Assembly: GCA_017676145.1 (NCBI GenBank)
Contig: GCA_017676145.1_3628.1
Length of the DNA stretch: 64,000 nucleotides
Source of the DNA: a phage
Reading direction: 5' to 3' (one strand)
In this document: piece by piece, positions 1-64,000 of the stretch
How positions within the stretch are numbered: the first letter of the stretch is position 1
How the letters are laid out: each line of letters begins with the position of its first letter
The notes under the pieces: generated by a model
What the model saw: only the letters and a program-made list of their open reading frames with translations
Told to the model about the DNA's origin: nothing
Databases searched by the model: none
Program-made: the position numbers and the translations under genes

Positions 1-966
1 AAAAAACAAAAAGAGCAAGATTGGGCAGAGGATGAAGTGGATTTGTCGCAATCTATTTCAGATTTTGTAACATGCTCAAAGTCAACTTATGACGTGATGG
101 TGCAGACCTTGATGTGGCAATGGGAGGCTGATAGCGTTGCGGCAAGATCGATCATCTGCCTCTTTTCACCATTCATCACTAATAGTGAGCTTTTCACTCT
201 ATTGATGAAACAGTCGGAGATTGAAGTTCTTCACGCGCTAACTTACTCAGAGATTGTTAGACAATGTCTCCCCAATGCCCGTGAGATTATAGAAGAGATT
301 CAGGAAAACCAAAACGTTCTGAGCAGATCCGGCGTTATTGTCAAATACATGCAAGAGCTCGAGGTTATTGGTGCAAAATACCGACTGGATCCTTCTAGTG
401 TTGAAGAAGATGTTGTGCGGAAATGCATTCTTAGAGCGCTTTTTGCACTTTTAGCTCTGGAAAGTATTGAGTTTATTGCAAGTTTTGCATGCACTTTCGC
501 AGTAGCTGAACAGGGTATCTTTGTTCAGGTGGCGCAGCTTGTTCAAAAAATCATGCTTGACGAAATGCTACATTCGAAAGGTGATTTTGCTATCATCGAT
601 ATCCTGCTTGATGATCCTGCATGGGAGCAAAGCTTCCTTGAGATTAAGGGTGAGTTAAAAGAAATTCTTGACGAAGTGCGGACCAAGGAGTACGGTTGGA
701 GTGACTATATTTTCAGCGAAGGAAGAGCGATTATAGGTCTTAATTCACCGTTGCTTAAAGAATGGGTTGACTATAACTGCTCACCGATTTATGATTATTA
801 CGACATCGACAAAGACTTTGTGCCGCCAACAAAAGACCCGCTACCGTTTATGCAGGTGTGGATGAAACCTTCACTGCAACAGACGGCTAACCAGGAAATG
901 TCTAACACCGACTACCGCGTCAACACAACCGTTAACGACGCTGAAGAAGAAATTTGGGAGTTTTAA
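1..966 (+). CDS. nrdB: ribonucleotide reductase small subunit-like protein (class I R2 fold), 5' end outside window
   Basis: Reading frame open from window start (track ORF 37..966). Two E-x-x-H motifs (EVLH, DEMLH) and an IASFACTFAVAE segment resembling the R2 iron-ligand helices. Lies upstream of grx-nrdD-nrdG. Confidence 0.5.
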   Translation, partial: KKQKEQDWAEDEVDLSQSISDFVTCSKSTYDVMVQTLMWQWEADSVAARSIICLFSPFITNSELFTLLMKQSEIEVLHALTYSEIVRQCLPNAREIIEEIQENQNVLSRSGVIVKYMQELEVIGAKYRLDPSSVEEDVVRKCILRALFALLALESIEFIASFACTFAVAEQGIFVQVAQLVQKIMLDEMLHSKGDFAIIDILLDDPAWEQSFLEIKGELKEILDEVRTKEYGWSDYIFSEGRAIIGLNSPLLKEWVDYNCSPIYDYYDIDKDFVPPTKDPLPFMQVWMKPSLQQTANQEMSNTDYRVNTTVNDAEEEIWEF

Positions 967-969
967 TAT

Positions 970-1248
970 ATGAGCTGCGAAAAATCTTTTTTCATCATCA
1001 TTTACGGCAAGGATAACTGCCCACATTGTGTAAGAGCAAAAGAATTTGCAGTCAGCAAAGGCATACCTTTCGTATACAAGACGCTAGGTGAGGGATACAC
1101 AAAAGAAGAGCTTATCGAGAAGTGTAGCCCATTTGTTCCCAGAACGTTGCCTCAGATCTTCTTGGAAAGCAACCTTGACAGTATCCACATAGGTGGTGCT
1201 GACGATTTCATCTCTTTTGTTAAGAATGGTTTTGGAGAGAAAAAGTGA
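970..1248 (+). CDS. glutaredoxin-like redoxin (NrdH/NrdC-like), 92 aa
   Basis: C-P-H-C active-site motif near N-terminus (YGKDNCPHCVRAK), size and fold pattern of glutaredoxin; stop overlaps nrdD start (GTGA). Confidence 0.7.
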   Translation: MSCEKSFFIIIYGKDNCPHCVRAKEFAVSKGIPFVYKTLGEGYTKEELIEKCSPFVPRTLPQIFLESNLDSIHIGGADDFISFVKNGFGEKK

Positions 1249-2105
1249 AAGTTGTAAAACGGGACGGTAGAGAAGAGTTTTATAACGGAATTAAGGTGAT
1301 CAAGGCGGCAGAGTCCGCCTTACTTGAGTCTGGACATACTGAAGAAGAAGCTTACCGGATTGCCTGTGCGGTTAATGAAGTTGTTGCCAACAATCTGCCA
1401 ACCGACCAGTGCACGATCTCTGTAAAAAATATCCATATCCTTGTTGAAGATGCTCTTATGGATATGGGTTTAAAATGTGCAGCCAGAGAATACATCCAGT
1501 ATAGACAGACAAGAGATAATAACAGAGAGGCAGGTGGAAAACTGCTTGCAGATATTAGTGGCTTCTTGGATCGTACTTGTGATGAATTTACAAAAGAAAA
1601 CGCAAATAAGCCTACTAATCATGTACACACTCATCGTGACCTGCTTGCAGGCATCCTTAGCAAACACCTTGCATCAACACAGATCCTGCCAGATCGTGTC
1701 TCAGAAGAGCACAACAAGGGCTTCATCCATGTGCATGATCTTGACTACTTGATCAGCCCGTTAACAAACTGTTGTTTGGTGAATTATCCGGATATGCTGG
1801 AAAACGGATTCAACATTGGCAACGCCCATGTCAGTAAGCCGAAGTCAATAGGGGTTGCAACAACAATCCTTAGCCAAATCTCTAGTGCAGTAGCTAGTGC
1901 TCAATATGGTGGTCAGACCATGAGCCATATTGATCATTATCTGGCACAGTATGCTGAAGCAACCTACGAGAAGAACCTTAAATTTTGTCAGGAACATTGG
2001 TTGCCAGATGCTGAGACTGTTGCAATGCAAATGACAGATAAAGACGTGTTTGATAGTATGCAAACTTTGCTCTACCAAATCAATACGTTAACTTCTGTCA
2101 ACGGT
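1245..2105 (+). CDS. nrdD: anaerobic ribonucleoside-triphosphate reductase NrdD, exon 1 (ATP-cone and N-terminal half)
   Basis: N-terminal ATP-cone (MKVVKRDGREEFYNGIKV). ORF stops at 2106-2108 exactly where the NrdD-like sequence is interrupted; C-terminal half resumes in the same frame at 2904. Confidence 0.8.
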
Positions 2106-2903
2106 TAACAAACTGGCCGTTGTAAAACTCTCCTAACCTCATAAGAGGGGTCGGTAAATCCGGCTAACGGGGAACGCTAAGGCGAAAGCTATGCCAATCC
2201 CGTGACTAGTTCTTACAGGAGTTGGAACGGTTGTAACGACTAACGAAAGGCAGAGATGCTTGACAAACATTTCTGAACCGAGTAGTGTAGGGGTTAGTTG
2301 AAATACTAACTTCGAAAGGGAGAGACTCTATGAAAAAGATCATTCTTAATGGTGAAGAATCGAACTACGTGATTGATGAGGTGGGAAACGTATACGGAAA
2401 ACGTGGAATGCTGCACCCCATATTGTGGGGAGGTTATGGAAAAGGTAACAAGCATGTTAAACGCCGCTATATGTATTCTTTCAACCACAAAGGTAAGAAG
2501 ATTCGAATCCAAACTTCAAGGGTTGTTGCCTTGTATTGTTTGCCAGATGTCCCAGAAGACCCTGAAAACTGGGAAGTGAATCATAAAGATGGCAATACAT
2601 TGAATGATCATCCGTCTAACCTAGAGTGGGTTTTGCCGGAAGATAATAAGAGACATGCTTTCCGAACAGGGCTTTGTCCAGGCAAGTGCTACAGGAAAGT
2701 GCAGGCATACCAAGGGAAAACCTTGGTGGGTGAATATCCTTCACTCTATGCCTGTGCAAAAGCCTTAAATTTGAACGTAGGGAACGTCCATAGGGCTATC
2801 GAAGGAAATGCCGAAGGTAAGCATCTCACAATAAAGGGTTATTATCTTATTGAAGTAGAGTAAGAGATAGTCTGGCCCTGTGGAAACACAGGGGTGGAGA
2901 CAG
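2106..2903 (+). mobile_element. group I self-splicing intron in nrdD carrying an HNH homing endonuclease ORF
   Basis: 798 nt (multiple of 3) between two NrdD halves. Exon 1 ends in U (caacggt) that can pair with downstream ccgttg (P1/IGS-like). Intron ends in G. GACUA / UAGUC P7-like elements flank the ORF. Predicted junction gives ...TSVNG/QTPFITL. Confidence 0.6.
2330..2863 (+). CDS. intron-encoded HNH homing endonuclease, 177 aa
   Basis: HNH motif VNHKDGNTLNDHPSNLEWV; located entirely inside the nrdD intervening sequence; ATG preceded by purine-rich SD. Confidence 0.75.
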   Translation: MKKIILNGEESNYVIDEVGNVYGKRGMLHPILWGGYGKGNKHVKRRYMYSFNHKGKKIRIQTSRVVALYCLPDVPEDPENWEVNHKDGNTLNDHPSNLEWVLPEDNKRHAFRTGLCPGKCYRKVQAYQGKTLVGEYPSLYACAKALNLNVGNVHRAIEGNAEGKHLTIKGYYLIEVE

Positions 2904-4163
2904 CAGACTCCATTCATCACATTAAGTTTAGGGCTAGATACCTCGGTCTTTGGTAGAATGATTACCAAAAACTACTTGAAAGTTCACAAAATGGGTCTTG
3001 GTGAAGAACGGATCACACCTGTGTTCCCTAAAGTGCTGTTCTTCTTAGAGGAGGGTGTCAACATGAACCCTGGGGATCCTAACTACGATTTGAAACGATT
3101 GGCTCTAGAATGTTCTGCAGAGCGGATTTATCCTGACTTTGTTTCTGTTCCGCTGAATCGTAAAGTGACAGGTTCAACAGACGGCAAAGTAACAAGCATG
3201 GGATGTAGGTCGTTCCTTGGCAAATATGTTACACCGGAGGGTGATGAAAAATACCTTGGCAGATTCAACTTGGGTGTTGTTAGCCTTAACCTACCAATGA
3301 TTGCGGCAAAAGCTAAGACGGAAGGTATTGATTTCTTTGCAGTTCTTGACGAATACTTGGATCTTGCATACGAGGCTCACCTTGTAAGGGTTAACCGTCT
3401 AAAAGGAACAAAGGCAGGGCAGAACCCTATCATGTGGTGTGAAGGAGCTCTTGCTCGCCTGGATCCTGAAGAGAGTATCGATAAACTCTTCTATGACGGG
3501 TACGCTTCCATCAGTATTGGGTATATTGGTGTGTATGAAACCTGTCAGATTTTGGGCAGAGAGGGTGACAAGGCTTTAGCTCTTGGAATCCTTCAGCACA
3601 TGAAAGATGCTTGTGAGCGATACAAGAAGGAAAGTGGACTAGCATTTAGCTTGTACGGCACACCTTCTGAGAGTTTATGCTATAAAGCTGCAACCTGTCT
3701 GGATCGTGAATACCCAGAAGTGTTGAAGCACGAGCATGAATACCTCACCAACAGTTTCCATCAGCCAGTATGGATCAATAGCTCGCCTTTTGATAAGTGG
3801 AAGTATGAGGAAGGTTTTGCTATGATCTCCTCTGGTGGTAACATTGGGTACATAGAGACACCAAATCTGAAAAACAACTTAGATGCTTTGGAAGCTCTTG
3901 TTGATTTCGGATATAAACACATTATGTATTTTGGTATTAACCAGCCTGTGGATAAATGTCTTAAGTGTGGATTCTCTGGTGAGTTCAGTGCAACAGCTAA
4001 AGGCTTTGTATGCCCAGAGTGTGGAAACCATGAAGAGGGAACGATCAGTGTGATTAGACGTGTATCCGGGTATCTATCCAGTCCAAACTCCCGTCCTTAC
4101 AATAAAGGTAAGCAAGCGGAGGTTATAGAACGGGTTAAGCACTACGGAAGTTGTGGTTGCTGA
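2904..4163 (+). CDS. nrdD: anaerobic ribonucleoside-triphosphate reductase NrdD, exon 2 (C-terminal half with glycyl-radical domain)
   Basis: C-terminal zinc ribbon (CLKCG...CPECG) and glycyl-radical motif RVSGYL; in frame with exon 1 after removal of 2106-2903. Confidence 0.8.
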   Translation, partial: QTPFITLSLGLDTSVFGRMITKNYLKVHKMGLGEERITPVFPKVLFFLEEGVNMNPGDPNYDLKRLALECSAERIYPDFVSVPLNRKVTGSTDGKVTSMGCRSFLGKYVTPEGDEKYLGRFNLGVVSLNLPMIAAKAKTEGIDFFAVLDEYLDLAYEAHLVRVNRLKGTKAGQNPIMWCEGALARLDPEESIDKLFYDGYASISIGYIGVYETCQILGREGDKALALGILQHMKDACERYKKESGLAFSLYGTPSESLCYKAATCLDREYPEVLKHEHEYLTNSFHQPVWINSSPFDKWKYEEGFAMISSGGNIGYIETPNLKNNLDALEALVDFGYKHIMYFGINQPVDKCLKCGFSGEFSATAKGFVCPECGNHEEGTISVIRRVSGYLSSPNSRPYNKGKQAEVIERVKHYGSCGC

Positions 4164-4166
4164 TAC

Positions 4167-4196
4167 TTGACAAAAGTCACAAGGATGTGGCATATT
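4167..4196 (+). promoter_or_regulatory. sigma70-like promoter (TTGACA, about 17-18 nt spacer, CATATT) with conserved CACAAGGATGTGGCAT box
   Basis: TTGACA at about 4167; spacer contains a box that recurs near 11118-11140. Confidence 0.4.
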
Positions 4197-4226
4197 GTTG
4201 TCACACAGTAAACTAGGAGGTGCAGT

Positions 4227-4343
4227 ATGTCTACAGGTATTTATAAAATTTGCAAGTGTGGTTGTCATTGCAATCTTCGTTGGTGTAAGGCACTGGACGA
4301 TTTTATTTGGCATTGTCCTAAATGCGATGCGGAGTACGTATGA
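4227..4343 (+). CDS. small Cys-rich protein (38 aa, zinc-ribbon-like), translationally coupled to nrdG
   Basis: ATG after strong SD (aggagg); sequence MSTGIYKICKCGCHCNLRWCKALDDFIWHCPKCDAEYV; stop overlaps nrdG ATG (ATGA). Not on ORF track (<60 aa). Confidence 0.4.
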   Translation: MSTGIYKICKCGCHCNLRWCKALDDFIWHCPKCDAEYV

Positions 4344-4813
4344 ATATTGTCGGGTATACAGAGATATCTTACACCGAGGGACCGGGTATTAGGACAGCTT
4401 TGTGGGTATCTGGGTGCCCACACGCTTGCCCTGGTTGCTTTAATCAAGCATTTTGGTCAAAAGATAAAGGAAGGGAGTTCACAGAAGAAGATTTGCAGAA
4501 AGTTTTGTCGGACTTAGACAATGAATCTGTATGCGGTATTTCTTTACTTGGTGGAGAGCCTTTGGCTACTTATAATGAGCCAGGTATTATAGACCTTATG
4601 AGGAGAATTAAGGAAAAGTTTGGTGACAAGAAAACTATTCTTGTGTATACTGGGTTCACATTTGAGCATATCTCTAGTGATGTTCTTAAACTGGCTGATA
4701 TCGTCATTGATGGAAAGTATGTAAAAGATTTACCAACCAAGAAACCATTTCGAGGCAGTGATAACCAAAGAATGTTTAAAAAGGTAGCAGGCGGTTGGGT
4801 TCAGGTTGACTAA
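4340..4813 (+). CDS. nrdG: anaerobic ribonucleotide reductase activating protein NrdG (radical SAM)
   Basis: Radical-SAM cysteine cluster CPHACPGC; small size (157 aa) and position directly after nrdD; ATG at M7 of track ORF 4322..4813. Confidence 0.8.
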   Translation: MNIVGYTEISYTEGPGIRTALWVSGCPHACPGCFNQAFWSKDKGREFTEEDLQKVLSDLDNESVCGISLLGGEPLATYNEPGIIDLMRRIKEKFGDKKTILVYTGFTFEHISSDVLKLADIVIDGKYVKDLPTKKPFRGSDNQRMFKKVAGGWVQVD

Positions 4814-4816
4814 TTG

Positions 4817-4846
4817 TTGACAAAGTCTTGTTAAGTTGGTTATAAT
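4817..4846 (+). promoter_or_regulatory. strong sigma70-like promoter (TTGACA-17-TATAAT)
   Basis: ttgacaaagtcttgttaagttggttataat immediately downstream of nrdG stop. Confidence 0.55.
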
Positions 4847-4875
4847 TAGCGTAATGAAAGCAGAGGAGGTGCCCA

Positions 4876-4989
4876 ATGGCTAAAAAGGCCTTGAAGAAGG
4901 CGTACAAAAAAGAGATTGCGCTTGAGCTTAAGAAAAAACACAAGCGTGAAAAGAAACATCATGAGGATGAAGAGGGGGTGCAGCAGTGA
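4876..4989 (+). CDS. small Lys-rich protein (37 aa)
   Basis: ATG 6-7 nt after gaggaggt SD; MAKKALKKAYKKEIALELKKKHKREKKHHEDEEGVQQ; stop overlaps GTG start of next ORF. Not on track (<60 aa). Confidence 0.4.
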   Translation: MAKKALKKAYKKEIALELKKKHKREKKHHEDEEGVQQ

Positions 4990-5336
4990 CACAAGAACGT
5001 ATCGATTTGGCTAATAAGTTTGTAGATCTCATTTTGCCACGGTTAGTTACTCAACATGCAGACGCTATTTCTACTAATCTTGATGGCTTACGCCTGATGC
5101 TGAATCGCACAGATGACCCTCGTATTCGGGCTGATTTAGAAGCCTCTGCCAACAAACTGGAAAAGTTCTTGCAGGTAGACACGCAAGAAGCCTTGCACAA
5201 AATTATGGTGGAAGGTTTCTCTAAAGAATTTACCATTAAAGAGCTTAAGGAGCTGATCCACCAAGAAGAGATGAATATCCGAGTTCAGGCTGTTGCAAGC
5301 AGCATGGAAGCGGCTATTGAAAAACTATTGCAGTAA
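4986..5336 (+). CDS. hypothetical protein (116 aa)
   Basis: Track ORF; GTG start overlapping upstream stop; no recognised domain. Confidence 0.5.
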   Translation: MTQERIDLANKFVDLILPRLVTQHADAISTNLDGLRLMLNRTDDPRIRADLEASANKLEKFLQVDTQEALHKIMVEGFSKEFTIKELKELIHQEEMNIRVQAVASSMEAAIEKLLQ

Positions 5337-5374
5337 AAGCACTTGGCACATCTCAATCTGAAAGGAGTCCCAAC

Positions 5375-6163
5375 ATGGGTCGAGCTAAAGAAACAAAACG
5401 CATGCGTGATGAAGCTAGAGAGGCTCGCAAATCTGATCGCCTGCGTAAGGCTGCTGAGAAATTTGCTGAAGAACGAGAGCACACAGCTCCAGCTCTCAGA
5501 CCAATGAACAAAAAGCAGCAAAAGTATCTTGATTATCTAGGATCGCGTAAGATTATTATTGTAAACGGTGTGTTTGGATCCGGTAAGACATTCATGGCAT
5601 CCGCATATGCAGGTGATCTTCTGCGTAAGAACGAGATTGATAAGATCATTGTTGCACGCCCTTACGTTCAGACAGGAAAGACTTCAGGATTTAAACCTGG
5701 AAATGCAATGCAGAAACTATGGCCCTATCTTCGAAGCATGATGGACACTATTTGTCGTCGTGTTGGCAAAGGTGCTTTTGCAGCAATGCTTGGGGACGGT
5801 CAGAACAGCCGTATCGAGATTTGTGAGGTTGAAAGCATTCGTGGTCGTAGTTTTGATGAACGATGCTTTGTCCTTATTGATGAAGCACAGCAAACTAACC
5901 CTGAAGAAATGTTGTCAATTATTACAAGGATCTCTGATCAGGCCACCCTTGTAATTATGGGTGATAATAGCCAACGTGACATCCCAGGTAAGTCTGGCCT
6001 TGCATGGGTGACAGATTTCTTTACGCGTCATCCAGACCCTGAGGTTGGAATGATTAGCTTTGATAGTCCAGACGATGTCGTTCGTTCTGGGTTGGGCCGT
6101 CAGATTGCACTCAATCTTATTGAGGATCGTGCAAATCATATTTGGACTCCTGTTTCCGAGTAA
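5375..6163 (+). CDS. phoH: PhoH-like ATPase
   Basis: Walker A GVFGSGKT, Walker B-like LIDEAQ, overall PhoH architecture; ATG after aaaggag SD. Confidence 0.8.
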   Translation: MGRAKETKRMRDEAREARKSDRLRKAAEKFAEEREHTAPALRPMNKKQQKYLDYLGSRKIIIVNGVFGSGKTFMASAYAGDLLRKNEIDKIIVARPYVQTGKTSGFKPGNAMQKLWPYLRSMMDTICRRVGKGAFAAMLGDGQNSRIEICEVESIRGRSFDERCFVLIDEAQQTNPEEMLSIITRISDQATLVIMGDNSQRDIPGKSGLAWVTDFFTRHPDPEVGMISFDSPDDVVRSGLGRQIALNLIEDRANHIWTPVSE

Positions 6164-6167
6164 TACA

Positions 6168-6189
6168 GAAGGGTGGTTATTCCACCCTT
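6168..6189 (+). terminator. stem-loop after phoH (8-bp stem aagggtgg/ccaccctt), weak U-tract
   Basis: Perfect hairpin directly after phoH stop; followed by A-rich rather than T-rich sequence, so termination efficiency uncertain. Confidence 0.3.
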
Positions 6190-6207
6190 AAATATCTAAA
6201 ACAGTTG

Positions 6208-6236
6208 TTGACAAGCAGGTGAGCTTTAGATACTAT
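6208..6236 (+). promoter_or_regulatory. sigma70-like promoter (TTGACA-17-TACTAT)
   Basis: ttgacaagcaggtgagctttagatactat upstream of ORF 6267. Confidence 0.5.
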
Positions 6237-6266
6237 TATTGGAAAAAACAAGGAGAAGGGCACAGT

Positions 6267-6578
6267 ATGGCTACAATACAAGAGAGATTGAATAAAATAT
6301 ACTGCCTGTTTGTCTATAACGGCGAGACAATTTTGGCAAATAAGGGATCCAAGAATGTGTGGACCAAGGACAGTGGTGGTAACATAATCAACTTAGCGTT
6401 GCTACGTGAGCGCAGACACAGATTCTTTATCGAGTCTCGGATTATTGAAAGCAGCACCTGCTACAGAACAGGCGATAAAGTAATTGTTGACAATGATACG
6501 TGGTATGTGGTAGACTGGCAATCATTGAGCTGTGATGCTTCTGACAATCGTAAGTATTCTATAGTGATTGCTAAATAA
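6267..6578 (+). CDS. hypothetical protein (103 aa)
   Basis: In-frame ATG (M17 of track ORF 6219..6578) preceded by aaggagaag SD; no recognised domain. Confidence 0.5.
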   Translation: MATIQERLNKIYCLFVYNGETILANKGSKNVWTKDSGGNIINLALLRERRHRFFIESRIIESSTCYRTGDKVIVDNDTWYVVDWQSLSCDASDNRKYSIVIAK

Positions 6579-6638
6579 AGGTAAATGTGAATCAGGTTTA
6601 AATAAATAGCTTTCAACTTCCAATATTAAGGATTTCTC

Positions 6639-7688
6639 ATGAATTTAACACCTCGCAGCACCATGGTACACGGCATGAAAGAAAAACAGAACGGTTTCGA
6701 ACCTATGAGTAACAAAATGTTCGGCATGCCTGGTGGTATTATGGAAACATACAGCTACCCAACACCTGTTGTTGACCACGTTCTTTATATCGACGATTTG
6801 GACGACCTGCAAGATCATATGTCTCGTCTACAGACGATCCGTATGGCTCAGCCAGAAGAAAGTATCCGTGTAATCATTAACAGTCCTGGTGGTTGCGTTC
6901 ACATTGCTATGGCGTATTTGCAGGCATTCCGCGAGTCTCAGGCAAGCGTTGTTGTACACGCTGAAGGGATGTGCTGCTCGGCAGGAACAATCTTATGGCT
7001 GGGTTGCAAAGAACGAACTGTGGCTCCGGACACAGAATTTATGTTCCACTACTATCAAGGTGGCACCTATGGTAACGGTGTGAACATGAATACCCAGATC
7101 AACTACTGGAAGAAACGTTTTGAACGCCTGATCGAAAAATACTACGGTGGGGTGTTAACAGAGGATGAGATCGCATCCATCACAGCTGGCGGTGAAGTGT
7201 GGTTAGATGGAGAAGAGCTGGCATCTAGAACTGGTGCTATCATTCTGGACGATGAAAACATTCAGCGCATTCAGAATGGACAGAAACCGAAAAAGCTTTT
7301 GGCAAAAAGTGATGAAGAAGGTGTGCTAGGCGAAGCAGGCCTGCCAGAGATTCACCAATGCACATCTCTGGACGAGCTGGTTCATGCTGTTGAGTCTGCA
7401 AAAGCAAATGGTATGAAAGGTGATGTTCACACTGTGTTCCTGAATCTGCAGATGGAGAGTGGTGAGACCGTTAAGATTGCACTGGGTGAGATTACCTCGG
7501 AAGATCTGCAGCGATTCTCTGTGGTAGAGCTTCAGGACATTTTGTCCCAATTGAAAACCACCCTGAACGGCGGCGAAGAAGTTCAGGTGAAAGATAAGAC
7601 CCGTAAGCGTCTGGTGGACAATATTATTAAAACAGCAAAAGAGCTCAATGAAAAAATCCTGGGCGCAGGAATTGTCGAAGAAGCTTAA
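6639..7688 (+). CDS. ClpP-family serine peptidase (S14) with about 150 aa C-terminal extension
   Basis: INSPGG motif, GMCCSAG (active-site Ser context) and MFHYYQGG (His context) aligned by eye with E. coli ClpP; followed by intrinsic terminator. Confidence 0.7.
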   Translation: MNLTPRSTMVHGMKEKQNGFEPMSNKMFGMPGGIMETYSYPTPVVDHVLYIDDLDDLQDHMSRLQTIRMAQPEESIRVIINSPGGCVHIAMAYLQAFRESQASVVVHAEGMCCSAGTILWLGCKERTVAPDTEFMFHYYQGGTYGNGVNMNTQINYWKKRFERLIEKYYGGVLTEDEIASITAGGEVWLDGEELASRTGAIILDDENIQRIQNGQKPKKLLAKSDEEGVLGEAGLPEIHQCTSLDELVHAVESAKANGMKGDVHTVFLNLQMESGETVKIALGEITSEDLQRFSVVELQDILSQLKTTLNGGEEVQVKDKTRKRLVDNIIKTAKELNEKILGAGIVEEA

Positions 7689-7700
7689 ACATTAATTCTA

Positions 7701-7724
7701 AAGCCCTCTTCGGAGGGCTTTTAT
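7701..7724 (+). terminator. rho-independent terminator
   Basis: gccctc-ttcg-gagggc hairpin followed by TTTT, 12 nt after ClpP-like stop. Confidence 0.7.
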
Positions 7725-7739
7725 GATCTGGAGATTTGC

Positions 7740-8273
7740 ATGACTTGTGCTAGAAAACCTGATGAACAACGTAACGCTTACGACGAGTATGTGACACCGG
7801 AGTGGTGTGCAGAAGGGCTGTATGACCTTATTCCGTTCCCAGAAGACTGGACCTACTTAGAGCCTTGCAGGAATAGCGCCTCAGGCGTGTTCTACTCCCG
7901 TATGCCGTTAGGATCTGCATGGGGAGAAATCCAAGAAGGTGTTGACTATCTGAATACAGAATACAACCATGTTGACTGTATTATCACCAACCCGCCGTAC
8001 AGCCTGGCTCGGGAATTTGTGGACAAGGCGTTGAAAGATGCCGACGTAGTTATTATGCTTTTGCGTCTTAATTTTCTGGAAAGCAAGGCCAGATTTGAAT
8101 GGTGGCTTGATAATGCACCTACCACTGTGATCACAATATCTAAGCGACCGTCATTCCAATCCAATGGTAGAACGGATGGGCAGGCATATGCCTATTTTGT
8201 ATGGGACAAGAAAAACCGTCTAGACTTGCCGCCATTTATGTGGTTGGCACCACCAGAGGCAGACTTGAAATGA
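7740..8273 (+). CDS. DNA N6-adenine methyltransferase-like protein (gamma-class motif order)
   Basis: Motif I-like LEPCRNSASGVF followed by catalytic NPPY (IITNPPYSLA); 177 aa. Confidence 0.6.
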   Translation: MTCARKPDEQRNAYDEYVTPEWCAEGLYDLIPFPEDWTYLEPCRNSASGVFYSRMPLGSAWGEIQEGVDYLNTEYNHVDCIITNPPYSLAREFVDKALKDADVVIMLLRLNFLESKARFEWWLDNAPTTVITISKRPSFQSNGRTDGQAYAYFVWDKKNRLDLPPFMWLAPPEADLK

Positions 8274-8554
8274 AAATGAGTGCTAAGGACAAGTTGCACC
8301 AGTTAGCGCTAAAACGCCCTGTAACGCTTCCTGACGAGCTTAACTCTATTTATGATGCGATTGTAGGGGAGATACAAAATAAAGCGTTAGCAGGCTTTCT
8401 GGGATGCGGATTTTCGATAAATCTCCCATCACACCTCTCAGACTACTTCCCACACATCGTTGGGGATTTGAGGGCAGGGGGTCTGCAGGTGGATGTTGTT
8501 GGCATCTCTCCGGAGAAAAATAACACGGTTGCCTACTTGACAGTGACTTGGTAG
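8270..8554 (+). CDS. hypothetical protein (94 aa)
   Basis: ATG overlapping upstream stop (ATGA); M24 of track ORF 8201..8554. Confidence 0.45.
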   Translation: MKMSAKDKLHQLALKRPVTLPDELNSIYDAIVGEIQNKALAGFLGCGFSINLPSHLSDYFPHIVGDLRAGGLQVDVVGISPEKNNTVAYLTVTW

Positions 8555-8591
8555 TAGTGTATTTTGTTTTCAACAAGAGGGGGGGTCATCT

Positions 8592-8831
8592 ATGTATAAG
8601 TCGTTTTCAATTTACTCAAGACAGGCAAAACACTACACAGAGATTCTGATCACTCAGAAAAAATCTGTAGAAGGTGAGTGGGAATATCATCATAAAATGT
8701 TGCGTCCAGATTGGGTTTTTGATAGACTTATTGCTATGATTCCCCTTGGAGAAGTATACCCTCTGACAGGTCATAGGGATGCTTGGGATTTAATTGATTA
8801 CATAGATTCATTTAAGGAGCCCAGTGTATGA
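8592..8831 (+). CDS. hypothetical protein (79 aa)
   Basis: Track ORF with G-rich SD upstream; stop overlaps next start. Confidence 0.5.
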   Translation: MYKSFSIYSRQAKHYTEILITQKKSVEGEWEYHHKMLRPDWVFDRLIAMIPLGEVYPLTGHRDAWDLIDYIDSFKEPSV

Positions 8832-9226
8832 AGATTGAGATCACTAAAGAAGGTAAGAAAGTGTCTGGCGATTATGCAACAGTAATTCGGGATGTAATGT
8901 TCGAAGTCACTAAGATTGGCACATCCAAGGTTGGTCAAACGGTGAGTGTGCAAGGTAATATCGCCTCAGGAGAGAAGATAATCATCGTGATCAAAGGACA
9001 AGACCCTGTGGAAGGAACAGTGGGCCGAGGAGGCTACCTGTGCATTTCTGAAGAACCGCGCATGCTGGTTGCTGATGACTCCACAGGTAAAAAGCGGGTA
9101 TGTAACACTGACGAGGTGATGATTATCTATCCAGTCAACCCGGATGATCCGGCAACATGGATTGTGGGAAATGAAATCTTCTCTTTAGAAGAGTTATCCT
9201 TCCCAGCTCCGCGCTTTGTTCAGTAA
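8828..9226 (+). CDS. hypothetical protein (132 aa)
   Basis: Track ORF; aaggag SD 8 nt upstream of ATG. Confidence 0.55.
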   Translation: MKIEITKEGKKVSGDYATVIRDVMFEVTKIGTSKVGQTVSVQGNIASGEKIIIVIKGQDPVEGTVGRGGYLCISEEPRMLVADDSTGKKRVCNTDEVMIIYPVNPDDPATWIVGNEIFSLEELSFPAPRFVQ

Positions 9227-9265
9227 TAATTTATCTTACCAGGGACGGTAGGAGTAGGAGGTAGC

Positions 9266-9499
9266 ATGAAAGTTAAATTTCTTACAGATTTAGGGTACCC
9301 TTCCTTGGTTGACTGCGTTGGTAAAATTGTGGAAGCAAAACGGCTATCTGCAAACGATAATGTTGTCATGGTTAAGGGAAAAGATTTACTGGCTGCAGGT
9401 GCAGAGTCTGGCAGGATCTCTCCTGACTATACGTATTACCTGTCTTTAAGTAATCTACCAGAACGAGGCGGCAAAGGCCTTGAAGTTGTGGAGGAGTGA
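9266..9499 (+). CDS. small protein, member of MKVK...KGxDLxAAGA...EVVEE paralogous family
   Basis: MKVKFL N-terminus, VKGKDLLAAGA core, C-terminal LEVVEE; ggaggt SD. Confidence 0.55.
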   Translation: MKVKFLTDLGYPSLVDCVGKIVEAKRLSANDNVVMVKGKDLLAAGAESGRISPDYTYYLSLSNLPERGGKGLEVVEE

Positions 9500-9503
9500 C
9501 AGT

Positions 9504-10022
9504 ATGCTATTAGTTGATTGGAAAGATTTTTATGGAGATAAAGACCCGAAAGCCTTTATATATAAGCCATGGAGATACTCAGAGAGTCAAATTGCTGCAA
9601 TAAACCTTACAGCAAAGCGCCGAAAAATTATCGAAAGTAAATATAGATACGCTCAGCTAGTAGCTGGTGTTTCTCCACAGGTAGAGAGTTTTGTGCTCAA
9701 ACTGTACGAAAAGTTTATGAGTTACGATCTGTCATTCGTGAAGGTTGGTGATGATTTATCTCCTGGTAACAACGTAACCCGTTGGAAAGTTTCATGTGAC
9801 AAAAAACTCCCGGTCAGTATTGAGGTGTGCCGATACTGGGGGTATCATGATTGTGGATTGTACGACTATCATGATGTGGAAATAAAGCCACGCAATCATC
9901 TAAGCGACCCAGAAAAAGATTACTTGAAGCATGTGATTCTTTCCATGTTTGGAGGGTACATCACAGAGAAAAATAGCGAAGACAGGGTATCCTTTCTTAA
10001 CAGTTTGAACCAGGAGATGTAG
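9504..10022 (+). CDS. hypothetical protein (172 aa)
   Basis: ATG at M9 of track ORF 9480..10022, preceded by gaggag SD. Confidence 0.5.
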   Translation: MLLVDWKDFYGDKDPKAFIYKPWRYSESQIAAINLTAKRRKIIESKYRYAQLVAGVSPQVESFVLKLYEKFMSYDLSFVKVGDDLSPGNNVTRWKVSCDKKLPVSIEVCRYWGYHDCGLYDYHDVEIKPRNHLSDPEKDYLKHVILSMFGGYITEKNSEDRVSFLNSLNQEM

Positions 10023-10023
10023 T

Positions 10024-10260
10024 ATGACTATAGACACTGTGCTGGTTTGGTATTGCGCATTGACCTTTCTGACAATGGTTGTTTTAGCAACTCTTTGCAT
10101 CATATCTTGTAGAAAAATTAAGTTTGACGACTTCATAACTATAATCACTGCCGCACCTTTTTGGCCTGTTGTTCTCTTCATTGTGGTTATGTGCTTGGTA
10201 GATCACTGTAAAACCGTCAGGAAAATGAAGGAGGCAGATAAGAATGGTAACAGTGCCTGA
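10024..10260 (+). CDS. small membrane protein (78 aa, two predicted TM helices)
   Basis: Hydrophobic stretches LVWYCALTFLTMVVLATLCII and ITAAPFWPVVLFIVVMCLV. Confidence 0.5.
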   Translation: MTIDTVLVWYCALTFLTMVVLATLCIISCRKIKFDDFITIITAAPFWPVVLFIVVMCLVDHCKTVRKMKEADKNGNSA

Positions 10261-10374
10261 AACTGTTTATGCTGTTCTTAGGGAGATTGCATTCTATACA
10301 GACCTTAGTTTAGCATCTTCATGGGAAAAGAGTATGTATTTAAAATGGTGCGTGAAATTAGAGGGGGCCTTCTA

Positions 10375-10494
10375 ATGTTTCAAGCCATGTTTATTGAAAT
10401 GCTCTCTGGAGTATTACTGCTAGTAGCCATTTTGGGTGGCGCGGCACTGATGTATAATTATCTTGAAAAAGGGGACAGTAATGACAAAAAATAA
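10375..10494 (+). CDS. micro-ORF encoding hydrophobic peptide (39 aa)
   Basis: ATG 6 nt after gaggggg SD; MFQAMFIEMLSGVLLLVAILGGAALMYNYLEKGDSNDKK; overlaps next start by 14 nt. Not on track. Confidence 0.35.
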   Translation: MFQAMFIEMLSGVLLLVAILGGAALMYNYLEKGDSNDKK

Positions 10495-10666
10495 ATCCTT
10501 AGAACAGGCTGAAAACCTTCTCCACGAGCTGGTAAAGGAGTGGAAAGTCGAATACTCAGATTTTAATGCAAGAGAGGGGGAAGATTATTGGCCTACGGAG
10601 CGCTCAGAGGGAGAGTGGTATCAAGATTTCATAGAATGGTTATATCAGACGTGCGATGAGGGGTGA
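10481..10666 (+). CDS. hypothetical acidic protein (61 aa)
   Basis: ATG at M7 of track ORF 10463..10666 preceded by aaggggac SD. Confidence 0.45.
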   Translation: MTKNKSLEQAENLLHELVKEWKVEYSDFNAREGEDYWPTERSEGEWYQDFIEWLYQTCDEG

Positions 10667-10668
10667 CG

Positions 10669-11124
10669 ATGTTTGTTAAATATGTAAAAACGTGCCTCAA
10701 CAACCTTGGTAGAGAGCATTGGTACACCCTGCTTGAAAAAGGAGAAATTTTAACAAAATCTGGAAAGATAACTTTGATACCCTTGGATGATAAAGACCCG
10801 TCACTACTTGTCATAGATGATTACGTTACAGGTGTGTCGTACGAAGTCTCTGTGGAGAGGTTAATACGCAGATCTGGAGGGCCTTATGACCGAAGAGAGT
10901 ATGTTTTCGATTCTGTTACAGAGAAGGAGGATCCGTCTCTAATGTTTAGGATGGTAATCAGAGATATGAAATCATCTATACATAGGATCGTAAAGGACAT
11001 TAAAGAGCCTTTTAGGGTAAAAGTTAAGAAGTTTTTTGATTCTAAGATCAACATACTCGCCGTTGTGCTGGGCGTAATTCAACTTCTGTTAATTTTGCAC
11101 TATCTTGAACTGTTGTTCAAGTAG
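10669..11124 (+). CDS. hypothetical protein with C-terminal TM segment (151 aa)
   Basis: ATG at M3 of track ORF 10663..11124; C-terminal ILAVVLGVIQLLLILHYL. Confidence 0.5.
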   Translation: MFVKYVKTCLNNLGREHWYTLLEKGEILTKSGKITLIPLDDKDPSLLVIDDYVTGVSYEVSVERLIRRSGGPYDRREYVFDSVTEKEDPSLMFRMVIRDMKSSIHRIVKDIKEPFRVKVKKFFDSKINILAVVLGVIQLLLILHYLELLFK

Positions 11125-11184
11125 TGTACAACAAGGCACAAAGGATGTGCCATGATCAAATAAACTAAGAAAGAGGTAGAGAGA

Positions 11185-11532
11185 ATGCCAAAGATTAAGT
11201 CGATACTAATGTGGGCAGCTGTTGTGGCTTTTGTAGGATACTGGACTTGGGAAACTGAATTAAAAGATATCGGATATACCAGTCTTGAGAGCAAGGCATG
11301 CATTGGCATAACCGATGCATTCAGGCAAAATGCTATGGATCACGAATGTGTCGATGCAGATATAGATGAGAAACTGTCTAAGGACAAGGATTTTTACCAT
11401 GGTCATGCCTTGCTTGATAGTGGTGACACTGTAGAATTCTGGTCGTGGTTCCGTGAAGATGGAACAATAAAGACAGCAGTAAAGATTTCCAACAAAGAGT
11501 TAATGCTGTTGCAGCAGAAGGAGGTGCAATGA
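11185..11532 (+). CDS. hypothetical protein with N-terminal TM/signal-anchor (115 aa)
   Basis: agaggtagagag SD; N-terminal ILMWAAVVAFVGYWTW. Confidence 0.5.
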   Translation: MPKIKSILMWAAVVAFVGYWTWETELKDIGYTSLESKACIGITDAFRQNAMDHECVDADIDEKLSKDKDFYHGHALLDSGDTVEFWSWFREDGTIKTAVKISNKELMLLQQKEVQ

Positions 11533-11816
11533 TTTGGATATCCTACACTGATGGCACCATGCTGTATACTGCAGGTACTAGGTATGAAGTTCAGGAGGAC
11601 GATAAAAAATTTATCGTAAAAACATTTGACAAGGACGACAACCTTTTGTTAGAATTGACTTACAAGGTTGGGGAGGTATCTAGCATCCAATTGGATTGCG
11701 GTCATAAAGATAACCCGCTCAAGAAACCTGGGGTAGGTAAAGCTTCAGAAGAACGCCTGTCTCGTATTGCAGAAAGTGTTTCTGCACAAAAATCTAAGAA
11801 GGGGACTAGAAAATGA
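11529..11816 (+). CDS. hypothetical protein (95 aa)
   Basis: Track ORF, start overlaps upstream stop (ATGA). Confidence 0.5.
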   Translation: MIWISYTDGTMLYTAGTRYEVQEDDKKFIVKTFDKDDNLLLELTYKVGEVSSIQLDCGHKDNPLKKPGVGKASEERLSRIAESVSAQKSKKGTRK

Positions 11817-12007
11817 AAAACTTACGTTTTAACACTTATTACTACAACACTTTGAATGATTTGTATTATATTGTTCGAAGTAAAAGTCCTGAAACAGTCC
11901 TATTCTGCCGCGAACCTTTCAAAGGGGAGGAAGTAGAGTCTGAGATGAATGTTAGCCATATTACCTCTTTGTTGCTCTCAGGTGCAATGGAAGAAGCAAT
12001 ATTCTAA
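11813..12007 (+). CDS. hypothetical protein (64 aa)
   Basis: Track ORF, start overlaps upstream stop. Confidence 0.45.
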   Translation: MKNLRFNTYYYNTLNDLYYIVRSKSPETVLFCREPFKGEEVESEMNVSHITSLLLSGAMEEAIF

Positions 12008-12025
12008 ACCAGTCGGGAGGGTTCT

Positions 12026-12211
12026 ATGAAGCACTATTGCCTGTCTGGTAGGATGGGTGCAGATTGTGATTGGATTTTCTTAAAACTTGTCAGCATCCGA
12101 GAGTCAATCCCAGAGGAAGAGCAAGAAAGCGAGCTGATGTCATGGATCAACTATTACGGCAACACTTTCCGGTATGTCAAAATGGAAGAGCTGCCAAACG
12201 AGGATGATTGA
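12026..12211 (+). CDS. hypothetical protein (61 aa)
   Basis: Track ORF with gggaggg SD. Confidence 0.45.
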   Translation: MKHYCLSGRMGADCDWIFLKLVSIRESIPEEEQESELMSWINYYGNTFRYVKMEELPNEDD

Positions 12212-12213
12212 TT

Positions 12214-12303
12214 ATGGTCGCATCAATATTAACGTTTATGGGTGGCGTGGCATTCGGATTCATTATTTGTCTGTTTATAGTTATTATGGCTATGCGAGGC
12301 TGA
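12214..12303 (+). CDS. micro-ORF encoding TM peptide (29 aa)
   Basis: MVASILTFMGGVAFGFIICLFIVIMAMRG between two track ORFs; weak SD. Not on track. Confidence 0.3.
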   Translation: MVASILTFMGGVAFGFIICLFIVIMAMRG

Positions 12304-12306
12304 ATT

Positions 12307-12591
12307 ATGAAACTGTTTGAGTGGTTTAAAAAGTTTAAATACCGAGCCGTTGCTGTATCGAAATGGACCGTCCGCTGGGTGGACGATGATGGAACACAAA
12401 TTCCAGGTGATCAGGATACAGGATACTGGGTTATGATGGAGAACGGATTTGGGAAAAGGAAGTTTAAATGTGTTGGTGCTCCTACTCTTTTAAATGTTAG
12501 AAGTGTGCCAGGGTACAGCACTATGGTTGTTTGGGAGCTATCCGGTGTTCCTCCTGCCAATGTGCAATATCTGCCAAACCCAGAAAAATAA
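12307..12591 (+). CDS. hypothetical protein (94 aa)
   Basis: Track ORF. Confidence 0.5.
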   Translation: MKLFEWFKKFKYRAVAVSKWTVRWVDDDGTQIPGDQDTGYWVMMENGFGKRKFKCVGAPTLLNVRSVPGYSTMVVWELSGVPPANVQYLPNPEK

Positions 12592-12603
12592 AAGGAGAAG
12601 ATA

Positions 12604-12888
12604 ATGAGCAATGGTGTCAGTAACAGTGCTGCAGAGTTTAAAGTGATCTGTAAAGGAACTTATTGGATAGTGAAACAGAAGGTGTACCTATTCGGTTTCA
12701 TACCGTTTTGGCAGAGATTTTGCTGGGGAGCTAACGAGCTTAAGAGATACGCTACCAAGTCTATGGCACTTATTGGTATAGCTGAATACATTGCTGCCAG
12801 AGACAGAGAGGGGAAAACTTGTTACTACACTGCTGACGAGATTCGTAACAGTGTTTACGTTCCACAACCGCCCGATGGAGACCGCTGA
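12604..12888 (+). CDS. hypothetical protein (94 aa)
   Basis: Track ORF with aaaaggagaag SD. Confidence 0.5.
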   Translation: MSNGVSNSAAEFKVICKGTYWIVKQKVYLFGFIPFWQRFCWGANELKRYATKSMALIGIAEYIAARDREGKTCYYTADEIRNSVYVPQPPDGDR

Positions 12889-13112
12889 TGAAAGTTAAAG
12901 TTTTAGATTCAAACTTCTATATTGGTCAAGAGCCTTTAGTTGGAAAAGTGTTTACCGCTATCCCTAACGAAGATTATCCTGACCTTTTAAAAATAAAAGG
13001 GGAAGATCTTATTGCCGCTGGCGCGTCTCAGGAATGCTTTGACAGTCAGTGGACCTACAACTTTGCCCTAGGGGAGGATGTGGAGGTAGTGGAGGACGAT
13101 TATGAAGGTTAA
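12888..13112 (+). CDS. small protein, MKVK...EVVEE family member (first gene of duplicated triplet A)
   Basis: MKVKVLDSNFYIGQ..IKGEDLIAAGA...VEVVEDDYEG; ATGA overlap with upstream gene. Confidence 0.55.
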   Translation: MKVKVLDSNFYIGQEPLVGKVFTAIPNEDYPDLLKIKGEDLIAAGASQECFDSQWTYNFALGEDVEVVEDDYEG

Positions 13113-13356
13113 AATTCTTGACTCTAACGTCTACTTGGGACAATCATTCCTGAAGGGAAAGGTCGTACCTGCTGTATACTTCGAAGGGTTGCCGTGGGAT
13201 GATCCTGTGCGGCAAAATCACAGCCATGTAGGCCACAATGTGGTGTTCATTTTGGGATCAGACCTGATCGCGGCTGGTGCCCCGGAATATTATTTCGGAG
13301 ATGACTCGTATTATGCCTTTGGGGTAGGGTCAGATGCAGATATTTTAGAGCCGTGA
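13102..13356 (+). CDS. small protein, MKVK family member (triplet A, gene 2)
   Basis: MKVKILDSNVYLGQ...LGSDLIAAGA; paralogous to 12888 and 9266 ORFs. Confidence 0.55.
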   Translation: MKVKILDSNVYLGQSFLKGKVVPAVYFEGLPWDDPVRQNHSHVGHNVVFILGSDLIAAGAPEYYFGDDSYYAFGVGSDADILEP

Positions 13357-13767
13357 TTGGGGACTGTTGTGAAAAATAAACTGTTCAAAGTTACAATGAA
13401 AATTCGCGGAGCTTGGAGCGTAAAGCAAGGGCGTATCCCGGAATTTGAGAAAGACTTCTACGTAGTCTCTACCTCTGAAGAGGCTGCATGCTGGCAGGCT
13501 GGCTATGCCTACGCAAGAACTTGGTACGAAGGGTACCAGACTGGGGGCTATGACGGAGAAATTGTCAGTAAGGGTGTGGAAGAAATTAATGTGTTGACAA
13601 GTGAAAAAGTTTTTGTTATAGTACATCCTGATTCCAGAGTGAAGCATTACTGGAATGCCAGAACAAAAACCTGGACACCGTTTGCAGATTCTGCTACACC
13701 ACTTTTAAACCAGAAAGCTCTTGACTCTGCCCCGAGCTACGGGGTTGTTGAAGAAAAGATAAGCTGA
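13357..13767 (+). CDS. hypothetical protein (about 130 aa), paralog of 15571..15966 (triplet A, gene 3)
   Basis: Shares HP..S.V.HYW...T.TWTP block with 15571 ORF; exact start uncertain (TTG 13357 / GTG 13369 / ATG 13396). Confidence 0.45.
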   Translation: MGTVVKNKLFKVTMKIRGAWSVKQGRIPEFEKDFYVVSTSEEAACWQAGYAYARTWYEGYQTGGYDGEIVSKGVEEINVLTSEKVFVIVHPDSRVKHYWNARTKTWTPFADSATPLLNQKALDSAPSYGVVEEKIS

Positions 13768-13784
13768 AATAGTGGGGTACTTAC

Positions 13785-14075
13785 ATGATGGATTTAGTTT
13801 TGGATACTGATAACACCGAATCGTTTAAAAAAGATGGTGTAATAAGCATGGACCAATCCTGCCATGCCAAGATTGACTCAAAATGGACCTACAAGTTTGA
13901 CGGTGAGATCTTCGCAAATGATGAGAAGGTCGTGGATGCTGTAGCCATTTTAAAAGCTTTAGGGTATGACCCTGTGAACTCATTGATCAAGGATCCTGTT
14001 GAGTTTGCAGAGTATGTTCGTAAAATGGCAGATCTTGCAGTGGATATTTTAAAAACTATCGACGACAAGCTGTAA
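13785..14075 (+). CDS. hypothetical protein (96 aa)
   Basis: Track ORF with ggggta SD. Confidence 0.5.
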   Translation: MMDLVLDTDNTESFKKDGVISMDQSCHAKIDSKWTYKFDGEIFANDEKVVDAVAILKALGYDPVNSLIKDPVEFAEYVRKMADLAVDILKTIDDKL

Positions 14076-14081
14076 AAACTG

Positions 14082-14110
14082 TTGACACAACATTTGATCT
14101 TTAGTATCAT
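14082..14110 (+). promoter_or_regulatory. sigma70-like promoter (TTGACA-17-TATCAT) upstream of hpf-like gene, followed by 5' UTR hairpin
   Basis: ttgacacaacatttgatctttagtatcat, then gaggg-tttggtt-ccctc hairpin (about 14121-14137), aaggag SD, ATG 14158. Confidence 0.5.
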
Positions 14111-14157
14111 TATTTTCAAAGAGGGTTTGGTTCCCTCTTCTTTAAAAGGAGCACGTT

Positions 14158-14475
14158 ATGCAGATTGAAATCACTGGCAACGTAGAGATCACTGAAGGTA
14201 TGGTGTCTTTCATTTCCCACAAAATGTCCAAACTGGAGCGTTTGCACCCATCTGCCAACTATGCACGTGTGAGTGTAAAAGTTGAAAATGATCACCAGGA
14301 AGTTATGGCTTTTATTTTTGACAATTCTGGGAAAGAAGTTATCGCCAAAGCTAAAGGTAGCGATGCTTACGAGGCAACTGACCGTATGGTGGATGTTGCA
14401 GCACGCCAGTTGGCTAAATGCGGTGGAAAGAAAGGTAAGGGAAAAGGTAAAGTAAAGATTGACTTTTGGGATTGA
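14158..14475 (+). CDS. hpf: ribosome hibernation promoting factor / RaiA (S30AE family) homolog
   Basis: N-terminus MQIEITGNVEITEG and ...AARQLAK closely parallel E. coli HPF (MQLNITGNNVEITEA...LARQLTK); 105 aa with Lys/Gly-rich tail. Confidence 0.75.
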   Translation: MQIEITGNVEITEGMVSFISHKMSKLERLHPSANYARVSVKVENDHQEVMAFIFDNSGKEVIAKAKGSDAYEATDRMVDVAARQLAKCGGKKGKGKGKVKIDFWD

Positions 14476-14484
14476 GGTGCTACA

Positions 14485-14586
14485 ATGGGTATGATTAAGA
14501 AATTAGTCCCAAATGTAGAGATTGCATGCTTTGAAATTATGTTTGCAATCGCAGTTGTAGTTAATGTGTTAGGTTACGGCTATTAA
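14485..14586 (+). CDS. micro-ORF encoding hydrophobic peptide (33 aa)
   Basis: ATG 5 nt after gaggtg SD; MGMIKKLVPNVEIACFEIMFAIAVVVNVLGYGY. Not on track. Confidence 0.3.
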   Translation: MGMIKKLVPNVEIACFEIMFAIAVVVNVLGYGY

Positions 14587-14612
14587 TATCAAATAATTGA
14601 GGAGACCTCTAA

Positions 14613-14882
14613 ATGAAAATTAAATTATTCAAAACTGAGCTGGCAGACAAAAACTGCGGACTGGTTGAAGGCATGATCGTTGAAGCACAACCAGTGGACT
14701 ACATGAAGGTGGTTCGTGATGCTCTGGGTGAAGGTTTTGATCTGATGGAGCCAGCTCTGCGAGAAGATGTCATCGAGATGGCTAAAAAGCACACACCGGA
14801 AGGTTTGGTAGTGTTTGTTGCTCCAGGTAACGGAGAAGAGTTGATTGTAACTCCGGATGTGTATGAGGTTGTAGAGGAGTAA
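14613..14882 (+). CDS. small protein with C-terminal YEVVEE (family-related)
   Basis: MKIKLF start, ends VYEVVEE; gaggagacc SD. Confidence 0.55.
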   Translation: MKIKLFKTELADKNCGLVEGMIVEAQPVDYMKVVRDALGEGFDLMEPALREDVIEMAKKHTPEGLVVFVAPGNGEELIVTPDVYEVVEE

Positions 14883-14970
14883 TCTTGGGTTAGCCATACT
14901 TCCTCGACAAGAAAGGTTTGTAATTATTTGCGGGAAAGGAATCCCCATCTCTTACCAGAGGTGATACTGT

Positions 14971-15234
14971 ATGATTGTTTATTTTAAAACTTCAGGTGGA
15001 TACCCTGATTCTCAAAGCTTGATTGGAAAAACGTGCACAGCATACTCGCCTCTTGATGATGAGGTAAGTGATACCCTACGAAATATGTATCGGATTGATC
15101 CACAAGAAGCTTTTGATCAGAACCTTGTATTTGTCAAGGGCTCAGACATGAAGTCTTTGGGGGCATTTCCTGAAGCAGATGATAATGCTGTTTATTCGTT
15201 TATGACCCCTTTTGAAGCTATGGTTGTTGGGTGA
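14971..15234 (+). CDS. small protein, MKVK family-related (triplet B, gene 1)
   Basis: ...VKGSDMKSLGA... core; gaggtga SD. Confidence 0.5.
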   Translation: MIVYFKTSGGYPDSQSLIGKTCTAYSPLDDEVSDTLRNMYRIDPQEAFDQNLVFVKGSDMKSLGAFPEADDNAVYSFMTPFEAMVVG

Positions 15235-15238
15235 GAAT

Positions 15239-15571
15239 ATGAAAGTACGCTTTATTGGTGAAACAATTCCTGTGCATCTCCGGTCGCCTGAGGATTCTGC
15301 AGATCTTGCATCTCAAAAGGCCAGAGGGTATGATAAGAAAGTAATCTCAACCGATGTAGAGCTTGAGGCTACCAGTCTGCCTGACCCTGCTGCATTCTTT
15401 AATCATTATGGATACTATTTCAGCAATCTGATGAATATCGGTGAGCTTGTGTTTATTAGTGGTGGAGAAATAGTTAGCAAGCTTGGCGGCGATCCGGATG
15501 TCTTTCATGAAACCTGCCCTTTTGCATTTGTGGTAGGTTCAGATGTGGAAGTTATTGAGGAGGTGCGGTAA
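15239..15571 (+). CDS. small protein, MKVK family member (triplet B, gene 2)
   Basis: ATG at M10 of track ORF 15212..15571 (MKVRFIGE); C-terminal VEVIEEVR. Confidence 0.5.
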   Translation: MKVRFIGETIPVHLRSPEDSADLASQKARGYDKKVISTDVELEATSLPDPAAFFNHYGYYFSNLMNIGELVFISGGEIVSKLGGDPDVFHETCPFAFVVGSDVEVIEEVR

Positions 15572-15966
15572 TGGTAAGTCTATACCGTGTTGAGTATAGC
15601 TCAGATACTGTATACAACGTAAGAAGCAAAGATCGTAGCGACAGAGTGCAAGAAATGTATGTTCTTGCCGACAGTCCGTTATCTGCAGCGTTTAAGGCAG
15701 GAGCTCTTGCATCTCGTTGGAAATTCGAGGGTGGATCTTTCTATGAAGAAACTCTTGAAGATTCTGTTGTTATTTCTTCTGTAGAGGTTTCAACTGACTA
15801 CGAAGGGAAAAAGTTCGTAATGCGGCACCCACACAGCAACATTGCGTACTACTGGGATGTTCTGAACAACGAGTGGACTCCAGATCTTCAGAAGGCCACT
15901 GTTCTGACTCCGTTCTTGGCAGATAAGTTCCCACCAGAAGGTAATTTATCTGCACTGTTTCAGTAA
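15571..15966 (+). CDS. hypothetical protein (131 aa), paralog of 13357..13767 (triplet B, gene 3)
   Basis: Shares RHPHSNIAYYW...NEWTP block with 13357 ORF. Confidence 0.5.
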   Translation: MVSLYRVEYSSDTVYNVRSKDRSDRVQEMYVLADSPLSAAFKAGALASRWKFEGGSFYEETLEDSVVISSVEVSTDYEGKKFVMRHPHSNIAYYWDVLNNEWTPDLQKATVLTPFLADKFPPEGNLSALFQ

Positions 15967-15984
15967 TTTTATTCTACACAGGTG

Positions 15985-16013
15985 TTGACAACACCAACCC
16001 TGTGTGCAATAAT
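15985..16013 (+). promoter_or_regulatory. sigma70-like promoter (TTGACA-17-AATAAT) flanked by inverted repeat
   Basis: cacaggtgttgacaacaccaaccctgtgtgcaataat; cacagg/cctgtg inverted repeat brackets the -35 region (possible operator). Confidence 0.45.
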
Positions 16014-16045
16014 ACCTTCATCTTAACAAGACAGGAGACTGATTG

Positions 16046-16303
16046 ATGAAGATTAAATTGAAAAACCTTGAAATGGCAGAGGTTCAGGAAGGTGTTGATT
16101 TCCGCTCTAAAGATGGCGACATCTTAGAGGCGAATATCCCGACCTATAAGTTGATTAAAGGTTTTGGCAACGTTCCTGAAGAGGATATTACAGACATTCT
16201 TATGATGTTGATCCTTGACGGGACCGTGTTTGTAGGTGAAGGTGAGAACGCTATTGCAATCCCAGGCCATTTTTATGAAGTAGTTGACGAAGAGGTGCTG
16301 TAA
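16046..16303 (+). CDS. small acidic protein with C-terminal YEVVDEEVL (family-related)
   Basis: ATG at M2 of track ORF; acaggag SD. Confidence 0.5.
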   Translation: MKIKLKNLEMAEVQEGVDFRSKDGDILEANIPTYKLIKGFGNVPEEDITDILMMLILDGTVFVGEGENAIAIPGHFYEVVDEEVL

Positions 16304-16654
16304 ATGAAAGTAGAGATCACAGGTTTTGATATGAATGTGGTTCCGGAAGATATTTTAGCTAAACTTCCGGAAGGTTTTGGTAACGGTGTTGTGGTGGATG
16401 CTGTCCCTCCTACCAAAGACATTCTGCTGCAGTATGGTGTAGCAGAGGAAGATGTCGATAAAGTTCTTACAATGATGGCAATAGACCGTGTTGTCGTTGT
16501 TAAAGGTCTTGAAGGTTTTGATGACGATCCTCTGATTATTCGTGGTGATGACTATCGCATCATCGACAACGAAGGCCAAGAGTTCTACGAACCTTCTGCT
16601 GAAGATGTTCTTAACTTACTACTGGAAGCAGGCACCGAAGAGGAGGAAGAATAA
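16304..16654 (+). CDS. hypothetical acidic protein (116 aa)
   Basis: Track ORF, ATG directly after upstream stop. Confidence 0.5.
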   Translation: MKVEITGFDMNVVPEDILAKLPEGFGNGVVVDAVPPTKDILLQYGVAEEDVDKVLTMMAIDRVVVVKGLEGFDDDPLIIRGDDYRIIDNEGQEFYEPSAEDVLNLLLEAGTEEEEE

Positions 16655-16983
16655 TGAAAATTGATCCGTTACTAAAGGCTCGTGCAGAAAAAGCATACAC
16701 TATCAAGCTGACCTCTCTGGTCCCTACTTGTCATCCGGATGTAGGTTGGCCTGAAGGCCTGGTAGAGGGGACTGTAACAGCTGCATACCTTCCTAACATC
16801 AAATACCTCATGGAGATCTTGGAGATGGATGAGGAAACGGCAGAACAGTTCCAGTTAGACATGAAGCAAAGTGGGACTCTGGTTATTCACGGGTGGTATA
16901 ATACTAAAGATGCAGAAGATCCCCTGGTAACTTCTAATCTGGCATATGAAATCTTAGGACCTTTGAACTTGGGGGAAGACTAA
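16654..16983 (+). CDS. hypothetical protein (109 aa)
   Basis: Track ORF, start overlaps upstream stop. Confidence 0.5.
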   Translation: MKIDPLLKARAEKAYTIKLTSLVPTCHPDVGWPEGLVEGTVTAAYLPNIKYLMEILEMDEETAEQFQLDMKQSGTLVIHGWYNTKDAEDPLVTSNLAYEILGPLNLGED

Positions 16984-17270
16984 TGAAAGGTTTGGTTAAG
17001 ATCAAGATTAAAGACACCAAGGGAGAACTCAGCCATTTTGGAATTAACGATGGTGACGAGCTGATCGCCCACCTGCCTACCAAGGAAGTTGTAAGCAAAG
17101 CTGTTGCCGGAGAAGAAGATGCAATGCAGGCTGCAGGTGTGGATGAAAACTATGTAGCAATGTGTATGTGCCGAGATCAGGTTGTTCTGTATAAAGCGTA
17201 TCGACCAAATGGAGCACCTGAGTGGCTTGTTTTCCGACCCGAAGGGTATGAAATTTTAGAGACGCTATGA
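16983..17270 (+). CDS. hypothetical protein (95 aa)
   Basis: Track ORF, start overlaps upstream stop. Confidence 0.5.
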   Translation: MKGLVKIKIKDTKGELSHFGINDGDELIAHLPTKEVVSKAVAGEEDAMQAAGVDENYVAMCMCRDQVVLYKAYRPNGAPEWLVFRPEGYEILETL

Positions 17271-17359
17271 TAAATCTTGCCAAGGTTGCAACGGCACTGT
17301 TAATTATTTGCTGGATAGTGACCTTGGCACTATGTCTTGTATTTCATTAAGGGGGCTGT

Positions 17360-17623
17360 ATGAACATCCTGATGTGGGTTGTGGCAGTGGCGTTTGTTGC
17401 GTGCCTCTCTTGTTGGGTTGCTGTGAGGATTTCTATAGCCACTCTTCGGAAATTAGGGTTCTCAGAGTGGGATATTAATATCCTCTCTTTTCGCAATGAG
17501 ACGATCTCAGCTGCCTTACTGTGCAAGAAGTTCAAGTGGAAACCTTGGGAGGTCATGAGCTATCTAAGAACAGGAGATATTCCTGAGAGATTTAAAAAAG
17601 TTCTTGACGGCGAAGATAAATGA
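17360..17623 (+). CDS. small membrane protein (87 aa)
   Basis: N-terminal TM helix MNILMWVVAVAFVACLSCWVAV; gggggctg SD. Confidence 0.5.
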   Translation: MNILMWVVAVAFVACLSCWVAVRISIATLRKLGFSEWDINILSFRNETISAALLCKKFKWKPWEVMSYLRTGDIPERFKKVLDGEDK

Positions 17624-17651
17624 TAGTATAGTTACTAACAAGAGGTGAGGA

Positions 17652-17792
17652 ATGACTGATTTTACTGAAGCTTTAATGATGGCCTTATCTGTTTTAGCGC
17701 TGTCGGTGTGTTTTGGGGCGTTATTCACATCTCTGGTTAAAGTTTTACATACCATATTATCACCCAAGGAGCACAGTAATGACGAAGATTGA
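17652..17792 (+). CDS. micro-ORF encoding TM peptide (46 aa)
   Basis: ATG after gaggtgagg SD; MTDFTEALMMALSVLALSVCFGALFTSLVKVLHTILSPKEHSNDED; overlaps next start by 14 nt. Not on track. Confidence 0.3.
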   Translation: MTDFTEALMMALSVLALSVCFGALFTSLVKVLHTILSPKEHSNDED

Positions 17793-18030
17793 CTTAAATG
17801 CTGGCGACCATGTTGTTGTCAAATGCATCGGGGATTATCTTGGATTCACAATCGGCAATACTTACGAGGCGGTAGTGGCGAAGGTTTACCATGATAAAGT
17901 CCTCAGTCTTGTATTTGACTGCGATGATGATGGGGATGACCGATACGTCTGTGAGGTGCTGGCACGAGACGATAGTGAAGACCAGAAATTCCTGGTTATT
18001 GAACTGAACGGTATTTTTGTAGAACGTTAA
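17779..18030 (+). CDS. hypothetical acidic protein (83 aa)
   Basis: ATG at M23 of track ORF 17713..18030, preceded by aaggagcac SD. Confidence 0.5.
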   Translation: MTKIDLNAGDHVVVKCIGDYLGFTIGNTYEAVVAKVYHDKVLSLVFDCDDDGDDRYVCEVLARDDSEDQKFLVIELNGIFVER

Positions 18031-18058
18031 TTTAAAACAACATAAGGAGACTCTTACT

Positions 18059-18364
18059 ATGGCTAAATCTAAAGTCGAACTGTTCACCTCTCTTCCTTCT
18101 GACACTGCAGAACGTGATCGCCTTCGCAAAACAATCGAAGAACTGGTGGAACTCCAGCTTCAGATTAAAGATCTGAAAGACGCTATCAAGGATATTATTC
18201 TTGTCGAGAAACAGGATCACCTGTACTCTCCTAAGTTTATCAAGTCCTTGGTGGCTACCGAATTCGATATTCGCTATGAGGCTGAAAAACGTCGAGCTAA
18301 AATCGAAGAAGAGGTTGAACACATGTCCGAGGCAGACATTCTGTTCAAACGCTCTGTAGAATAA
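18059..18364 (+). CDS. hypothetical coiled-coil protein (101 aa)
   Basis: aaggagac SD; heptad-like charged sequence; followed by terminator. Confidence 0.55.
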   Translation: MAKSKVELFTSLPSDTAERDRLRKTIEELVELQLQIKDLKDAIKDIILVEKQDHLYSPKFIKSLVATEFDIRYEAEKRRAKIEEEVEHMSEADILFKRSVE

Positions 18365-18373
18365 TGACAAAGA

Positions 18374-18398
18374 GAGGGGCTTGGGCCCCTCTTTTTAC
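18374..18398 (+). terminator. rho-independent terminator
   Basis: gaggggc-ttgg-gcccctc hairpin followed by TTTTT. Confidence 0.65.
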
Positions 18399-18419
18399 TA
18401 TCTATGAAGGAGATTTGAG

Positions 18420-18746
18420 ATGGGTATACCGATCACTGTAAAAGAGTTGAATGAACGTGATGCAGGTGGTCTATGGCCTGCACGAAAAATCCGCTGCGTC
18501 CGTATGAAAGAGAATCTTGAACATCTTGATCAACAGATCGAGGTCGGTGATATTTTTGAGGTCTTCTATTCCAATCGTCGCAACTGGGAAACCATTCAGC
18601 CTTCTGGTTTTGTTCTTGCCAAACTTGATACTGGAGAAGTGATTATCCCTGGGTTAGATATTGTCTTCGAAATTATCCAGGAGTGGGATCCGGATAAGAT
18701 TAGATACGAAGAGTTATTCGGTAAAGGTATTATCAAACCTGTGTGA
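18420..18746 (+). CDS. hypothetical protein (108 aa)
   Basis: gaaggagat SD; track ORF. Confidence 0.55.
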   Translation: MGIPITVKELNERDAGGLWPARKIRCVRMKENLEHLDQQIEVGDIFEVFYSNRRNWETIQPSGFVLAKLDTGEVIIPGLDIVFEIIQEWDPDKIRYEELFGKGIIKPV

Positions 18747-18754
18747 GGTGGATT

Positions 18755-19054
18755 ATGTCTACAAGGGCGGCTAAATACTCCTATATGCCATCAACCTCTG
18801 CAGAGGTAGACTTTAGTTTCGATGTGTTTCCATTGTTTGAGATAGTTCTGGCATACCCAACAATTCTATCTACTCCTGAATCACTTGTGCCTATTAAGTT
18901 GCAGAACGCTATGCATTCCATGCACTACAACAATAAATGTAGACACAGATGGTGTCAGGACGAGGAAAAAGATCTGGACAGTTTGAAAGATTTTGACAGT
19001 CACCTTTTGACCCCTTTCAGTTACTCCAACCTGGACAAGCCCTCATGGGTATAG
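18755..19054 (+). CDS. hypothetical protein (99 aa)
   Basis: ATG at M5 of track ORF 18743..19054. Confidence 0.45.
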   Translation: MSTRAAKYSYMPSTSAEVDFSFDVFPLFEIVLAYPTILSTPESLVPIKLQNAMHSMHYNNKCRHRWCQDEEKDLDSLKDFDSHLLTPFSYSNLDKPSWV

Positions 19055-19079
19055 CAAAATATCAAATTTAAGGCACCTA

Positions 19080-19105
19080 GGACGCTCTGTGGCGTCCTTT
19101 TCTTT
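19080..19105 (+). terminator. rho-independent terminator closing the rightward early-like block
   Basis: ggacgc-tctgtg-gcgtcc hairpin followed by TTTTCTTT. Confidence 0.65.
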
Positions 19106-19267
19106 ATCTGGTGCACGATTGCATACCTTAGATGAATAATCTTATTACAGAGCGTTTAAGGGCGGCCTGTAAACAACTCTCTATTTCGAGCGTAGCGAGA
19201 ACGCACGTCCGTTTTGACCCAAATCACCATACGCTCGGATTTTAACCAAACCCTCGCGGCGTTTCTG

Positions 19268-19296
19268 TTGACACATTCCCGCTCCTGTGATAGTAT
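19268..19296 (+). promoter_or_regulatory. sigma70-like promoter (TTGACA-17-TAGTAT)
   Basis: ttgacacattcccgctcctgtgatagtat; drives region with two coupled micro-ORFs (about 19329-19591). Confidence 0.45.
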
Positions 19297-19710
19297 CCTC
19301 ACATAGTTTGTAGAATATGGAATACGCAATGAAAACATTATCCGAGGTTTTGGTGGTGATCCTGATGATCATTACGTCCATAGCAGTTGTTGCCGGAATA
19401 CTCACGGGTGGAACATGACCAACACACATGCATCTGAAGAGGTGACTATAGAGAAAAACTTCAATTCTGAGGATTCTCTATCTCCGTCCCAGGTGGACCC
19501 TGAGGCTGATGACCTGACGTGGGAGGACATCATAGCCATCTGGTTCTCTATCATGCCTGAGAACGAAGAGTTCAGAGGTGGCAGACTATGAAGCACCGAG
19601 CCCACACAAGTTTATCATGCTAAAGCATGGCCTGAAGAGGCAAACGTGCATAATTCCTGTGCATTGGAACGTATAACCCTGTTCACACTCTCATTTCCAG
19701 AGGAGATTTT

Positions 19711-19926
19711 ATGAAGATAGAAATATTTGGTGGAGCTGACAACACTCGTGGCCTGATTTACCTTGAATTCGATGAATCATACCTGCCAGAGGTGTTAAAT
19801 ATAGACTCTGTTGCTGAGGCTTTGGGAGTAAACCCTAAAGAACTCCACTCTTGTGCTGAGATCGATGGTTGGGAAGAGACCCTGAACATCGATTTCAGTG
19901 AAGTAGAGGATGAACCGCTGGACTGA
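19711..19926 (+). CDS. small acidic protein (71 aa)
   Basis: agaggag SD; MKIEIF start similar to other small ORFs in block. Confidence 0.45.
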   Translation: MKIEIFGGADNTRGLIYLEFDESYLPEVLNIDSVAEALGVNPKELHSCAEIDGWEETLNIDFSEVEDEPLD

Positions 19927-20053
19927 CACACAATTAGCTGCCCGGCTAAAGTGCTGGAAGCACCTATAACACATCTTTCAACTAAATTTCCTACCACCAC
20001 AATCACTTACCTCCCACACATGACTGTTTGCTTGTTTAGTGAGCAGTCATGCC

Positions 20054-20081
20054 TTGACATTCTTACCTATCCTGATAAAAT
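20054..20081 (+). promoter_or_regulatory. sigma70-like promoter (TTGACA-16-TAAAAT) followed by hairpin + T-run within about 50 nt
   Basis: ccttgacattcttacctatcctgataaaat, then ccgagtaattcggg hairpin and T-rich tract (about 20110-20135): possible very short transcript or attenuator. Confidence 0.35.
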
Positions 20082-20499
20082 TAAGTTCTTCTCTTTTCTT
20101 TTACCGAGTAATTCGGGTTTTCTGTTCTCTTCGGTTTGAAGGGGTATGGAGATACACCTGAGTGAACAGGGTGAACAACCGAACAGTTAGCTATGGCATT
20201 AGCATGGCGAAGCGGACGGGTGACGAAAGAGGGGCCGGAGGACACCAGTCACTGCCATATGGTATATGGGTGATAACCTGAAGAGTCTGAATAAGTGTTT
20301 AAGTACCAGTCAGAGGAAAAGGTGAATGGTAGCCGAAGGGGGAGGGGGGTTTCTTGTATCTTTAATTTGTATACTTTATATACACTTGTAAACCAATTCA
20401 ATTAGAATCTGTTTACCACACAAAGTGGATACAGGCAAATATTCCCTATTAAACTTGAATTATTTATAGAAAATACCACAACACCACTTAAGTCTTTGA

Positions 20500-20660
20500 T
20501 TTTACACACAAATCTTACAGATATTCAACCTCCATATTTAACATACCTGTAACATATCCCATACTCTACCTGCCTGATCAATTTCCCAAACTACATCCCC
20601 ATATTTTCCCTTCCTGTACTACCCCTGCCCCGCCGGGAGTCCCGTCATATCTGGCTTTCC
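20500..20660 (+). other. strongly strand-biased pyrimidine-rich (C+T) tract in non-coding hub
   Basis: About 160 nt with very few G on + strand (aacctccatatttaacatacctgtaacatatcccatactctacc...). Confidence 0.5.
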
Positions 20661-21044
20661 AGCAAATATCACACCCACAAATATCATCACCTGAAGAGTG
20701 ATTCCTCCCATAATCCACACCCTGCCTGAAGAGCGCTTCATACACCGCGTAAATTTTTTAATTGATCCCTCCCCGCCGCCGGAGAGGTTGGCTTTTCCCA
20801 CACAGGCCTGAAGAGTCAGCCAGAAATATCTGAAGGGTGTCCAGTTCTACCACGATTTTGACCTGACCTACAGGAGTGCTGCCCTGTCAGGAGCCGTAGC
20901 GACTGGAGTGCTGCCAGGCGGACGAAATGGGAATACTTCTCATTCTTATAACAATTCTCAAATATCGGGGCAGTGAGGCAAATTAATAGGCGAGGCCGCT
21001 CACACAGTGGCACAACATTTGCAGGCTATTTTGTGGGGGTGAAT

Positions 21045-21078
21045 GAGAATACCTATCATTGTGAGAATAGTTATCATT
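21045..21078 (+). repeat. tandem pair of 16-bp motif GAGAAYRNYTATCATT
   Basis: gagaatacctatcatt and gagaatagttatcatt 2 nt apart; same motif recurs at about 31924 and 32050. Confidence 0.55.
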
Positions 21079-21473
21079 ACGGGCAATTTAACATAATACC
21101 CATTATGCGCACCACTGTCGATACATACAGGGATTGATAACATGGGTTACTGTTTACGCATATAACAATTGTATTTCTTATTATTTGTGGGGGATATAGT
21201 TAGCAACCAATAGATTAGTTATTAACCTGCGGACTTCTGACCGTCTAGACGTCCAAACGCCCACACCACAAGGATTATACATACACTCCTGAATGTAAAC
21301 AGGTCCGAAAAAATGCTACCATACCAGTTTGTAAATTTTCCATGCAGCACTTGACAAAGAGGAGAAAAACTTGTCTGACACCTTATACACACCGGGCACC
21401 TTATACACTTTCGACACAATAACGACTGTTATTATTTCATGTTTCATTATTCACGTGCAGATTGTTCCTGCGT

Positions 21474-21535
21474 AGACTGTTTACGCCTGGATAGTTTGCA
21501 CCTGAATAGTTTACACCCTGACAGTTTACGCATAG
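21474..21535 (+). repeat. array of four AGTTTAC(G/A)C-type iterons spaced 14-15 bp
   Basis: ctgtttacgcc / tagtttgcacc / tagtttacacc / cagtttacgca in direct orientation. Confidence 0.55.
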
Positions 21536-21543
21536 ATGATAAG

Positions 21544-21562
21544 CCATGACATTCGTTTGCAT
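21544..21562 (+). repeat. 19-20 bp direct repeat copy 1 (gccatgacattcgtttgcat)
   Basis: Exact second copy at 21837..21855; the pair brackets iteron/palindrome-rich segment. Confidence 0.6.
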
Positions 21563-21594
21563 GATAACACCCTTGAGACGAGGGCTATGCTCCC

Positions 21595-21660
21595 GAGTTT
21601 AACAATTAACAAGATAACAATTGACAAGCTAACAGCCAACAAGCTGACAATTAACAGGTT
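21595..21660 (+). repeat. array of AACAATTAACAAG-like iterons
   Basis: taacaattaacaag ataacaattgacaag ctaacagccaacaag ctgacaattaacagg: four direct repeats. Confidence 0.5.
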
Positions 21661-21836
21661 AATAATATATGACATAATATAAAAGCAGGGCAACTATTAG
21701 CAGATCTATAGTTGCCTTGCTTATTATGTCATGATTAACTGAATACAAGGCAACTATGATCTGATTAATAGATTGCAGACAAACTATCACGGGGGTGATT
21801 GTTACTGCTTTTATATTATGTCGCGACTCCGTCGCG

Positions 21837-21855
21837 CCATGACATTCGTTTGCAT
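21837..21855 (+). repeat. 19-20 bp direct repeat copy 2 (gccatgacattcgtttgcat)
   Basis: Identical to 21544..21562. Confidence 0.6.
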
Positions 21856-22470
21856 AGTTGCCTTATTGTTACAGGTAAAATAATTACATTGTTAACTATT
21901 TCTTATCTTTCTCTTAGTCATCTAATGATTCCAGTCAGTATAGTTATGTGCAGTAAACATTAGACGACTAAAGATTTCTCTGATTATAGTAACCTATCGT
22001 GACAATTTCGGACTGTTTACGAAAAATGTTGACACCTGGGCAGGTTTATGTTATGCAGTTTGTACGAATAATTATTTTGTACAGGTATTGACTATTCCGT
22101 TATTCTGTGGTTGGAATAAATACTTTGCAGGCTATAGAATGGTGATCGTACGTGGATTCTGAGATCTGTCGGCTATAGTTACACCCGATTTTTCACGTAG
22201 GACGCGCTTTTTGGTTTGTGTAAGTGTATGACTTATAAGGGTTTTTAATTGTTGACAGTATACTGAAAATGTGCATCAGGTTAAATTTTGCGCAATAGCT
22301 GCATTACGTGCAATTTTGGGAGAGAAAACAGGTAAAAATAGCACCGCTACCACACAATGAAAGGTTATGCAATAGTTATTTTACATGTATATTTGTACAG
22401 TGTGCTGGATTAATGGCTCGTCAATTATTCCACTTGTCAGGTAGGGCCGTTTATGGTAGGAAAAGAGCAG

Positions 22471-22497
22471 ACAAAAAAGAAAGGGGCCTAAGCCCCC
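22471..22497 (-). terminator. rho-independent terminator at the 3' end of the leftward block
   Basis: On - strand ggggc-ttag-gcccc hairpin followed by TTTCTTTTTT; 15 nt after stop of 22512..22775. Confidence 0.6.
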
Positions 22498-22511
22498 TTG
22501 ATAATGTTGTA

Positions 22512-22775
22512 TTATTTGTTGCTCATCCAGTTTTCCCAAGCTGCCTGATAATCTGCCTCACTGCGGCGGATCTCTTCTTGTTCTTCAAGCCGGATCTCTT
22601 CTTCCAGGTACCCAAGGATATCGGATTTTTTGGTCTGGCGTAACATCCAATCATCTTTTTTACGAGTAAAGATCTTGTACGCTTTCTCGCAAACCTCTTT
22701 TTTACTACCTTTTTGGACTTCAAGAACTTTGTAGGCCATGTACTGAACTAGTTTGAGCTGATCAAGACGTTTCAT
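22512..22775 (-). CDS. hypothetical charged protein (87 aa)
   Basis: Track ORF; aagaggta SD; last gene of leftward block. Confidence 0.5.
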   Translation of the reverse strand: MKRLDQLKLVQYMAYKVLEVQKGSKKEVCEKAYKIFTRKKDDWMLRQTKKSDILGYLEEEIRLEEQEEIRRSEADYQAAWENWMSNK

Positions 22776-22838
22776 GATGTTTACCTCTTTATGGGGTTCT
22801 GGTTTGGTGTGGGCCTTTTGGCCCGTGTCATTATCTTA

Positions 22839-23111
22839 TTACTTGCGGCGGCAAAATTCAAGCGTTTTTAATTGATAATCTTCCTCAGCCTGGAGTACAA
22901 CCGCCTCGATCATTTCGTTGGCATTGGTGAAGCCATACCCTTGAGCGAACTCATCCGCGCCACCTTCGTGATCATGTTCTGCGTTCATCGCTTCCACAAA
23001 ATGGAATTCAAGATTATTGAGGTAAGGGCTTGATGTTCCGTCCTCTTTTTCGATGAGATCCCAAATAGCGTTGAAACGTGATTCGACTTCTTGGTTAATC
23101 CAGCTTGACAC
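22839..23111 (-). CDS. hypothetical acidic protein (90 aa)
   Basis: Track ORF (GTG start) downstream of promoter 23166..23194 and 5' UTR hairpin. Confidence 0.45.
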   Translation of the reverse strand: MSSWINQEVESRFNAIWDLIEKEDGTSSPYLNNLEFHFVEAMNAEHDHEGGADEFAQGYGFTNANEMIEAVVLQAEEDYQLKTLEFCRRK

Positions 23112-23165
23112 GGCGTTTTCCTCTCTTCTGGTTGTTGTGTGGGCACTTTTGCCCCTTCAAGGTAA

Positions 23166-23194
23166 ATGCTACCCCACCACCTGGCAGATGTCAA
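23166..23194 (-). promoter_or_regulatory. sigma70-like promoter (TTGACA-17-TAGCAT) with CCAGGTGG spacer box
   Basis: - strand ttgacatctgccaggtggtggggtagcat; the spacer box gccaggtgg is shared with the + strand promoter at 31824. Confidence 0.4.
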
Positions 23195-23224
23195 CGGTTT
23201 TTATAGTTTTTTATATAACAGGCA

Positions 23225-23246
23225 CCCCCGGTGATTGTCTCCCCCC
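23225..23246 (-). promoter_or_regulatory. GC-rich conserved element GGGAGACAATCACCGGGGG (copy 1 of 3)
   Basis: - strand ggggggagacaatcaccggggg about 30 nt upstream of the -35; near-identical copies at 31886 and 32002 on + strand. Confidence 0.45.
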
Positions 23247-23280
23247 GTCGCCAGGTGCCGCCCGTAAAACAAGTATAACA

Positions 23281-23310
23281 AAAAACAGGACCATTGCAAG
23301 CCCTGTTTTA
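23281..23310 (-). terminator. putative intrinsic terminator (short stem)
   Basis: - strand acagg...cctgt stem followed by TTTTT, after stop of 23324..23515. Confidence 0.3.
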
Positions 23311-23323
23311 TAGTTTATAAAGA

Positions 23324-23515
23324 TTATATTTTTTCGCCTATGTAGTCCGGTCGGTTTTTCTCTGTCATGCGCTTGAGCAATTCTTGCATGTTGCTTATGG
23401 CTTGCAGTGTATCCCCTTCCAGACTTGAATCAACATAATCAGGATCGTCTATAACCTTTTTATGATTATGATAACGCAGTACCGCCAGTACTTTTTTAAC
23501 CTCTTCTGCTGTCAT
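23324..23515 (-). CDS. hypothetical protein (63 aa)
   Basis: Track ORF; taggtg SD. Confidence 0.45.
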   Translation of the reverse strand: MTAEEVKKVLAVLRYHNHKKVIDDPDYVDSSLEGDTLQAISNMQELLKRMTEKNRPDYIGEKI

Positions 23516-23523
23516 TATCGCAC

Positions 23524-23658
23524 CTAAAACAATGAGTTAATATATAACACCAGATCGCTGACTACCAGGACAACACCGATCAGCACATACCTAACCATAA
23601 AGGGAAAGATCGCCAATATTGCCGCCACGATCCCTATGGTAATAATTATCTTTCTCAT
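23524..23658 (-). CDS. micro-ORF encoding TM protein (44 aa)
   Basis: ATG 3 nt after stop of upstream gene; MRKIIITIGIVAAILAIFPFMVRYVLIGVVLVVSDLVLYINSLF. Not on track. Confidence 0.35.
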   Translation of the reverse strand: MRKIIITIGIVAAILAIFPFMVRYVLIGVVLVVSDLVLYINSLF

Positions 23659-23660
23659 GG

Positions 23661-23945
23661 TTAACGGTTCACGTAAGTTTTCCCGTTTACGGTTATCGGC
23701 AGATCCTCCAGGTCTGGATCTTCTTTAAGGTCGCGAGCAAGCTCACCGCACCGGATACCTTCGAATCCGTAGTACTCTGTTGTGCCGTCCTTAAAAGTTT
23801 TTGCGGCAAGGCATAACCGATAAGTAACACCGATTTGATTGACGGCATGGATATCAGTTAGATCTACCTCTTTTGCCAGCTCTTTAGCCATTACAGGCGC
23901 ATTAAGTCCAATAACCAGGGCAACTACTGCGATCATCTTTTTCAT
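23661..23945 (-). CDS. small secreted protein (94 aa) with N-terminal signal peptide
   Basis: MKKMIAVVALVIGLNAPVMA signal-like N-terminus followed by two Cys. Confidence 0.55.
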   Translation of the reverse strand: MKKMIAVVALVIGLNAPVMAKELAKEVDLTDIHAVNQIGVTYRLCLAAKTFKDGTTEYYGFEGIRCGELARDLKEDPDLEDLPITVNGKTYVNR

Positions 23946-24034
23946 GTTGTCTATTCTCTTTCTGCTGCGTTTAAGGCGGTCACCGCCGCCTGTTTATGCT
24001 TTGTTAGTTAATGGGGCGTACGGTATAGATTAAA

Positions 24035-24250
24035 CTATGCTGTACGCTCAACTATAACAACGGCTTGAGGGATCTCACCTTCCACCACTATCAAGGCTTT
24101 TTTCTGCGTGATAGATATCTTTACCCGCTTCAGCGTGGCGGTAAAATCTTTCATTTCGTCACGTGGTGTTTTAGTGCAATACCAGATCTCAGGCTTACCT
24201 ATTTGCAAGCCGCGTAAAAATTCCGTTTTGCCTGTTTTGTTCGTGATCAT
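24035..24250 (-). CDS. hypothetical protein (71 aa)
   Basis: ATG at M4 of track ORF 24035..24259; aaggtga SD. Confidence 0.45.
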   Translation of the reverse strand: MITNKTGKTEFLRGLQIGKPEIWYCTKTPRDEMKDFTATLKRVKISITQKKALIVVEGEIPQAVVIVERTA

Positions 24251-24260
24251 TTGTTTCACC

Positions 24261-24365
24261 TTACCCGATACCGTGGGAAGATAGGATCATGTTAGCCATA
24301 GTTGCAACCACTCCAACCGATAATGCCATGCCAACTACTACAACCGTGAAAATTTTTTCTAACAT
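24261..24365 (-). CDS. micro-ORF encoding TM peptide (34 aa)
   Basis: MLEKIFTVVVVGMALSVGVVATMANMILSSHGIG; not on track. Confidence 0.3.
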   Translation of the reverse strand: MLEKIFTVVVVGMALSVGVVATMANMILSSHGIG

Positions 24366-24437
24366 GATTCCACCATCATTAATGGGCGTTGCCTTATTGC
24401 CCCGCCCTATGTCGTACATTTTTCTTCTGATCCTCTG

Positions 24438-24701
24438 TTAGCATACGATAGCGATCACGCCGCCACAAATAAAAGGTAAATCAAAACGGTCTACCTTGCA
24501 AGCTATTTTTAAACGAAAGGCAACATAAAAGAAAAGTTGCAAACAATCGATCATTGTGTTAGCTGTTGAAACGCTGCCAGCATTAAACATCGCCCCGCCC
24601 ACGGCGTTAAACGTTGCGTTACTCACGAAAGCGAAAAGGCAAGCGATCACGGTGGCGATCATAATGTTGCGTTTTGTCAATCTGTAAATGATGTTTCTCA
24701 T
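24438..24701 (-). CDS. small membrane protein (87 aa)
   Basis: Track ORF with hydrophobic segments; start uncertain (alternative internal ATG at about 24662). Confidence 0.4.
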   Translation of the reverse strand: MRNIIYRLTKRNIMIATVIACLFAFVSNATFNAVGGAMFNAGSVSTANTMIDCLQLFFYVAFRLKIACKVDRFDLPFICGGVIAIVC

Positions 24702-24765
24702 TCTGTCATGTTGGCGGCATCGCTGCCGCCTTATGTATTATGCTTTGTTAGATTGTTGTTTGTTG

Positions 24766-24999
24766 TCAACTATTTTCAAAAAATTTTTCTGCTGTAATAT
24801 TTTTCCCGGTAGGGTTCGCTACTTTCAAAATTTTATCATGCACTGGACGCCCAAAAGAATAAGCGCCGTACACAGTACACCAATAATCGCCGTCAGGCTG
24901 TACTATTACCGCCGCATAGGGTACGCCTTTTTCGTTTTTGCTGACAAAATAGATCACATTGCCATTAATAGCCTCAGCGCGTTTAATTTGTTCCATCAT
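24766..24999 (-). CDS. hypothetical protein (77 aa)
   Basis: Track ORF; aggtga SD. Confidence 0.5.
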   Translation of the reverse strand: MMEQIKRAEAINGNVIYFVSKNEKGVPYAAVIVQPDGDYWCTVYGAYSFGRPVHDKILKVANPTGKNITAEKFFENS

Positions 25000-25062
25000 G
25001 ATGATTCACCTATCTTTATTTTTTCATAGTTTCAGGAGGGGCCTTTTTCGGCCCCGCCAGGC

Positions 25063-25347
25063 TTATTTATTGATGGCGTGCAGCGGGAAAGGTACGCCAG
25101 GTTGATAGATAACTTTTACAACCTCATCAGGGCAAAAGAAGTTACAAAATTCACCCTGATAAGCCTCATCCTCTTTTAATTCTTCACCAACATACTGGAA
25201 AAAGTAGTCAATGCTTGGATAATCCTGGCCGGGATTATAGTCGACCATTGTCAGGACTAACTCAAGATCGTTGCGTAGGATATGCATGCCCGCTTTTAAG
25301 TATTTTGCTTCCATTTCTACTACATCGCCAAAGGTAACAATAGCCAT
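25063..25347 (-). CDS. hypothetical acidic protein (94 aa)
   Basis: Track ORF; agaggag SD; downstream of promoter 25404..25432. Confidence 0.5.
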   Translation of the reverse strand: MAIVTFGDVVEMEAKYLKAGMHILRNDLELVLTMVDYNPGQDYPSIDYFFQYVGEELKEDEAYQGEFCNFFCPDEVVKVIYQPGVPFPLHAINK

Positions 25348-25403
25348 GATTTTAACTCCTCTCTATCCGGTTAATGATTGGGGGCCGCCCCCCTGATACG
25401 TCC

Positions 25404-25432
25404 TATTATCCATATTGTAGGGCTTGATGCAA
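25404..25432 (-). promoter_or_regulatory. sigma70-like promoter (TTGCAT-17-ATAATA)
   Basis: - strand ttgcatcaagccctacaatatggataata; shares AATATGGATAATA with promoter 26223..26251. Confidence 0.45.
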
Positions 25433-25571
25433 GTACTTTTTAAAAATTTTTTAAACGCCTTGGGGGCCGCTGTAGCGCTAAAATAAAAAAGGCCATGCAA
25501 CCGCATAGCCTTTGTGCGATTATATCGCTGCAGGCCCTGCCACGGGCCTTATTTTGCATCATTTGCCGGAA

Positions 25572-25877
25572 TTATCTGGAGAAAACATCGTTCACAATAG
25601 CGATCACAATGCCGCCCACCTTGTCACGGTCAACAATGCACAAATCACCATAGATCATGTGGTAGTCTGGATGATCTTTCACGGAATAGTCAATAAGTGT
25701 CTTCTTATCATCCAGCTTTTTAACTTCCACAGTCATTGTAATAAATTGATCGTTAAAGGCACTATTGCGGAAGATCATTACCTGGCCGCCTTGACATCCA
25801 GTGATCTCAACTTCCACGCCGTCTACGATCTGACCATCAAAGAAATAAAGATTATTGGCGGGTATGAACATGATCAT
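25572..25877 (-). CDS. hypothetical protein (101 aa)
   Basis: Track ORF; aaaaggag SD. Confidence 0.5.
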   Translation of the reverse strand: MIMFIPANNLYFFDGQIVDGVEVEITGCQGGQVMIFRNSAFNDQFITMTVEVKKLDDKKTLIDYSVKDHPDYHMIYGDLCIVDRDKVGGIVIAIVNDVFSR

Positions 25878-25915
25878 TGCTCCTTTTTGCGCTGATTATT
25901 TTAGCAGGGTTTAAA

Positions 25916-25961
25916 TTTACTTTATTTGATGGCCCTGGAGTCAAGGCCATCTAAAAATAAA
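25916..25961 (-). repeat. 46-bp conserved intergenic element, copy A
   Basis: tttactttatttgatggccctggagtcaaggccatctaaaaataaa immediately 3' of stop codon of 25964..26164; near-identical to copies at 29635 and 30257. Confidence 0.6.
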
Positions 25962-25963
25962 CT

Positions 25964-26164
25964 TTACAGGCCTACAATGTCTTTAATTCGTTTTACTGCT
26001 GCCTCAGCGCCTTGAGGGTAAAAATTATGGTAACCAATCACGCGGGTAATACTGATCGCCGCCTGATGATCTTCGTAATACCCCTTGAATATTTCTTGAC
26101 CATCAACCAGCACAGCAATTTTTTCTTCTTTTTTGAAGTTAATAACGCGGATATTGTTGCTCAT
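25964..26164 (-). CDS. hypothetical protein (66 aa)
   Basis: Track ORF; aaaaggag SD; own promoter and 5' UTR hairpin upstream. Confidence 0.5.
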   Translation of the reverse strand: MSNNIRVINFKKEEKIAVLVDGQEIFKGYYEDHQAAISITRVIGYHNFYPQGAEAAVKRIKDIVGL

Positions 26165-26207
26165 TTTGTTTCTCCTTTTGGAACTTTGTCTGTGTGGTGG
26201 GGAGTGT

Positions 26208-26222
26208 CTCCCCGTTGATTGT
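26208..26222 (-). promoter_or_regulatory. 5' UTR stem-loop GGGGAGACACTCCCC between promoter and SD
   Basis: Perfect palindrome located between -10 of promoter 26223..26251 and the RBS of 25964..26164. Confidence 0.45.
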
Positions 26223-26251
26223 TATTATCCATATTCAGGACCGGATTGCAA
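26223..26251 (-). promoter_or_regulatory. sigma70-like promoter (TTGCAA-17-ATAATA)
   Basis: - strand ttgcaatccggtcctgaatatggataata. Confidence 0.45.
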
Positions 26252-26261
26252 CACCCCGGAA

Positions 26262-26306
26262 GAAAAATTTTTTGAAAAAAGTTAGGCCCCCCAGGGATCG
26301 GGGGCC
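26262..26306 (-). terminator. rho-independent terminator
   Basis: - strand ggcccccgatccctggggggcc hairpin followed by long T-rich tract. Confidence 0.55.
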
Positions 26307-26310
26307 GTTA

Positions 26311-26430
26311 TCAGGTACGTACAGCGATAAAATACATCCCTACGCCTAACAATATTTCAAGGGCGAGGATCTCCAGCCATACCATAACACGGCGCGCCTT
26401 ATCGGTGCGGAGCTTATCCTTGGGTGTCAT
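26311..26430 (-). CDS. micro-ORF encoding TM protein (39 aa)
   Basis: ATG after strong SD (aggaggaaaggggga); MTPKDKLRTDKARRVMVWLEILALEILLGVGMYFIAVRT. Not on track. Confidence 0.4.
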   Translation of the reverse strand: MTPKDKLRTDKARRVMVWLEILALEILLGVGMYFIAVRT

Positions 26431-26450
26431 CGTCTCCCCCTTTCCTCCTG

Positions 26451-26672
26451 TTAGCGGTTACGTGGTTTGCAATGGCCCCCAGTAGTCCGATCACGACACA
26501 CACCGCAAGAAAAATTATCTCTGTCGTTGTTCGATCCATTGTTATAAAATTCCTCAAGATCAGGCCTAAAAGTAAATCCTTCGTTATTGAATCCATCCCG
26601 CCAGGCGGCTGGCTTCAAATCTTCACTAAATGGATTAATTAACGTGGTATTATTTAAACGGCTGGCCCACAT
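26451..26672 (-). CDS. hypothetical Asn-rich protein (73 aa), uncertain
   Basis: ATG at M7 of track ORF 26451..26690 with gaggag SD; competes with alternative frame 26414..26596. Confidence 0.3.
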   Translation of the reverse strand: MWASRLNNTTLINPFSEDLKPAAWRDGFNNEGFTFRPDLEEFYNNGSNNDRDNFSCGVCRDRTTGGHCKPRNR

Positions 26673-27021
26673 ATTTTCTACTCCTCTCAAATAAGCGATC
26701 CGCCTCAGTTAAACAAATCTCATGGGCGTGATCTCTGGTTTTAGCCTCATCGAAAACCTGTTGCGCAAGGCTGCAACGTAGGGAGATCGGGAGATCACTA
26801 TAATAGGCGTTGACAAACGTTTGAGCGTCGTACAGGTCTGAAAATACTTTACCCTTTCTATTATTCCCCTTGTCAACAATTGCAAGGATAATTAATACAA
26901 TAGTTGCAACCACCCCCAGGAAAATAGATATAATAAACCATAAAAAGGCGGATCTTCCCATCTTGCCAGCGATCCAGGCGTTAAATAAGGCGACCAACAC
27001 AGTCAAAATAATAAATTCCAT
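26650..27021 (-). CDS. membrane protein (123 aa, two N-terminal TM helices)
   Basis: ATG at M12 of track ORF; aagaggta SD; MEFIILTVLVALFNAWIAG...FLWFIISIFLGVVATIVLIILAIV. Confidence 0.5.
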   Translation of the reverse strand: MEFIILTVLVALFNAWIAGKMGRSAFLWFIISIFLGVVATIVLIILAIVDKGNNRKGKVFSDLYDAQTFVNAYYSDLPISLRCSLAQQVFDEAKTRDHAHEICLTEADRLFERSRKYVGQPFK

Positions 27022-27085
27022 TCTATGTACCTCTTTTGCAGTTCTTATCAACAATAAGGCGGCAAATATGCCGCCTGCTACCTGA

Positions 27086-27466
27086 TTAAAAATTATCGCC
27101 GTAAATCTTTCCGCTTTCTACCCATACCACCACGCGAGGCATACTATCCCACACGTCTTGTTTTAGATTGAGCGCGTGCAATTCTTCGGTGGTGCTCATA
27201 CCAGGCACGGGCTGATTGTATACTGCAAAACGACCGCCTGCATAATCATAGGCCAGGGTTAAATCACACTGGATCATCTTTTTGATCATGGCATTAAGCA
27301 TGGCGTTAGCCGCATATTGATCACGTTTTAAAGGCAACTCTTTGATTAGTTTGCGATAGTTTTCGATATGGTCGCACACTGTTTCACGCGGAAGATCTTT
27401 CATATCTTCACGGAATGTGACCAGGTTAAACATAACGGTGTCAATAGCCTTGGTGGTGTTTTTCAT
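27086..27466 (-). CDS. hypothetical protein (126 aa)
   Basis: Track ORF; agagga SD; promoter and 5' UTR hairpin (ggggcaagacgtttgcccc) upstream. Confidence 0.5.
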   Translation of the reverse strand: MKNTTKAIDTVMFNLVTFREDMKDLPRETVCDHIENYRKLIKELPLKRDQYAANAMLNAMIKKMIQCDLTLAYDYAGGRFAVYNQPVPGMSTTEELHALNLKQDVWDSMPRVVVWVESGKIYGDNF

Positions 27467-27519
27467 GATGTTATCCTCTATGTTTTGTGTTGGGGCAAAC
27501 GTCTTGCCCCTTGAGTTTT

Positions 27520-27547
27520 AATATAGCAGGTTTTTAGGTTATTGCAA
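27520..27547 (-). promoter_or_regulatory. sigma70-like promoter (TTGCAA-16-TATATT)
   Basis: - strand ttgcaataacctaaaaacctgctatatt upstream of 27086..27466. Confidence 0.45.
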
Positions 27548-27551
27548 CACT

Positions 27552-28178
27552 TTATTTATGAAAACTCATTTCCCCATATTCATCCACATCAAACCTCCAA
27601 TCATTGGCCGCGATAAGGCCGATCAGGTTTTCTGCGGTGAACTGCTCTAGATAGGCCTCCTCTAGGTCTACGTAAACCTTGCGGGATAGCTCCCGTACCG
27701 TCTCGGTGATCAGCTCCTCCAGGTCTTCCACTTTGTTTTCTTGTTTAGCGGTCAGATCTAGCCATGTGGTATCAATGTACCCGCTTACAGTGTTTTCATG
27801 GCTGTAACGGCTGTACTTGTCGCGTTCAATACTGGCGGATAGTTCGCCATCGTGCATTGTGCCGAACAAGTGACGAATTGATCGGAACTTGGTCAGGGCC
27901 TTGACTTTACGCAAGAATTTTTCTAAGTCTACATTTTCAGCACTGATCGATGCGCCATCGCCTTGACACCAAAAGCCGGACCAATGTACTTCAGTATCTT
28001 CAAGGCCGTACTCTGGAAAAACTTGTTCTTTATAGTATTCAATTACATTTTCTGAGAAAAAATCATCCTCGCTGCGTTCTTCTCTTTCGCGGACCATTTC
28101 AATGGCTTTTTCTTTTTGTTCGTCGGTCAGCACGTCGAAAGATAAATTGTAACCTGTGGTAATGTTAACGGTGGTCAT
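27552..28178 (-). CDS. hypothetical acidic protein (208 aa)
   Basis: Track ORF; acaggagaaaa SD; no domain recognised by eye (HWSGFWCQGDGAS segment noted). Confidence 0.55.
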   Translation of the reverse strand: MTTVNITTGYNLSFDVLTDEQKEKAIEMVREREERSEDDFFSENVIEYYKEQVFPEYGLEDTEVHWSGFWCQGDGASISAENVDLEKFLRKVKALTKFRSIRHLFGTMHDGELSASIERDKYSRYSHENTVSGYIDTTWLDLTAKQENKVEDLEELITETVRELSRKVYVDLEEAYLEQFTAENLIGLIAANDWRFDVDEYGEMSFHK

Positions 28179-28206
28179 GATATTTTCTCCTGTTTTCTTT
28201 GTTAAT

Positions 28207-28225
28207 GGCGGGAAGTTTTCCCGCC
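28207..28225 (-). promoter_or_regulatory. 5' UTR stem-loop GGCGGGAAAACTTCCCGCC between promoter and SD
   Basis: 8-bp perfect stem; sits between -10 of promoter 28236..28263 and RBS of 27552..28178; related hairpins at about 30728, 24713, 23972. Confidence 0.5.
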
Positions 28226-28235
28226 TATGTTTTTA

Positions 28236-28263
28236 ATTATACTTATTGAGATTTACTTGTCAA
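28236..28263 (-). promoter_or_regulatory. sigma70-like promoter (TTGACA-16-TATAAT)
   Basis: - strand ttgacaagtaaatctcaataagtataat. Confidence 0.5.
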
Positions 28264-28513
28264 CACTATTTTTTAAATTATTGTGGCGCAAAATGTTTAA
28301 AATCTCCTCAACGTCATCAACACGGCGGCAATTTTTAAACGCTACCAATTGCCCCATGATTTTAATCACTGGGCGGCCTTGCCAGTGCCCTTGAAGAAAG
28401 CGCGCTTTGACTTTATCGGTGGAACTATCCCGCCACCAGATAGCTTTATTGTTGCAGTAGTAAAAATTATTCAGGATAACATCAACTTTATCAAAATTTT
28501 TTAATTTACGCAT
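28253..28513 (-). CDS. hypothetical protein (86 aa)
   Basis: Track ORF; aaaggag SD. Confidence 0.5.
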   Translation of the reverse strand: MRKLKNFDKVDVILNNFYYCNNKAIWWRDSSTDKVKARFLQGHWQGRPVIKIMGQLVAFKNCRRVDDVEEILNILRHNNLKNSVDK

Positions 28514-28544
28514 GGCGTTTACTCCTTTCTCTCTTTGATGTGGT

Positions 28545-28572
28545 TATTATAGCTAACCTGTTGACGATGTCA
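28545..28572 (-). promoter_or_regulatory. sigma70-like promoter (TTGACA-16-TATAAT)
   Basis: - strand ttgacatcgtcaacaggttagctataat upstream of 28253..28513. Confidence 0.5.
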
Positions 28573-28694
28573 ATGATATTTTTAACGCTATAAAACGGCC
28601 CTAGGCGATGCTTTCAGGTTAAAGGGGGGCGATTGCATAGGTGGGGGCCTTTTTGGCGCTTACAGGGCCAACCAGGGGCGCTATTCGTAGGATA

Positions 28695-28724
28695 GAAATA
28701 AAAAGCCCCGCACAATGGCGGGGC
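28695..28724 (-). terminator. rho-independent terminator
   Basis: - strand gccccgc-cattgt-gcggggc followed by TTTTTATTTC. Confidence 0.6.
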
Positions 28725-28732
28725 GTTGGTTG

Positions 28733-28930
28733 TTATTTGTCTTTATGGCGGTATCGTTCTGCCTGTCGTTCACGTTCCAAAAGTAGGCCGGGCAATTTAC
28801 GATCATAATGATTCCGCCAGATCTTCCCAAACCTTTTTGGCTTATTCAGTTTATTGTTGCGCTGTCGGCGTTCTGGCAGATCTTCGGAATCATGAGGGCG
28901 CTTTATAATTTTCTCGAAATTAATTTTCAT
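28733..28930 (-). CDS. small basic protein (65 aa)
   Basis: ATG at M9 of track ORF 28733..28954; aagggggg SD. Confidence 0.45.
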   Translation of the reverse strand: MKINFEKIIKRPHDSEDLPERRQRNNKLNKPKRFGKIWRNHYDRKLPGLLLERERQAERYRHKDK

Positions 28931-29273
28931 ATATTCCCCCCTTGCTAACTTCAATATTGGCCTGAATAGCCCGGATACGGCGCTTTATACCTTCCCGATC
29001 TGTGTGATCGTATCCCCAAAAGTCAACAATTTTTGCGCCGCCCGCCTCCAAGCGGTATAGTGTTTCCTGCATTTTGTAAGCCGGGATCGGTCGCGGTGTT
29101 ACTTGGTCACCTTCTTTATTTTTATACTTTATAATATAATCTTCGTTATCGTTGAATGTCCAAAATGGATATTCTGCAAGGGCGGTACTTCCTCTTTCCT
29201 TTTTATCCTGGATCTTGTTTACAATTAAAGCCGTAGCAATAGCGCCAATAATAAAACTAGTCCCGCTAATCAT
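28920..29273 (-). CDS. membrane-anchored protein (117 aa, N-terminal TM helix)
   Basis: ATG at M3 of track ORF; aaaggagaaa SD; MISGTSFIIGAIATALIV. Confidence 0.5.
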   Translation of the reverse strand: MISGTSFIIGAIATALIVNKIQDKKERGSTALAEYPFWTFNDNEDYIIKYKNKEGDQVTPRPIPAYKMQETLYRLEAGGAKIVDFWGYDHTDREGIKRRIRAIQANIEVSKGGIYEN

Positions 29274-29349
29274 GTGCACTTTCTCCTTTCATGGTGTTAA
29301 TAAATTATCTTTATAGATGGCCCTGCAACCAGGACCACCGAAAAAATAA

Positions 29350-29595
29350 CTATTTCACAATACCTACAAAACAGATCCCGCCTTCACCTATGTAAGCAAT
29401 ATCGGTTACTTTGTAGTCGGTTAAGATCTGTTTATTCAGATCATTAATAAAATCAGTCATTACGTTGGTATAATTGTCTTCCATATCTAGGGAATAGTCC
29501 CAGGTGTAGACCTTTTTACGTCCGAAGCCTTTTACCATGATACGGGCGCTTTTGGTGTTGGTGGGCGCATAATATTTTGTGATTAGTGCTGCCAT
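29350..29595 (-). CDS. hypothetical protein (81 aa)
   Basis: Track ORF; gaggag SD. Confidence 0.5.
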   Translation of the reverse strand: MAALITKYYAPTNTKSARIMVKGFGRKKVYTWDYSLDMEDNYTNVMTDFINDLNKQILTDYKVTDIAYIGEGGICFVGIVK

Positions 29596-29634
29596 GGTTT
29601 TAACTCCTCATTAGTTCAGTGTTAACAGTGTAAA

Positions 29635-29680
29635 GTTTACTTTATTGATGGCCCTGGAGTCAAGGCCATCTAAAAATAAA
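29635..29680 (-). repeat. 46-bp conserved intergenic element, copy B
   Basis: gtttactttattgatggccctggagtcaaggccatctaaaaataaa directly after stop of 29683..30024; identical to copy C. Confidence 0.6.
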
Positions 29681-29682
29681 TT

Positions 29683-30024
29683 TTACTCGTTTTCTTCCAG
29701 CTCTGAAAGCTCCTCTTTCACTTCTTCCAGCTCTGTCTGCAATTCCTGGTATTCCTCATCGTCCTCAATATCCAGGCTGTCGATGTAGTCGCTAAATCCG
29801 CAGCGGTAAGCGATAGGATCTAACTCCTTGAGGATACGCGACGGAAGAAAAGAAATGTTACCGATCATAATTTCGCCGTGGATCTCGTCTAACCATTCAT
29901 CATAGTTTTCGTCGTACTTGTCCTCGTCGATTTCAAAGTTATCGATCTTGTTCTCAAGATCTGCGATCTGTTTTTTCAGCGCGGCGATCTGCATAGCTTT
30001 TTCTGCGGCGGTCATAGTAGTCAT
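29683..30024 (-). CDS. hypothetical acidic coiled-coil protein (113 aa)
   Basis: Track ORF; aaaaggagaaaa SD. Confidence 0.5.
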   Translation of the reverse strand: MTTMTAAEKAMQIAALKKQIADLENKIDNFEIDEDKYDENYDEWLDEIHGEIMIGNISFLPSRILKELDPIAYRCGFSDYIDSLDIEDDEEYQELQTELEEVKEELSELEENE

Positions 30025-30074
30025 GGTGTTTTCTCCTTTTTTGTGTTTTGGGAAGTTTTCCCGTTTACGTGTTT

Positions 30075-30103
30075 AAGTATACTGATTTGGGTTAGCTTGT
30101 CAA
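30075..30103 (-). promoter_or_regulatory. sigma70-like promoter (TTGACA-17-ATACTT)
   Basis: - strand ttgacaagctaacccaaatcagtatactt upstream of 29683..30024. Confidence 0.4.
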
Positions 30104-30256
30104 TTAAAAATTTAAGAAAAATTTTGCAAAACTGTTGGCGCTACTCATTAACATTTGCGCCAGGATGTAACCGACAACGCAAACGATAATAGTTACCTTT
30201 GTGTATTGGCGTGTAGTGCTCATCTTAAAGCCCCCTTTTTCGCTTAGTTGAGACTA

Positions 30257-30302
30257 GTTTACTTTATTGATGGCCCTGGAGTCAAGGCCATCTAAAAATA
30301 AA
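30257..30302 (-). repeat. 46-bp conserved intergenic element, copy C
   Basis: Identical to copy B; directly after stop of 30304..30708. Confidence 0.6.
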
Positions 30303-30303
30303 C

Positions 30304-30708
30304 TTAATAAGTTTTCAGTACTTTCCCGTCCAACCTGTCAAGCTGGATCTCAATAGCTGCAGAAAACCTATTGTACACCACGTCGCCCATAGAATCCAAC
30401 CAATCTATGACGTTATATACCTGCTCTTTATTCTTACAGGTCCGGATCCGTTTCATGATGTAAGCCGGATCAATATTGGTACTCTCGTTGGTGTTCTCCT
30501 GTGCCTGGTTTGCCGTATTAGTTACATCTTTAATGGCCTTTACCACCACCTGGAACGGCTTTAAGGTGCCTTTTGCGTTCATCTCACGCGCTTTTGCGGC
30601 GCGGTTGTTATATGTTACACAACGGCGGCAAATGTTGATCAAATGCATGTCAATAATTTTTTCATCGTTTGCCAGCTCGTTCATGATGCGGCGTACGTTC
30701 TTATTCAT
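30304..30708 (-). CDS. hypothetical protein (134 aa)
   Basis: Track ORF; 5' UTR hairpin ggcgggaatgtctcccgcc upstream. Confidence 0.5.
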   Translation of the reverse strand: MNKNVRRIMNELANDEKIIDMHLINICRRCVTYNNRAAKAREMNAKGTLKPFQVVVKAIKDVTNTANQAQENTNESTNIDPAYIMKRIRTCKNKEQVYNVIDWLDSMGDVVYNRFSAAIEIQLDRLDGKVLKTY

Positions 30709-30727
30709 GATCTTTTTCCTTTGTTCT

Positions 30728-30746
30728 GGCGGGAGACATTCCCGCC
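30728..30746 (-). promoter_or_regulatory. 5' UTR stem-loop GGCGGGAATGTCTCCCGCC
   Basis: Perfect 8-bp stem between putative promoter and RBS of 30304..30708. Confidence 0.45.
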
Positions 30747-30790
30747 TTTTGTGCCTAGTTTACTTGAATTTTGCAGCGTGTCAATGATTT

Positions 30791-31189
30791 TTATTCGTGG
30801 GCACATGTCACAATGTGCTTTTTATAGCCCAGGCGGTCAGCAAGTGCCGCCAAAAACTCTTCTTCGTAGATCCAGCCGTCGGCAGTGATCCCCATAGCAT
30901 TTAATGCGCTCTCAAGTGCTGCGTTGGCTTTATCATAACCGTGACCGCTCGCCTTGCCGCCAGTATAGCCGTACTTATTGTTCTTGTTGTCGTGTATCCA
31001 AAAAACGCAGTAGTAAGTGTTCCCGCTGGCGGCGGCATAATACCGGATCTCAGCTACTTCGTGCAAATTATTGTCATCGTCCAGGCCCACCAGATTATAG
31101 GCCTTGTAAAATCCACGATCACGGCGGCAGTTCTTGACATCAGAAAAAGAAAAGTCCGCATTATCAAAATTAAAGGTGGTGGTTTTCAT
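30791..31189 (-). CDS. hypothetical protein (132 aa)
   Basis: Track ORF; gagagga SD. Confidence 0.5.
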   Translation of the reverse strand: MKTTTFNFDNADFSFSDVKNCRRDRGFYKAYNLVGLDDDNNLHEVAEIRYYAAASGNTYYCVFWIHDNKNNKYGYTGGKASGHGYDKANAALESALNAMGITADGWIYEEEFLAALADRLGYKKHIVTCAHE

Positions 31190-31253
31190 GATTTTATCCT
31201 CTCAGTGTCTTTTGTGCTTTTAGTGTATTTGGTGTCGGCCTATATGTCAATAC

Positions 31254-31451
31254 TTATTTTTTATTAAACCAGTGGTTGATCTGGCCTTTTGTCAGGGCGC
31301 AACGATTAAGCTGTTGCCGGGTATAGCTCTGACCGCGACGGAATTTATAAAGGCCTTGCCCGTTGTTGATGGTCACATCCACCTGGCAAATCATTTGATC
31401 GGTGACCACCTGGCGAGTGCTGCGACGTACTTTAATTCCGTAGGCGTTCAT
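31254..31451 (-). CDS. hypothetical basic protein (65 aa)
   Basis: Track ORF; gagagga SD. Confidence 0.45.
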   Translation of the reverse strand: MNAYGIKVRRSTRQVVTDQMICQVDVTINNGQGLYKFRRGQSYTRQQLNRCALTKGQINHWFNKK

Positions 31452-31487
31452 GATTTTTATCCTCTCTGTTAATTAGTGTGGTGTTGT

Positions 31488-31712
31488 TCACCTTGCGAGG
31501 ATAAGAATAACAAAAACTGTCCTAGCTGTCAACCACCAGTTAAAATTATTTTTTGGGTAGAATTCTCCAGCCGCCGCCCCTGCCAGGTTGACCATCATTT
31601 TTTCGTACTCTTCTTTATGTTCCAACGCTCCCGCCATAGCCTTTTCAACCAGGGCGATGGCCTCCGCGTTATTAATAGCTACATTTTCCAGGAGGATCCT
31701 ATTACCTTTCAT
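31488..31712 (-). CDS. hypothetical protein (74 aa) with C-terminal hydrophobic segment
   Basis: Track ORF; gaggagg SD. Confidence 0.5.
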   Translation of the reverse strand: MKGNRILLENVAINNAEAIALVEKAMAGALEHKEEYEKMMVNLAGAAAGEFYPKNNFNWWLTARTVFVILILAR

Positions 31713-31823
31713 TTTTGTACCTCCTCTTCAATTGTTACCTATCCTATAGCATAGGCCCACCAGGCTGGCCCCGCCAGGTTGCAGCGGTCAGCGCATCAGG
31801 TTAGAAAAATTTTTTGAAAAGTG

Positions 31824-31852
31824 TTGACAGCGGCCCCGCCAGGTGGCATAAT
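31824..31852 (+). promoter_or_regulatory. strong sigma70-like promoter on + strand inside the leftward block (TTGACA-17-CATAAT)
   Basis: ttgacagcggccccgccaggtggcataat; no ORF of 60 aa or more downstream on + strand; transcribes conserved GGGAGACAA / GAGAA-TATCATT elements. Confidence 0.5.
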
Positions 31853-31885
31853 ATACATATCGAAAGGACGGCAGGCACCGGTGAC

Positions 31886-31906
31886 GGGGGAGACAACCAC
31901 CGGGGA
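31886..31906 (+). promoter_or_regulatory. GC-rich conserved element GGGGGAGACAACCACCGGGG (copy 2 of 3)
   Basis: About 35 nt downstream of -10 of promoter 31824; followed by GAGAACGATTATCATT at about 31924. Confidence 0.45.
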
Positions 31907-31923
31907 TGGGCGCTGCATGAAAT

Positions 31924-31939
31924 GAGAACGATTATCATT
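31924..31939 (+). repeat. 16-bp motif GAGAACGATTATCATT
   Basis: Third of four copies of GAGAAYRNYTATCATT. Confidence 0.5.
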
Positions 31940-32001
31940 ATCGTCTAAAAATTTATGCAAAAACTTCTTGCTTTCTTTGTCCTGTGTGGTACTATAATAA
32001 C

Positions 32002-32020
32002 AAGCCGGGGCAGTAGGGGC
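32002..32020 (+). promoter_or_regulatory. GC-rich conserved element GGGAGACAATCACCGGGGG (copy 3 of 3)
   Basis: Preceded by TACTATAAT -10-like element; followed by GAGAATGATTATCATT at about 32050. Confidence 0.45.
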
Positions 32021-32049
32021 CGGGAGACAATCACCGGGGGTGCCCGTTA

Positions 32050-32065
32050 TTCTGCAAACGAGAAT
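32050..32065 (+). repeat. 16-bp motif GAGAATGATTATCATT
   Basis: Fourth copy of GAGAAYRNYTATCATT. Confidence 0.5.
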
Positions 32066-32696
32066 GATTATCATTCAAAATTCTAAATGAGAACTTTTCG
32101 CATTTCATAAATTTAGTTAGCATGCTAATTACCTACCGTGACAATTCTATATAAAATAATAACTCCTAAAATATTCCCATATAGAAATTTTAAAAATCCA
32201 TTTCTGAAAACGAAAAATCGATTTAGTCCCCAAAAATTTCAGGTCGAGCGCCGGAACGATTTCCAGAAAATCTGATTCAGAAAACGAAAAACAGATCGAG
32301 TACTGAGAGATTTATCGAGAAAAATTTTCAGAAAATCCAATCTTTGAAACGAAAAACAGATCGAGTACTGGGAAAGATGTATCAAAACCTATTGATAATA
32401 ATTAACTTATTGTTATAAAAGGTCAGAAGTAAGTTGGGAAAGTTCTGGTAGAAGGGTGAGAGTGTGTGCGGAAAATCTGGAACGGTGATTTGAAGTACGG
32501 TGCGAACGATAGGATGATCAGCACAGCTTATCGTGCCTGTCTTGAAAAATCCATTTTAGTTTTCGATCCATTTTCTGATTTTCTAAGGATTTCCAAATAT
32601 CTGCAAATATCTGATAAATAAGGGAAAATCCATTACATATTTTCCCTCATCGCCTAAAATTTTTATAATTTTAAAATAAATACTACCATAAATATC

Positions 32697-33341
32697 TTAA
32701 ATAAATTTCACCAATGTTATAGTCTCCTTATTATTTTTCAAATCATTCTCAAGGATAGTTATTGCACGTTTAATGGCGAACAGCCAAATCTCATCTTTGT
32801 TTTTAATAGCCTGAAGTTTCATCTCCTCAAGTTTCATTTCTTGCCACACCTTGTGTGCTGTCTGTGGATCATCGAAATGACCGCCATGAACAATTTTTCC
32901 ATCTCGATGACAATGCACGAGATACTTGTTTACATCTTTTCTAAGTGTCACACCCAAAGGTAAATCCCCTCGTGCTGCCTGTCTTATGCCAAATAGGGTG
33001 TTTATTTGTGGTGGAACAAACATGCATGTTTCTGGGGAGTATATTCTGTTTCCAGGGATTTTCAGATCTTTGTCAAGAGTGAACTTCTTAGCGTCTCTTT
33101 TCCACTCTTGTGTATCCATCCATTTCCAGAATTCTGAGAACAACCACCAATCTTCTACAACTTCACAACCTGTATGGTACTTTGAGTTATCGCCGTAGCA
33201 CCTCTGGAATAATGCTTTCCATGTAGCATAGTGGGGTTCTGGTACTCTCTTACCATTAACAGATTGGTACATTGGGACTTTGTCTTTTAAATCGTTTACT
33301 CCACGACCACATACTTTTCTGTCTTTAACAGGTATTCCCAT
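32697..33341 (-). CDS. putative homing endonuclease-like protein (degenerate HNH-like segment plus AP2-like DNA-binding segment)
   Basis: ATG at M18 of track ORF; LDKDLKIPGNRIYSPETC (HNH-like) and KYLVHCHRDGKIVHGGHFDDPQTAHKVWQE (AP2-like pattern); flanked by AT-rich repeat region. Confidence 0.35.
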   Translation of the reverse strand: MGIPVKDRKVCGRGVNDLKDKVPMYQSVNGKRVPEPHYATWKALFQRCYGDNSKYHTGCEVVEDWWLFSEFWKWMDTQEWKRDAKKFTLDKDLKIPGNRIYSPETCMFVPPQINTLFGIRQAARGDLPLGVTLRKDVNKYLVHCHRDGKIVHGGHFDDPQTAHKVWQEMKLEEMKLQAIKNKDEIWLFAIKRAITILENDLKNNKETITLVKFI

Positions 33342-33666
33342 CAATCCCACCTTTTCCTTTGTACATGCGTAGAGGTATAGTCTTTGTAACATTCCATCTC
33401 CCCAACCCTTCCCAGTTCCAATTGTGGGCGTGGTACCCAGTTATGCATGCACTGCTGGAGTGATCATAGGCATAGGAGAACGCTATGCGTAACAGATGAG
33501 GCCAGTCTTTCCACGGCTGTGGTCCGTAAGCCTTTCTCCAACACCGACACAAACTAAATGTCTCAAGAATAGGCAGGATAACAAATCCATACACCACCAC
33601 CAAGATGATCAGCGCAATGATTGTCAGGAATACATACCCTGCAGTTGAAATGATGATCTCTGTCAT
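33325..33666 (-). CDS. membrane protein (113 aa, N-terminal TM helix)
   Basis: Track ORF; ISTAGYVFLTIIALIILVVVYGFVILPI. Confidence 0.4.
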   Translation of the reverse strand: MTEIIISTAGYVFLTIIALIILVVVYGFVILPILETFSLCRCWRKAYGPQPWKDWPHLLRIAFSYAYDHSSSACITGYHAHNWNWEGLGRWNVTKTIPLRMYKGKGGIDGNTC

Positions 33667-33857
33667 TTGTCATCCCCTTTACGAATATAGATGTGTGAGC
33701 CTGCCTGTATATAAATTTCTCGACCATCTTCTGCAAAAATATGGAATACACGGTCACCTTCGTATTCAATACGGGATATCTTCATAACGGTCTTCCCACC
33801 CGGAATGCGGATCTCATCGCCTACAGCAATGTTCCATGCAGATTTAAGCTTAAACAT
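33663..33857 (-). CDS. hypothetical protein (64 aa)
   Basis: ATG at M3 of track ORF; aaaggaggg SD. Confidence 0.45.
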   Translation of the reverse strand: MFKLKSAWNIAVGDEIRIPGGKTVMKISRIEYEGDRVFHIFAEDGREIYIQAGSHIYIRKGDDK

Positions 33858-34095
33858 CAGCACCCTCCTTTGGTAGCTTGAACTCTGGCATAGCCATATA
33901 CGCTACAACAGGGTTGTGATCAAAGTAGAACTGACCGTTAATTATCCCGGTTTTACTCACATAGTTACCAGATCCTGCAAGAACAACCTCGCAAGCTCCG
34001 AAATCTACATTGCCATCCTCATCAGTCATGGCTACGATATACTTTCCTAGAGGCATGTTTTTAACTCCGTCTACAAATGTCCACCCTTTGTTCAT
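33850..34095 (-). CDS. hypothetical protein (81 aa)
   Basis: Track ORF; caggagat SD. Confidence 0.5.
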   Translation of the reverse strand: MNKGWTFVDGVKNMPLGKYIVAMTDEDGNVDFGACEVVLAGSGNYVSKTGIINGQFYFDHNPVVAYMAMPEFKLPKEGADV

Positions 34096-34115
34096 ACTTT
34101 ATCTCCTGCACTTTC

Positions 34116-34448
34116 TTAAGGTAACCAGTAAACAATCTCGCCTTTCAGCCTCATGTCGTTTCCAACATAAATTTCCCAGCCATCCATCTTAGCAACTGTA
34201 GGCCCAAAGTCATCCGCACCCCTTACCTCTTTCCAGGCTCCGTAGTCAGGTTGCCAGATATAGAATCCACCTTCTTTGTCCCATGCTCCGTACACTACGT
34301 TTAACAGGTTTCCCATTGCAACAATGGTGGGCCGTGGGAATAATACATCTACAGATGCGCCACAATTTCGGGTATCTTTTAAGTTGCAATCCCAAAAGAT
34401 GTCTGCCAGTGTGGCGGCGATAGCTTTACGTCTTTCCAATGTTACCAT
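34116..34448 (-). CDS. hypothetical protein (110 aa)
   Basis: Track ORF; weak SD. Confidence 0.45.
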   Translation of the reverse strand: MVTLERRKAIAATLADIFWDCNLKDTRNCGASVDVLFPRPTIVAMGNLLNVVYGAWDKEGGFYIWQPDYGAWKEVRGADDFGPTVAKMDGWEIYVGNDMRLKGEIVYWLP

Positions 34449-34458
34449 GGCACGATAC

Positions 34459-34650
34459 TCACTTGTTGTTAATAAGTTCTAAAACTTTCTGTCTTACTTT
34501 GTCAAGGTCTGTTGATTCAAAAACTGTGCGATATCCCCAACTTTGCCCATAGGAGTGACTGCAATCTCCGTAGCACCATTGCTCAATTTGATAGTATTCA
34601 AGGAAGGGGTGCTGTCTAACTATGATGCCATCCCGGTTAAAAATTACCAT
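34459..34650 (-). CDS. hypothetical protein (63 aa)
   Basis: Track ORF downstream of promoter 34682..34709. Confidence 0.45.
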   Translation of the reverse strand: MVIFNRDGIIVRQHPFLEYYQIEQWCYGDCSHSYGQSWGYRTVFESTDLDKVRQKVLELINNK

Positions 34651-34681
34651 AATACGTCGCTCTCTGTTAGTCTGTGCGTAT

Positions 34682-34709
34682 ATTATACACTGTAGTTTTC
34701 AGATGTCAA
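34682..34709 (-). promoter_or_regulatory. sigma70-like promoter (TTGACA-16-TATAAT)
   Basis: - strand ttgacatctgaaaactacagtgtataat. Confidence 0.5.
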
Positions 34710-34713
34710 TCTT

Positions 34714-34908
34714 TTACAGGTTACTCCAGTATACTCGGCATTTACATTTCGGGCAATGAGGCTCTTTTATGTAATAACCATCAGTCTTTGGAACACTTTT
34801 TGGTGCAGTTTTAAGATTGTACCGAGTAAAACACCGGAAGCAGGTTACCTCTCCAACCTGTTGATCGTTTATCCACGCGCCAGAGTAAAGCTCTCTCTTG
34901 TTTCTCAT
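34714..34908 (-). CDS. small Cys-rich protein (64 aa, C-x2-C...C-x2-C zinc-ribbon-like)
   Basis: ATG at M20 of track ORF 34714..34965 with gggagag SD; CFRCF...CPKCKC. Confidence 0.4.
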   Translation of the reverse strand: MRNKRELYSGAWINDQQVGEVTCFRCFTRYNLKTAPKSVPKTDGYYIKEPHCPKCKCRVYWSNL

Positions 34909-34934
34909 AATTCTCTCCCAAATCCTCTGCAATC

Positions 34935-35105
34935 TTATACCAAAATCTCCAGCCAGAAAGCACACGGGAACACTTTGATGATTGAATCTTTACCTGGTTC
35001 AGAAGTTCTTTTTCCGTAGGGTAGGTAGAAATGCCCTCCTGCAGATTCGAATATAGCTCCTTCGGTTGTATCTATCACAGCCAGAATTAAGATTTTAGTC
35101 TCCAT
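34935..35105 (-). CDS. micro-ORF (56 aa)
   Basis: ATG after acaggggaac SD downstream of promoter 35135..35163; not on track. Confidence 0.3.
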   Translation of the reverse strand: METKILILAVIDTTEGAIFESAGGHFYLPYGKRTSEPGKDSIIKVFPCAFWLEILV

Positions 35106-35134
35106 AGTGTTCCCCTGTTTTAGTCGTTGTGGTG

Positions 35135-35163
35135 ACTATACCACCTCAGAAGATGGTCGTCAA
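35135..35163 (-). promoter_or_regulatory. sigma70-like promoter (TTGACG-17-TATAGT)
   Basis: - strand ttgacgaccatcttctgaggtggtatagt overlapping stop of macro-domain gene. Confidence 0.45.
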
Positions 35164-35618
35164 CACTTTTTGTACTCCACCACAATCACATCAATGTCTG
35201 TGGTGGCAAGATTAATAACGTCTTCCACGTGTTCCCACTTTAGACCACCAATACCGCATCCGATTTTAGGAATGTAGAACGGTAATGACATACCTTTGAA
35301 TACCTCGTTGACTCGCTCAAAGCCTTTCATGATTGAGAAGTATTCAGCATTGGGCCCTGGGTAGAACTGGGTATACAGGTTGATTCCATATACGACCCTG
35401 TTCTTGGCAAAATGCTCCCAACAAGAAAACATGCCCAGCTTGTCTAGATTACCATAAGCAGTTTCTTTGTCGGCTGCCAGTGCTTGAGGGAACTCACGGG
35501 CAATATCTTTCGCTATACCTGCACCCATTGTGTGAAAGCAGTTACAACCGTGGATCATGTGGCCTGACCCTTTCTTGAAAATGGAGATTAGATCTCCACC
35601 TATAGTATCAATAATCAC
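35160..35618 (-). CDS. macro domain protein (ADP-ribose binding / de-ADP-ribosylation family)
   Basis: GDLISIF...HMIHGCNCFHTMGAGIAKDI and IGCGIGG segments match the macro-domain nucleotide-binding pattern by eye; start set at in-frame GTG (V34 of track ORF), because upstream gene occupies 35608..36033; exact start uncertain. Confidence 0.65.
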   Translation of the reverse strand: MIIDTIGGDLISIFKKGSGHMIHGCNCFHTMGAGIAKDIAREFPQALAADKETAYGNLDKLGMFSCWEHFAKNRVVYGINLYTQFYPGPNAEYFSIMKGFERVNEVFKGMSLPFYIPKIGCGIGGLKWEHVEDVINLATTDIDVIVVEYKKC

Positions 35619-36033
35619 GGTATGCCAGCTCCTCTTCCGCAATTTCAAAAAACTCAGTCCAGCACTGTGGCATATTGGAGTTACCGAAGTGGCTTTCATA
35701 GTAAAGGTTCTCACCACTCGGAAGATAGAAATCTGTTACCTCGTAGAATCCACAATCGTCGCACTCACCTTCTTCAAACTTGGCCTCAACCTTGATACCG
35801 AGGAAGGTGAAAAGTTTATGGATATCTTCAGTTTCGAACTCCCAGTGAATGTTGTTTTCCGCATCGGTGTAGAACTGGATCAGCAGACCATTGTCCAGTT
35901 TACCAAAATACTCTGTGAAGTAACTTCCTTCCCAGAAATCTTTATGACAAATAATATCCATGCGTTTGCCCATAATAATGGTGTGAGCGTTTTGGGCATC
36001 ATCACGAATCAGTTTTGGCATTTCATAGGTCAT
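35608..36033 (-). CDS. hypothetical acidic protein (141 aa)
   Basis: Track ORF; ggaga SD. Confidence 0.5.
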   Translation of the reverse strand: MTYEMPKLIRDDAQNAHTIIMGKRMDIICHKDFWEGSYFTEYFGKLDNGLLIQFYTDAENNIHWEFETEDIHKLFTFLGIKVEAKFEEGECDDCGFYEVTDFYLPSGENLYYESHFGNSNMPQCWTEFFEIAEEELAYRDY

Positions 36034-36101
36034 CTTAGTTCTCCGGGTTCAACAGGTGGTGGCGCTATAGGAAGATCATAAAACATGGCTATCACATCCT
36101 C

Positions 36102-36299
36102 TTACACAGGAATTGCTTCAAATAGACCGTTATCTATACCGTCCTTCAGATAGAGATTATATTCTATGTCTGTATCTGTATAAAGGGCAGCATCCAGCAT
36201 TCTATCTGTGAGTCCATCCATCGGGTGGAGAAACCACCACCCACGCCAGTCAAAGTAACAGCCTGGTGCATCTTCTCTTACACGGATTCGATAAATCAT
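36102..36299 (-). CDS. hypothetical protein (65 aa)
   Basis: Track ORF; caggagg SD. Confidence 0.45.
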   Translation of the reverse strand: MIYRIRVREDAPGCYFDWRGWWFLHPMDGLTDRMLDAALYTDTDIEYNLYLKDGIDNGLFEAIPV

Positions 36300-36395
36300 G
36301 GGCAGTGGCCTCCTGTTAGTTATACATCCCAGTTTTCTTCGTTCATCACGTCCTCCCGTTCTATGAAGTTATAATTGCACACCTTTCAATCTGTG

Positions 36396-36812
36396 TCAAC
36401 AGAAAACTTCAACAAATTCTTCCACAGTTTTAATGTCGTGGGAAAAAGGTTTACGGCTATAACGGGCAATAGCACTATCAACCATCGCCCGGTACTCCAA
36501 ATCTTCAGAATATTTCATGAAGCATTGTAGCGTCTCTGGACAGATAGCTAAATAGCTCCACCACCCCTCTTCAGATTGGTAGTCGAATCCCATACTCTCC
36601 AACCACGAAGCATATACGCCTGCACCCTCAAGCCAGTGAGTATTTTCATCCAGAAACTTGTTAATAGACATGTGAGCTTCTAAGCATTTATCCAGCTCTT
36701 TTCCGTTAACCAGCCACGCACTGACAGTGGCGCATCCAAGGTCCACAGATTGAGTTGATAGATTGTATTGGTCATAGTTCTCAGGTTTAACAATGATATC
36801 TTCTAATGTCAT
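36396..36812 (-). CDS. hypothetical acidic protein (138 aa)
   Basis: Track ORF; aaggaga SD immediately after terminator 36829..36859. Confidence 0.55.
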   Translation of the reverse strand: MTLEDIIVKPENYDQYNLSTQSVDLGCATVSAWLVNGKELDKCLEAHMSINKFLDENTHWLEGAGVYASWLESMGFDYQSEEGWWSYLAICPETLQCFMKYSEDLEYRAMVDSAIARYSRKPFSHDIKTVEEFVEVFC

Positions 36813-36828
36813 TTTTCAGATCTCCTTA

Positions 36829-36859
36829 TACAAAAATGCCCCACCCTTTCGGGCAGGGC
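36829..36859 (-). terminator. rho-independent terminator with GAAA tetraloop (copy 1 of identical pair)
   Basis: - strand GCCCTGCCC-GAAA-GGGTGGGGC followed by ATTTTTG; identical 22-nt hairpin at 48641..48662. Confidence 0.65.
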
Positions 36860-36874
36860 TATGTCAGTTAGGTG

Positions 36875-37498
36875 CTAAAAGTATTCATAGAGGTATCCAT
36901 CGGGAGCTGGAATTTTTTCATGAATGTAGTAATCAACACATATTCCTGTTTCTCTTCTACAAGAATTGTGGGATACCCATTCTTTAAGAACGTTGCCATT
37001 CATGTCCAACCTCCTTACATTTTTACACCGTCTACCGCTGGTGCTTCTATGCAACAGAATATCCTCCGTCTGCTTGTCTTTATTTTCTCCCCAGGTCGTT
37101 AAACGGATATTATCAAAAGAGTACCCTTTGAAATCATCTATCCTGTCACAAGAGGGCTTTTTCCTTTTGTCGTATCCGCTGGCTACCCACTGGTCATACA
37201 ACTCTTTGTAACCGTTCAGGTATAGCCACTCCTTAAACTCTTTTTTGGTGTAAGTCGGAGGAGGGTGACCTCTTTGCTTGCTGTTGCACTTTTGAGCCTT
37301 GTACAACACGCGTATTACACCTTTTTCTGAAGAGTCGTGGGAAAACTGGTCAGCCTCCCTACTGGCCTTCTTACAACACTCTTTGCACTTATTAAGATGA
37401 CCGTCAGACATCTTTGGGTGTTTGTAGAACTCGGAGAGGTTTTTCACCTCTCCGCACTTGATGCACCTCTTACAATGCGTGGATTCTACTTTTGCCAT
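36875..37498 (-). CDS. Cys-rich protein with degenerate HNH-like C-terminal motif (possible free-standing homing endonuclease)
   Basis: ATG at M30 of track ORF; N-terminal CKRCIKCG...CKECC zinc ribbon; C-terminal [15 protein letters not shown] resembling HNH tail; overlaps 3' end of 37470..38741. Confidence 0.35.
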
Positions 37499-38741
37499 AT
37501 TGCAAACCCACCGGAGCGAAAGGTATGTCATCACAGAAGTCATACTGTGCTGGATTCTGATCCATTGGGTCATCTTCCGCATCATCTACAGGAGGGGCGT
37601 CTACAGTGTTTTGCTGTGGAGTGGCTTCCTGTTTGGCAGCTTGAGGTTCTTGATGCTCAGTAGTCCCCGCACCATTCTTGATCCAATCGTACAACGGTTC
37701 AGCAAGATTAGTCAAGACATCTTTTGCCTCTGCAGTAATTGCTGCTGCAAAATCATCAACTTTCGTTTTCTTGTCAATACGGCGACAAGCGTTCAATACC
37801 GCGTTACCAACACTGGCACCTACTTCATCTTCAGTCCGGTTGGTGGCTTGAGCGTACTCTTTCTTAAGCTCGATGGTGACCACGTGCAATGTTTTAGCCA
37901 CATCTAAAGGGCTGTCAATCTTAAACCCGCGATCCAGAATGATCTGCAACGCATTGATACTGTGCCCTGTCTCTACACCAATGGGGTCGTAAGAGGATTT
38001 ACGCTTACCACCAGAACCTTGTGTACCGTTCTCTGCTTTAGGCGGGTAGGCCTTGAAGCCGCTGATAATATTCCCGGTGTCTTTGTCAACAATAGCTGCA
38101 ACACGACCGCCAACCACCAGATCTTTAAGCTGCTCATCAGTGACAACCATGGCACCTTCGCCAATCTTGTGGTCATTAACAGTAACCACGTTGCCAACAA
38201 TCTGAGTCACATCGCCATAGATGCGTAAAACGTCCTGATTGGCATTCTGCTGAGGTTTCTGCTTCTGACCTTGTGATTGTGCACCTTGTTGCTGTTTTTG
38301 TTGCTGTGGAGCTGCTGGAGCCTCTCCTGCACCCAGTTTGACCATCTTAGCCAGTGAGCCTTTGTAATAGGTCTTACCGTTATGCTCATTTGCCTTTAAA
38401 GGGATATTTACGATCCATCCTGGCGTTACTGTTTCCCACTTGTCATCAATTTTAACAGAGACGGAATCTTGATGACCAGGTTTGAGCAATTTATCACCCA
38501 TGCTGATCCAAACTTCTTCACCACCTTGAAGTAGGTTATCAGAAGAATCCAGTTCAGAAATCAGTAAAGAGATGGTATGGCTGGACTCGATTTTCTTACC
38601 TTGCCACACAGTGGTTTTAATACCTGTTGTAGGATCGGCACCTTTGATAGGCTTGATGCTGACACGTTTAATCATGCCGTGAGCCAGTAAAACAGTTTCA
38701 CGCGGATTCATCGGGTTAGCGAATTGTTGAATAACGCTCAT
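37470..38741 (-). CDS. putative ssDNA-binding protein-like protein (423 aa) with Gln-rich linker and acidic DDIPF motif
   Basis: Low-complexity Q-rich linker and C-proximal acidic DFCDDIPF resembling SSB tail; aaggaga SD. Function call is tentative. Confidence 0.35.
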
Positions 38742-39106
38742 TATTTATCTCCTTGTTCTTCGTTAGTGTTTGCCGTGTGTGCAAACCCTGCTTGAATTAA
38801 TTTGTCCTGAACTTGAGCCAACAGGCCCATTGCAAAACTTGTGGTCCCAGAGAGGGCCATCAGCATATCTCGTTGTTGAGCTACCCAACCTAAGGCATAG
38901 TCCAAACGACGATATTTTTCTTCTTCACGCAGAGCCTGGAATAATTGTTCAGCCTCTGGCTGTTGTGTAAGCTCCTGAAGTCTTCCCATGAAAGAAGAAA
39001 GCACTAGCAGAAGAGACACTTGATCTTTACTTAACCCTAAGAAAAATTCTTGAGGTTGTTCTTGCTCGTTCATCGCAACCGACGCTTGATCGTTCATTTG
39101 TTCCAT
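38741..39106 (-). CDS. hypothetical protein (121 aa)
   Basis: ATG at M16 of track ORF 38741..39151 (ggaga SD); 5' UTR hairpin aggaga...tctcct upstream. Confidence 0.4.
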   Translation of the reverse strand: MEQMNDQASVAMNEQEQPQEFFLGLSKDQVSLLLVLSSFMGRLQELTQQPEAEQLFQALREEEKYRRLDYALGWVAQQRDMLMALSGTTSFAMGLLAQVQDKLIQAGFAHTANTNEEQGDK

Positions 39107-39188
39107 TGTGGAATCTCCGATTTTATTTGAACAACATAAAGGAGACACCATTTTAGCATCTCCTTCTGTAAATTACAACAGGTATTTG

Positions 39189-39434
39189 TTAGCCAATTAC
39201 TTCGAAAGTACCCCAACTCCCGTTCAGCAGGCAGGTGATCGGATCACCATCATCGTCAATTATTTCAAAGTTTTCAACATCCAGAATATGGTCATCGAAC
39301 ACAATACTTTCGTCACCACCGCCAGAAACAACAGTGTATTCCTTACCTTGAGTCAAGTTTTGACACCCTTTGCCACCAAAACCCACTTCAACACAACGCA
39401 CTTTCTGTCCTGCACGAGCAACTACTTCAGCCAT
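39189..39434 (-). CDS. hypothetical acidic protein (81 aa)
   Basis: Track ORF; caggagacc SD. Confidence 0.5.
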   Translation of the reverse strand: MAEVVARAGQKVRCVEVGFGGKGCQNLTQGKEYTVVSGGGDESIVFDDHILDVENFEIIDDDGDPITCLLNGSWGTFEVIG

Positions 39435-39451
39435 CTTAAGGTCTCCTGATA

Positions 39452-39754
39452 TTAATCGTCAAGTTCAAAATAGATTTTAACAGCTTCATCAAAGATTGGA
39501 ATCCCGATGTTGTTGATAAGCTGCCAAACTACCATATCTTTTCCTGGATCTGGGAGAATGTCAACCTTTCTCCATGCGCTGTATACCCAGTTCGGACCAC
39601 CTTCTGCGCTAATTGGAAGATTTTCACCAGCTTCCTGCAGATACTTATACAGCAAAAGATATTCTGGGTACTCTAAAACACTATCCTCTGTGGTATACAA
39701 TAGTTCACGGTATACTTTCAGAAATCCTTCTGGGGTAATGTTTTCAGTCTTCAT
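39452..39754 (-). CDS. hypothetical protein (100 aa)
   Basis: ATG at M7 of track ORF 39452..39772; aggagaag SD. Confidence 0.45.
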   Translation of the reverse strand: MKTENITPEGFLKVYRELLYTTEDSVLEYPEYLLLYKYLQEAGENLPISAEGGPNWVYSAWRKVDILPDPGKDMVVWQLINNIGIPIFDEAVKIYFELDD

Positions 39755-40145
39755 TTGCTGCTTCTCCTGCATTCATCAGATCTGCCATAGCGTCACCCAC
39801 GAAGAGGACAACCACGTCGTTGACAGCGTCAGCATCATCTTTATTAATGTTGCTGAATTTGGGGCACACTGCAATGACCATATATACCCCGTTGCCCAAC
39901 TGAACAGTGCGTGTAGTGCACATCAGTGTGGTGTTTGTGCCTTCTTTAAAGGCAAATCCTTGCAGACGTTCTTCCAGAGAGTCGCCTGTTGATTTCAACA
40001 AGGCAAGATCGCCCAATGAGTAGGTAGTGTCCTCATAGGTCAGTCCAGAGGTCAGTGTTGCCTTTCCATCAGAAACTATAATAACCCCATCGGCACCGTC
40101 AAGCTCAGAGGCTTCAAAGATATTGATATCCCAAATGTTTTTCAT
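39744..40145 (-). CDS. hypothetical acidic protein (133 aa)
   Basis: ATG at M2 of track ORF; overlaps upstream stop. Confidence 0.5.
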   Translation of the reverse strand: MKNIWDINIFEASELDGADGVIIVSDGKATLTSGLTYEDTTYSLGDLALLKSTGDSLEERLQGFAFKEGTNTTLMCTTRTVQLGNGVYMVIAVCPKFSNINKDDADAVNDVVVLFVGDAMADLMNAGEAANED

Positions 40146-40417
40146 CACTCTGCCTCATCATCTAAGTAATCATCAAGAGAGGTGAAGATTTCACCGAAGT
40201 ATTCTAAGATCTCTAGCTCGCGTGTGGTGCAGCAAACATAATCTCCCTGGTCGTCCTTGATAGTAGCCTCTTTACCCAGAACATCTACTTCAAATTCATC
40301 GTTCAACAGGACGGCCCCTGTGTAAACTTTGTCAGCTGTGCAGTCCCGAAAAGCAGAGTCCTTTTCCAGATAGTCTGGCTTAACCTTGGCTTTAATTCGT
40401 TGATATTGTTTGGTCAT
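40145..40417 (-). CDS. small Cys-containing protein (90 aa), paralog of 40481..40735
   Basis: ATG at M21 of track ORF 40145..40477 (aaagggga SD) downstream of promoter 40449..40477; shares KP.Y...AF.DCT...Y...DDQGD.V.CTT pattern with neighbour. Confidence 0.5.
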   Translation of the reverse strand: MTKQYQRIKAKVKPDYLEKDSAFRDCTADKVYTGAVLLNDEFEVDVLGKEATIKDDQGDYVCCTTRELEILEYFGEIFTSLDDYLDDEAE

Positions 40418-40448
40418 TGCTGTGGTCCCCTTTCGTTTTGATAGGGCC

Positions 40449-40477
40449 ATTATATTAGGCCCCATCACTGTTGTCAA
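40449..40477 (-). promoter_or_regulatory. sigma70-like promoter (TTGACA-17-TATAAT)
   Basis: - strand ttgacaacagtgatggggcctaatataat. Confidence 0.55.
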
Positions 40478-40480
40478 GTA

Positions 40481-40735
40481 TTAATGTTCAGGTTTTACAA
40501 AAACTACTTCATTAACAGTGCACCAGACAGAGTCTCCTTCATCATCTTTAAAGGTAAGGCACTGGGCTGAGTTTTCCAGCTCATCAATCTCTTCTTGTGA
40601 TAAAGGGGCCCCTTCTTCCAGAAGGGCTTTTACCAGAGGGTTCTCACAAAACTCTGCTTCATAAATTGCACCGACTGTGCAATCCTTAAAAGCCCGGTCA
40701 TTTGCAACACATTCTGGCTTCAAAGTAATTTTCAT
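40481..40735 (-). CDS. small Cys-containing protein (84 aa), paralog of 40145..40417
   Basis: Track ORF; aaggaga SD. Confidence 0.5.
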   Translation of the reverse strand: MKITLKPECVANDRAFKDCTVGAIYEAEFCENPLVKALLEEGAPLSQEEIDELENSAQCLTFKDDEGDSVWCTVNEVVFVKPEH

Positions 40736-40811
40736 CTTGGCAGTCTCCTTAGTTATTTAAAAATCAACGCTCTGTTTGTGTGAAGCATCTTATACCTAAT
40801 CTTACTTCTTG

Positions 40812-41183
40812 TCAATGACTATTTTCAATCATCCACACAGGGTCTAGGTAAATCTGTTGGCGTTTTGCCCAATGACAAACTTCATTGTACATCTGAATCT
40901 CTTTGTCCGTCAGTTCACGAATAGGCTCATCTATACCCTCATTTTTGTGGTAATCCCATTCGGCATCGATTTCCCACAACCATGACTTACGATCTTCACG
41001 TTTACGCACACAGAAGTCCCCAGGACGGCCTGCCAGTGCATTTAAGAACTCGTTCTCCGCTCGCTCCTGGAGAATACTGAGGAGCAAAACGTTGGAGCAC
41101 GACCGTAAGATATGCTTCAGCTCACAATCATCAATCTCAACTTCAATACGTTGCTTGACTGTGTGGGTACCTTTTACTAACAT
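40812..41183 (-). CDS. hypothetical protein (123 aa)
   Basis: ATG at M10 of track ORF 40812..41210 preceded by aggagg SD. Confidence 0.5.
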   Translation of the reverse strand: MLVKGTHTVKQRIEVEIDDCELKHILRSCSNVLLLSILQERAENEFLNALAGRPGDFCVRKREDRKSWLWEIDAEWDYHKNEGIDEPIRELTDKEIQMYNEVCHWAKRQQIYLDPVWMIENSH

Positions 41184-41193
41184 TCTGCCTCCT

Positions 41194-41388
41194 CTAGACA
41201 AACTCTGCAAGGGTTGTGTTGTTCACTGCACCGCAGTAGATGGAATACCCCAACCCATTATGGTGCAGAAACCACGGCACACCTTGGTCATCCTTCACGT
41301 ATACATCTCCATTTTCCGTAAAGGGCCAATACTCCTCTCCGATGGTAAAATACCTACTCATACCTTCAGCCAGATACTTTACTTTCAT
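41194..41388 (-). CDS. small protein (64 aa), member of tandem paralog trio
   Basis: YW.F.ENGDVYVKDDQGVPWFLHHNG.GY.IY pattern shared with 41385 and 41609 ORFs. Confidence 0.5.
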   Translation of the reverse strand: MKVKYLAEGMSRYFTIGEEYWPFTENGDVYVKDDQGVPWFLHHNGLGYSIYCGAVNNTTLAEFV

Positions 41389-41612
41389 AGATCCTCTTCA
41401 ACAGCTACAAACTTGGCAAGTAGGGTGGTTCCATAGATATGATACTCACCATTTGCCAGATGGGAGATAAACCAGGCAACACCTTCCTCGTCTTCGATCA
41501 TATTGTTCCTGCGATCCTTATCGTAGTAAACCTTGTAGACCTTACCTTCTTCAAAGAATGACAGGTCTGTCATCTTTTCTTCTACAAACGTCGCTTTAAC
41601 CAAAGTTGTCAT
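41385..41612 (-). CDS. small protein (75 aa), member of tandem paralog trio
   Basis: KVYKVYYDKD...EGVAWFISHLANGEYHIY; start overlaps upstream stop. Confidence 0.5.
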   Translation of the reverse strand: MTTLVKATFVEEKMTDLSFFEEGKVYKVYYDKDRRNNMIEDEEGVAWFISHLANGEYHIYGTTLLAKFVAVEEDL

Positions 41613-41920
41613 TGATCTGCCTCCTTCTTGTTGAGCCGGAACACTGCAATAATAGCATTTCCAAGATGCAGTGTCAAATCATTTCCCAGATACCATAACA
41701 TTCCACGGTCATCTTTAATGAAAGGGTAACAATCCGGTGCCTTCCAGACATTATACACTTTGCCGACCTGAAAGAAATCAGGCCCTGTTGGAATTTTAGT
41801 ACCTGGCCACACTTGAGACACCTGAACGCACTCTACCTGCATAATAACAGGAATAGTCATGGAGGTAAATGTTTTTGTCGGTTCTACTACCATAAAAGTC
41901 TCCTCTCTATCTAACAACAC
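41609..41920 (-). CDS. small protein (103 aa), member of tandem paralog trio
   Basis: KVYNVWKAPD...RGMLWYLGNDLTLHL. Confidence 0.5.
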   Translation of the reverse strand: MLLDREETFMVVEPTKTFTSMTIPVIMQVECVQVSQVWPGTKIPTGPDFFQVGKVYNVWKAPDCYPFIKDDRGMLWYLGNDLTLHLGNAIIAVFRLNKKEADQ

Positions 41921-41952
41921 TTCCGTGTGTTGATAGTTTACATTAGTGACAA

Positions 41953-42609
41953 TCAGCTTACCGAGAAATTCTGCTCGGACATACTCTTCGGGGACCTCTT
42001 CCCTTTGTTTTTACACCTTGCGGTTTTAGGTATCCCAGTGTACCATGCCCAACTCCTCCCAGTCAAGATATTGGAAATGGTTATTTGATTAACACCGAAA
42101 AGATCTGCTATAGCTTGCTGTGACATACCTGTTTTGGAAAGCTTTAATATTTCGTCAACATCTCTCTCTTTAAGTTTTGCACAGTATGATCTTTCCCCTC
42201 TTGTTTTACAGTAATCGTAGTCCACATCTTGGGCATTTTTTGAAGGCGAGGCCCATTCAAGGTTATCAGCAGCATTGTTTAGACGATTATGGTCTTTATG
42301 ATTAATCGGCACATAATCCAGCCCTGCTGCCTTACACTCTTCTACAAGCTCTTTTGAGGGAGGCTCTAGAAAGGTCTCGGCAATTAACCTGTGAAGCAAT
42401 TCCGATCTTCCATCCACATTTACTTGAATGTAACCGCTACTGTCTACGCTACCTTTTAAAATCCTGTCAGGGACAGCTTTGAAAGTAACTTTACCTGTTT
42501 GGTTACTGTACTTTCTCAGGTAAGACAGCCTTTTAATCCTTCCTTTGCTGCTAACTTCATAGTCGGCCTCCTTGCCAACCAGTTTTCTCCATTCCTCCAT
42601 AGCAAACAT
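41953..42609 (-). CDS. free-standing HNH homing endonuclease (NUMOD4-like N-terminus, HNH core, C-terminal HTH)
   Basis: EEWRKLVGKEADYEVSSKGRIKR (NUMOD4-like), INHKDHNRLNNAADNLEW (HNH), GMSQQAIADLFGVNQITISNIL (HTH); located 12 nt downstream of DNA polymerase exon 2. Confidence 0.75.
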   Translation of the reverse strand: MFAMEEWRKLVGKEADYEVSSKGRIKRLSYLRKYSNQTGKVTFKAVPDRILKGSVDSSGYIQVNVDGRSELLHRLIAETFLEPPSKELVEECKAAGLDYVPINHKDHNRLNNAADNLEWASPSKNAQDVDYDYCKTRGERSYCAKLKERDVDEILKLSKTGMSQQAIADLFGVNQITISNILTGRSWAWYTGIPKTARCKNKGKRSPKSMSEQNFSVS

Positions 42610-42620
42610 CTCTTATCAGA

Positions 42621-42974
42621 TCAATGGCAACTACCCCAATTAGCCCCACACAAGTATTCACCTGTGATCTGGAACGGAACGCCCATCATTTTAGAAGCTT
42701 GCCAGAAGCAATGTACCACCATTTCGCCCACAGGGCTCCAGATAAGTTCAAGCTTTCCGTCCTCGTTCAAGATAGGATCGTATACCGTATTTCCATCCTT
42801 GTCAACCACTTCGTTTCCGTCCTCATCCTTGCGTGCCTTTTTGTACTTATGACCGTCGAACACATGAAGTTTAGCCTCTTGCTGGGCTTTAAATGTTTCC
42901 AGCTCTTCAATTGTGTCGAAGGTGTATACAGTTTTATACTTAGGTGTGTCAGGTACTTGAAGTTGGTACTCATC
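42621..42974 (-). CDS. DNA polymerase (family A), exon 2 (C-terminal 117 aa)
   Basis: Begins DEYQLQV (completing motif C HDE with H from exon 1) and ends ...GANWGSCH, matching the conserved C-terminal His of T7-type polymerases. Confidence 0.6.
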   Translation of the reverse strand, partial: DEYQLQVPDTPKYKTVYTFDTIEELETFKAQQEAKLHVFDGHKYKKARKDEDGNEVVDKDGNTVYDPILNEDGKLELIWSPVGEMVVHCFWQASKMMGVPFQITGEYLCGANWGSCH

Positions 42975-43302
42975 CAATAGTTCAGGTAGGTCGTTAAGCT
43001 ACCCCGCACCATTACGTGCATAGCCATACAGTTTCCCGTATGGATCGGACTATCTCACTGCCTTGTCACCAAGGCACCTCTCATTTCGACCGCACTTGCT
43101 GGCCTACTCTACTCGCTTCTTCACCCCAAACTGTGTTGGAGCTATGCTTTCGATAGTCTCTGAACGTTCATCCTCTCGGATGCTTCGCTGCGGATTAGCA
43201 TATTGAGCTTTTACCATGGTTAGGTGTAAAAGTCAACTTAGCCTTCCCGTCAATTAAAGAGGTTTTCGACGTGCATCACTGCACGAAGCCACAATGTTAT
43301 TT
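42975..43302 (-). mobile_element. ORF-less group I intron interrupting DNA polymerase motif C
   Basis: 328 nt between H and DE codons of motif C; exon 1 ends in U, intron ends in G; P7-like pairing AGACUAU / AUAGUC present; in-frame stop 1 codon into intron. Confidence 0.55.
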
Positions 43303-45726
43303 ATGGTAATAAATAATCCGACGAACACCCTCATCATACCATCCACGCTTCACCAGCTGGTGGTGCATGAGGATTCCCACCAAGTCGCACAACGAGGCAC
43401 CGCCATTTTGCTGATATGCATTAAGCAAAGAGTGTTTAGAGCGGGTCCAAATGGCATGACCGTCAAAAGAGTAGATGAATTTCTTACCTGTTGCTTCCCA
43501 GAATTTCTCCAGATCCTCTTTACGCCCCTTAAGACCTGGGTTGGCATCCCAGAGAGCATCGATTACTCTCTGCCCCAGCTCTGGAGAGATATCCAGCATA
43601 TCTGCAACTTTATCTTTTTGTGCCCCGTACATAACCCCATACGTGACAGGCTTACCATCGTTACGAGACACCTCCCTGCCTGCTACTTTTGTATATGCCT
43701 CAGCATTGTTTTGGTGCGCATCTCCGTTACTTACAACATCATAGTACAGACCGTTGTCGAACTCAAAGGCACCCCAAGCCCCGATAAGCTGCTCTAAGTT
43801 GGACCCGTCAATACCGATCTCAAAGTATCCGGGAGGAACACCCCACAGACTACGCATCTCTTTACCCATAACCACTTTAGGAGATGGTTTAGGCATGTTT
43901 GCACAAATGCTGTGTTTCTGTCTGGAAGTGTTTGTTAATCCAGAACTTTTAGCAGGAAGCTTATGGTCAATCTTCAAACGTGGATGATTAAGAAGACCAG
44001 TATCAACCTTATCCTCCTTGATTGGATCAAGGACCGATCTACGGTTTCGCAAGGATAACCACAAGACGATATCTTTAGCCATCTCTCCGTTCAACTTTTC
44101 AAGATTCGGACATAGGTGTCCAAACGTATCTTTCAGTTGCGGAGAAGTAATAAGCGCTCTGGCTTTTCTACGTATCTTCCCAAACACTTCCTTTTTAATC
44201 CTTTCTGAGTTAGGGAAGCTTCGGAACTTGTGCACGGTTGTCTGAAACTTAGCATCAGTTTTGTTCCAGAAGTTTATAATTAGGTCACAATACTCTGACT
44301 CTAAAAGCTCGTCCATATATGCATATACTCGTGCATCAACATCAGCATCAGGCAGAGCTTTCTTCTTGCTGTCTTTAGTTACATCCTTAGTTCTCCACAT
44401 TGTTGGGAGCCAACCAGCACTAATCAGGTATCGCTTAATGTCGTCCTGATTGCTGATTTTCATAGGTATCTTGCAGTCAGGCATTCGCTTCTGCTGTAGG
44501 TCACTTATTGCCTGATCCATTAGCTCTTTAGGTAAAGGGTGTGGTGTAGAAGTTCCTTTGATATACCCCCTCAAGAAATCAGCCATCTTATCTGGGTCTT
44601 TACAGCCCATCTCTTCACACCATTTTATCCCCATTTTGCTGACATCCCCTGCAGAGGTAAATGCTCGCTTAGGAGGGGCTTTGAACTCTAAAGCGCTCAT
44701 GTCCACAGGATAGCCAAGCTTGTCTTTTAACCATTTCCAACCATTATTGGAGATTGTCCCATCCTGGTTAAACGGCTTTTCAGGGAACTTAGGCCGCTGA
44801 GACATTGATAACTCTTTTAAAGGAAGTTGTGGTTCAACACGATCAGCGATCTCTTTCATCCACGCATCGCAGCGGTCACGTAAAGCAATAGCCCCATCTA
44901 TGTCGAAATACACACCCTGTCGAGCCTGCAGCTCCATCAGGAAATGCTGCAGCATGCCTCGGCGTAATGCATTCTTCCAGGTAATCTTCTTGAATCCTTT
45001 AGGCTTCTCTTTGGCAGGGTCATACATAAAGTTCTGCATGTCAGATTTGCCGTAGAATACACCTTTTGATTCCGCTACCAACTCTTTCCAGAGCAACTCC
45101 TGGATGATAACGTCCTCGAACACACGATCCACATATTTCCACAGTGGAAGCTCACGCCAGTCATCGATTTGAACTTTCTGGTTACCAAGGGCATAGCCCC
45201 ATGCCATAAGGCCATGAGGCCCAACAGGTTGCATTTTCTTGGTAACTGGATTGAATACTGCGTCCGGACAACCTTTTGGCAAAGGGCGGTCAGGCCACAA
45301 GATTCGGCTCATAGCTAACGTATCAAACAGATTAACCTGGTGGTCGTTGATAGTTCCCATGCATTTAGGGTCACGGAACATATCAAAATGAATACCAGAT
45401 AATCTCTCCATCAGCATAAAGTCATAACTGTAGCAGTTATGGCAGTTCAAAGCTGTTGGTGACCAGTCGGAATTGCCTGTAAGCCAACCTTCCAACTCCG
45501 AAAAATCTGCTATGCGGACTTCAAAATCTTTATAAAGAGTTTTCTTTGCTAGAATAAAGTTCTTAGCCTTCTCTACATCCTCTTCAGAGTAGTGTGTGCG
45601 GTCATTTAGAGGAAGGAACAGCATAAAACGGTTCTTATTCAGCTCTTTAAACAAACCGCAGTGATAATAAAGATCTGGATCTTCCAGCAAGCCCGAGGCC
45701 TCCAGATCGAAAGACCACATACTCAT
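43303..45726 (-). CDS. DNA polymerase (family A, T7-like, with 3'-5' exonuclease domain), exon 1
   Basis: Exo I motif FDLEASG; motif A-like GIDGSNLEQ; motif B RNDGKPVTYGVMYGAQ; ORF terminates right after ...IIYYH, immediately before motif C acidic residues. Confidence 0.8.
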
Positions 45727-45784
45727 ATACAGTTCTCCTTAAAGGGGAGGCGGTTGTACTACCCCTCCCACTCTTGGTTAAACA

Positions 45785-47863
45785 TTAAAAAGGTGTTTCG
45801 TCGTCTTCAAAACCAGGAACGTGGTTAGAGGACGGATCATCATACTGAAGGTCTTCCTGTGTGTCAACAGGGTTAACAGTAGGAGTTATAACCTTATCAG
45901 CCACAACCTTGCCAACAGGTGTTTCTACAACTGCATGCTCCTGATCCTCAAACATAGCTTGAGGTCTCCAAACAACCTCTCCACCTTCCCCGTCTGTAAA
46001 CATCTGCATTTCTTTATCCCAATACCAATTGCTGGCATCGTGGAACTTGCCTGTGTGAGGATCCATAACTAAAGTGTCCGCAATACCTAACGTTTTTGCT
46101 GGGCGGTTTTTAAGACCTACTAGACGGACACGTCCACGGGAACGATCCACCATCTCTTCTGCCTCTACCCCAACAACTACCCAGCTAAGTTGCTCCAATC
46201 CGGCACTACCACGAAGGTTCTCTTTTCGTACAGGGTACCAGAAAGGCAACGGATTCCCATCCTTATCCTTAGGAGGTACAATCTCTGTGCGTTTCAGGTG
46301 GGCGATCACCAGGATAAACACATTAAACTGCTTACAGAACGCAGCTAGTTGAGTCATAGCCATGTCAAGCTCTTTGCGCTCATCCTTAACATTAAGCCCT
46401 GAAATCACCATAGACAAGTGATCCAGCACAATGTAACGGCAGTGATACAGGCACACCATTTGTTTAAGCTTAGTGATCAGCTCATCCACAGGGATGGAGC
46501 CGAAATGCTTGAACACTTTAATTTTTCCTGCCTTGGCCCAAGATTGATGAATCTCAGCGTGCTCCTGATCGGTCAGGAACTGACTGGGGTCTTCAACAAA
46601 CTCTTTAACATCAAATCCCAGCTGGTTAGCGTATAGAGAGTTGATTGCTTCCTCAGGATCCTCTTCAAGGTGAATCAGGCACAGGCGATCATCCTCTTCA
46701 TAGTCATCAGCTTTAGGGCATGTTGGATCCATCAAGTATCTTGCAATACAGTGTTCCAGCTTCTTGGCTACAGTTGTTTTACCACCGCCAGATGGGCCTG
46801 TCAGCATCATCAAGGTGCCTTTGTGGAGCCCTTTCAGCATCTTCTGCAATTTAGGGAACTCCGCACTGATATCTACGCCATTGGAAGTCTTCTTACGAAG
46901 AGACTCAATGGAGAAGTCTTCTAAATCAGATACAGCATCAGGCACATATTTGACTGGGTGACGGAACATGTTGACAATATCTTCCAGCTTTTTAGCCTTC
47001 AGCATGTCACGAATATCTTTTACACCATCAGGGTCGTTTACCTCACCTGGATATTCCACGTGGTAAACGTTATCAGCCATCAAAAATGCTGCGATATTAT
47101 GTGTGGCCTCAACACCTTTGATAACGTGTTTTTGCTTCTCTACCTCGTTAGCTGCATCGTTGTCCATTGCAAGGACCACTGTTCCGTAGCTACGGATAAA
47201 TTTCTCATTGTTCGCAAAAGTGTCTACGGCGTTTGCACACCCGCAGTTAATTCCAACAAAAGGCAGGCAGGGTTTTCCTGCCAGATCACCACCATTGATA
47301 ACTGCATCGATCCCATCCTGAACTTCTTTAGCCCACTGCTTCACCTTTGCTGGGGCTTTAGCATTGGTGAGAATCCCTTTTACTTGTATCTGATATGCAG
47401 CTTGCCATGCTGCAATAACATCACCCTCCCCCTCGCAAACGTTAATCTGTTTACGGTTGTTGGAGGATGCACACAGCTTTTGACCAAACATCTGAGAGTT
47501 GGCCTTTACTATGCCAACAACTGAGAAATGGCCCCTTTGCTCTTTAGGGATTGTCCAGTCGCGCTTTTTAAAGCCAGATAGATTACCGTAGCGGTCGTAA
47601 TATGGGAAATATGTTGCAGTGACCGTTACCCCATCTTCTTGAGACAATGCTGATCGCACACCGAAGTATTGTGCAGCCATCAGTCCGATATTTTGTTGTG
47701 GAACAGGGACAATTTTAGTATTTTCTAAAACAGTCTCTACAGTTTCGACCTCTTTTTCATCACGATAGTCTCGTTTCACACTCCCCCCACTTTTATATTT
47801 GGTTGCTTTCGGGTTTGGCTCACCGAAACGGTTGTATGCAGATGCCATGAATTTACTGCCCAT
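45785..47863 (-). CDS. bifunctional DNA primase / replicative helicase (TOPRIM + DnaB-like)
   Basis: TOPRIM acidic motifs (CEGEGD, DNDAAN), Walker A GPSGGGKT, Walker B-like IVLDHL; 692 aa. Confidence 0.8.
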   Translation of the reverse strand: MGSKFMASAYNRFGEPNPKATKYKSGGSVKRDYRDEKEVETVETVLENTKIVPVPQQNIGLMAAQYFGVRSALSQEDGVTVTATYFPYYDRYGNLSGFKKRDWTIPKEQRGHFSVVGIVKANSQMFGQKLCASSNNRKQINVCEGEGDVIAAWQAAYQIQVKGILTNAKAPAKVKQWAKEVQDGIDAVINGGDLAGKPCLPFVGINCGCANAVDTFANNEKFIRSYGTVVLAMDNDAANEVEKQKHVIKGVEATHNIAAFLMADNVYHVEYPGEVNDPDGVKDIRDMLKAKKLEDIVNMFRHPVKYVPDAVSDLEDFSIESLRKKTSNGVDISAEFPKLQKMLKGLHKGTLMMLTGPSGGGKTTVAKKLEHCIARYLMDPTCPKADDYEEDDRLCLIHLEEDPEEAINSLYANQLGFDVKEFVEDPSQFLTDQEHAEIHQSWAKAGKIKVFKHFGSIPVDELITKLKQMVCLYHCRYIVLDHLSMVISGLNVKDERKELDMAMTQLAAFCKQFNVFILVIAHLKRTEIVPPKDKDGNPLPFWYPVRKENLRGSAGLEQLSWVVVGVEAEEMVDRSRGRVRLVGLKNRPAKTLGIADTLVMDPHTGKFHDASNWYWDKEMQMFTDGEGGEVVWRPQAMFEDQEHAVVETPVGKVVADKVITPTVNPVDTQEDLQYDDPSSNHVPGFEDDETPF

Positions 47864-48617
47864 TAATTCTGCTCCTTACTGCAGGCTCGTTTGCTAAGAA
47901 TACAGCTTTAGCCCAGCCACGTGGTGTAAGGCTTCGAATCATCTTCGTCCTTGCACTCTTTCCACCTAGCTTAGCGTGTTGCATAGAATAACCACTAACC
48001 GCATCCACTATCTGCGGGACAGGTTTTGTGGCTGGGATTATAAATCCATTACCTATCCAACCGCAAGTTATTTTTGGGTAGGCATCACGTGGAGCTATAA
48101 ATTCAGGAAACCACGGGTTTACATCATCATCAGGTAAATACCCGCCATAATCTGAAGGATGAAAACGATAATCAGGTTTACGCCACAGTGTTGACATAAC
48201 CCCTACAGGGTTCTCTACATGCCACGGGCAATCATAAATCTCTCCCAACTCTTCTGCAACCCGAGCATCTTTTACAGCATTAATTTGGATCAGAGGGTCC
48301 TTAGCCAGCTTTTTCTTAAAATGTGCAGCACCTGATACTGCTAAATGCGTGCACGGAGGAAATGCAAGAATAAAGTCTGGAGCTGGGTACATGCAAAAAG
48401 TTTCTTGAGGGAACCACGGGTCAATCCAATAATCCACGTAGTGAATGTTGGGATGATCGGTTATCACCTCTGCATAGCTACCATGGTCAGCACCTTCTGC
48501 ATTAAAGCACAGGCACAGATACCCAGCTTTTGCCCAGTCAATGACTGCACCACCAGACCCATCAAATAGACTCCACACAACACCTTTGTGGTGGTGTTCT
48601 TTGTAGATAAATTTCAA
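47853..48617 (-). CDS. putative SAM-dependent DNA methyltransferase (C5-cytosine MTase-like motifs)
   Basis: Motif I-like LFDGSGG near N-terminus and PPC (AFPPCTHLAVSG) candidate catalytic motif; start placed at TTG (L11 of track ORF) 7 nt after aggaga SD because the track's GTG lies inside the upstream terminator hairpin. Confidence 0.4.
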   Translation of the reverse strand: MKFIYKEHHHKGVVWSLFDGSGGAVIDWAKAGYLCLCFNAEGADHGSYAEVITDHPNIHYVDYWIDPWFPQETFCMYPAPDFILAFPPCTHLAVSGAAHFKKKLAKDPLIQINAVKDARVAEELGEIYDCPWHVENPVGVMSTLWRKPDYRFHPSDYGGYLPDDDVNPWFPEFIAPRDAYPKITCGWIGNGFIIPATKPVPQIVDAVSGYSMQHAKLGGKSARTKMIRSLTPRGWAKAVFLANEPAVRSRINGQ

Positions 48618-48632
48618 TTTGCTGTCTCCTAA

Positions 48633-48662
48633 TGCAAAAAGCCCCACCCTTTCGGGCAGGGC
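48633..48662 (-). terminator. rho-independent terminator with GAAA tetraloop (copy 2 of identical pair)
   Basis: - strand GCCCTGCCC-GAAA-GGGTGGGGC followed by TTTTTG; identical to hairpin at 36838..36859. Confidence 0.65.
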
Positions 48663-48668
48663 CTAGTG

Positions 48669-49151
48669 TTAAACCCGGATACCTATTGTATACTCGGTGG
48701 ATACCAATGTCAAATCTAAATTTAAAATTTCTTGCATCTCATAGTATGCGTCCAGGGTGAGATACATTTCCCCATCCTTTTCTACATACTTGTCAAGGTG
48801 TTTGAGGCACTTTGGATAACTATCAAGAGCCGCCTTTAAGCACTCAAACTCTGTGCTGTTGATAAATCCTTCCATCTTGGCTACCCGTTCTGGGGTAACG
48901 ATAGCACTGTAGTGAGATTTAGCTTCCTGAATGCAATGGGTCCAAGCATCGACTTTCTCTTCGAAAAGTCCGAAGAACTTCTTCTTGGTGAGCTTCAGAT
49001 TCTTTAAGTGCTTAAGCACTCGGTTGCCGATCACAGACACATCACGAAACTTAAGGATCACTTTGTCAATATCCTCGCGGCCTATTTTCACAAAGCAAGC
49101 CTCACACATTTCAGGAGAGGCATAGCCTACCTTCCACATAAAATCTGACAT
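48669..49151 (-). CDS. hypothetical protein (160 aa)
   Basis: Track ORF; agaggag SD. Confidence 0.5.
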   Translation of the reverse strand: MSDFMWKVGYASPEMCEACFVKIGREDIDKVILKFRDVSVIGNRVLKHLKNLKLTKKKFFGLFEEKVDAWTHCIQEAKSHYSAIVTPERVAKMEGFINSTEFECLKAALDSYPKCLKHLDKYVEKDGEMYLTLDAYYEMQEILNLDLTLVSTEYTIGIRV

Positions 49152-49163
49152 AGCACTCTCCTC

Positions 49164-49559
49164 TTATTCCTGAAAAGCAACGATATCATATGAACTTGCA
49201 GACGAGCCTGGTGAAGAGTGACTCCAGTCTAGGTCATCAGAGTAGTCAGCATACTGTGCACCACTCCTCAGTTTGTATTTTACCCACTTACCTGGTGCAG
49301 GGTTTTCACCACCTTCCCATGCTTCCCAGCCTTCTGGCAGGCCATCCTGAGAGTAATCGTCCACCTCGCTAATAATCTTAGGGTTTGGCACCAAGACCCA
49401 TGCAGGCTCTTCCTTCTTAGCAAGTGTCCACACAATGTATGTGTCTGAGCAGGAGCATGTCAGTAAAGTATACCCACTGTTCAGAACTTCTGCAAGCTCT
49501 TTTTCAGCATCTTCTAATTTGGTTAGGTGGTATTGGATAATCTTCACATCTGTAATCAT
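49164..49559 (-). CDS. hypothetical acidic protein (131 aa)
   Basis: Track ORF; aggagg SD; start overlaps upstream stop. Confidence 0.5.
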   Translation of the reverse strand: MITDVKIIQYHLTKLEDAEKELAEVLNSGYTLLTCSCSDTYIVWTLAKKEEPAWVLVPNPKIISEVDDYSQDGLPEGWEAWEGGENPAPGKWVKYKLRSGAQYADYSDDLDWSHSSPGSSASSYDIVAFQE

Positions 49560-49864
49560 TAGAAGCCTCCTACTTCTTCAGCAAATGCTGCTGCTGTTGT
49601 TGCTGCATCCAGATAGGACTCTAGTTCACGTGCTGCACGTTTATAAATCGAGTGGCGCAGATCGTTTGGCAGCTGGTGAAAATCCACCTCTTCTCCGTTG
49701 TGGTAAACATGCACATCCGTAATCTGTCTAAATCCATAATAATCAACATCAGAATCACGGCACTCTGGATCTGGCAACTGGACAACTGCCTGAGCCTCTA
49801 CAGTGAGCATATCGTCAAGTTCGAAATCTATTTCAAAAGTGTATGGTTTATAACGCTTCATCAT
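49559..49864 (-). CDS. hypothetical acidic protein (101 aa)
   Basis: Track ORF; 5' UTR palindrome ggggaggaactcctcccc upstream. Confidence 0.5.
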   Translation of the reverse strand: MMKRYKPYTFEIDFELDDMLTVEAQAVVQLPDPECRDSDVDYYGFRQITDVHVYHNGEEVDFHQLPNDLRHSIYKRAARELESYLDAATTAAAFAEEVGGF

Positions 49865-49921
49865 TCGGTGTTCTCTTCGGTTTTGTGGGGAGGAGTTCCT
49901 CCCCTATATACTCACATCTTA

Positions 49922-50260
49922 CTACTGAAGGTCTTCAGAGTCAAGCTCAAAAAGAATCAAACTATGCATGTTTGCAGAGAGCTCAACACACTCTGCAACG
50001 ATAAGGGTCTGATAGTAAGGTTCAGCACCCTCGATGTCTTCGTTAAAATCCACAACAAGGTAGTCACCTTTGTTAAAGGTGTATTTGTCAGATGTAAACG
50101 CAAACCCTGCCCAGTCCCCTACAGGGTCTTTATCGATCACCTTTGTTAGCAGGAGGTCTTTTTCACGAGATCTTTTAGTAAAATCGTGAATCACAACAGC
50201 CTTCTCTTCAGGATTTGGATTTCCACACACGTAGTTAACTATATTTCTCCACAAACTCAT
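49922..50260 (-). CDS. hypothetical protein (112 aa)
   Basis: Track ORF; start overlaps helicase stop. Confidence 0.5.
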   Translation of the reverse strand: MSLWRNIVNYVCGNPNPEEKAVVIHDFTKRSREKDLLLTKVIDKDPVGDWAGFAFTSDKYTFNKGDYLVVDFNEDIEGAEPYYQTLIVAECVELSANMHSLILFELDSEDLQ

Positions 50261-51627
50261 ACGTCCCCCTTTTCTGCTCTAGTTTCAAAATCTTTCCTGA
50301 CTTTCTCGTCTAAGCCAGGGAAAGTTGTATTATAAAACTCTACGACTCTCGGGTCAACAATAATATCCACCTCTCTTAATGGACGCAACAAGTTTATTCC
50401 TTGTATCGTCTTAACCCGACTCAAGGCAACATACGTCATTCCGGGAGAGAAAGCTCCGCTCTTTCCGAGGTCTAGGTTGTAACAATCTAACGTAAGTCCT
50501 TGACTTTTATGAGATGTTACTGCGTACCCCGATTTCAAAGGGAGTTGCTCATAAGACCCGATCACAACCCTCTCTATGAACTTCTCCATCTTCCTTTCGG
50601 CAATATTGTACCTCTGGGAAGGTTTGTACTCGTTATTCTCCCACAATCTCGGCTCAATTTCAACCTGTGTCCCATCTTCTAGCTCAACTACCACGGATTT
50701 GGTCTTGAATTTTACCACTGTGGCACGTGTCCCGTTGACATAATACGGAACTTTGTGAGTAGGGTCAACATCGTTTGAGGTTATCATAACCTTCATCCCT
50801 ATCTTCAGCCTCATTTCCTGCTCCACAGGCAGTGTGGAAGGGAACTTACCCTTCATTTTACCAATGTAGGTCTTCTCTGGGGCCTTGATGGCATCATAGA
50901 AACGTCTGTTCACCTCCTCTGCTTGCTTATTGGTGGCACAGATGGTCAAGGCATCTGTTGGGACACCGCCATGATAGCAACGAGTGTTAAGCTCTGCTAC
51001 AACCTCTTTTATGCGACGACCTTCACGAACACAGTTCAACATTGTGGCGAAGCGAACAGATTCCTGACGGAACTGGTCTACTAAGGCTATATTGTGAAGA
51101 TTAAGATCCTCCCAAGATTCTGTATAGCAACACAGATCTGTGTGGTAGAAGTTGAAGTAGGCTTCTTTCTCCATGGAAGAGACAACTGGAGGTGCTTGGT
51201 AGAAATCTCCAAACAATAACACCTGAATGCCTCCGAAAGGTTTGTCATTTTTCCGAAGAAAGCGGAGTTTTCTGTCCATCTCTATGAACTTGTCAGCACG
51301 GATCATAGAGATTTCATCGATAATTAGGATGGTAAATGCCTTGCTTTTCAGAGGCTTTGCTGTTTTTGCCCTTATTGCTGTCCAGTCTGACTCCATGCTC
51401 ACACCTGCGGCAAGATCGAAAGTTCGGTGCGCTGTTGCTCCATTAACGTTTAAAGCGGCTACCCCTGTCGGGGCAACCGTTATGCAAGAGTCTCCATACA
51501 TGGACTGGATCATGTTGATAAGATATGTCTTCCCGGTTCCACCCGGTCCACTTACGAAGACATTCTCACCACTCATAATTGCAACAAGGGCAGCATCTGT
51601 GCCTACATCGTACTGCCCTTTTTCCAT
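50257..51627 (-). CDS. SF1B DNA helicase (Dda / RecD / Pif1-like)
   Basis: Walker A VSGPGGTGKT, Walker B IIDEISM, overall RecD-like motif order; 456 aa. Confidence 0.75.
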   Translation of the reverse strand: MEKGQYDVGTDAALVAIMSGENVFVSGPGGTGKTYLINMIQSMYGDSCITVAPTGVAALNVNGATAHRTFDLAAGVSMESDWTAIRAKTAKPLKSKAFTILIIDEISMIRADKFIEMDRKLRFLRKNDKPFGGIQVLLFGDFYQAPPVVSSMEKEAYFNFYHTDLCCYTESWEDLNLHNIALVDQFRQESVRFATMLNCVREGRRIKEVVAELNTRCYHGGVPTDALTICATNKQAEEVNRRFYDAIKAPEKTYIGKMKGKFPSTLPVEQEMRLKIGMKVMITSNDVDPTHKVPYYVNGTRATVVKFKTKSVVVELEDGTQVEIEPRLWENNEYKPSQRYNIAERKMEKFIERVVIGSYEQLPLKSGYAVTSHKSQGLTLDCYNLDLGKSGAFSPGMTYVALSRVKTIQGINLLRPLREVDIIVDPRVVEFYNTTFPGLDEKVRKDFETRAEKGDV

Positions 51628-52832
51628 TACGCCTCCTCGTAGATAATGTCGATAGTGTTACCGTCGCGGTCAACCACGTACTCGATTGGGTCTCCATCTT
51701 TGCGCGATTCTGGAGCTACTACGATTTCGTAGCGGCATGCACGGCACTTAGCGCTGTTGTGTTGGTAAGGTACACTGACTACATCAGCAGGGTCAACCAT
51801 AACCGTCATCACAGTGCCGTAGCTCTTTGCATACTCTTTGCTGGCACAGTGCAGGCCATAAGAGCATGCAGCTTCCGGATCATCCTCTACAAAGTTACGA
51901 GGCATGGATACAAAAGCGCCCTGGTATTGTGGGACTTTACCACTGTGCCAATCCACCCACTTGTCGCCGTTAAACTGAACCCCTTTGTAGCAAATGATTC
52001 GACCATCTTCTGCAATCTGAATGTCGTTTGCCTGCATAAAATCGTAGAGCATGTTTACAGATTTTGCAGACGGATTGCGTAACAGGCGAACTAGGAATTT
52101 CACATAGCGGTCATCCAGTGTTCCATCTGCATAATCTTTCTCAATTTTCTTTGCAATGGTAGATCGCATCTCTACACCGTAGTAGTAGAGCTTACCATCT
52201 TTCATAATCAGGTTGTCTGCCAGTGTAGTGAACTCATTCTTACGTTCCAGCCAGATAAGGATTTCACCAATTGCCTCGTCATATTCCTGAACAGAGATAT
52301 GGTCGAAGACTTTCTGGTAAACTTCCTCACTTTCGCTACGGCGAATTTCAAAAATACCTTCGTTGCAGGTGATCTGGAGAAGTTCTCCGCAAATAACTAC
52401 CAAAGGCTCGATGCTTCGAGTCTGTTGCTGAGACACACTGCTCACCACCTCCAGCACCGGGTCTTTGACTTCTACCGAAGGTTCTTCTGACTTAACTGCT
52501 ACCCCAGTGAACCCCACACCGTGAACAACACACAGTGGGTATACCACGCTCCAACGTTTAACGGAACCTTCGCCTAAGTCTAGGATCATGGCGTACTTAC
52601 CGTTATCTTCCAACCCATATCGAAATAAACGGGCCTCTTCACGGGTTTCAAAATCCTCACGGGTGTAGCAGACGCTGTCACGGTCAGGATCGAACACCTC
52701 TGGGGCACCAACTGCCAGTGTCCAGGTTGTGTCACCTTTCTCAATAGCGCATGTGAAACCTTTCTTCTCAAGTTCTGCACGGCGGTCTCGTGCTTCTTTA
52801 CGGGTTTTGAAATGTTCGTAGATGAAAATCAT
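51627..52832 (-). CDS. rIIB: rIIB-like protein (by synteny with rIIA-like gene)
   Basis: 401-aa ORF immediately downstream of rIIA-like gene, as in T4-type rIIA-rIIB pairs; no independent motif evidence. Confidence 0.4.
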   Translation of the reverse strand: MIFIYEHFKTRKEARDRRAELEKKGFTCAIEKGDTTWTLAVGAPEVFDPDRDSVCYTREDFETREEARLFRYGLEDNGKYAMILDLGEGSVKRWSVVYPLCVVHGVGFTGVAVKSEEPSVEVKDPVLEVVSSVSQQQTRSIEPLVVICGELLQITCNEGIFEIRRSESEEVYQKVFDHISVQEYDEAIGEILIWLERKNEFTTLADNLIMKDGKLYYYGVEMRSTIAKKIEKDYADGTLDDRYVKFLVRLLRNPSAKSVNMLYDFMQANDIQIAEDGRIICYKGVQFNGDKWVDWHSGKVPQYQGAFVSMPRNFVEDDPEAACSYGLHCASKEYAKSYGTVMTVMVDPADVVSVPYQHNSAKCRACRYEIVVAPESRKDGDPIEYVVDRDGNTIDIIYEEA

Positions 52833-52842
52833 CTTGGTCTCC

Positions 52843-54825
52843 TTATTTGATGTTATTCTTTGTATCGATCAGTTCACGGTATTCAATCATAGCAGGGGTG
52901 TCCCAATATTTCAAGCCTACATGCTTTAAAAGTGGATATTTCTTTTCCAATCTTGCAATATAGGCCTTCCCGCACTTAACTCGGTTGGCGATTAAGACTT
53001 TGGCACGATGATTCAGCTCACCATACTTCCACGTGGTGCTACCTTCCCACTTGTGGAAATGTGGCTGATAATTTCCAAAATCCTGCATGGGTATAATTTT
53101 ACCTAACTGTCTGTACAGGCTGTCATATGAAGTTTCATTTGCTGCGCGAGTCAGTAAGAATTTCCAAGCATCCTCTTTCAGCAAATGTTCCACATTCTTC
53201 TCTGTAACATATTGGCAATTAGGATCAGTCCAAAGCAGACGAGATTCTGATACCAGGTACAGATCTTCACCTTCAGGGATCTGGAGTGCCGCACGCACAC
53301 GGTCATAATTTTGCTGGTAGATGTTACTCATCTGCCCTAGCCAACAACTTCCGCGTTGGATATCCCCCTCATACGGTATGCAGTGCTTAATCTTCCTGAA
53401 CTCTGCCTTAGTAATACGCTCACGCCGGAAGTAACCATCCTTCTCAAGTTTTTTAACCCAATAACCTGGTTCGTAACGGGTTTTGGTTTCACCTTTCTTC
53501 GTAGGTCGGCGTGGAAGCTCCGATAACAATTTGACCGTATCTGCAAAAAACGGATGGTGTGCCGCCTCTTTAAACTCTTTCACCAGATCCGTGTTACGGC
53601 AATAGAAAACGTTGCGTCCGGTGATCTCGCTTAAGTAGTTACACTTATTTCGGTTATATTTACCGTCTCCGTCGTTAAATACTAAATAAACTCCCCGTAA
53701 GAATTCTACCTTTCCGTAGCAGGCGTAACCTATGCGGCCTTTATTTAAGCCGCCAGCGAAGATCTCGCAGTCCCCCAAATTCCCTAGCCCTGTTTCTTCC
53801 CAGCGGTCATACATAAAATTCTTACCGAAGATGTGCCCGAACACTCCACTGTTCTTCATCATCTCGCGTGCTTCTGAGGATGTTTTTGCTGTCTTCAGTT
53901 CTGCAACAACTTCTGCTCCACGAAGGCGAATGCCTTCTTTGACAAAAGCTTCCAAACGCTCTTGGAATCCACCATCATCGTGACCTTCTATGGTCCATTC
54001 ACGCCCTGGGTTAATATTGCAATCTCCGATAGGGATCTCTACACAAATTGCAGGATAATCTGTTAGTGTTTCCAGGAACTTAGAACGGTAAGGTTGGTGA
54101 CCCATTACCACACGACTCTCGTCAGAACTGGTATAGCCCTTCAGGATGGTCATCTTCCAACCATCTTTTTCATAATAATACTGCGCCTCTACTTTGTCTC
54201 CCTCCAGCATCTTGCTCGTCATCGGATCGGTGACAGTGAACGGAAATTTTGCATAGCGCAAACATGATGCAATAGCAGTGCGATATTTCAGAACATGCTC
54301 TTTCTTAACATGAAACTGAACTTTTACCCCGTTGTGCTCTTCAGTCTTCCGCTCACGGATCTTGGTGACATTTGGGATGCCCTGATCCAAGAACAATAGA
54401 TATGTGCTTTCCACACCATTGTGCACACTGATTACATCGAAAGTGTCTACCATGCTGAACGGGGCCTTTGAACCAACACCCTTATTACCAACCAGAGCGT
54501 TGCTATTGCGCTTGGTTGACTCACCGAGGTTCATGAAGGTGTTGCGGACCATCTCTTCTGACATGCCTAGGCCAACGTCCTGCACAAAGAAGTAGGGTTC
54601 AAGATCTGTAGGAGAGTGAATAATGATCGGTACATCACCCCGTCCAGACTCAACATGGGAGTCTACAGCATTGAAGATTGGTTCACGGCAGCTTGCCAGC
54701 ACCTTATCTTCATAAATCCCTTTAATGATTAACCCAAAAGTCTCTTTATTCAGAGAAATTGATCCCCTTGTGACCTCCATATTCCCAGTTAGCACTGCTT
54801 TAGTTTCATTACTGTTTACAATCAT
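52843..54825 (-). CDS. rIIA: rIIA-like protein with N-terminal GHKL-type ATPase motifs
   Basis: N-box-like EPIFNAVDS, G1-like VQDVGLGMSEE, G2-like GNKGVGSKA in first 120 aa; 660 aa total, size and motif order as in rIIA family. Confidence 0.55.
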   Translation of the reverse strand: MIVNSNETKAVLTGNMEVTRGSISLNKETFGLIIKGIYEDKVLASCREPIFNAVDSHVESGRGDVPIIIHSPTDLEPYFFVQDVGLGMSEEMVRNTFMNLGESTKRNSNALVGNKGVGSKAPFSMVDTFDVISVHNGVESTYLLFLDQGIPNVTKIRERKTEEHNGVKVQFHVKKEHVLKYRTAIASCLRYAKFPFTVTDPMTSKMLEGDKVEAQYYYEKDGWKMTILKGYTSSDESRVVMGHQPYRSKFLETLTDYPAICVEIPIGDCNINPGREWTIEGHDDGGFQERLEAFVKEGIRLRGAEVVAELKTAKTSSEAREMMKNSGVFGHIFGKNFMYDRWEETGLGNLGDCEIFAGGLNKGRIGYACYGKVEFLRGVYLVFNDGDGKYNRNKCNYLSEITGRNVFYCRNTDLVKEFKEAAHHPFFADTVKLLSELPRRPTKKGETKTRYEPGYWVKKLEKDGYFRRERITKAEFRKIKHCIPYEGDIQRGSCWLGQMSNIYQQNYDRVRAALQIPEGEDLYLVSESRLLWTDPNCQYVTEKNVEHLLKEDAWKFLLTRAANETSYDSLYRQLGKIIPMQDFGNYQPHFHKWEGSTTWKYGELNHRAKVLIANRVKCGKAYIARLEKKYPLLKHVGLKYWDTPAMIEYRELIDTKNNIK

Positions 54826-55322
54826 TTATTGCGCTCCTTGTAGTAGATATGACTCCCGAATTGAGCTGTCCTCTGCATCTTTTTTGCCCATTCCGGTCGT
54901 ACTTTTGTTGTATGATAGTGTGTTGCTCCACCTGTTATATCCATAGCCATGTATGCAACATGGTTGTTATTATAGACCTTTAGAAGCATCTTTGCAAGAC
55001 TTTTAGCGTGATCCCATGAATCTTTTTCTGTCACCTTAAAAGTTTTGCCGTGGTTTGTCCACGAAAACTGGTTAGGTTGGTAGACAATCTTTCTTATAGT
55101 GTCTGGGTATTTAGGGTGAGATTTCCTGTTTAGTGTGGCAAACCCAGATGCCAACATACCCATCGTGCCATCTCCTCTGGCTTCCCTGTAGATATTGCAT
55201 GCCAGAATGTTCTCCTTAGTATCCGATGGCTTGCAGGTGTGATATACTTTTTGTTTTGGTGCTGCAACAACAGGCAGCGATAAAAGTGCGCTCAAAATAA
55301 TAGCAAAGATCTTAATTTTCAC
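54822..55322 (-). CDS. secreted SleB/CwlJ-family cell wall hydrolase
   Basis: N-terminal signal peptide MKIKIFAIILSALLSLPVVAAP; catalytic-domain motifs NIYREARGD, LNR, IVYQPNQFSW match SleB/CwlJ. Confidence 0.65.
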   Translation of the reverse strand: MKIKIFAIILSALLSLPVVAAPKQKVYHTCKPSDTKENILACNIYREARGDGTMGMLASGFATLNRKSHPKYPDTIRKIVYQPNQFSWTNHGKTFKVTEKDSWDHAKSLAKMLLKVYNNNHVAYMAMDITGGATHYHTTKVRPEWAKKMQRTAQFGSHIYYKERNK

Positions 55323-55332
55323 AATAACTCCA

Positions 55333-55359
55333 AATAGAAAATCCCCGCCGAAGCGGGGG
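55333..55359 (-). terminator. rho-independent terminator
   Basis: - strand ccccgc-ttcg-gcgggg hairpin followed by ATTTTCTATTT. Confidence 0.6.
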
Positions 55360-55371
55360 TGGTCTTAGAAA

Positions 55372-55752
55372 TTAGTCGTAGTGTGCCAAAATCTCTCCAT
55401 CGTTGCAAGTTCCCTCTACGAAGTTGTGAAGATTCATGCACTCGTCTTGGTAGAAGAATTTACCGCTTTTCAGCCGTAGACCAAACAACTCCGCATCTCC
55501 ACGATGGCAAGCCTCTACAAGTTCATAGATTTCATACGGTAACTCTCCATCGTCATGGAAGAACCCCGCTTTATCGTTGACATAGATGAAGAAATAGTCA
55601 CTGCTGTCGCAAGCGTCTAATATTTTAAACCAGATTTCATCTACATCTTTTTCTCTGATATCGATCACGCAAGTGGAGCTGCATTCGTACTCCTTCTCCG
55701 GCTCCTCGGTCAATACCACCAGGTAGTTTCCCCGCTTACCTACTTTAGCCAT
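55372..55752 (-). CDS. hypothetical Cys-containing protein (126 aa)
   Basis: Track ORF. Confidence 0.5.
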   Translation of the reverse strand: MAKVGKRGNYLVVLTEEPEKEYECSSTCVIDIREKDVDEIWFKILDACDSSDYFFIYVNDKAGFFHDDGELPYEIYELVEACHRGDAELFGLRLKSGKFFYQDECMNLHNFVEGTCNDGEILAHYD

Positions 55753-55761
55753 ACAACCTCC

Positions 55762-56946
55762 TCAAGCTTTAGCTAAAATGGCGCTAAACTCTTCACCAAA
55801 CTCTTTTACAATCTTCATCAGGTTTGGGTATGCTTTGATCAGCTGAGCAACGATCTTGTCCCGGCCTTTACCAATAAGTAAGGCATTTCCTAGGGCGTTG
55901 GGTTTCATCATCGCCATAAAGACTGAGAATACAAAGTCTCGGTTCTCATCCTTGAAATTTTCCCAAAGGAAATCAAGGAAGTTTGCCACGCAGCTAACAA
56001 GATCTTCGTCTGAGACACTTGCATTTTCCATCATATTCCGAATAGCAATACAACCTTCAGACCCAAGAATCCACAAAATATCTGGCTGCTTAGGACCTAC
56101 ATACTCTTTGCAACCCCCTGCCATAATCCGACCGATTTCTGGCAAGTTTCGTTTCTTGGTGTGGTAGGTCCAGATTTCTACCGCTGCAGTGTGACCAATA
56201 GCACCTTGCAGAAGAACACGAGCCATAGCGTCAGAAATAATACCGCTGTCAAAATCGTGCAGGATGTCAGATGCAGCAACCCAAGATCGCGGTGTAGCAA
56301 AAGATGGACAATTAATCTCAGCCATAGCCTCATAATTATCGATAGCTGATGGAACTCTTTTCAGATATCCAATTACAGAGGAATGCACACCATTAAGGAA
56401 TGCGTAGTCCTCAATAAATACCTCTGCACTGCTTGTAACTTCTACAATGATAAAGCGGTTAGCCAGAGGGGCTTCGAGCGCTGAAAGAACAGCACCATCC
56501 GTAGCACGGTTACCTGCAGCTACAAAAACAGAGCCCTTAGGAAATGCATAGGTGCCGCACTTGTGGTCGAGCATAATTTGCATTGCAACCTTCTGCAGGT
56601 AGTTATCTGCATGAGTAAGCTCATCCAGAAAGATAATTCCGCTCCAGTCCGAGTCTGCAGGCCAAAATTCTGGAATTGCAAACACTGTGCGTGTAGTTCC
56701 ATCTGCCTCTACAGGGATAGGTAGTCCAGACAAGTCAGCAGGATCTTTATCTGACAGCCGCACGTCAACCAGGTTGTCATCTCGCTCACCGAACATATTA
56801 TCAGCAATCTGCTTCATCACCTGGCTCTTCCCCACACCCATCGGTCCTAAAATCAGGACAGATCGGTTATGACGCTGGGCAAATTGAATAATAGCTGGCA
56901 ACTCGCGGACAGTGATTTGACCACTTTCGAATACGTTTCTTGACAT
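55762..56946 (-). CDS. MoxR-like AAA+ ATPase
   Basis: Walker A ILGPMGVGKS, Walker B IIFLDELTHA, sensor-1-like VAAGNR; 394 aa. Confidence 0.75.
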   Translation of the reverse strand: MSRNVFESGQITVRELPAIIQFAQRHNRSVLILGPMGVGKSQVMKQIADNMFGERDDNLVDVRLSDKDPADLSGLPIPVEADGTTRTVFAIPEFWPADSDWSGIIFLDELTHADNYLQKVAMQIMLDHKCGTYAFPKGSVFVAAGNRATDGAVLSALEAPLANRFIIVEVTSSAEVFIEDYAFLNGVHSSVIGYLKRVPSAIDNYEAMAEINCPSFATPRSWVAASDILHDFDSGIISDAMARVLLQGAIGHTAAVEIWTYHTKKRNLPEIGRIMAGGCKEYVGPKQPDILWILGSEGCIAIRNMMENASVSDEDLVSCVANFLDFLWENFKDENRDFVFSVFMAMMKPNALGNALLIGKGRDKIVAQLIKAYPNLMKIVKEFGEEFSAILAKA

Positions 56947-57215
56947 TAGTAAAAGTCCTCTACTTGTGTGTAAGTGTTTTCAAAGTTTTCCAAAACAGAC
57001 ATCACATCGGATCTGTCAATATCATACGCAACTCTCCAGCCATATGCAACCCTTTCTGCTGTTGCCTCTTCTGGAGCTAGTCGTCTGCTGGCATGAAAGA
57101 GTGTTGGAGTACACTTTCTTGCTTGCCCTCTAACTTTCCCATAATAATATCTGTGAATATCTTTGTCAAAATTTAATTCTTTTTCTGCACGAAGTTCGTA
57201 CTGCTGGTATAACAT
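56946..57215 (-). CDS. hypothetical protein (89 aa)
   Basis: Track ORF; start overlaps upstream stop. Confidence 0.45.
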   Translation of the reverse strand: MLYQQYELRAEKELNFDKDIHRYYYGKVRGQARKCTPTLFHASRRLAPEEATAERVAYGWRVAYDIDRSDVMSVLENFENTYTQVEDFY

Positions 57216-57259
57216 CTCTACTGCTCCTTAAGCAGCATCCTTGCCGCCATCCCTACCCA

Positions 57260-57640
57260 CTAAAATGCAGTCCGAATCCAGACAAGGTTCTTATCTGCCC
57301 AATCATAAAGGCAAGTCATTGCACTATTGAATTGCTCACACGGAGGGTAATCTTCTTCCATCCGGCGCATAGCGGATCCTTGTGGGTATAACTCCAGTGC
57401 TGCAAACCACGCATCGTAGTCATCCACGGTGTCGAAGTAGTATACAACATCCTCCAACTCAGGATCGAACTTTGAACTATCAGGATCCAGTTGTTCAGGG
57501 AACTTGGAGCGTAACTTGCCAGCCACAATACTTGCCAACTCGCTAACATGCTTGTTGTCCCACTCTACCAGTTTCCCGTCTTCAGCTATGCGTCCTAACC
57601 ACTGATCATGAAGGTCAACTGTTGTCTTCCACTGGGCCAT
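57260..57640 (-). CDS. hypothetical acidic protein (126 aa)
   Basis: Track ORF; agaggtga SD. Confidence 0.5.
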   Translation of the reverse strand: MAQWKTTVDLHDQWLGRIAEDGKLVEWDNKHVSELASIVAGKLRSKFPEQLDPDSSKFDPELEDVVYYFDTVDDYDAWFAALELYPQGSAMRRMEEDYPPCEQFNSAMTCLYDWADKNLVWIRTAF

Positions 57641-57642
57641 TA

Positions 57643-57900
57643 TCAGTTCACCTCTTCTTCTCGTTGCAGTTCAAGATACCCGTAGGTCTGGATATCTTCA
57701 AGGGTGTGGAACTCCCCATCTGCCGCTAAGGCACGGACAACCTGGCATAGGGTTTTATAAGGTACTTTCTCCAAACCTAGATTCAGCGCAGGAAAAACCT
57801 TATCTAAGTCAACAAAATATACAAACTGTAGCTCACCAGTTTCAAAAGGCGTATCTTCGATAAACATCTTCTCGGCATTGGTTAAGATTTGCACTTTCAT
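57643..57900 (-). CDS. hypothetical protein (85 aa)
   Basis: Track ORF; start overlaps upstream stop. Confidence 0.45.
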   Translation of the reverse strand: MKVQILTNAEKMFIEDTPFETGELQFVYFVDLDKVFPALNLGLEKVPYKTLCQVVRALAADGEFHTLEDIQTYGYLELQREEEVN

Positions 57901-58256
57901 TATTCTACCTCCTCTTCTTTTTCTTCAGTATTAGTTTCAGTGCTACCCCACTCTGGAGTTTCCACCTCGATAGTAAACTCACGCACTACACGGTAATTGC
58001 CCATGAAGCGCTCCACTTCTTCAAGGCTTATGGAGAGGCCATTGGCAACCAAGTCTGCAGCACCCTTCTCTACCAGGTAGTCCAGATTGGCTTCCAAGGC
58101 TTCAGGCTCAAACCCTGTCAATGCAATCATATAACCTTCCCCTTCATCAAGGAGGGCAATACAGCCCAACTGATTTTCTTTAAAAAAGCAGTGACCATCA
58201 CTATTGATTGGGTGTTCATTACAGTAAATAGCTGCACGATAAGTAACTTTAGACAT
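57900..58256 (-). CDS. hypothetical acidic protein (118 aa)
   Basis: Track ORF; aaggagg SD. Confidence 0.5.
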   Translation of the reverse strand: MSKVTYRAAIYCNEHPINSDGHCFFKENQLGCIALLDEGEGYMIALTGFEPEALEANLDYLVEKGAADLVANGLSISLEEVERFMGNYRVVREFTIEVETPEWGSTETNTEEKEEEVE

Positions 58257-58268
58257 TGGTAGGCCTCC

Positions 58269-58547
58269 TTAGGCAACTGTCATTTTACATTCTTGAAATT
58301 TTAACACAAGACGGTGATTGTGTCTAGTGTCTAAAAAGATTTTTTCAACCATCAGGCACACGGTATAACCGTCCGTCTTGTTGACAACAAAATCCCCAGG
58401 GTGAGGGAGAATGTCTCCGGGATTGGGGAAACATAACCCGCTCAAGAAGGCATCATCGGTGGTGGACTTAATGGATTTCCACACACTATCTGCCTGAACA
58501 TTCTCACCCACATAGTATACACTACCACATGCCTTCATCATAGTCAA
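58269..58547 (-). CDS. hypothetical protein (92 aa)
   Basis: Track ORF; start overlaps upstream stop. Confidence 0.45.
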   Translation of the reverse strand: MTMMKACGSVYYVGENVQADSVWKSIKSTTDDAFLSGLCFPNPGDILPHPGDFVVNKTDGYTVCLMVEKIFLDTRHNHRLVLKFQECKMTVA

Positions 58548-59443
58548 ATCTCCGCGTAAATTAAACTGGAATCAGTATACTTCTTTAACGGGTAAATATC
58601 CTGTCCATAGATGCCGTCATTAAACACCTCATCTACCCAAAGGCTACACTTATATCCCATCATTTCTAAAACGCCCATCTCTTCTTCGGTAAACTTATCA
58701 CCACTCTTGCAAGATGTCAATACCTCATTCTGCACTCTTGCTACCTCGAAGCGGTTATTGGCAATATCACTATTGGCAATCAAATACTCACCTAAAGGGT
58801 GTGCAGCATTAAAGATGCACAGTGGACGGTTGACGTAATAGTCTCCCGGTGTATAAAAATTGTTGAGATCCTTCACCAGAACATTCTTATCAGTCACTTC
58901 ATTTATAACATCATGCATATCACACATCTTTATATGTTTGAGGATTCCATCCCCCATCACAAAATAAAAACTTGCTGAGACACTCTCGGCATAGATCTTA
59001 CTAGATCCGTTGTAGTTGTATTTTACGCGAATGCTCACAGGGGTTTTGCCTGTCGCGTTAGCCATCATCCAAAGGAACGGAAGTTCAAACTTCTCCTCTG
59101 AGGAAACAAAAGGTGAAGTTGCCAGAGATCGGAAACCACCAGAGAAGTTGAAAGTTACAGAGCCGCTCCGGCGATATGATACCGCATATTCTACTTTTAT
59201 ATCGACATAGCCGTTGGAGTAAGTGTGGCCTCCATTATCCAGATATGTCCACTTATCAGATCCGGATACCAGCCTACGCTCAATAACCTTCATTACTATA
59301 GGAATTAGCGGGTTGGTACAAACCGATTTTGAAGTAGCTTTATCATCCAAAGCCTCGTAAATTGCAGAAAGGATATCGCCTGCTGAGAGATTAGTTGTGA
59401 TATCTTGTTTCCATCGAGTGCTAAAGCTGTTAAGATTTGCCAT
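58544..59443 (-). CDS. hypothetical protein (299 aa)
   Basis: ATG at M15 of track ORF 58544..59485 (caggag SD), chosen because the - strand promoter -10 lies at about 59484-59489. Confidence 0.5.
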   Translation of the reverse strand: MANLNSFSTRWKQDITTNLSAGDILSAIYEALDDKATSKSVCTNPLIPIVMKVIERRLVSGSDKWTYLDNGGHTYSNGYVDIKVEYAVSYRRSGSVTFNFSGGFRSLATSPFVSSEEKFELPFLWMMANATGKTPVSIRVKYNYNGSSKIYAESVSASFYFVMGDGILKHIKMCDMHDVINEVTDKNVLVKDLNNFYTPGDYYVNRPLCIFNAAHPLGEYLIANSDIANNRFEVARVQNEVLTSCKSGDKFTEEEMGVLEMMGYKCSLWVDEVFNDGIYGQDIYPLKKYTDSSLIYAEI

Positions 59444-59483
59444 GATTAAGTACTCCTGTGTTCGTTTTCTTTCGAATGGGTGC

Positions 59484-59512
59484 ACTATATCGTGGATTTA
59501 GAGTAAAGTCAA
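59484..59512 (-). promoter_or_regulatory. sigma70-like promoter (TTGACT-17-TATAGT), leftward arm of divergent pair
   Basis: - strand ttgactttactctaaatccacgatatagt. Confidence 0.5.
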
Positions 59513-59525
59513 CACGTTTTTGAGG

Positions 59526-59554
59526 TTGACATATTCCCAGGCACTTGATAAGAT
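59526..59554 (+). promoter_or_regulatory. sigma70-like promoter (TTGACA-17-TAAGAT), rightward arm of divergent pair
   Basis: ttgacatattcccaggcacttgataagat. Confidence 0.5.
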
Positions 59555-59585
59555 TTCTCCACCTACAGAGCACAAGAGACAACTC

Positions 59586-60575
59586 ATGAATCTTGAAAAA
59601 TATTATACACCAGAAGAGTTAGAGCGCCTGCTCAAAAAATACAGACGCAAACAAAATAATGCACGGAAACGAGATATAGAGTTCAACCTGTCGTGGGAAG
59701 AATACCTCCTATTTGGTAAAAAACTTTTAGGAGAGGGGGTATGCGACTATACCCTTATACCTTTCGACATGCACACAGATGAAAACGGGCTGGGGAATCC
59801 TTTCTACCCATCTCTGGAGCGGATAGATGATGAAGGTCCTTACGCAATTGATAACTGTTGTGTGGTAGGATTGAGGTGTAACTCTCTGAAAGACTGCCTG
59901 GTAGATAAAAAGACCGCAATCTTGATTAAAGACAAAACTGATCGAAAAATTGTCCAGCAGATGATGCTCCACCTGAGCGAAGAGCGCATGGAGAAATTGA
60001 AAGGTGATTACACTTTTGAAGATTTCATCTTGCAATATGGGACGGAAGAGGATAAACTGGCACTCTTTGACGAAGAATGGGAGGAAGATATGTCACCAAT
60101 GCAGGATTTTAAAAACTTCATGGCTAACCGTGGAGCCAACAAGCACATTTCTGACATTGTAAACGAGCCTGCAGCAGAGGAGATTGAAGAAGTGGAGCAA
60201 CAGGCTTACGAAGAGGAAAAAGAGCCTCAAGGGGACGAAGAAGAGCTTACAGAAGAGGTTCCTGCACTGCCTGACGATGTTGAGATTGCCAAAGCTTACA
60301 CTTTCTATTGTCAGACGTTCTACGATGCAGGTATGAAAGTTGATCTGTCATTCAGTCAATTTAAGAGCACGTACATTCGAAAATGTTGTGCTTTAACTGG
60401 TGAGCGTCTCGGGGTCGGACTTAAACCACTATTAGTGACCGACTGGAATAAAGGTTTCACCAAGGGCAACTTTATGGTAGTATCTCCAATTATGGAGAAG
60501 GCTATGACAGACCTTATGAAGACCACTCGCATGACAATGACCGAGTTGGCTGGTATTTTCAAGCACGTTAAATAA
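59586..60575 (+). CDS. acidic protein with two HNH-like nuclease-type motifs (330 aa)
   Basis: ATG at M23 of track ORF 59520..60575; two segments resembling SxxRID..GY..xN..V...N..K (PSLERIDDEGPYAIDNCCVV...NSLKD and LTGERL...DWNKGFTKGNFMVVS); long Glu-rich linker. Confidence 0.35.
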   Translation: MNLEKYYTPEELERLLKKYRRKQNNARKRDIEFNLSWEEYLLFGKKLLGEGVCDYTLIPFDMHTDENGLGNPFYPSLERIDDEGPYAIDNCCVVGLRCNSLKDCLVDKKTAILIKDKTDRKIVQQMMLHLSEERMEKLKGDYTFEDFILQYGTEEDKLALFDEEWEEDMSPMQDFKNFMANRGANKHISDIVNEPAAEEIEEVEQQAYEEEKEPQGDEEELTEEVPALPDDVEIAKAYTFYCQTFYDAGMKVDLSFSQFKSTYIRKCCALTGERLGVGLKPLLVTDWNKGFTKGNFMVVSPIMEKAMTDLMKTTRMTMTELAGIFKHVK

Positions 60576-60587
60576 TGACAGGGGCCA

Positions 60588-62069
60588 ATGGCCCCTTCTG
60601 GAGTTTTAATGGATAGCAGAAGTTCAGAAATCATTGCCGCACAAAAAGATGACGCCTTGCGAATGCTGCAGGCAGCACGCATGTATCTTCTTGAAAAGCT
60701 GCCGTTTTATGGCACACTGTTGTCAGGGTTGCAGTTCGTAGAAAACCACACATGGTGCTCCACTATGGCAACAGACCATAAACGCATTTATTACAGCCCT
60801 GAGTTCATTATGGGGTTGGCGGATGAGCGCAAAACCATTCTTAAAGCATCTTTGACTGACAAGCAGTTTGAGATGGCTGAGGTTTTCTATTCCCCAAAAT
60901 CTGTGAAAGAGGTGGCATTTCTTCTATCGCATGAGGTGGGGCATATTATCTGTGATCATCTGGTCCGTGGCAAAAGTTTTGAGCCGGAGCTGTTCAATAT
61001 TGCCTGTGATCATGTTATCAACACAGGTCTTGTGGTTGACTTTAGCAAGCCTCCTTGTGTTTTCTTCCCGAAGGGGAAAAGCACTACGTTTGTAAAAGGT
61101 AAGCCTTTTGGCTTCTTAGCTAGTTGCTACTGTGACATGAGGTTCCATGGATGGATTGCTGAGAACGTCTATGCGGTTCTTGATAAGCAAAGAGATCAGA
61201 ATAGCGGTAAAAGTAAGAACGGTAAAGGCGAGAGCTCTCAAGGAGATAAACGACAAACCGATGATCACATGAGTGGTAACGGTGGCACTAGCGATGATCT
61301 TGGAAAGGCGATGGGGTATGATCAGCCACAACCAGTGATCAGTCAATCTGATAAAGATCAAGCCATGCAGGACTCTGGTGACATGTTGGAAGCAGCAATG
61401 CAGGCTTCCGGAGGTCGTTGCCCTGAGGCTGTGCGTGAGTTTGTCAAGAACAGAGGTAAGCCTGTAATCAATTATATAGACATCATTAAGCAACGTATGC
61501 TGTCTAAACGAAAGGCTGAACTAACCTATAGAAAACCCGGTCGCCGATCTGGGTCTTTGACCAGCACAATGCGAAAAGTTGGGGCTATAAACAAGAATCA
61601 GCACGTTGTTGTTCCAGGTCGTAATCCGGAAAACACTATAGATATTGTGGTGGCTCTAGACGTTTCTGGATCGATCTCCCAAAGAACTTTAAAGAAAATG
61701 TTCAATGAGATCACTGGGTTGTGCAATCTGTATAAAGAGTTCAAGGTTACGATGTTCTGCTGGTCAACCGAGGTTGGAGAGGTTAAAGTATACACTCGTG
61801 GGAACATCGACGAGATGATCAACTATGAGGTCCACTCAACATGGGGAACAACAGCCGCTTGCGTGTTCGAGTATCTGGACGCTAACATACCAAATGCAAA
61901 AGATGTCATCGTCCTGACCGACCTATACTTTGAGCATAACTTTGAACAAAAGGCTGTTGACAACAAGTGGAAAAAGTACGATACTCTATGGGTCCTCACT
62001 GAAGGGTATAATAAAAATTATATCCCGAGCTTTGGGAAAACTGTGGAATTAATCGAGTACGCTAAGTAA
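60588..62069 (+). CDS. von Willebrand factor A (vWA) domain protein with N-terminal HExxH metallopeptidase-like domain
   Basis: HEVGH zinc-binding-type motif in N-terminal half; MIDAS motif VVALDVSGS in C-terminal half; 493 aa; typical partner architecture of MoxR AAA+ ATPases. Confidence 0.7.
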   Translation: MAPSGVLMDSRSSEIIAAQKDDALRMLQAARMYLLEKLPFYGTLLSGLQFVENHTWCSTMATDHKRIYYSPEFIMGLADERKTILKASLTDKQFEMAEVFYSPKSVKEVAFLLSHEVGHIICDHLVRGKSFEPELFNIACDHVINTGLVVDFSKPPCVFFPKGKSTTFVKGKPFGFLASCYCDMRFHGWIAENVYAVLDKQRDQNSGKSKNGKGESSQGDKRQTDDHMSGNGGTSDDLGKAMGYDQPQPVISQSDKDQAMQDSGDMLEAAMQASGGRCPEAVREFVKNRGKPVINYIDIIKQRMLSKRKAELTYRKPGRRSGSLTSTMRKVGAINKNQHVVVPGRNPENTIDIVVALDVSGSISQRTLKKMFNEITGLCNLYKEFKVTMFCWSTEVGEVKVYTRGNIDEMINYEVHSTWGTTAACVFEYLDANIPNAKDVIVLTDLYFEHNFEQKAVDNKWKKYDTLWVLTEGYNKNYIPSFGKTVELIEYAK

Positions 62070-62084
62070 GAGAGGGGGTTATTT

Positions 62085-62348
62085 ATGGCAACAGAGTTAA
62101 AATTTGCATCAAACCGTAAAACTAAGAAATATCTGTCCTCAGTGGCTCCAGGCACTGTGGTGATGTTTGTTGATGAACTTGGGGATGTGAATACAGCACT
62201 TGTTGTAAAATCACATCCTGCAAACATATATGTTGGGGTATTTGACCTGTTCAGAAAAGTGTTTGTAGAACTACCCCACAGTTTAGTTGTTACAGAAATG
62301 GATGCCTGCATAGAAATTCTTGGCGAAGTTATGGTGGAGGAACAATAA
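62085..62348 (+). CDS. small protein (87 aa), paralog array member 1, C-terminal GEVMVEEQ
   Basis: Same length and K-rich N-terminus/GTVV core as next two ORFs; C-terminal tail resembles EVVEE family of block 1. Confidence 0.55.
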   Translation: MATELKFASNRKTKKYLSSVAPGTVVMFVDELGDVNTALVVKSHPANIYVGVFDLFRKVFVELPHSLVVTEMDACIEILGEVMVEEQ

Positions 62349-62611
62349 TGGCTACTAGCATTGTATTCAATTCTAAGGTGAAGAACAAAAAGCGTGCAGA
62401 CAGCTTTCCGTGTGGGACCGTGGTAAGTTGCGACGGAGACGGCATTCAAAACATAGTTATGATTGTCAAAACAGGAGAACATTGTGTGTGGGGGTTCGAT
62501 TTAGAAAATAATGAGTTGTACGATCTGCCACCAAACATGAAAGTTACAGAGCTTGACACCAAAATTACCATCCTTGGAGAGACAAGCTATTCAAAAGAAG
62601 GAGGAGAATAA
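62348..62611 (+). CDS. small protein (87 aa), paralog array member 2
   Basis: MATSIVFNSKVKNKK...CGTVV; start overlaps upstream stop. Confidence 0.55.
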   Translation: MATSIVFNSKVKNKKRADSFPCGTVVSCDGDGIQNIVMIVKTGEHCVWGFDLENNELYDLPPNMKVTELDTKITILGETSYSKEGGE

Positions 62612-62874
62612 TGACCACAAAAATCACTATCGCAGAACCGAAAGCTAACACTCAACCTATCGAAAAGTTTAAATGCGGGGAGGTGGTAACATTTACACCA
62701 GATAATGAAGATGCTAAGATTTTCGCCATGGTCACAGCTGAGTGGATGTGTGACAATACCACACAGGTTCTGCGTTTTGACACCTATCTTACAGATGAAA
62801 TCAGGAACGATAAGATCGTGACTGGTGTGGATACTGAGATTATTTTCTACAAGAGCTTTTTAGAGGGTTTCTGA
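62611..62874 (+). CDS. small protein (87 aa), paralog array member 3
   Basis: MTTKITIAEPK...CGEVV; start overlaps upstream stop. Confidence 0.55.
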   Translation: MTTKITIAEPKANTQPIEKFKCGEVVTFTPDNEDAKIFAMVTAEWMCDNTTQVLRFDTYLTDEIRNDKIVTGVDTEIIFYKSFLEGF

Positions 62875-62875
62875 T

Positions 62876-63109
62876 ATGGCAAAAATTCGTAAATTATCCA
62901 GCAATCAAGTTGTGAAAGACTTTGAATCTGGAGAGATTCTGTATGTTCGTGATGCAGATGACGAAGGTGAAGATCTTGTTATGCTAGTAGGACACGCTGA
63001 AGACGGATGCATACAGGCTGTTTTTCTTGAAACAGCTATGGTGCACTGGATAGAGCTGGACCTGAAAGCACGAAAACCTAAAGCAGAGATCCTGATTTAC
63101 GAAGATTAA
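62876..63109 (+). CDS. small acidic protein (77 aa), paralog array member 4 (divergent)
   Basis: MAKIRKLSSNQVV...GEILYV; immediately follows member 3. Confidence 0.5.
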   Translation: MAKIRKLSSNQVVKDFESGEILYVRDADDEGEDLVMLVGHAEDGCIQAVFLETAMVHWIELDLKARKPKAEILIYED

Positions 63110-63124
63110 CAAAAGGAGAGAGCC

Positions 63125-63574
63125 GTGTTGAGCAAACGTGAATGCGACAGCATCAGCCTGAATTCTTATAAAAAACAATGGTTTGGGGTAGAAGTTTGCC
63201 GACTGCGGCTAGGCTCCTACCTGAACTTCGTTTATTACGAGAGCGACAGTCGTATAGTTTCTTATGAAGTGTTCTACACTAAGAATACATTCGAACTACG
63301 CCGTAAAGTGGACGGAGGGAGAACTACCACCCAGAATAATTGGGAAACTATTCTGCCCCCGGATGTTATAGGTAGTCCCCTGAATGTATCTGAAGATGAA
63401 AATCTTATGGTTCATGCTATGATGGGACTTGACAGCTTAGAGCTGGCGATCTATGATATGTCCATCGAAGCAGTTAAGCTGGACTACATCGAAAACACTT
63501 TAGAGGAAGGTATCAAGAAGTTTCTCGGTGAGAAATTGAAAGCCCACTTTCATAAGGAGCTATATCTGTTATGA
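63125..63574 (+). CDS. hypothetical protein (149 aa)
   Basis: Track ORF (GTG start) after aaaaggagag SD. Confidence 0.5.
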   Translation: MLSKRECDSISLNSYKKQWFGVEVCRLRLGSYLNFVYYESDSRIVSYEVFYTKNTFELRRKVDGGRTTTQNNWETILPPDVIGSPLNVSEDENLMVHAMMGLDSLELAIYDMSIEAVKLDYIENTLEEGIKKFLGEKLKAHFHKELYLL

Positions 63575-63816
63575 AGACCCGTAAAGAACGTAACAAGATT
63601 TTACCTGGCGCTCTCGAACACATGATGAAGTGCAGATCTATCTGGCACTCTGCCAAGGAGGGGCAGCATGTGGTCGTGGTTAGTGATAATGCCAACCCAT
63701 TCGGTGATTATGTCACCATGATGACTCCATACATCCGCGACGGTGTTGTGGAAGTGGTTCCTTATAGCGGTCTGCATGAGAGGCATTTTGAGAGCACTTT
63801 GCTAGTGGAGCTATAA
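63571..63816 (+). CDS. hypothetical protein (81 aa)
   Basis: Track ORF; start overlaps upstream stop. Confidence 0.5.
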   Translation: MKTRKERNKILPGALEHMMKCRSIWHSAKEGQHVVVVSDNANPFGDYVTMMTPYIRDGVVEVVPYSGLHERHFESTLLVEL

Positions 63817-63818
63817 TT

Positions 63819-64000
63819 ATGGCGGTCAATGTGTCTTACAACACAGGAAAGCTTGACAGGGACATTGGGTGTCTTGTCCTTTCAGATACAGAGGAGTATT
63901 GGGGTTATGGGTTGCTGTCAGACCCACACCCGAGCAATCTTGTATCAACAGTGCTATATCGCTACGACCCTGTGCCAACGGTACACGACAAAGATATTCA
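63819..64000 (+). CDS. hypothetical protein, 3' end outside window
   Basis: ATG 3 nt after upstream stop; frame open to window end (MAVNVSYNTGKLDRDIG...). Confidence 0.4.
   Translation, partial: MAVNVSYNTGKLDRDIGCLVLSDTEEYWGYGLLSDPHPSNLVSTVLYRYDPVPTVHDKDI

Follow-up and report, generated by a model that had tools for sequence, protein, structure and literature searches.

Tandem promoters and leader hairpins in a gap without ORFs

The window, by which we mean the whole 64,000-nucleotide stretch of phage DNA that was analyzed, belongs to an rV5-like Vequintavirus and contains, at 31713-32696, a gap of about 1 kb without ORFs. Two tandem σ70 promoters in this gap, P1 and P2, are oriented against the surrounding leftward genes. 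P1 (31824-31852, + strand; TTGACA-17-CATAAT), which had already been pointed out in a preliminary description of this DNA, matches the consensus at 11/12 positions and has a TG at 31844-31845, giving an extended −10 element; transcription from P1 would start near 31859. Among 10 Vequintavirus genomes P1 is unchanged except for one −10 base. The unit 1 leader hairpin (31871-31916, + strand; MFE −20.1 kcal/mol, z −1.8) consists of an outer helix, GCAGGC/GCGCUGC, and an inner helix whose loop holds GGGAGACAACCACC. The second −10 element of the preliminary description (TACTATAAT, 31990-31998) was found together with a −35 box (TTGCTT, 31968-31973), and the resulting promoter P2 (31968-31998, + strand) can be read as TTGCTT-16-TACTAT with a TG, or with TATAAT at a spacing of 19. 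Both P2 boxes are kept in Vequintavirus, and other genera have a promoter at the equivalent place, Pb, to which P2 is homologous. The unit 2 leader hairpin (32008-32045, + strand; MFE −16.5 kcal/mol, z +0.9) is formed by GGGCA/UGCCC and CCGG/CCGG around GAGACAAUCA and is followed by a U-rich stretch (UUAUUCU). The proposed duplication of a promoter-leader unit is real, with a unit spacing of 134-136 nt; the coordinates first given for the second copy (32002-32020 and 32050-32065) were about 10-20 nt too low.

The GC element GGGAGACAAYCACCGGGG, which is the apical part of the GC-rich two-helix hairpin, occurs in exact copies at 31888-31905 (+ strand, unit 1), 32022-32039 (+ strand, unit 2) and 23226-23243 (− strand), as against 0.03 copies expected by chance; 0 of 100 shuffles reached three. 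The − strand copy, whose existence had also been noted, lies in unit 3 (23218-23299, − strand), where a promoter (TTGCAA-16-TATACT, 23299-23272) precedes a hairpin (23265-23218; MFE −23.3 kcal/mol, z −3.1) containing the third GGGAGACAATCACCGGGG. Outside Vequintavirus, unit 2 has an orthologue, termed unit B, and the other genera carry one unit only, unit 1 being a lineage-specific duplicate of unit 2. In phage AlexBoehm, units 1 and 2 have been fused through recombination between the repeats.

No + strand ORF of at least 60 aa lies 3′ of P1, as had been stated, the longest being 44, 43 and 34 aa. Coding on the + strand through the two GC elements was rejected by direct reading, since the frames differ between the copies. 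On the minus strand, rV5 ORF198 (gp193; 31796-32074) is a 92-codon open frame for which rV5 and some relatives carry an annotation, and if it were a gene the repeats would merely be coding sequence. We consider this extremely improbable. The ratio of synonymous to non-synonymous changes in this frame is 20:62, and other frames are as good; phage L069 has two in-frame stops and AlexBoehm a frameshift plus a stop. CM1 and typing phage 14 have no annotation of the frame, its ATG falls within the second of the palindromes described below, it has no Shine-Dalgarno sequence, and it is absent from other genera, though the DNA elements are kept there. ORF198 is thus a spurious gene. The annotation of the region differs from genome to genome. 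A Pfam search of the flanking small ORFs and of the 231-aa ORF at 32697-33392 revealed no domains, and the latter is therefore not called a homing endonuclease. A scan for tRNA and tmRNA genes found none.

Palindromes downstream of the leaders match the Fur operator

The leaders are followed by a palindromic motif, GAGAAYGATTATCATT, that we predict to be a Fur box, the canonical operator of the host regulator Fur. The sequence TGAGAAYGATTATCATT is found at 31923-31939 with 0 mismatches and at 32059-32075 with 1 mismatch, and when up to 3 mismatches are allowed it has 7 matches compared with 0.7 expected. For comparison with E. coli Fur we used the consensus in its 19-bp (GATAATGATAATCATTATC) and 7-1-7 (TGATAATNATTATCA) forms, and for scoring a matrix built only from the boxes of other phage genera, by which the classical Fur consensus itself scores 22.5 bits. 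Box 1 (AAATGAGAACGATTATCATTATC, 31920-31942) matches the consensus at 17/19 positions on the − strand and scores 26.1 bits. Box 2 (AAACGAGAATGATTATCATTCAA, 32056-32078; 15/19 positions, 26.7 bits) includes the 7-1-7 palindrome GAATGAT-T-ATCATTC and is 80-88% conserved in distant genera. Box 3 (AAATGAGAACTTTTCGCATTT, 32085-32105; 22.3 bits) overlaps a weak site on the minus strand that resembles a promoter (ATGAAA-17-TAGAAT, 32108-32080). One box therefore follows unit 1 and two follow unit 2. No other sites in the window match the E. coli Fur consensus as well as boxes 1 and 2; 4 sites in all have at most 4 mismatches, compared with 0.67 in shuffled sequence. No Fur box follows the hairpin of unit 3; the next element is a promoter (TTGACA-17-TAGCAT, 23194-23166), and then the leftward genes. 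Because unit 3 carries the hairpin without the box, hairpin and Fur box are separable.

Another strong Fur-like box (AAATGGGAATACTTCTCATTC, 20925-20945; 22.0 bits) lies in a 2.2 kb ORF-free region between convergent gene blocks, and two adjacent weaker boxes (GAATGAGAATACCTATCATTG and TTGTGAGAATAGTTATCATTA; 17.4 and 10.9 bits) lie at 21041-21079. The latter correspond to two further GAGAA-TATCATT motifs of the preliminary description, which are present, in weaker form, at 21044-21060 and 21062-21078; in phage navn, a box pair of this type is annotated only as ‘repeat_region’. The third box at 32085-32105 and the fourth strong box at 20925-20945 had been missed. Strong boxes number only 5 in the window and all fall within two large non-coding regions. 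In the genome of rV5 (137,947 bp), only 4 boxes reach 15 bits or more, and these too are all located in two large non-coding regions, the 20925 site included.

Searching bacterial DNA for the exact symmetrised motif AATGAGAATNATTCTCATT yielded 120 loci, whose flanking ORFs are enriched for iron-uptake genes. The 124 flanking ORFs included TonB-dependent receptors (8), iron-binding SBPs (8), FUR (7), ECF sigma factors of the FecI type (6-7), ZnuA (6), FTR1 (3) and FeoB (2). When the phage-box matrix was scanned on 27 kb of E. coli K-12 DNA, it gave 5 hits, all of them between fepA and fes, fepD and entS, or fepB and entC; these three intergenic regions together account for 726 of the 27,001 bp scanned. 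On this matrix the host ent/fep operators score 12-16 bits and the phage boxes 22-27. The occupancy of the phage boxes by Fur, as well as the transcription starts and 3′ ends, are predicted from sequence.

The preliminary description had offered a protein-binding leader as one reading of the unit. In this it was essentially right, the predicted ligand being host Fur; the part that did not stand is the phage early protein it had named as binder. A related possibility is that a phage-encoded regulator, for example of the rV5 gp153 type (‘transcriptional regulator’), shares the preference of Fur and binds the palindromes, host Fur being irrelevant. In all boxes of the family the fourth position of the 7-mer is G where the textbook consensus has T (TGAGAAT vs TGATAAT), a systematic departure that could reflect such a regulator. 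However, the same G-variant precedes iron-uptake genes in many bacterial phyla, the same box is found in dozens of unrelated IMG/VR phages without an obvious common regulator, and no FUR-family domain was found among the ORFs of the window (best 25 of 35 families), so that we hold a phage-encoded binder to be very unlikely.

We also considered whether the palindromes could act as RNA hairpins. This was rejected: the stems would be AU-only with loops of 1-3 nt, and between genera the copy number and spacing of the palindromes vary, as expected for protein sites.

Predicted structure of the leader RNA

A nested two-helix topology was predicted alike in 8 variants of the leader (z from +0.9 to −3.1). 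The hairpin loop GGAGACAA-CACC is conserved, and conservation is highest in the block formed by the loop sequence GAGACAAWCACCG. Folding of the + strand is better than that of the − strand by about 3.4 kcal/mol in both units. In each of five independent promoter contexts, namely units 1, 2 and 3, unit B, and a second copy in Mydovirus, the hairpin begins 8-20 nt past the −10 element; it follows P1 and P2 within about 10-20 nt. The predicted topology thus appears to be conserved, but is not statistically proven.

These properties raise the possibility, mentioned in the preliminary description, that the locus contains two (with unit 3, three) small-RNA genes of which the hairpin with its GGAGACAA-CACC loop is the product, the Fur boxes being regulatory or incidental. 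Besides the recurrent position of the hairpin, the conserved loop and the same topology in all variants, each RNA would have its own promoter, P1 being an 11/12 match with a TG and P2/Pb being kept across genera. In addition, the neighboring RNA A of other genera, which is located where unit 1 would be and is absent from the window, is structured, with one pair that covaries cleanly (GC to AU, 9:6 sequences). What does not agree with a small RNA gene is that 0 terminator-like sites were found in 31400-32900, that Rfam, searched at E up to 10 for the locus and at E up to 0.1 for five related loci (the window being scanned at the gathering threshold), gave no match to any of these loci, and that z is mostly insignificant, as in unit 2. 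Covariation across relatives, which had been proposed as a check, was examined with RNAalifold in 21 unit-B sequences: the GC part yielded no consensus helix, and a weak AUUCU/AGAAU hairpin was all that was predicted (consensus energy −2.8 kcal/mol). The power of this test is low because MAFFT misaligns the indel-rich 5′ half. Changes in the helices are mostly one-sided, and those within Vequintavirus are not cleanly compensatory. No target complementary at 3 mismatches or fewer was found within the window. In sum, the promoters stand and a two-helix topology is predicted; terminator, Rfam match and RNAalifold GC helix are lacking, and small-RNA genes seem to us an unlikely explanation of the locus. 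The same doubt applies to the roles such an RNA might have, whether as a trans-acting sRNA, as a protein-sequestering RNA or as a put/nut-like RNA modifying RNA polymerase.

The element had no match in E. coli genomes and is therefore not a captured host leader or sRNA. A riboswitch or intrinsic terminator was likewise rejected as a reading of the GC hairpin, which matches no family, lacks a canonical U-tract and has no + strand gene after it that it could regulate.

The architecture recurs in at least six genera and faces a candidate origin

The preliminary description had proposed the unit to be conserved, and the search of related genomes bore this out: the motifs were found in distant genera also, and the non-coding unit 3′ of the promoters is kept even across subfamilies. 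The order of promoter, hairpin, 1-5 Fur boxes, next promoter and three GATC iterons recurs in at least 6 genera (Seuna-, Mydo-, Certre-, Avuna-, Phapecocta- and Plateaulakevirus), and the junction sequence GTGCCCGYYATTCTGCAAATGAGAAT is retained between genera. Mydovirus-like contigs have a second promoter-hairpin-box unit on the other strand, in which the Fur box is kept.

The same box was found in dozens of unrelated IMG/VR phages, where it clusters in non-coding, repeat-rich DNA and can form arrays of at least 6. The box is about 20-fold commoner in IMG/VR phages than composition-matched controls; its flanking genes encode terminase, DnaB, ArdC or unknown products, with no iron genes among them. 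Some of these boxes adjoin DnaA-box clusters, an enrichment that is real in raw counts but of which about half comes from one abundant contig family, with only some 5-6 independent lineages counted.

About 100 nt beyond the boxes begin three iteron-like direct repeats of 55-65 nt (32180-32373), whose core GAAAACGAAAAACAGATCGAGTAC contains GATC, and the tandem promoters face this array. Three homologous repeats are found at the equivalent place in 5-6 genera (Seuna-, Mydo-, Certre-, Avuna- and Plateaulakevirus). From the iterons, the GATC sites and the position, this region is probably a replication origin or control region. An ORF-free region with tandem promoters facing GATC iterons resembles transcription-activated, iteron-bearing origins such as lambda ori, the T7 primary origin with its tandem promoters, T4 oriF/oriG and P1 oriR with its GATC repeats. 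GC skew was uninformative for mapping the origin, as it mirrors gene orientation and the direction of transcription; the authors of the rV5 genome reached the same conclusion on GC skew and could not locate the origin. The present work thus flags a candidate for the long-sought origin region of rV5-like phages.

Possible roles of the Fur boxes

The locus forms the core of a control region that is conserved in rV5-like phages and contains no ORFs. The presence of Fur boxes there suggests that sensing or manipulation of host iron regulation is part of the biology of this virulent phage. The reading that we prefer, to which we give an even chance of being correct, is that iron-bound Fur sits between the tandem promoters and gates non-coding transcription into the probable origin. 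In iron-replete cells, Fe2+-Fur dimers would occupy the boxes, which relative to one promoter lie at about +60 to +100 and relative to the following one at about −45 to −90. There Fur would act as a roadblock or occluder, so that rightward non-coding transcription would be held to a short 5′ hairpin RNA. Release of Fur, either in low iron or by titration as phage DNA builds up, would allow transcription into the iteron region, and the read-through would also be antisense to incoming leftward transcription. The hairpin would most simply be a 5′-terminal stabilizer or an attenuator of the leaders. Against gating speaks the position of the boxes, which are clear of the −35 and −10 elements of P1 and P2, unlike the geometry of classical Fur repression. 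To our knowledge, roadblocking is not a well-established mode of action of Fur, nor do we know of a role for Fur as an origin factor.

The main alternative is a Fur sponge, in which the boxes act in trans and the 4-5 operators on each genome, multiplied by replication to hundreds of copies, titrate the limited Fur pool. It is possible, if somewhat doubtful, and we have similar reservations about its presumed effect, namely that host iron uptake and release from storage are de-repressed and feed the iron-dependent ribonucleotide reductases of the phage (NrdAB, NrdDG). A sponge would be consistent with the higher scores of the phage boxes relative to the host ent/fep operators, with the variable number of boxes (1 to 5 per genus and at least 6 in the arrays of unrelated phages), with their location outside promoter hexamers, and with the presence in the window of genes for NrdB, an intron-split NrdD, NrdG and glutaredoxin. 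The boxes of the convergent region (20925 and 21041) have no visible promoter or hairpin and therefore fit a decoy role better. On the other hand, a sponge leaves the strict promoter-hairpin-box order and the retained junction across genera unexplained; 4-5 sites multiplied by a burst of a few hundred give a total no more than comparable with the Fur pool, and any benefit needs ongoing host transcription and translation within a short latent period. The sponge and the gating model are not mutually exclusive.

High-affinity operators, as predicted here, on a high-copy replicon recall the decoy concept of FURTA and of datA-type sites, and the predicted consequence, de-repression of the Fur regulon, would be the same as in FURTA. 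That assay is said to go back to Stojiljkovic and colleagues in 1994, and multicopy Fur boxes reportedly de-repress fhuF::lacZ in E. coli. Unlike the phage boxes, FURTA is a laboratory artefact of plasmids, and we know of no natural, selected Fur decoy in a phage.

Compared with the enterobacterial Fur operators of fepA-fes, fepB-entC and iucA, the phage boxes have the same 19-bp/7-1-7 palindrome but are carried by a virulent phage, have no iron gene in their vicinity, lie downstream of or between tandem promoters rather than over −35 and −10 elements, score higher, and systematically have the TGAGAAT half-site. The association of a Fur box with a predicted non-coding transcript is shared with the RyhB and PrrF small RNAs, to which the phage leaders have no sequence similarity and no Rfam hits; whereas RyhB has its box over the promoter, an Hfq site and an intrinsic terminator, the phage box is inside or after the leader and no terminator follows. 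A predicted stem-loop in the first 50-60 nt downstream of strong promoters, present in several copies per genome, is reminiscent of HK022 put, lambda nut and ompA-type 5′ stabilizers, but there is no sequence or Rfam similarity to them and the phage leader hairpin is without significant covariation.

Fur boxes are textbook elements, which on phage DNA are known only for the cargo genes of temperate phages; in Stx1 phages, the stx1 promoter is a phage-borne Fur site controlling cargo. In the literature searched, Fur boxes in phages were found only as the sitABCD sites on lambdoid prophages (PMC6969025), which resemble those described here in being host Fur sites borne on phage DNA. Both sitABCD and stx1 differ from the present case in that they concern an adjacent cargo gene, a temperate phage and classical promoter overlap, whereas here the boxes lie in non-coding control DNA. 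The same search found no description of this control region, nothing relevant on the literal motif, no report of Fur binding to the boxes, and no infection transcriptome for Vequintavirinae.

More broadly, we tentatively propose that near-ideal Fur operators have been clustered on purpose in the non-coding origin or control regions of virulent phages from many unrelated lineages, for iron-coupled transcription and replication or as a Fur sponge; if true, this would constitute a previously unrecognized phage-host interface. Within a whole subfamily of virulent coliphages of relevance to therapy, and among their relatives, no other non-coding sequence is as conserved as the predicted near-ideal operators. 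If Fur binds them, phage development or the iron metabolism of the infected host would be wired to iron availability, which would bear on how effective phages are in an infected host short of iron. In rV5-like phages these operators are joined to a predicted hairpin RNA that is conserved and lies close to the promoter, and other genera add a second, previously undescribed structured RNA.

A duplicated non-coding unit within the leftward gene block

BLAST assigned the window to the genus Vequintavirus, the rV5-like myoviruses of E. coli; among 204 matching phage records, SYGMH1 was 97.6% identical to it over 31000-33500. By GC skew, genes run rightward to ~19 kb, leftward from ~19 to 60 kb and rightward beyond. 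Inside the leftward block, a gap of ~1 kb without credible ORFs (31713-32696) contains a duplicated unit, whose copies, units 1 and 2 (31871-31916 and 32008-32045, both +), are spaced by 134-136 nt. The near-consensus promoter and the repeated pair of elements reported in the preliminary description were recovered. P1 (31824-31852, +; TTGACA-17-CATAAT with TG before the -10 box, 11/12) is the top promoter-like site of the region. The GC-rich element GGGAGACAAYCACCGGGG has three exact copies (31888 and 32022 on the + strand, 23226 on the - strand) against 0.03 expected, and the AT-rich motif TGAGAAYGATTATCATT occurs at 31923 and 32059 and, less well matched, at 21044 and 21062; the latter two are the additional GAGAA-TATCATT motifs that had been placed in the hub. 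At up to three mismatches, TGAGAAYGATTATCATT gave seven matches versus 0.7 expected by chance. The second copies do exist, but had been placed 10-20 nt too low; the other coordinates were correct.

In rV5, a minus-strand gene, ORF198 (gp193), is annotated across both units (window 31796-32074). Among 10 Vequintavirus genomes its frame accumulated 20 synonymous versus 62 non-synonymous codon changes, other frames being no worse; it contains two stops in one genome and a frameshift in phage AlexBoehm, and ORF calls at the locus differ between annotated genomes. On these grounds ORF198 was rejected as a coding sequence, and the duplicated-unit region is non-coding.

Identity of the AT-rich motif

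On the minus strand, positions 31924-31942 read GATAATGATAATCGTTCTC, which agrees at 17/19 positions with GATAATGATAATCATTATC, the classical Fur consensus of E. coli; box 2 (32056-32078) matches at 15/19, and box 1 (31920-31942) and box 2 are the best two in the 64 kb window. The box consensus from other phage genera, AAATGAGAATGATTCTCATTT, reads as a 7-1-7 palindrome, TGAGAAT-N-ATTCTCA, bordered by AA/TT. When the palindrome AATGAGAATNATTCTCATT was scanned exactly in one genome per bacterial species, at least 120 loci were found. A Pfam search of the 124 ORFs starting within 250 nt of it, many of them spurious, returned, among the loci listed, TonB-dependent receptor plug (8), iron-type solute-binding proteins (8), the FUR family (7), ECF sigma factors (6-7), ZnuA (6), FTR1 (3), FeoB (2) and PepSY_TM (2). 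This gene set is the Fur regulon, in some taxa that of Zur/Mur.

For E. coli K-12 605-632 kb, a 21-mer weight matrix trained only on boxes from other phage genera gave five matches of at least 9 bits, each of them between fepA and fes, fepD and entS, or fepB and entC. These intergenic regions contain classical Fur-controlled promoters and together account for 726 of the 27,001 bp scanned. The textbook Fur consensus scored 22.5 bits, within the phage-box range. The host ent/fep sites reached 12-16 bits and the phage boxes 22-27, which places the latter nearer the Fur ideal than the host's own operators. Judged by sequence, the AT-rich motif qualifies as a Fur box, and the boxes are predicted Fur operators.

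Distribution of the boxes

With the phage-box matrix, five strong sites were found in the window, at 20925 (22.0 bits), 21041 (17.4 bits), 31920 (box 1, 26.1 bits), 32056 (box 2, 26.7 bits) and 32085 (box 3, 32085-32105, 22.3 bits), compared with 0.25 sites at a 13-bit threshold in the shuffled window. The earlier motif list had overlooked box 3 and the strong box at 20925-20945. The whole of rV5 (137,947 bp) had just four sites of at least 15 bits: three at the unit locus and one in the 2.6 kb without ORFs that separate ORF163 from ORF164; the remaining ~130 kb had no site of at least 15 bits.

The window's other Fur-like boxes (20925, 21041 and 21059) lie in ~20100-22300, a 2.2 kb stretch between convergent gene blocks without a credible ORF. 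Its rV5 equivalent, 104013-106618, is the box that the rV5 paper labels 'non-coding'. Because several relatives' GenBank records start or end inside it, this stretch may mark a genome terminus or packaging site. In Vequintavirus, a weak promoter-like site pointing leftward (ATGAAA-17-TAGAAT) overlaps box 3, which would be classical Fur geometry; the site is not conserved in Cronobacter phage GAP31.

Conservation of the architecture across genera

The interval containing unit 2 and its boxes (32021-32105) was 80-88% identical in phages whose flanks could not be aligned, bearing out the expected conservation in related genomes: Cronobacter GAP31, Salmonella PVP-SE1, E. coli 4MG and Av-05, Proteus Mydo, Pectobacterium and Enterobacter Certrevirus, the phAPEC8-like phages of another subfamily (Stephanstirmvirinae) and, in part, Aeromonas 2L372X. 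Read by inspection, the loci of other genera follow one shared order of ten elements: a small + strand gene, absent in Vequintavirus; promoter Pa; a conserved 'RNA A' of ~100 nt; the sequence ATTTGTAAAGAnnTGTAAAG; promoter Pb; the unit B hairpin, orthologous to unit 2, whose junction GTGCCCGYYATTCTGCAAATGAGAAT is conserved; between one and five Fur boxes; a promoter-like site (TTGACA), the third in the series; three iterons (GAAAAAATACGATCT ... GAAAANTCGATCGAGAACC) that each contain GATC; and the next leftward gene. The small gene (60-87 aa), directly upstream of the control region, is the sole + strand gene in the leftward block of these genera (GAP31, L002:2069-2260, +; related loci L110:1067-1258, L111:1073-1258, L113:1083-1265, L114:1077-1271 and L116:939-1202).

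RNA A (CAGAAGAGAAAACGCCACCCCACGGCGAAAAGGCGGGGCUAACGUACC...GGUCGGAAGGUGGAUCGCCGGUAG; L002:2313-2405 in GAP31) was also found in L107, L108-L113, L115-L116, L237 and L253; in Seuna-, Mydo-, Certre-, Avuna- and Phapecoctavirus it lies downstream of a promoter of its own, immediately before unit B. Its RNAalifold consensus (-18.4 kcal/mol) includes a single clean compensatory pair, GC to AU in 9:6 sequences, and a hairpin of variable length, which excludes a coding role for RNA A. It had no Rfam match and does not occur in the window; in Vequintavirus its place belongs to unit 1, which is a duplicate of unit B that has diverged. From the -35 box of P1 to box 3, Vequintavirus DNA is far better conserved than that immediately upstream. 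In AlexBoehm (L281, against window 31905-32021), recombination between the two GGGAGACAAYCACCGGGG repeats has removed 117 nt and fused the units into a single hybrid, so the duplication can be dispensed with and is prone to recombination. In Mydovirus-like contigs, a further promoter-hairpin-Fur-box unit lies on the opposite strand at a distance of ~7 kb; its counterpart in the window is unit 3 (23218-23299, -), where the box has been lost.

A predicted promoter-proximal hairpin

All three copies of GGGAGACAAYCACCGGGG are flanked on either side by complementary GC-rich arms that start 8-20 nt past a -10 hexamer: P1 for unit 1 (+), TTGCTT-16-TACTAT for unit 2 (+) and TTGCAA-16-TATACT for unit 3 (-). 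GGGAGACAAYCACCGGGG is the apex of a predicted promoter-proximal hairpin. RNAfold gave a nested two-helix topology common to the three window copies and five orthologues, with the conserved GGAGACAA(N)CACC in or adjoining the apical loop, and the + strand folded ~3.4 kcal/mol better than the - strand. In a predicted outer helix, seen by inspection, the first transcribed bases pair with those directly ahead of Fur box number one (AUAGCGGG with CCCGCUAU, for instance). Stabilities were not exceptional (z of -1.8, +0.9 and -3.1 for units 1, 2 and 3; -2.6 to +0.2 for orthologues), RNAalifold found no consensus helix in the GC part of 21 sequences, and one outer-helix pair varies between A-U, G-U and G-C but also A-C. 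RNA structure of the leader is for these reasons plausible rather than demonstrated. Neither an intrinsic terminator nor an Rfam family match was found at the locus. A true small-RNA function of the hairpin is a second, unlikely alternative to the gating proposed below.

The early promoters have GC-rich spacers, repeatedly with the Dcm site CCWGG (e.g. gcggccccgCCAGGtgg; 31839-31843, 31775-31779 and ~23183 on the - strand; also Pa/Pb of GAP31 and of related loci L107-L116). The 'CCAGGTGG box' described as shared between promoters is this spacer element. The P1 spacer recurs almost unchanged 65 nt upstream (31767-31783).

Iterons and a proposed role for the boxes

Positions 32180-32373 comprise three iteron-like repeats containing GATC sites (core CAGATCGAGTACTG in the window, GAAAANTCGATCGAGAACC in other genera), and their number and position are conserved between subfamilies. 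For the replication origin of rV5-like phages, which is unmapped, they are the best candidate; the rV5 paper noted only a 'non-coding' box, and its origin search was unsuccessful. A 231-aa ORF adjoining the iterons (32697-33392, -) was present in only 3 of the 204 matching records; in most relatives the match extends over no more than 70% of 31000-33500. No Pfam domain was detected in the ORF, its SYGMH1 annotation as 'ATP-dependent Clp protease' looks wrong, and it is probably an accessory insertion.

Relative to the strong, conserved promoters, which face outward, the Fur boxes lie at ~+60 to +100, and they are ~25-90 nt ahead of the promoter that follows; the ORF-free box region ends in the GATC-bearing iterons, and the predicted transcripts encode nothing. 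We give about an even chance to the proposal that the boxes gate rightward non-coding transcription into the iteron region. Bound Fe2+-Fur would limit this transcription to a short hairpin leader; at low iron or upon titration, Fur would leave the boxes and transcription would enter the iterons, and read-through would also oppose incoming leftward transcription. The iteron region would probably be an origin, analogous to those that transcription activates in lambda, T7, T4 and ColE1-type replicons.

The main alternative, compatible with gating though itself on the unlikely side, is that boxes on replicating phage DNA act as a Fur sponge, much as in the laboratory Fur titration assay. Host iron uptake would then be de-repressed, supplying the phage's iron-dependent reductases. 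The window encodes iron-dependent NrdB, intron-split NrdD, NrdG and glutaredoxin; no FUR-family domain was among the best 25 of 35 Pfam families for its 124 ORFs. A group I intron (43025-43312, -, in the leftward block; Rfam RF00028, 75.2 bits, E 2.8e-17) most likely interrupts the gene for anaerobic ribonucleotide reductase, because two window ORFs match NRDD.

The temperate-phage cargo gene stx1 has a phage-borne Fur box. Fur boxes on a temperate phage likewise control the cargo genes sitABCD (PMC6969025). Whereas such known boxes serve cargo genes, those described here sit in a control region of virulent phages; in the literature searched, we found no description of Fur boxes in such regions, of the leader hairpin or of RNA A.

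Fur boxes in unrelated phages

The exact 17-mer GAGAATGATTATCATTC occurred in 103 IMG/VR stretches, versus 12 (5 contigs) for the reversed sequence and 4 for a composition-matched shuffled palindrome. Its surroundings are long, repeat-rich and non-coding: 72 of 93 distinct contexts lay outside any open frame of at least 120 codons, and 33 of these 72 had two or more boxes within 300 nt, in arrays of up to six. Adjoining genes encoded terminase, DnaB, ArdC or unknown products and included no iron genes, so these boxes are not cargo-gene operators. Perfect DnaA boxes (TTATCCACA) within 500 bp of Fur boxes showed a 14-fold raw enrichment (28 in 84 kb versus 14 in 595 kb), a count inflated by one abundant contig family and representing ~5-6 independent lineages (L013, L015, L043, L106 and the L050 family). 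In these unrelated contigs, a Fur box lies 30-480 bp from TTATCCACA clusters in non-coding, AT-rich or repeat-rich DNA (L043:127-290, L015:6130-6197, L106:360-440, L013:6620-6720 and L050:7186-7420), and the stretches look origin-like. The same boxes are arranged differently in a 347-kb jumbo phage contig from IMG/VR (L008:1245-1400), where a 20-nt inverted repeat, ACACCACTCCTGCCTGCTAT ... ATAGCAGACAGGAGTAGTGT, encloses two of them.

Follow-up and report, generated by a model that had tools for sequence, protein, structure and literature searches.

An IPA-HNH-type homing-endonuclease-like cassette adjoining a conserved non-coding repeat region in an rV5/FV3-like Vequintavirus

The stretch of phage DNA analyzed here, 64,000 nucleotides long and referred to as the window, belongs to a Vequintavirus, an rV5/FV3-like myovirus infecting E. 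coli. Close to its middle, two distinct things appear to adjoin: a mobile cassette (32602-33358) that carries a gene of the IPA-HNH type, and a non-mobile, conserved non-coding region (31713-32601) that would be its landing site. We assign this reading a probability of about 0.72. The gene adds an ordinary member to a mobile-gene family already known, and the neighboring region is a conserved, undescribed cis element outside the insertion. The original prediction had joined the AT-rich repeats and the gene into one acquired mobile insertion; this holds for the gene, which is sporadic and sharply bounded, but not for the AT-rich repeat segment, which is conserved in relatives without the gene.

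For comparison, 122 phage records match positions 31400-33700 of the window at 80-97% identity, the best matches being Escherichia phages SYGMH1, YP-6, 241Ecol014PP, and FV3. Every gene surrounding 32100-33341 lies on the minus strand.

Base composition and coding potential

The AT-richness claimed for 32100-32700 is confirmed: no other 600 bp of the window are as AT-rich (GC 32.1%, or 0.321, against a window mean of 43.4%, or 0.434; sd 0.024 for 601-bp segments across the 64 kb). GC is as low as this in just 0.13% of the segments, and the lowest-GC segments of the entire 64 kb all begin at 32000-32200. The low-GC stretch extends over 32100-32800, with a GC of 0.30 over 32100-32420, and the gene at 32697-33341 has 39.1% GC. 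The compositional break that had been taken as the mark of an insertion is mainly a property of the conserved non-coding region, the gene being only mildly AT-shifted. The claimed absence of an ORF from 32100-32700 also stands. Short ORFs of 45-51 aa are present, and the longest (51 aa; 32466-32621, plus strand) was rejected as coding sequence since a change in the length of an A-run frameshifts it in FV3, YP-6, and SYGMH1; on this ground we consider 32100-32700 non-coding.

The mobile cassette

The features of the cassette and its border are as follows.

32602-33358, unstranded: insertion/replacement cassette, 757 bp (blastn breakpoints against FV3 and rV5_ev168, alignment, identity profile)
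32618-32650, minus strand: terminator-like hairpin borne by the cassette (inverted repeat, RNA fold centroid, alignment to FV3)
32697-33341, minus strand: IPA-HNH-type homing-endonuclease-like gene, 214 aa, ATG at 33341
Residues ~125-180 of the 214-aa protein: AP2 domain, followed by C-terminal helices
33325-33666, minus strand: upstream neighbor gene, phrog_2531, 113 aa (PHROG match, FV3 orthologue comparison)

The borders are given by two relatives that lack the gene. FV3 (96% identity) and rV5_ev168 (89%) align without a break over 31300-32601 of the window, the alignment resumes at about 33353-33359, and ~100 bp stand in these phages in place of the 757 bp of the window. The cassette is absent from FV3, rV5, and ~118 of the 122 Vequintavirus records and present in four. 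Coverage of the full 31400-33700 query was found in 3/122 records, plus one fragment, and a protein search likewise retrieved the gene at 95% identity or more from four records only. The next-best phage homologues are less than 42% identical and reside in unrelated phages, where one genome often has several of them. The backbone of 241Ecol014PP is rV5-like; its cassette matches that of the window at 94-100% identity, compared with 72-92% in the flanking sequence, so that the same cassette is found in two backbones. It is thus a sharply bounded insertion in few Vequintavirus genomes, carried by two backbones and conserved beyond its flanks. Comparison with related phages, the check suggested in the original prediction, consequently gives two answers, with presence/absence polymorphism for the gene and none for the repeats, which occur in all Vequintavirus relatives; conservation with the same boundaries, which speaks against a mobile insertion, is seen for the repeat segment and not for the gene.

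The cassette brings its own hairpin, with arms AGGGAAAAU...AUUUUCCCU and a U-rich tail, which replaces the native hairpin of the phages lacking the gene. At the other end, the product of phrog_2531 is identical to its FV3 orthologue at 103/106 residues, and the divergence is confined to the C-terminus, where the insertion has altered the final few codons, which overlap the start of the endonuclease-like gene. The latter has a ribosome-binding site (AGGTGGG), and the same gene length is annotated in two relatives. Its product is labeled in relatives as "hypothetical protein" or, wrongly, as "ATP-dependent Clp protease". Such a pattern is expected where a free-standing homing-endonuclease gene has spread along with short tracts of co-converted flanking sequence.

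The conserved non-coding region

The region next to the cassette is composed of the following elements.

31713-32601, plus strand: conserved non-coding region (alignments, skews, frameshifted pseudo-ORF)
31824-31852, plus strand: sigma-70-like promoter P_A (promoter scan, 11/12)
31859-31923: GC-rich segment A, paralogous to segment B
31924-31942, unstranded: Fur-box-like palindrome A, 17/19 to GATAATGATAATCATTATC (0.01 expected per window)
31968-31998, plus strand: putative promoter P_B, TTGCTT ... TGgTACTATAAT (sequence and position)
32000-32058, plus strand: GC-rich segment B, with conserved GAGACAATCACC between complementary arms (repeats, alignment, folds)
32060-32078, unstranded: Fur-box-like palindrome B, 15/19, core of the most widely conserved 60-90 nt of the region
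32180-32373, plus strand: three iteron-like direct repeat units (repeat search, comparison across genera)
32543-32613, plus strand: short repeats AAAATCCATT / GATCCATTTT and tandem CAAATATCTG x2, at the right edge of the region

At least 80% of 31713-32600 is covered in 114 phage records. The repeat layout recurs in six other Vequintavirinae lineages, and the order of the modules is kept in Mydovirus, Certrevirus, Seunavirus, Henunavirus, and a Serratia phage; one Stephanstirmvirinae phage keeps the part with promoter, structured segments, and Fur boxes, without the iteron core. A pattern scan of IMG/VR added one new contig and no more, and no description of 31713-32601 was found in the literature searched. 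Viewed as a control module, it would be an undescribed module of the Vequintavirinae that is partly common to the Stephanstirmvirinae. From left to right on the plus strand, promoters are followed by GC-rich segments, Fur-like palindromes, the three repeat units, a variable G-rich stretch, and AAATCCATT/AAATATC boxes. The plus strand is purine-rich over 31713-32601, opposite to the flanking gene regions, in keeping with a unit that has no conserved ORF and appears to be transcribed rightward.

Two promoters fit this direction. P_A (TTGACA-17-CATAAT, TG-extended) points rightward, against the surrounding genes; P_B lies outside the promoter-scan calls and is proposed on the strength of its sequence and of promoters that other genera have at the corresponding position. 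The enterobacterial Fur box has the consensus GATAATGATAATCATTATC, and palindromes resembling it are present in one to five copies per phage, with a phage consensus of AATGAGAATnATTCTCATT. Their match of 17/19 and 15/19 in the window, and their retention in phages of E. coli, Klebsiella, Salmonella, Serratia, Erwinia, and Pectobacterium, liken them to Fur boxes; they differ in their placement, ~60-70 bp downstream of the rightward promoters and not over a clear -10/-35. Next to box B there is no more than a weak minus-strand promoter-like site (9/12). A host origin of the Fur-box segment was rejected, as it has no match in 5,426 E. coli genomes. Small plus-strand ORFs upstream in other genera were considered as the source of a box-binding protein and rejected as well; they fall into two unrelated families, neither of which is in the window.

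The two GC-rich segments share a conserved GAGACAAYCACC motif between complementary arms, and segment B is possibly a small structured RNA. Covariation is weak in its helix P1 and also for 32420-32550, too weak in both cases for an RNA structure to be accepted. A search of Rfam 15 with 31650-32750 and seven related loci gave chance-level matches only. A tRNA remnant was also considered, since the conserved core carries tRNA-Met and tRNA-Ile annotations in the record of one Klebsiella phage, and was rejected because ARAGORN and Rfam find none; we take these annotations, and those of a second such record, as mis-registered.

The direct repeats named in the original prediction are real. An exact 24-nt repeat, AAACGAAAAACAGATCGAGTACTG, occurs at 32282 and 32347 (~3 nt away from the predicted positions) and lies within a 55-nt repeat family with copies at 32180, 32254, and 32319, which are 62-80% identical to the reference copy and spaced by 74 and 65 bp (units of 65-75 bp). 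The repetition of tttcagaaaatc stands only as part of this larger unit, in which one exact copy (32326) and one copy with a single mismatch (32261) are found; its count alone is near chance. Iteron cores of the form GAAAAA(T/C)(C/A)GAT... are located at 32212, 32286, and 32351. Each unit contains two GAAAAnnCGAT sub-sites 21 bp apart, six in total, the upstream one having the form GAAAATnCGAT... and the core one GAAAAAnnGATCGAG. All repeats have one orientation, GATC is found within the cores, and the core motif occurs within the window at this locus only. In Hena1 both sub-sites are changed together, and this co-change suggests a phage- or lineage-specific binding protein. At the right edge, AAAATCCATT has three exact copies in the 64 kb, all at this locus, and the left junction of the cassette falls inside the short-repeat stretch 32543-32613.

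Possible function of the repeats

We tentatively propose that the repeats form an array for a phage-encoded protein, as part of a transcription-activated, iteron-type, origin-like cis element. Transcription from the two upstream promoters would reach the array. Same-orientation repeats with sub-sites two helical turns apart are found in iteron origins (plasmid and P1 iterons; PLE ori repeat 3, PMC7145576), and the AT-rich setting (30% GC), the GATC cores, the promoters reading into the array, and the presence of one locus per genome are further likenesses to iteron or transcription-activated origins. The locus differs from classic iterons in its units of 65-75 bp, as compared to a spacing of 19-22 bp, and from iteron origins in having neither a skew inflection nor a DnaA box seen by eye.

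The GC skew has no switch at 32 kb; cumulative skew switches at ~19 kb and ~59 kb. Skew in phages largely follows the direction of transcription (PMC3606486). A second, larger non-coding repeat region is located at a skew switch, at 20.0-22.3 kb. In Bas54, also of the Vequintavirinae, transposon insertions were missing from a ~2-kb intergenic region flanked by oppositely transcribed genes (HIDEN-SEQ preprint), and the 20.0-22.3 kb region may correspond to it. The locus studied here was rejected as the counterpart of the essential Bas54 region, which is described otherwise in size (~2 kb) and setting (between oppositely transcribed genes).

The alternative is that the repeats act at the level of RNA or transcription, as a ~0.7-kb early non-coding transcript or a promoter/operator hub and not as an origin; their role would then be to bind a regulator or to sequester a host factor, and host Fur would gate the region. 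We hold a transcription- or RNA-level role to be about as likely as an origin-like one. It is favored by the conserved position of the rightward sigma-70-type promoters, by a purine-rich plus strand like the mRNA-sense strand elsewhere, by the right-end hairpin together with the lack of a conserved ORF, by the one to five Fur-like boxes in each phage, by the single orientation of all repeats, by the missing GC-skew inflection, and by the existence of another candidate origin region. Conversely, neither Rfam nor a consensus fold finds anything, covariation support is weak, and the small structured segments are not followed by a terminator; moreover, the 21-bp spacing of the sub-sites (two helical turns) and their GATC cores are typical of protein binding at the DNA level.

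Family and fold of the 214-aa protein

The C-terminal AP2 DNA-binding fold and the homology of the N-domain to ICP1 gp59 are established. The AP2 fold, a three-stranded antiparallel sheet on one helix with a G-V...G...F...A pattern, is supported by both model and profile, the AlphaFold model being built from 58 relatives (pLDDT 92.9) in replacement of a 10-sequence model (pLDDT 62). A family profile aligned by hhalign to ICP1 gp59 with a probability of 99.9% and an E-value of 9.8e-36 over 227 columns, covering both domains; by BLASTP the E-value is 3e-16, with 32% identity over 108 residues. The two proteins share the motif LDKD...GN..Y.PE.C..VP..IN. Profile search of a representative-protein library returned 20,641 relatives at E<=1e-3.

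Of the HNH-like and AP2-like gene that had been predicted, the AP2 part is thus upheld, while the N-domain is only divergently HNH-like. Among 58 aligned relatives, R47, F71, W74, D90-K91-D92, C106, and N114 are invariant and N98 nearly so (55/58); the place of the catalytic HNH His is taken by the invariant Lys of D90-K91-D92 in 58/58. The region from D90 to N114 has a predicted strand-strand-helix order, resembling beta-beta-alpha in the model. The suggested profile search for HNH and AP2 was likewise successful in part: besides AP2, PHROG 953 ("HNH endonuclease") is matched at an E-value of 4.5e-65, but Pfam HNH models are not. Pfam and NCBIfam searches with the window protein gave no match (no Pfam HNH at E<=0.1), and none of the Pfam HNH models matched the 58 relatives at E<=0.01. 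No beta-beta-alpha-metal nuclease is among the listed top matches of a PDB fold search, and a PDB search with the single sequence gave a chance match only. Kinship to a second homing-endonuclease-like gene of the window (36875-37585) was rejected, the hhalign probability being 1%.

This combination is that of the IPA-HNH genes, which, in the passages of Barth, Dunham & Seed 2023 (PMC10448857) dealing with them, are defined in ICP1 by an N-domain too divergent for the HNH_3 profile and a C-terminal AP2 domain, and are assigned as homing endonucleases by domain and distribution arguments. The window protein is a member of this putative homing-endonuclease family, and by its sequence it would have nuclease activity. 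With the ICP1 members described there (gp59, gp115/116, gp209) it shares the divergent HNH-like N-domain motif followed by AP2, as well as a free-standing, sporadic occurrence and an enrichment among diverse phages. It differs from gp59 by the lack of a ~80-residue N-terminal extension and by two extra C-terminal helices, and its gene lies beside a conserved non-coding region and not beside DNA polymerase. Canonical HNH/HNH_3 plus AP2 endonucleases (Magnani et al. 2004, as cited in PMC10448857) resemble it in pairing a nuclease-like N-domain with AP2. It differs from these in having an invariant Lys in place of the catalytic His, in the lack of a Pfam HNH/HNH_3 match for the protein and its 58 relatives, and in the absence of HNH structures among the listed PDB fold-search matches.

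One could therefore ask whether the product is no active nuclease at all, having been domesticated into an AP2-type binder (a repressor or accessory factor) that acts on the adjacent array, for example on the AAATCCATT/AAATATC boxes; its repeated co-location with the region would then reflect function and not homing. The missing catalytic His and the unmatched HNH models and nuclease fold agree with this, as do the homologues at the same place in four genera. AP2-containing phage proteins such as the CasPRs are sequence-specific transcriptional silencers; those with AP2 and a zinc finger can be pure repressors. The account of CapR in PMC10448857 makes it a domesticated DNA-binding domain of a homing endonuclease. 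Likeness to CapR and the CasPRs lies in sequence-specific DNA binding through AP2, whether or not a Cys-rich domain accompanies it, and in the derivation from homing-endonuclease DNA-binding modules. In CasPRs, however, AP2 is paired with a CapR zinc finger, for which the window protein gives no match; among its relatives, a single longer one does. The 58 relatives aligned out of 20,641 show little or no variation at D-K-D, N98, C106, and N114, which suggests a catalytic-type site; within each genus the gene occurs sporadically, its indel borders are sharp, its conservation exceeds that of its flanks, and its relatives are often multi-copy within one genome. For these reasons a selfish element fits better than a required factor, and we consider domestication unlikely.

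A recurrent landing site

For the preferred reading, a mobile gene at a fixed landing site, the following sequence of events is proposed. On co-infection, the AP2 domain would bind the right edge of the non-coding region in a phage without the gene, the N-domain would then cut close to the bound site, and recombinational repair would copy the gene, along with a short stretch of flanking sequence, to the recipient.

A family HMM search located divergent IPA-HNH genes at the same edge of the region in PVP-SE1, Hena1, and DU_PP_I. Their products are 29-32% identical to the window protein, and the genes are on the minus strand, just past the AAATATC boxes. In Certrevirus there is an independent indel, with DU_PP_I 3023-3700 in place of 138 bp of F4M1E, and only nine records hold the PVP-SE1-type gene at 95% identity or more. 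The gene upstream of the insertion site varies among genera, which leaves the non-coding region as the shared landmark; with IPA-HNH genes at the same edge in four genera, the region is a landing site and not cargo. Read most simply, this means that the conserved right edge of the region is targeted by homing again and again.

The homologues at the same site in PVP-SE1, Hena1, and DU_PP_I could alternatively mean that the gene is ancestral at the locus and was lost by deletion from most Vequintavirus lineages, giving polymorphism without mobility. This is very improbable, as the window protein shares just 29-32% identity with those homologues, the two Vequintavirus backbones that carry the cassette resemble each other less in the flanks than in the cassette itself, and a deletion with identical borders would have to be assumed for each of ~118/122 relatives; in addition, the genomes lacking the gene carry ~100 bp of different sequence including a hairpin of their own, which is not a clean deletion. 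A single acquired cassette spanning the whole of 32100-33341 is all but refuted, since the compositional low over 32100-32800 and the abutment of repeats and gene are outweighed by a sequence that is collinear and 89-96% identical up to 32601 in FV3 and rV5, both without the gene, and by a repeat segment covered in 114 records with a layout conserved across gene-less genera.

Discussion

Free-standing homing endonucleases are well known from phage T4, where Seg proteins belong to the GIY-YIG family and Mob proteins to the HNH family, with activity shown biochemically. The gene of the window is similar in being intergenic and self-contained, in having its own expression signals, in its presence/absence among close relatives, and in the co-conversion of short flanks; it differs in that Seg and Mob are of other catalytic families and that its own activity is deduced from sequence. 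The layout of the non-coding region, in turn, resembles that of the transcription-activated origins T4 oriF/oriG and the T7 primary origin.

The gene is useful mainly for annotation, as one more free-standing homing-endonuclease-like phage gene. The non-coding module is slightly more important: ~0.9 kb long, it is kept across a whole phage subfamily and is not explained in the literature searched. Homing endonucleases tend to target sequences that the genome cannot change, and the repeated landing of the same mobile-gene family at its edge therefore argues for a functionally important cis element. Whether origin or early control region, this element is directly testable in a therapeutically relevant phage group.

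A more specific and rather improbable extension is that host Fur binds the boxes and gates rightward early transcription into the iteron array, in a module that would be a preferred target of IPA-HNH homing in several genera because it is indispensable. If true, Fur gating would couple phage replication or early gene timing to the iron status of the host.

Conserved elements of the non-coding region

Among phages whose hosts span six enterobacterial genera, conservation within the non-coding region is highest over the 60-90 nt formed by the Fur-box-like palindromes, of which each phage carries one to five and of which no earlier description was found in the literature searched. The palindromes and the GC-rich elements of this region are located as follows (L004 to L010 are the homologous loci of phages from other genera).

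31924-31942, Fur-box palindrome, near-consensus (17/19)
32060-32078, Fur-box palindrome, near-consensus (15/19)
L004-L010, around 1226-1340, Fur-box palindromes of other genera
31859-31923 and 32000-32058, + strand, two paralogous GC-rich segments downstream of rightward promoters
L004 1020-1110, L005 1035-1115, L006 1030-1115, L007 1030-1115, L009 1035-1115 and L010 1030-1110, GC-rich element of ~85 nt, ACGCCACCCCACGGCGAAAAGGCGGGGCTAAC...GGAAGGTGGATCGCCGG

The GC-rich segments of the window contain a conserved GAGACAAYCACC motif flanked by complementary arms, and the outer helix shows a few compensatory changes between genera, for which the statistics are weak. The segments are possible small RNAs. 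The ~85-nt element of the other genera is highly conserved, has its own promoter upstream and is distinct from these segments; the window lacks it, and no family in Rfam matches it.

Database annotations

In the Klebsiella phage records OY978796.1 (L004) and OY757067.1 (L014), many tRNAs and "HNH endonuclease" coding sequences are annotated; ARAGORN finds zero tRNAs at the annotated places, and both feature tables appear to be offset from the sequence. SYGMH1_70 (MW883061.1; L002 2796-3371), the orthologue of the homing-endonuclease-like gene (HEG) at 32697..33341, is given a shortened start and labelled "ATP-dependent Clp protease", a name without support in its sequence. Sixteen records titled "Campylobacter phage", with C. 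jejuni given as host, share 89-92% identity with this region of the coliphage, and their host labels look doubtful.

Second non-coding region

20006-22308, second non-coding region, ~2.3 kb, between converging gene blocks

The GC-skew switch coincides with this region, whose repeats comprise a 15-bp unit in four copies (21602-21666), four copies of ACTGTTTACGCATA and an exact 20-mer present twice. It may be the counterpart of the intergenic region that is reported to be free of insertions in Bas54.

Intron, second HEG-like gene and cassette junction

43025-43312, - strand, group I intron (Rfam RF00028, 75 bits, E 2.8e-17)
36875-37585, - strand, second HEG-like gene, 236 aa (phrog_1035 "endonuclease VII", E 2.4e-41)

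For rV5, introns in terminase genes have been reported, and this intron may be among them. The second HEG-like gene is unrelated to that at 32697..33341; its protein is rich in Cys at the N-terminus and carries a CDRID...N motif, where arginine appears to take the place of the HNH histidine.

At the left junction of the cassette (32594-32613), HEG-carrying genomes have a perfect tandem duplicate of CAAATATCTG, and the equivalent position in HEG-less genomes (L001 2700-2730) reads AAAATATCCGGCCAGGTAAAATATC. The tandem may represent an altered target site that shields the HEG carrier.

Follow-up and report, generated by a model that had tools for sequence, protein, structure and literature searches.

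The macrodomain gene and its neighbourhood

The window analysed here, a stretch of 64,000 nucleotides of phage DNA (NCBI GenBank assembly GCA_017676145.1, contig GCA_017676145.1_3628.1), comes from a Vequintavirus, an rV5/FV3-like E. coli phage. The ORF of interest, on its minus strand, is a real and intact gene (Table 1). An earlier note on this DNA had pointed to GDL…HMIHGCNCFHTMGAGIAKDI and IGCGIGG in a minus-strand ORF, and both motifs are found in the translation exactly as claimed.

Table 1. Positions of the macrodomain gene, its active-site codons and the adjacent features in the window.
Feature	Position	Strand	Details
Macrodomain CDS, 152 aa, stand-alone, Tk.4/AdfM family (PHROG 335)	35160..35618	minus	GTG start; TGA stop 35162-35160; ORF and translation
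GTG start codon	35616..35618	minus	Annotated alike in slur12, bov10K2 and Bas48; invariant in four-phage DNA alignment
Shine-Dalgarno-like GAGGAG	35629..35634	minus	Read from sequence; 10 nt upstream of GTG; conserved in three close relatives
Asn26 codon, motif H-G-C-N-C	35541..35543	minus	Invariant in 54 family members; aligns with PhiKZ AdfM N23
G32-A-G-I-A36 codons, first glycine-rich (phosphate-binding) loop	35511..35525	minus	G32, G34 and A36 invariant in family
Gln84 codon, invariant motif N-x-Y-T-Q	35367..35369	minus	Column of DarG K80, TARG1 K84 and SCO6735 Gln85
G120-C-G-I-G-G125 codons, second glycine-rich loop	35244..35261	minus	G120 and G122 invariant, G125 nearly so
Upstream ORF, 141 aa, PHROG 8157 (E 6e-82)	35608..36033	minus	Context only; macrodomain gene start overlaps its 3' end
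Sigma-70-like promoter match	35135..35163	minus	TTGACG-17 nt-TATAGT, extended -10 TG; 10/12 (consensus scan)

The longest mechanical ORF begins at a GTG at 35717 and comprises 185 aa, reaching about 110 nt into the upstream gene. This start was rejected: its first 33 codons lie within the upstream gene in another frame and are absent from every homologue, and both the annotators and homology with T4 and ECD7 favour 35618. The GTG at 35618 is supported by the N-termini of T4 Tk.4 (MIVKYIKGD…) and ECD7 Tk.4, which align with the protein from residue 1; the ECD7 gene begins ATG ATT ATT GAT ACT (MIIDT…), with ATG where this gene has GTG. The GenBank CDS from the equivalent GTG is 459 nt long in each of slur12, bov10K2 and Bas48, and the annotation of phage Mangalyan places a ribosome-binding site at the position equivalent to the GAGGAG. 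Also rejected was an internal ATG (Met21), the start annotated in phage navn (132 aa), which would remove the first strand together with the GD motif, which is conserved and kept in T4 and ECD7 Tk.4.

It had been proposed that the gene overlaps the preceding ORF unless an internal GTG is used. Starting at 35618 does reduce the overlap but does not abolish it, since the upstream ORF ends with a TGA at 35610-35608 and its last 11 nt are still shared with the macrodomain gene. Annotations of slur12, bov10K2, Bas48 and Bas54 show an identical 11-nt overlap, and such a start/stop overlap is typical of translational coupling. Pfam and NCBIfam searches gave no match for the upstream 141-aa ORF. The macrodomain gene itself is maintained by purifying selection, as shown by a dN/dS of 0.04-0.14 in comparisons with this copy or with Bas48; the value between the two closest relatives is 0.35.

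The promoter that the earlier note placed across the stop codon is present as a site, and its -35 hexamer does overlap the stop, but it is a consensus match only, because 19 such sites occur in the 6-kb region (11.2 ± 3.4 in shuffled sequences). Its hexamers are identical in three relatives, which is weak evidence of conservation because these are only ~5% diverged. Read from 35163 to 35135, the site would serve the downstream 56-aa ORF (34935-35105) and not the macrodomain gene. Among the 25 neighbouring ORFs scanned from 26.6 to 43.0 kb of the window, which itself holds only part of the genome, the only Pfam matches above cut-off were DUF7238 (one ORF) and NUMOD4/HNH_3 (an HNH homing endonuclease), and no ADP-ribosyltransferase, NADAR or DarT domain was detected by Pfam in these ORFs.

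Macro fold and active-site residues

The HMM search against macro-domain profiles that had been suggested as a check was run, and Pfam Macro (PF01661) matched above its gathering threshold (26.0 bits versus 22, E 9.7e-6), with residues 22-134 aligned on profile positions 1-117 of 118. Comparison of the family profile with solved macrodomains gave E values of 1e-14 to 1e-12, and the AF2 model is a confident one (pLDDT 91.1, pTM 0.87). The 50 PDB matches listed by Foldseek for this model, all with probability 1.00, consist of 39 macrodomain entries and 11 designed serine hydrolases (OSH55 series); the top ones are TARG1, DarG (Taq and Mtb macrodomains), Poa1p and SCO6735. The macro-domain fold claimed from the motifs is thus borne out by profile, family and structure comparisons, and the model predicts the three-layer alpha/beta/alpha architecture of this fold.

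The motifs that contact ADP-ribose in macrodomains, i.e. the conserved asparagine and two glycine-rich loops, are present. Asn26 aligns as the conserved macrodomain asparagine, which is predicted to contact the distal ribose; mutation of its counterpart in PhiKZ AdfM (N23A) lowers de-ADP-ribosylation (PMC13309987). In the alignments the G32-A-G-I-A36 segment corresponds to MGAGIA in TARG1 and to MGKGIA in DarG. The counterpart of the second glycine loop is PRIGCGLAGG in SCO6735 and BT1257 and PRIGCGLDRL in TARG1, whose catalytic Asp125 shares a column with Gly124. The HMM and MAFFT alignments agree in placing Gln84 opposite SCO6735 Q85. Residues N26, G32, G34, Q84, G120 and G122 are invariant among 54 homologues, down to 36% identity.

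A member of the Tk.4/AdfM family

The gene is a known and already annotated member of the Tk.4/AdfM counter-defence family; as a finding it is not novel. The encoded protein has the same sequence as RefSeq YP_007006362.1, 'phosphatase [Escherichia phage FV3]' (UniRef name 'Macro domain-containing protein'), and its relatives are annotated as Macro domain, Poa1p-like, phosphatase, 'A1pp phosphatase motif' or 'regulator of RNase III'. It matches PHROG 335 with an E value of 4e-59. BLASTP aligns residues 1-150 of 152 with T4 Tk.4 (39% identity, E 7e-43), and identity rises to 65.6% with Tk.4 of ECD7, a T4-like phage with the canonical vs–tk.4–tk locus. Homologues were found in 2812 of 50,697 phage records. 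In published HIDEN-SEQ data, bas54_0092 of Bas54 is non-essential on K-12, with transposon insertions at 31 of 31 TA sites; this gene is syntenic, 459 nt long and overlaps its neighbour by the same 11 nt, its orthology being assigned by synteny and gene length alone.

The suggestion that this is a candidate counter-defence gene is strengthened by its full-length homology to T4 Tk.4, which T4 needs only when DarTG2 is present. In a 2025 preprint, Humolli et al. renamed T4 tk.4 adfM, for anti-DarT factor Macrodomain (bioRxiv 10.1101/2025.11.20.689424). According to this work T4 does not need tk.4 on K-12, and when a T4 transposon library was grown on DarTG2, tk.4 alone came out as a significant hit. 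The genetic evidence also includes a clean knockout of tk.4, which sensitised T4 to DarTG2; T4 ΔadfM was restricted by DarTG2 at 30 °C in M9-glucose, and sub-MIC chloramphenicol was another condition used for it. Biochemical data come from more distant macrodomains. PhiKZ gp104 (AdfM) removes DarT2-added ADP-ribose from an oligonucleotide in vitro and rescues DarT2 toxicity (PMC13309987). SCO6735 releases ADP-ribose linked to thymidine in DNA and gives protection from DarT; its Q85A and Q85E variants are inactive, Q85 being equivalent to DarG K80 and TARG1 K84 (PMC9411070). In the literature, we found no report on the DarTG2 sensitivity of Vequintavirinae, on the Bas54 library challenged with DarTG2 or on the enzymology of any Tk.4-type protein, and the CmdTAC paper makes no mention of phage macrodomains.

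Proposed function and mechanism

Given the homology with Tk.4/AdfM and the phenotype of T4 tk.4, removal of DarT2-added ADP-ribose is the most likely function. It is likely, although well short of certain, that the protein, small and consisting of a single macrodomain, is an ADP-ribosyl-hydrolase of the 'ALC1-like' class (TARG1/DarG/SCO6735) and removes ADP-ribose added by DarT2 to phage ssDNA. We infer that this Vequintavirus copy shares the substrate and role of its studied relatives; as a counterweight, its identity is 39% to T4 Tk.4, 22% to the biochemically tested PhiKZ AdfM and 22-26% to SCO6735. The gene would act from within a block of small, apparently non-essential genes carrying sigma-70-like promoter matches. 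On infection of an E. coli host carrying DarTG2, the DarT2 toxin would be released and would put ADP-ribose on thymidines of single-stranded phage DNA, by which replication would be blocked. The phage macrodomain would then bind ADP-ribose via Asn26 and the two glycine-rich loops and hydrolyse the ribose-thymine bond, restoring the DNA. It would in effect be a free-standing copy of the enzymatic half of the antitoxin. The mechanism is borrowed from SCO6735 because the catalytic Lys of DarG is absent here: as on the SCO6735 route, Gln84 would probably position the substrate and an activated water, in place of the lysine route of DarG and TARG1.

Because the class is promiscuous, the protein may have substrates besides DarT2-modified DNA, and one of these could be its main one: SCO6735 and TARG1 act on proteins as well, and Poa1p on ADP-ribose-1''-phosphate. 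It is possible, though improbable in our estimation, that the macrodomain mainly de-ADP-ribosylates proteins or RNA and not DNA, either against other host ADP-ribosyltransferase toxins and defences or to tune the phage's own modifications. The protein Glu/Asp de-mono-ADP-ribosylase TARG1 is among its closest structural relatives, SCO6735 also acts on auto-modified PARP1 (PMC9411070), and the 2812 phage records span many host genera, a distribution broader than one defence system might select. On the other hand, DarTG2 is the only condition found that makes T4 tk.4 necessary (bioRxiv 10.1101/2025.11.20.689424), neither residue of the TARG1 protein-hydrolase dyad is present (Lys84 replaced by Gln84 and Asp125 by Gly124), and the 25 ORFs scanned around the gene, in a genome that lies partly in the window, gave no ADP-ribosyltransferase domain.

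A mainly non-catalytic role, in which the protein would bind and block DarT2 directly or sequester an ADP-ribose-derived molecule, with hydrolysis being secondary, is less probable again. There are precedents, as SCO6735 Q85A, although catalytically dead, goes on inhibiting DarT in vitro, and does so more strongly than dead DarG or TARG1 (PMC9411070), and AdfA and AdfB, two other factors with which phages counter DarT, seem to act by binding the toxin (PMC11481870; PMC11825919). The lack of the classical catalytic Lys/Asp pair would also fit. However, the ADP-ribose-contacting positions and those of SCO6735-type catalysis are all invariant down to 36% identity, as selection on an enzyme would give, and the C-terminal DarT-binding domain of DarG is absent from this 152-aa protein, which covers positions 9-143 of the 338 of the DarG model.

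Of very low probability is a metabolic ADP-ribose-1''-phosphate phosphatase or O-acetyl-ADP-ribose deacetylase (Poa1p- or YmdB-like) with no role in defence evasion, which the legacy names of the relatives ('phosphatase', 'A1pp phosphatase motif', 'regulator of RNase III') and a significant sequence and fold match to yeast Poa1p would suggest, but these names are domain-transfer labels and not tested functions. The match extends to H23-x-C-N-C-x-x-T30, which parallels I-H-S-C-N-C-N-G-S of Poa1p, a motif that appears to include the residues of the H23A and S30A structures if the inferred 3-residue offset between chain and native numbering is assumed. ADP-ribose-1''-phosphate is a by-product of eukaryotic-type tRNA splicing, and we know of no pathway in E. 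coli phage infection that makes it, which counts against a metabolic enzyme. The specific DarTG2 phenotype of the T4 orthologue does so as well (bioRxiv 10.1101/2025.11.20.689424).

Origin and significance

With its invariant Gln84, its H-x-C-N motif and its G-C-G-I-G-G loop, the Tk.4 family groups with SCO6735, BT1257 and Poa1p, apart from DarG and PhiKZ AdfM. We tentatively suggest, at somewhat below even odds, that Tk.4-type AdfM descends from stand-alone Gln-type hydrolases like SCO6735 and BT1257, with a lysine-independent, water-activated mechanism, and not from DarTG2 operons as 'orphan DarG antitoxins'. If so, two unrelated macrodomain lineages would bear the name AdfM, a Gln-type one in T4 and Vequintavirus and a Lys-type one in PhiKZ. 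The Gln-type could then have a substrate range wider than the products of DarT2, relevant for example to other ADP-ribosyltransferase-based defences.

That Vequintavirinae carry a Tk.4/AdfM-type macrodomain, as T-even phages do, adds little that is new, and in mechanistic terms just one feature is of broader interest, the Gln that the T4-type family has at the catalytic position in place of the DarG lysine. For the Vequintavirinae, some of which are therapy candidates, the prediction would be that the macrodomain confers resistance to DarTG2-type DNA ADP-ribosylation and that its loss leads to sensitivity. Some members (Bas60-62) carry a NADAR enzyme directed against DarTG1 (PMC11825919). Between NADAR and the macrodomain, the subfamily, like T4, may thus have protection from both types of DarT.

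Comparison with known macrodomains

The closest known system is T4 Tk.4 (AdfM, PHROG 335). The two proteins, each a single domain of about 152-155 aa, can be aligned from end to end and have the HGCNCFHTMG-x-G, NLYTQ and IG-x-GIG motifs in common, and both genes sit among small non-essential genes. They differ in lineage, Straboviridae versus Vequintavirinae here, and in context, with vs upstream of tk.4 in T4-like phages and the 141-aa ORF in this position here.

Likewise stand-alone are two bacterial ALC1-like macrodomains, SCO6735 from Streptomyces coelicolor (PDB 5e3b) and the homologous BT1257 (2fg1, 2afc). SCO6735 has Gln at the catalytic-lysine position (Q85, Q84 here) and no Lys/Asp dyad, and on these two features the phage protein falls in the SCO6735-type (Gln-type) class. 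Both also have a His two residues before the conserved Asn (H-V-C-N in SCO6735, H-G-C-N here) and a G-C-G-[IL]-[GA]-G-G loop. Identity is nevertheless 22-26%, SCO6735 has I-G-Q where the Tk.4 family has Y-T-Q, and it is encoded by a cellular DNA-damage-regulated gene, unlike this phage gene.

DarG (PDB 5m3i, 5m31, 7omu; NCBIfam NF048014) is similar in fold and class (Foldseek probability 1.00, TM ~0.73-0.75), has as its substrate the dT-ADP-ribose in ssDNA that is proposed for the phage protein, and is the best NCBIfam (E 1.5e-11) and PADLOC (E 1.9e-12) match, with its macrodomain part only. It differs by having Lys80 where Gln84 stands here and by its C-terminal DarT-binding domain. An identity as a DarG antitoxin was rejected: the score was 44.2 bits against the NF048014 cut-off of 250, with profile positions 9-143 of 338 matched, and the protein has neither the C-terminal domain nor the catalytic Lys, nor has its gene a darT neighbour among the 25 ORFs scanned.

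PhiKZ gp104, the chimallivirus AdfM, is also a phage stand-alone macrodomain countering DarTG2 (PMC13309987), and its conserved Asn (N23, N26 here) and both glycine loops align. Unlike the present protein it keeps the DarG-type F-P-T-K lysine motif, and it is imported into the phage nucleus. With 22% identity (pairwise E 5e-5) and a different catalytic motif, orthology was rejected, and PhiKZ AdfM appears to be a separate lineage given the same name. AdfB of ICP1 was set aside as an analogue, as it reportedly neutralises DarT by interacting with it directly and no macrodomain is described for it (PMC11481870).

Finally, human TARG1/OARD1 (PDB 4j5r, 4j5s) and yeast Poa1p (PDB 6lfq-6lfu) are among the top fold matches and have the same ADP-ribose-binding loops. 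In TARG1 the Lys84/Asp125 dyad is catalytic (PMC9411070); the same alignment columns hold Gln84 and Gly124 here. Poa1p has the H-x-C-N-C motif in common with the phage protein and differs in its substrate, ADP-ribose-1''-phosphate, for which no source in phage infection is known to us.

Fold and family

The macro gene encodes a macrodomain, as the earlier note had read from its sequence. The strings quoted there are present in the 152-residue translation from GTG 35618, and Pfam Macro is matched at 26 bits, above its gathering score of 22, over the whole 118-position profile. A profile of 54 homologues matches BT1257, Mtb DarG, SCO6735, TARG1, Taq DarG and Poa1p (E 1e-14 to 1e-11). The AlphaFold2 model from this 54-homologue alignment is confident (mean pLDDT 91.1, pTM 0.87), and the PDB entries that Foldseek ranks closest to it are TARG1, the DarG macrodomains, Poa1p, BT1257 and SCO6735 (all at probability 1.00, TM ~0.7). 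The protein belongs to the "ALC1-like" macrodomain class (class name from PMC9411070).

The window comes from a Vequintavirus (an E. coli myovirus of the rV5/FV3-like type), and the 3 kb around the gene matched 120 phage records at 80–99% identity, nearly all Vequintavirinae. With Met at its start, the protein is identical to YP_007006362.1, named "phosphatase [Escherichia phage FV3]" in RefSeq and "Macro domain-containing protein" in UniRef. The same 459-nt CDS is labelled "Macro domain protein" in slur12 and "Poa1p-like family protein" in bov10K2, and other relatives have "putative phosphatase" (Mangalyan) or "hypothetical protein". Public records already carry a macrodomain annotation for this gene, which is an ordinary representative of a known kind. 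Low dN/dS among Vequintavirus copies (0.04–0.14 for pairs including the window copy or Bas48) indicates purifying selection; the value of 0.35 for the two closest relatives comes from only ~10 differences.

The Vequintavirus protein clearly belongs to the Tk.4 family (PHROG 335, "phosphatase", E 4e-59). A tblastn search of 50,697 phage records found homologues in 2812, most of them from large myoviruses whose hosts are Enterobacteria, Pseudomonas, Vibrio, Acinetobacter and Aeromonas. The homologues include T-even tk.4, T4 Tk.4 being 39% identical over the full length (E 7e-43). Tk.4 of the T4-like Krischvirus ECD7 (L007 1501-1956) is 65.6% identical, and its gene sits between vs and tk, as in T4 (the canonical vs–tk.4–tk locus). 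That some Straboviridae copies are far closer to the window protein than T4's suggests that the gene may have been exchanged laterally between Straboviridae and Vequintavirinae.

The best NCBIfam and PADLOC matches are to DarG, the antitoxin of the DarTG2 defence system (E 1.5e-11 and 1.9e-12). Identification as a DarG antitoxin was rejected: the NCBIfam score is 44 bits against a 250-bit cut-off and the match covers no more of the model than its macrodomain, the protein lacks the C-terminal DarT-binding domain and the catalytic lysine, and no toxin gene is nearby, the 25 neighbouring ORFs holding no ADP-ribosyltransferase, DarT or NADAR domain. The protein thus stands outside the DarG family and resembles its enzymatic half in putative action.

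Start codon and genetic context

Features in and around the macro gene (window coordinates)
Feature	Position	Strand	Remarks
Macro gene	35160-35618	-	GTG 35618; TGA stop 35162-35160; 152 residues
Gln84 codon	35367-35369	-	Column of DarG K80, TARG1 K84, SCO6735 Q85
Shine-Dalgarno GAGGAG	10 nt upstream of GTG 35618	-	Sequence
Promoter-like site	35163→35135	-	TTGACG-17 nt-TATAGT with TG; consensus match
Perfect sigma-70 consensus promoter	34682-34709	-	TTGACA-16 nt-TATAAT, 12/12; same leftward block
Upstream 141-aa ORF	35608-36033	-	PHROG 8157
Terminator-like hairpin	36838-36859	-	Strong; 9-bp stem, 7 G-C pairs, then T-run
236-aa ORF	36875-37585	-	"Endonuclease VII" or "homing endonuclease" in relatives
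HNH homing endonuclease	41953-42609	-	NUMOD4, HNH_3, HTH domains

The longest mechanical ORF begins at GTG 35717, its extension lying inside the upstream gene in a different frame, and GTG 35618 is the annotators' chosen start. This start is supported by the N-termini of Tk.4 from T4 (MIVKYIKGD) and ECD7 (MIIDT, from ATG ATT ATT GAT ACT), both in register with residue 1 of the window protein. The earlier note expected an internal GTG to remove the overlap with the preceding ORF; the GTG start holds, but 11 nt of overlap persist. The identical overlap is annotated in slur12, bov10K2, Bas48 and Bas54, and indeed in every Vequintavirus record with annotation inspected. The 141-aa ORF has no match in Pfam or NCBIfam, and T4-like phages lack it upstream of tk.4. 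In the protein collection, its homologues are listed as 141-aa "members" of the macrodomain 90% cluster, which looks like a clustering artefact.

The promoter noted earlier at the end of the gene is found as a consensus match overlapping the stop codon. It is unchanged in three relatives, which says little, the site being a consensus match only and these relatives ~95% identical. The transcript carrying the macro gene could start at promoter-like sites 36399-36371 or 36184-36156. The perfect sigma-70 promoter lies ~450 nt downstream of the gene, and the hairpin separates the putative endonuclease gene (the 236-aa ORF) from the 138-aa ORF 36396-36812. The 236-aa mechanical ORF has no Pfam match and overlaps an upstream 423-aa ORF by ~115 nt.

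In Mangalyan (L003 2628-3104), the A-run just before the stop has lost 1 nt (AAAAA to AAAA, window ~35165-35175), and the resulting frameshift extends the annotated CDS to 477 nt. The protein collection also has a 160-aa variant ending …KKCWRPSSEVI. Evidently, the C-terminal tail tolerates change.

Proposed role

In a 2025 preprint, tk.4 was the sole significant hit of a T4 transposon library on DarTG2-expressing E. coli, its clean knockout was sensitised to this system, and Tk.4 was likened to the Mtb DarG macrodomain and renamed adfM, anti-DarT factor Macrodomain (bioRxiv 10.1101/2025.11.20.689424). The DarT2 toxin ADP-ribosylates thymidine in single-stranded DNA, which blocks phage replication (PMC11825919). 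PhiKZ gp104, a distant phage macrodomain also called AdfM, strips DarT2-added ADP-ribose from an oligonucleotide, rescues DarT2 toxicity and is needed on DarTG2 hosts (PMC13309987). The published counter-defence role of the family supports the earlier proposal of a candidate counter-defence gene. The best explanation, which we consider probable, is that the window protein is a stand-alone hydrolase that would remove DarT2-added ADP-ribose from thymidines of phage single-stranded DNA, making the phage insensitive to DarTG2.

Our literature search found no DarTG2 test on any Vequintavirinae phage. In the Vequintavirinae phage Bas54, bas54_0092 is non-essential on K-12, with insertions at 31/31 TA sites (bioRxiv 10.1101/2025.11.20.689424). 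It has the same size, neighbours and 11-nt overlap as the macro gene, and synteny points to orthology. Vequintavirinae Bas60-62 carry the NADAR enzyme AdfN-Bas60, which neutralises DarTG1 (PMC11825919).

It is unlikely that the protein instead removes ADP-ribose that other transferases, of the host or of the phage, have placed on proteins or RNA. Less likely again is that it blocks DarT2 stoichiometrically or acts by binding ADP-ribose: catalytically dead SCO6735 does still inhibit DarT in vitro, but invariance at the catalytic positions speaks for enzyme activity. The legacy role of "ADP-ribose-1''-phosphate phosphatase" or "O-acetyl-ADP-ribose deacetylase" is the least credible, being a domain-transfer label for which we know of no substrate source in phage infection.

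Comparison with known macrodomains

The alignment of 54 homologues is invariant at G24, N26, C27, M31, G32, G34, A36, D50, N80, Y82, T83, Q84, P117, G120 and G122. N26 aligns with N23 of PhiKZ AdfM, where N23A lowers activity (PMC13309987). Across the Tk.4/AdfM family, T4 Tk.4 included, an invariant Gln occupies the catalytic-Lys position of DarG and TARG1, and G124 falls in the TARG1 D125 column. SCO6735 has neither the Lys nor the Asp of this dyad; its Q85A and Q85E variants are inactive, its authors propose catalysis via an activated water molecule, and the enzyme cleaves ADP-ribose linked to thymidine and gives protection against DarT (PMC9411070). Since Q84 aligns with SCO6735 Q85 and the dyad columns hold Gln and Gly, the description that best fits Tk.4-type proteins is that of Gln-type (SCO6735-like) enzymes, a view to which the H-x-C-N motif and the G-C-G-[IL]-[GA]-G-G loop lend further weight. 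The point is a minor one, not found in the literature cited. PhiKZ AdfM, which shares only 22% identity with the window protein, has in contrast retained the F-P-T-K motif of the DarG type. Gln versus Lys and this low identity suggest that two macrodomain lineages share the name AdfM, and they probably differ in catalytic mechanism. The ancestors of Tk.4-type AdfM may have been stand-alone enzymes like SCO6735 and not DarG antitoxins, and the proteins may act by a lysine-independent mechanism with a wider substrate range.
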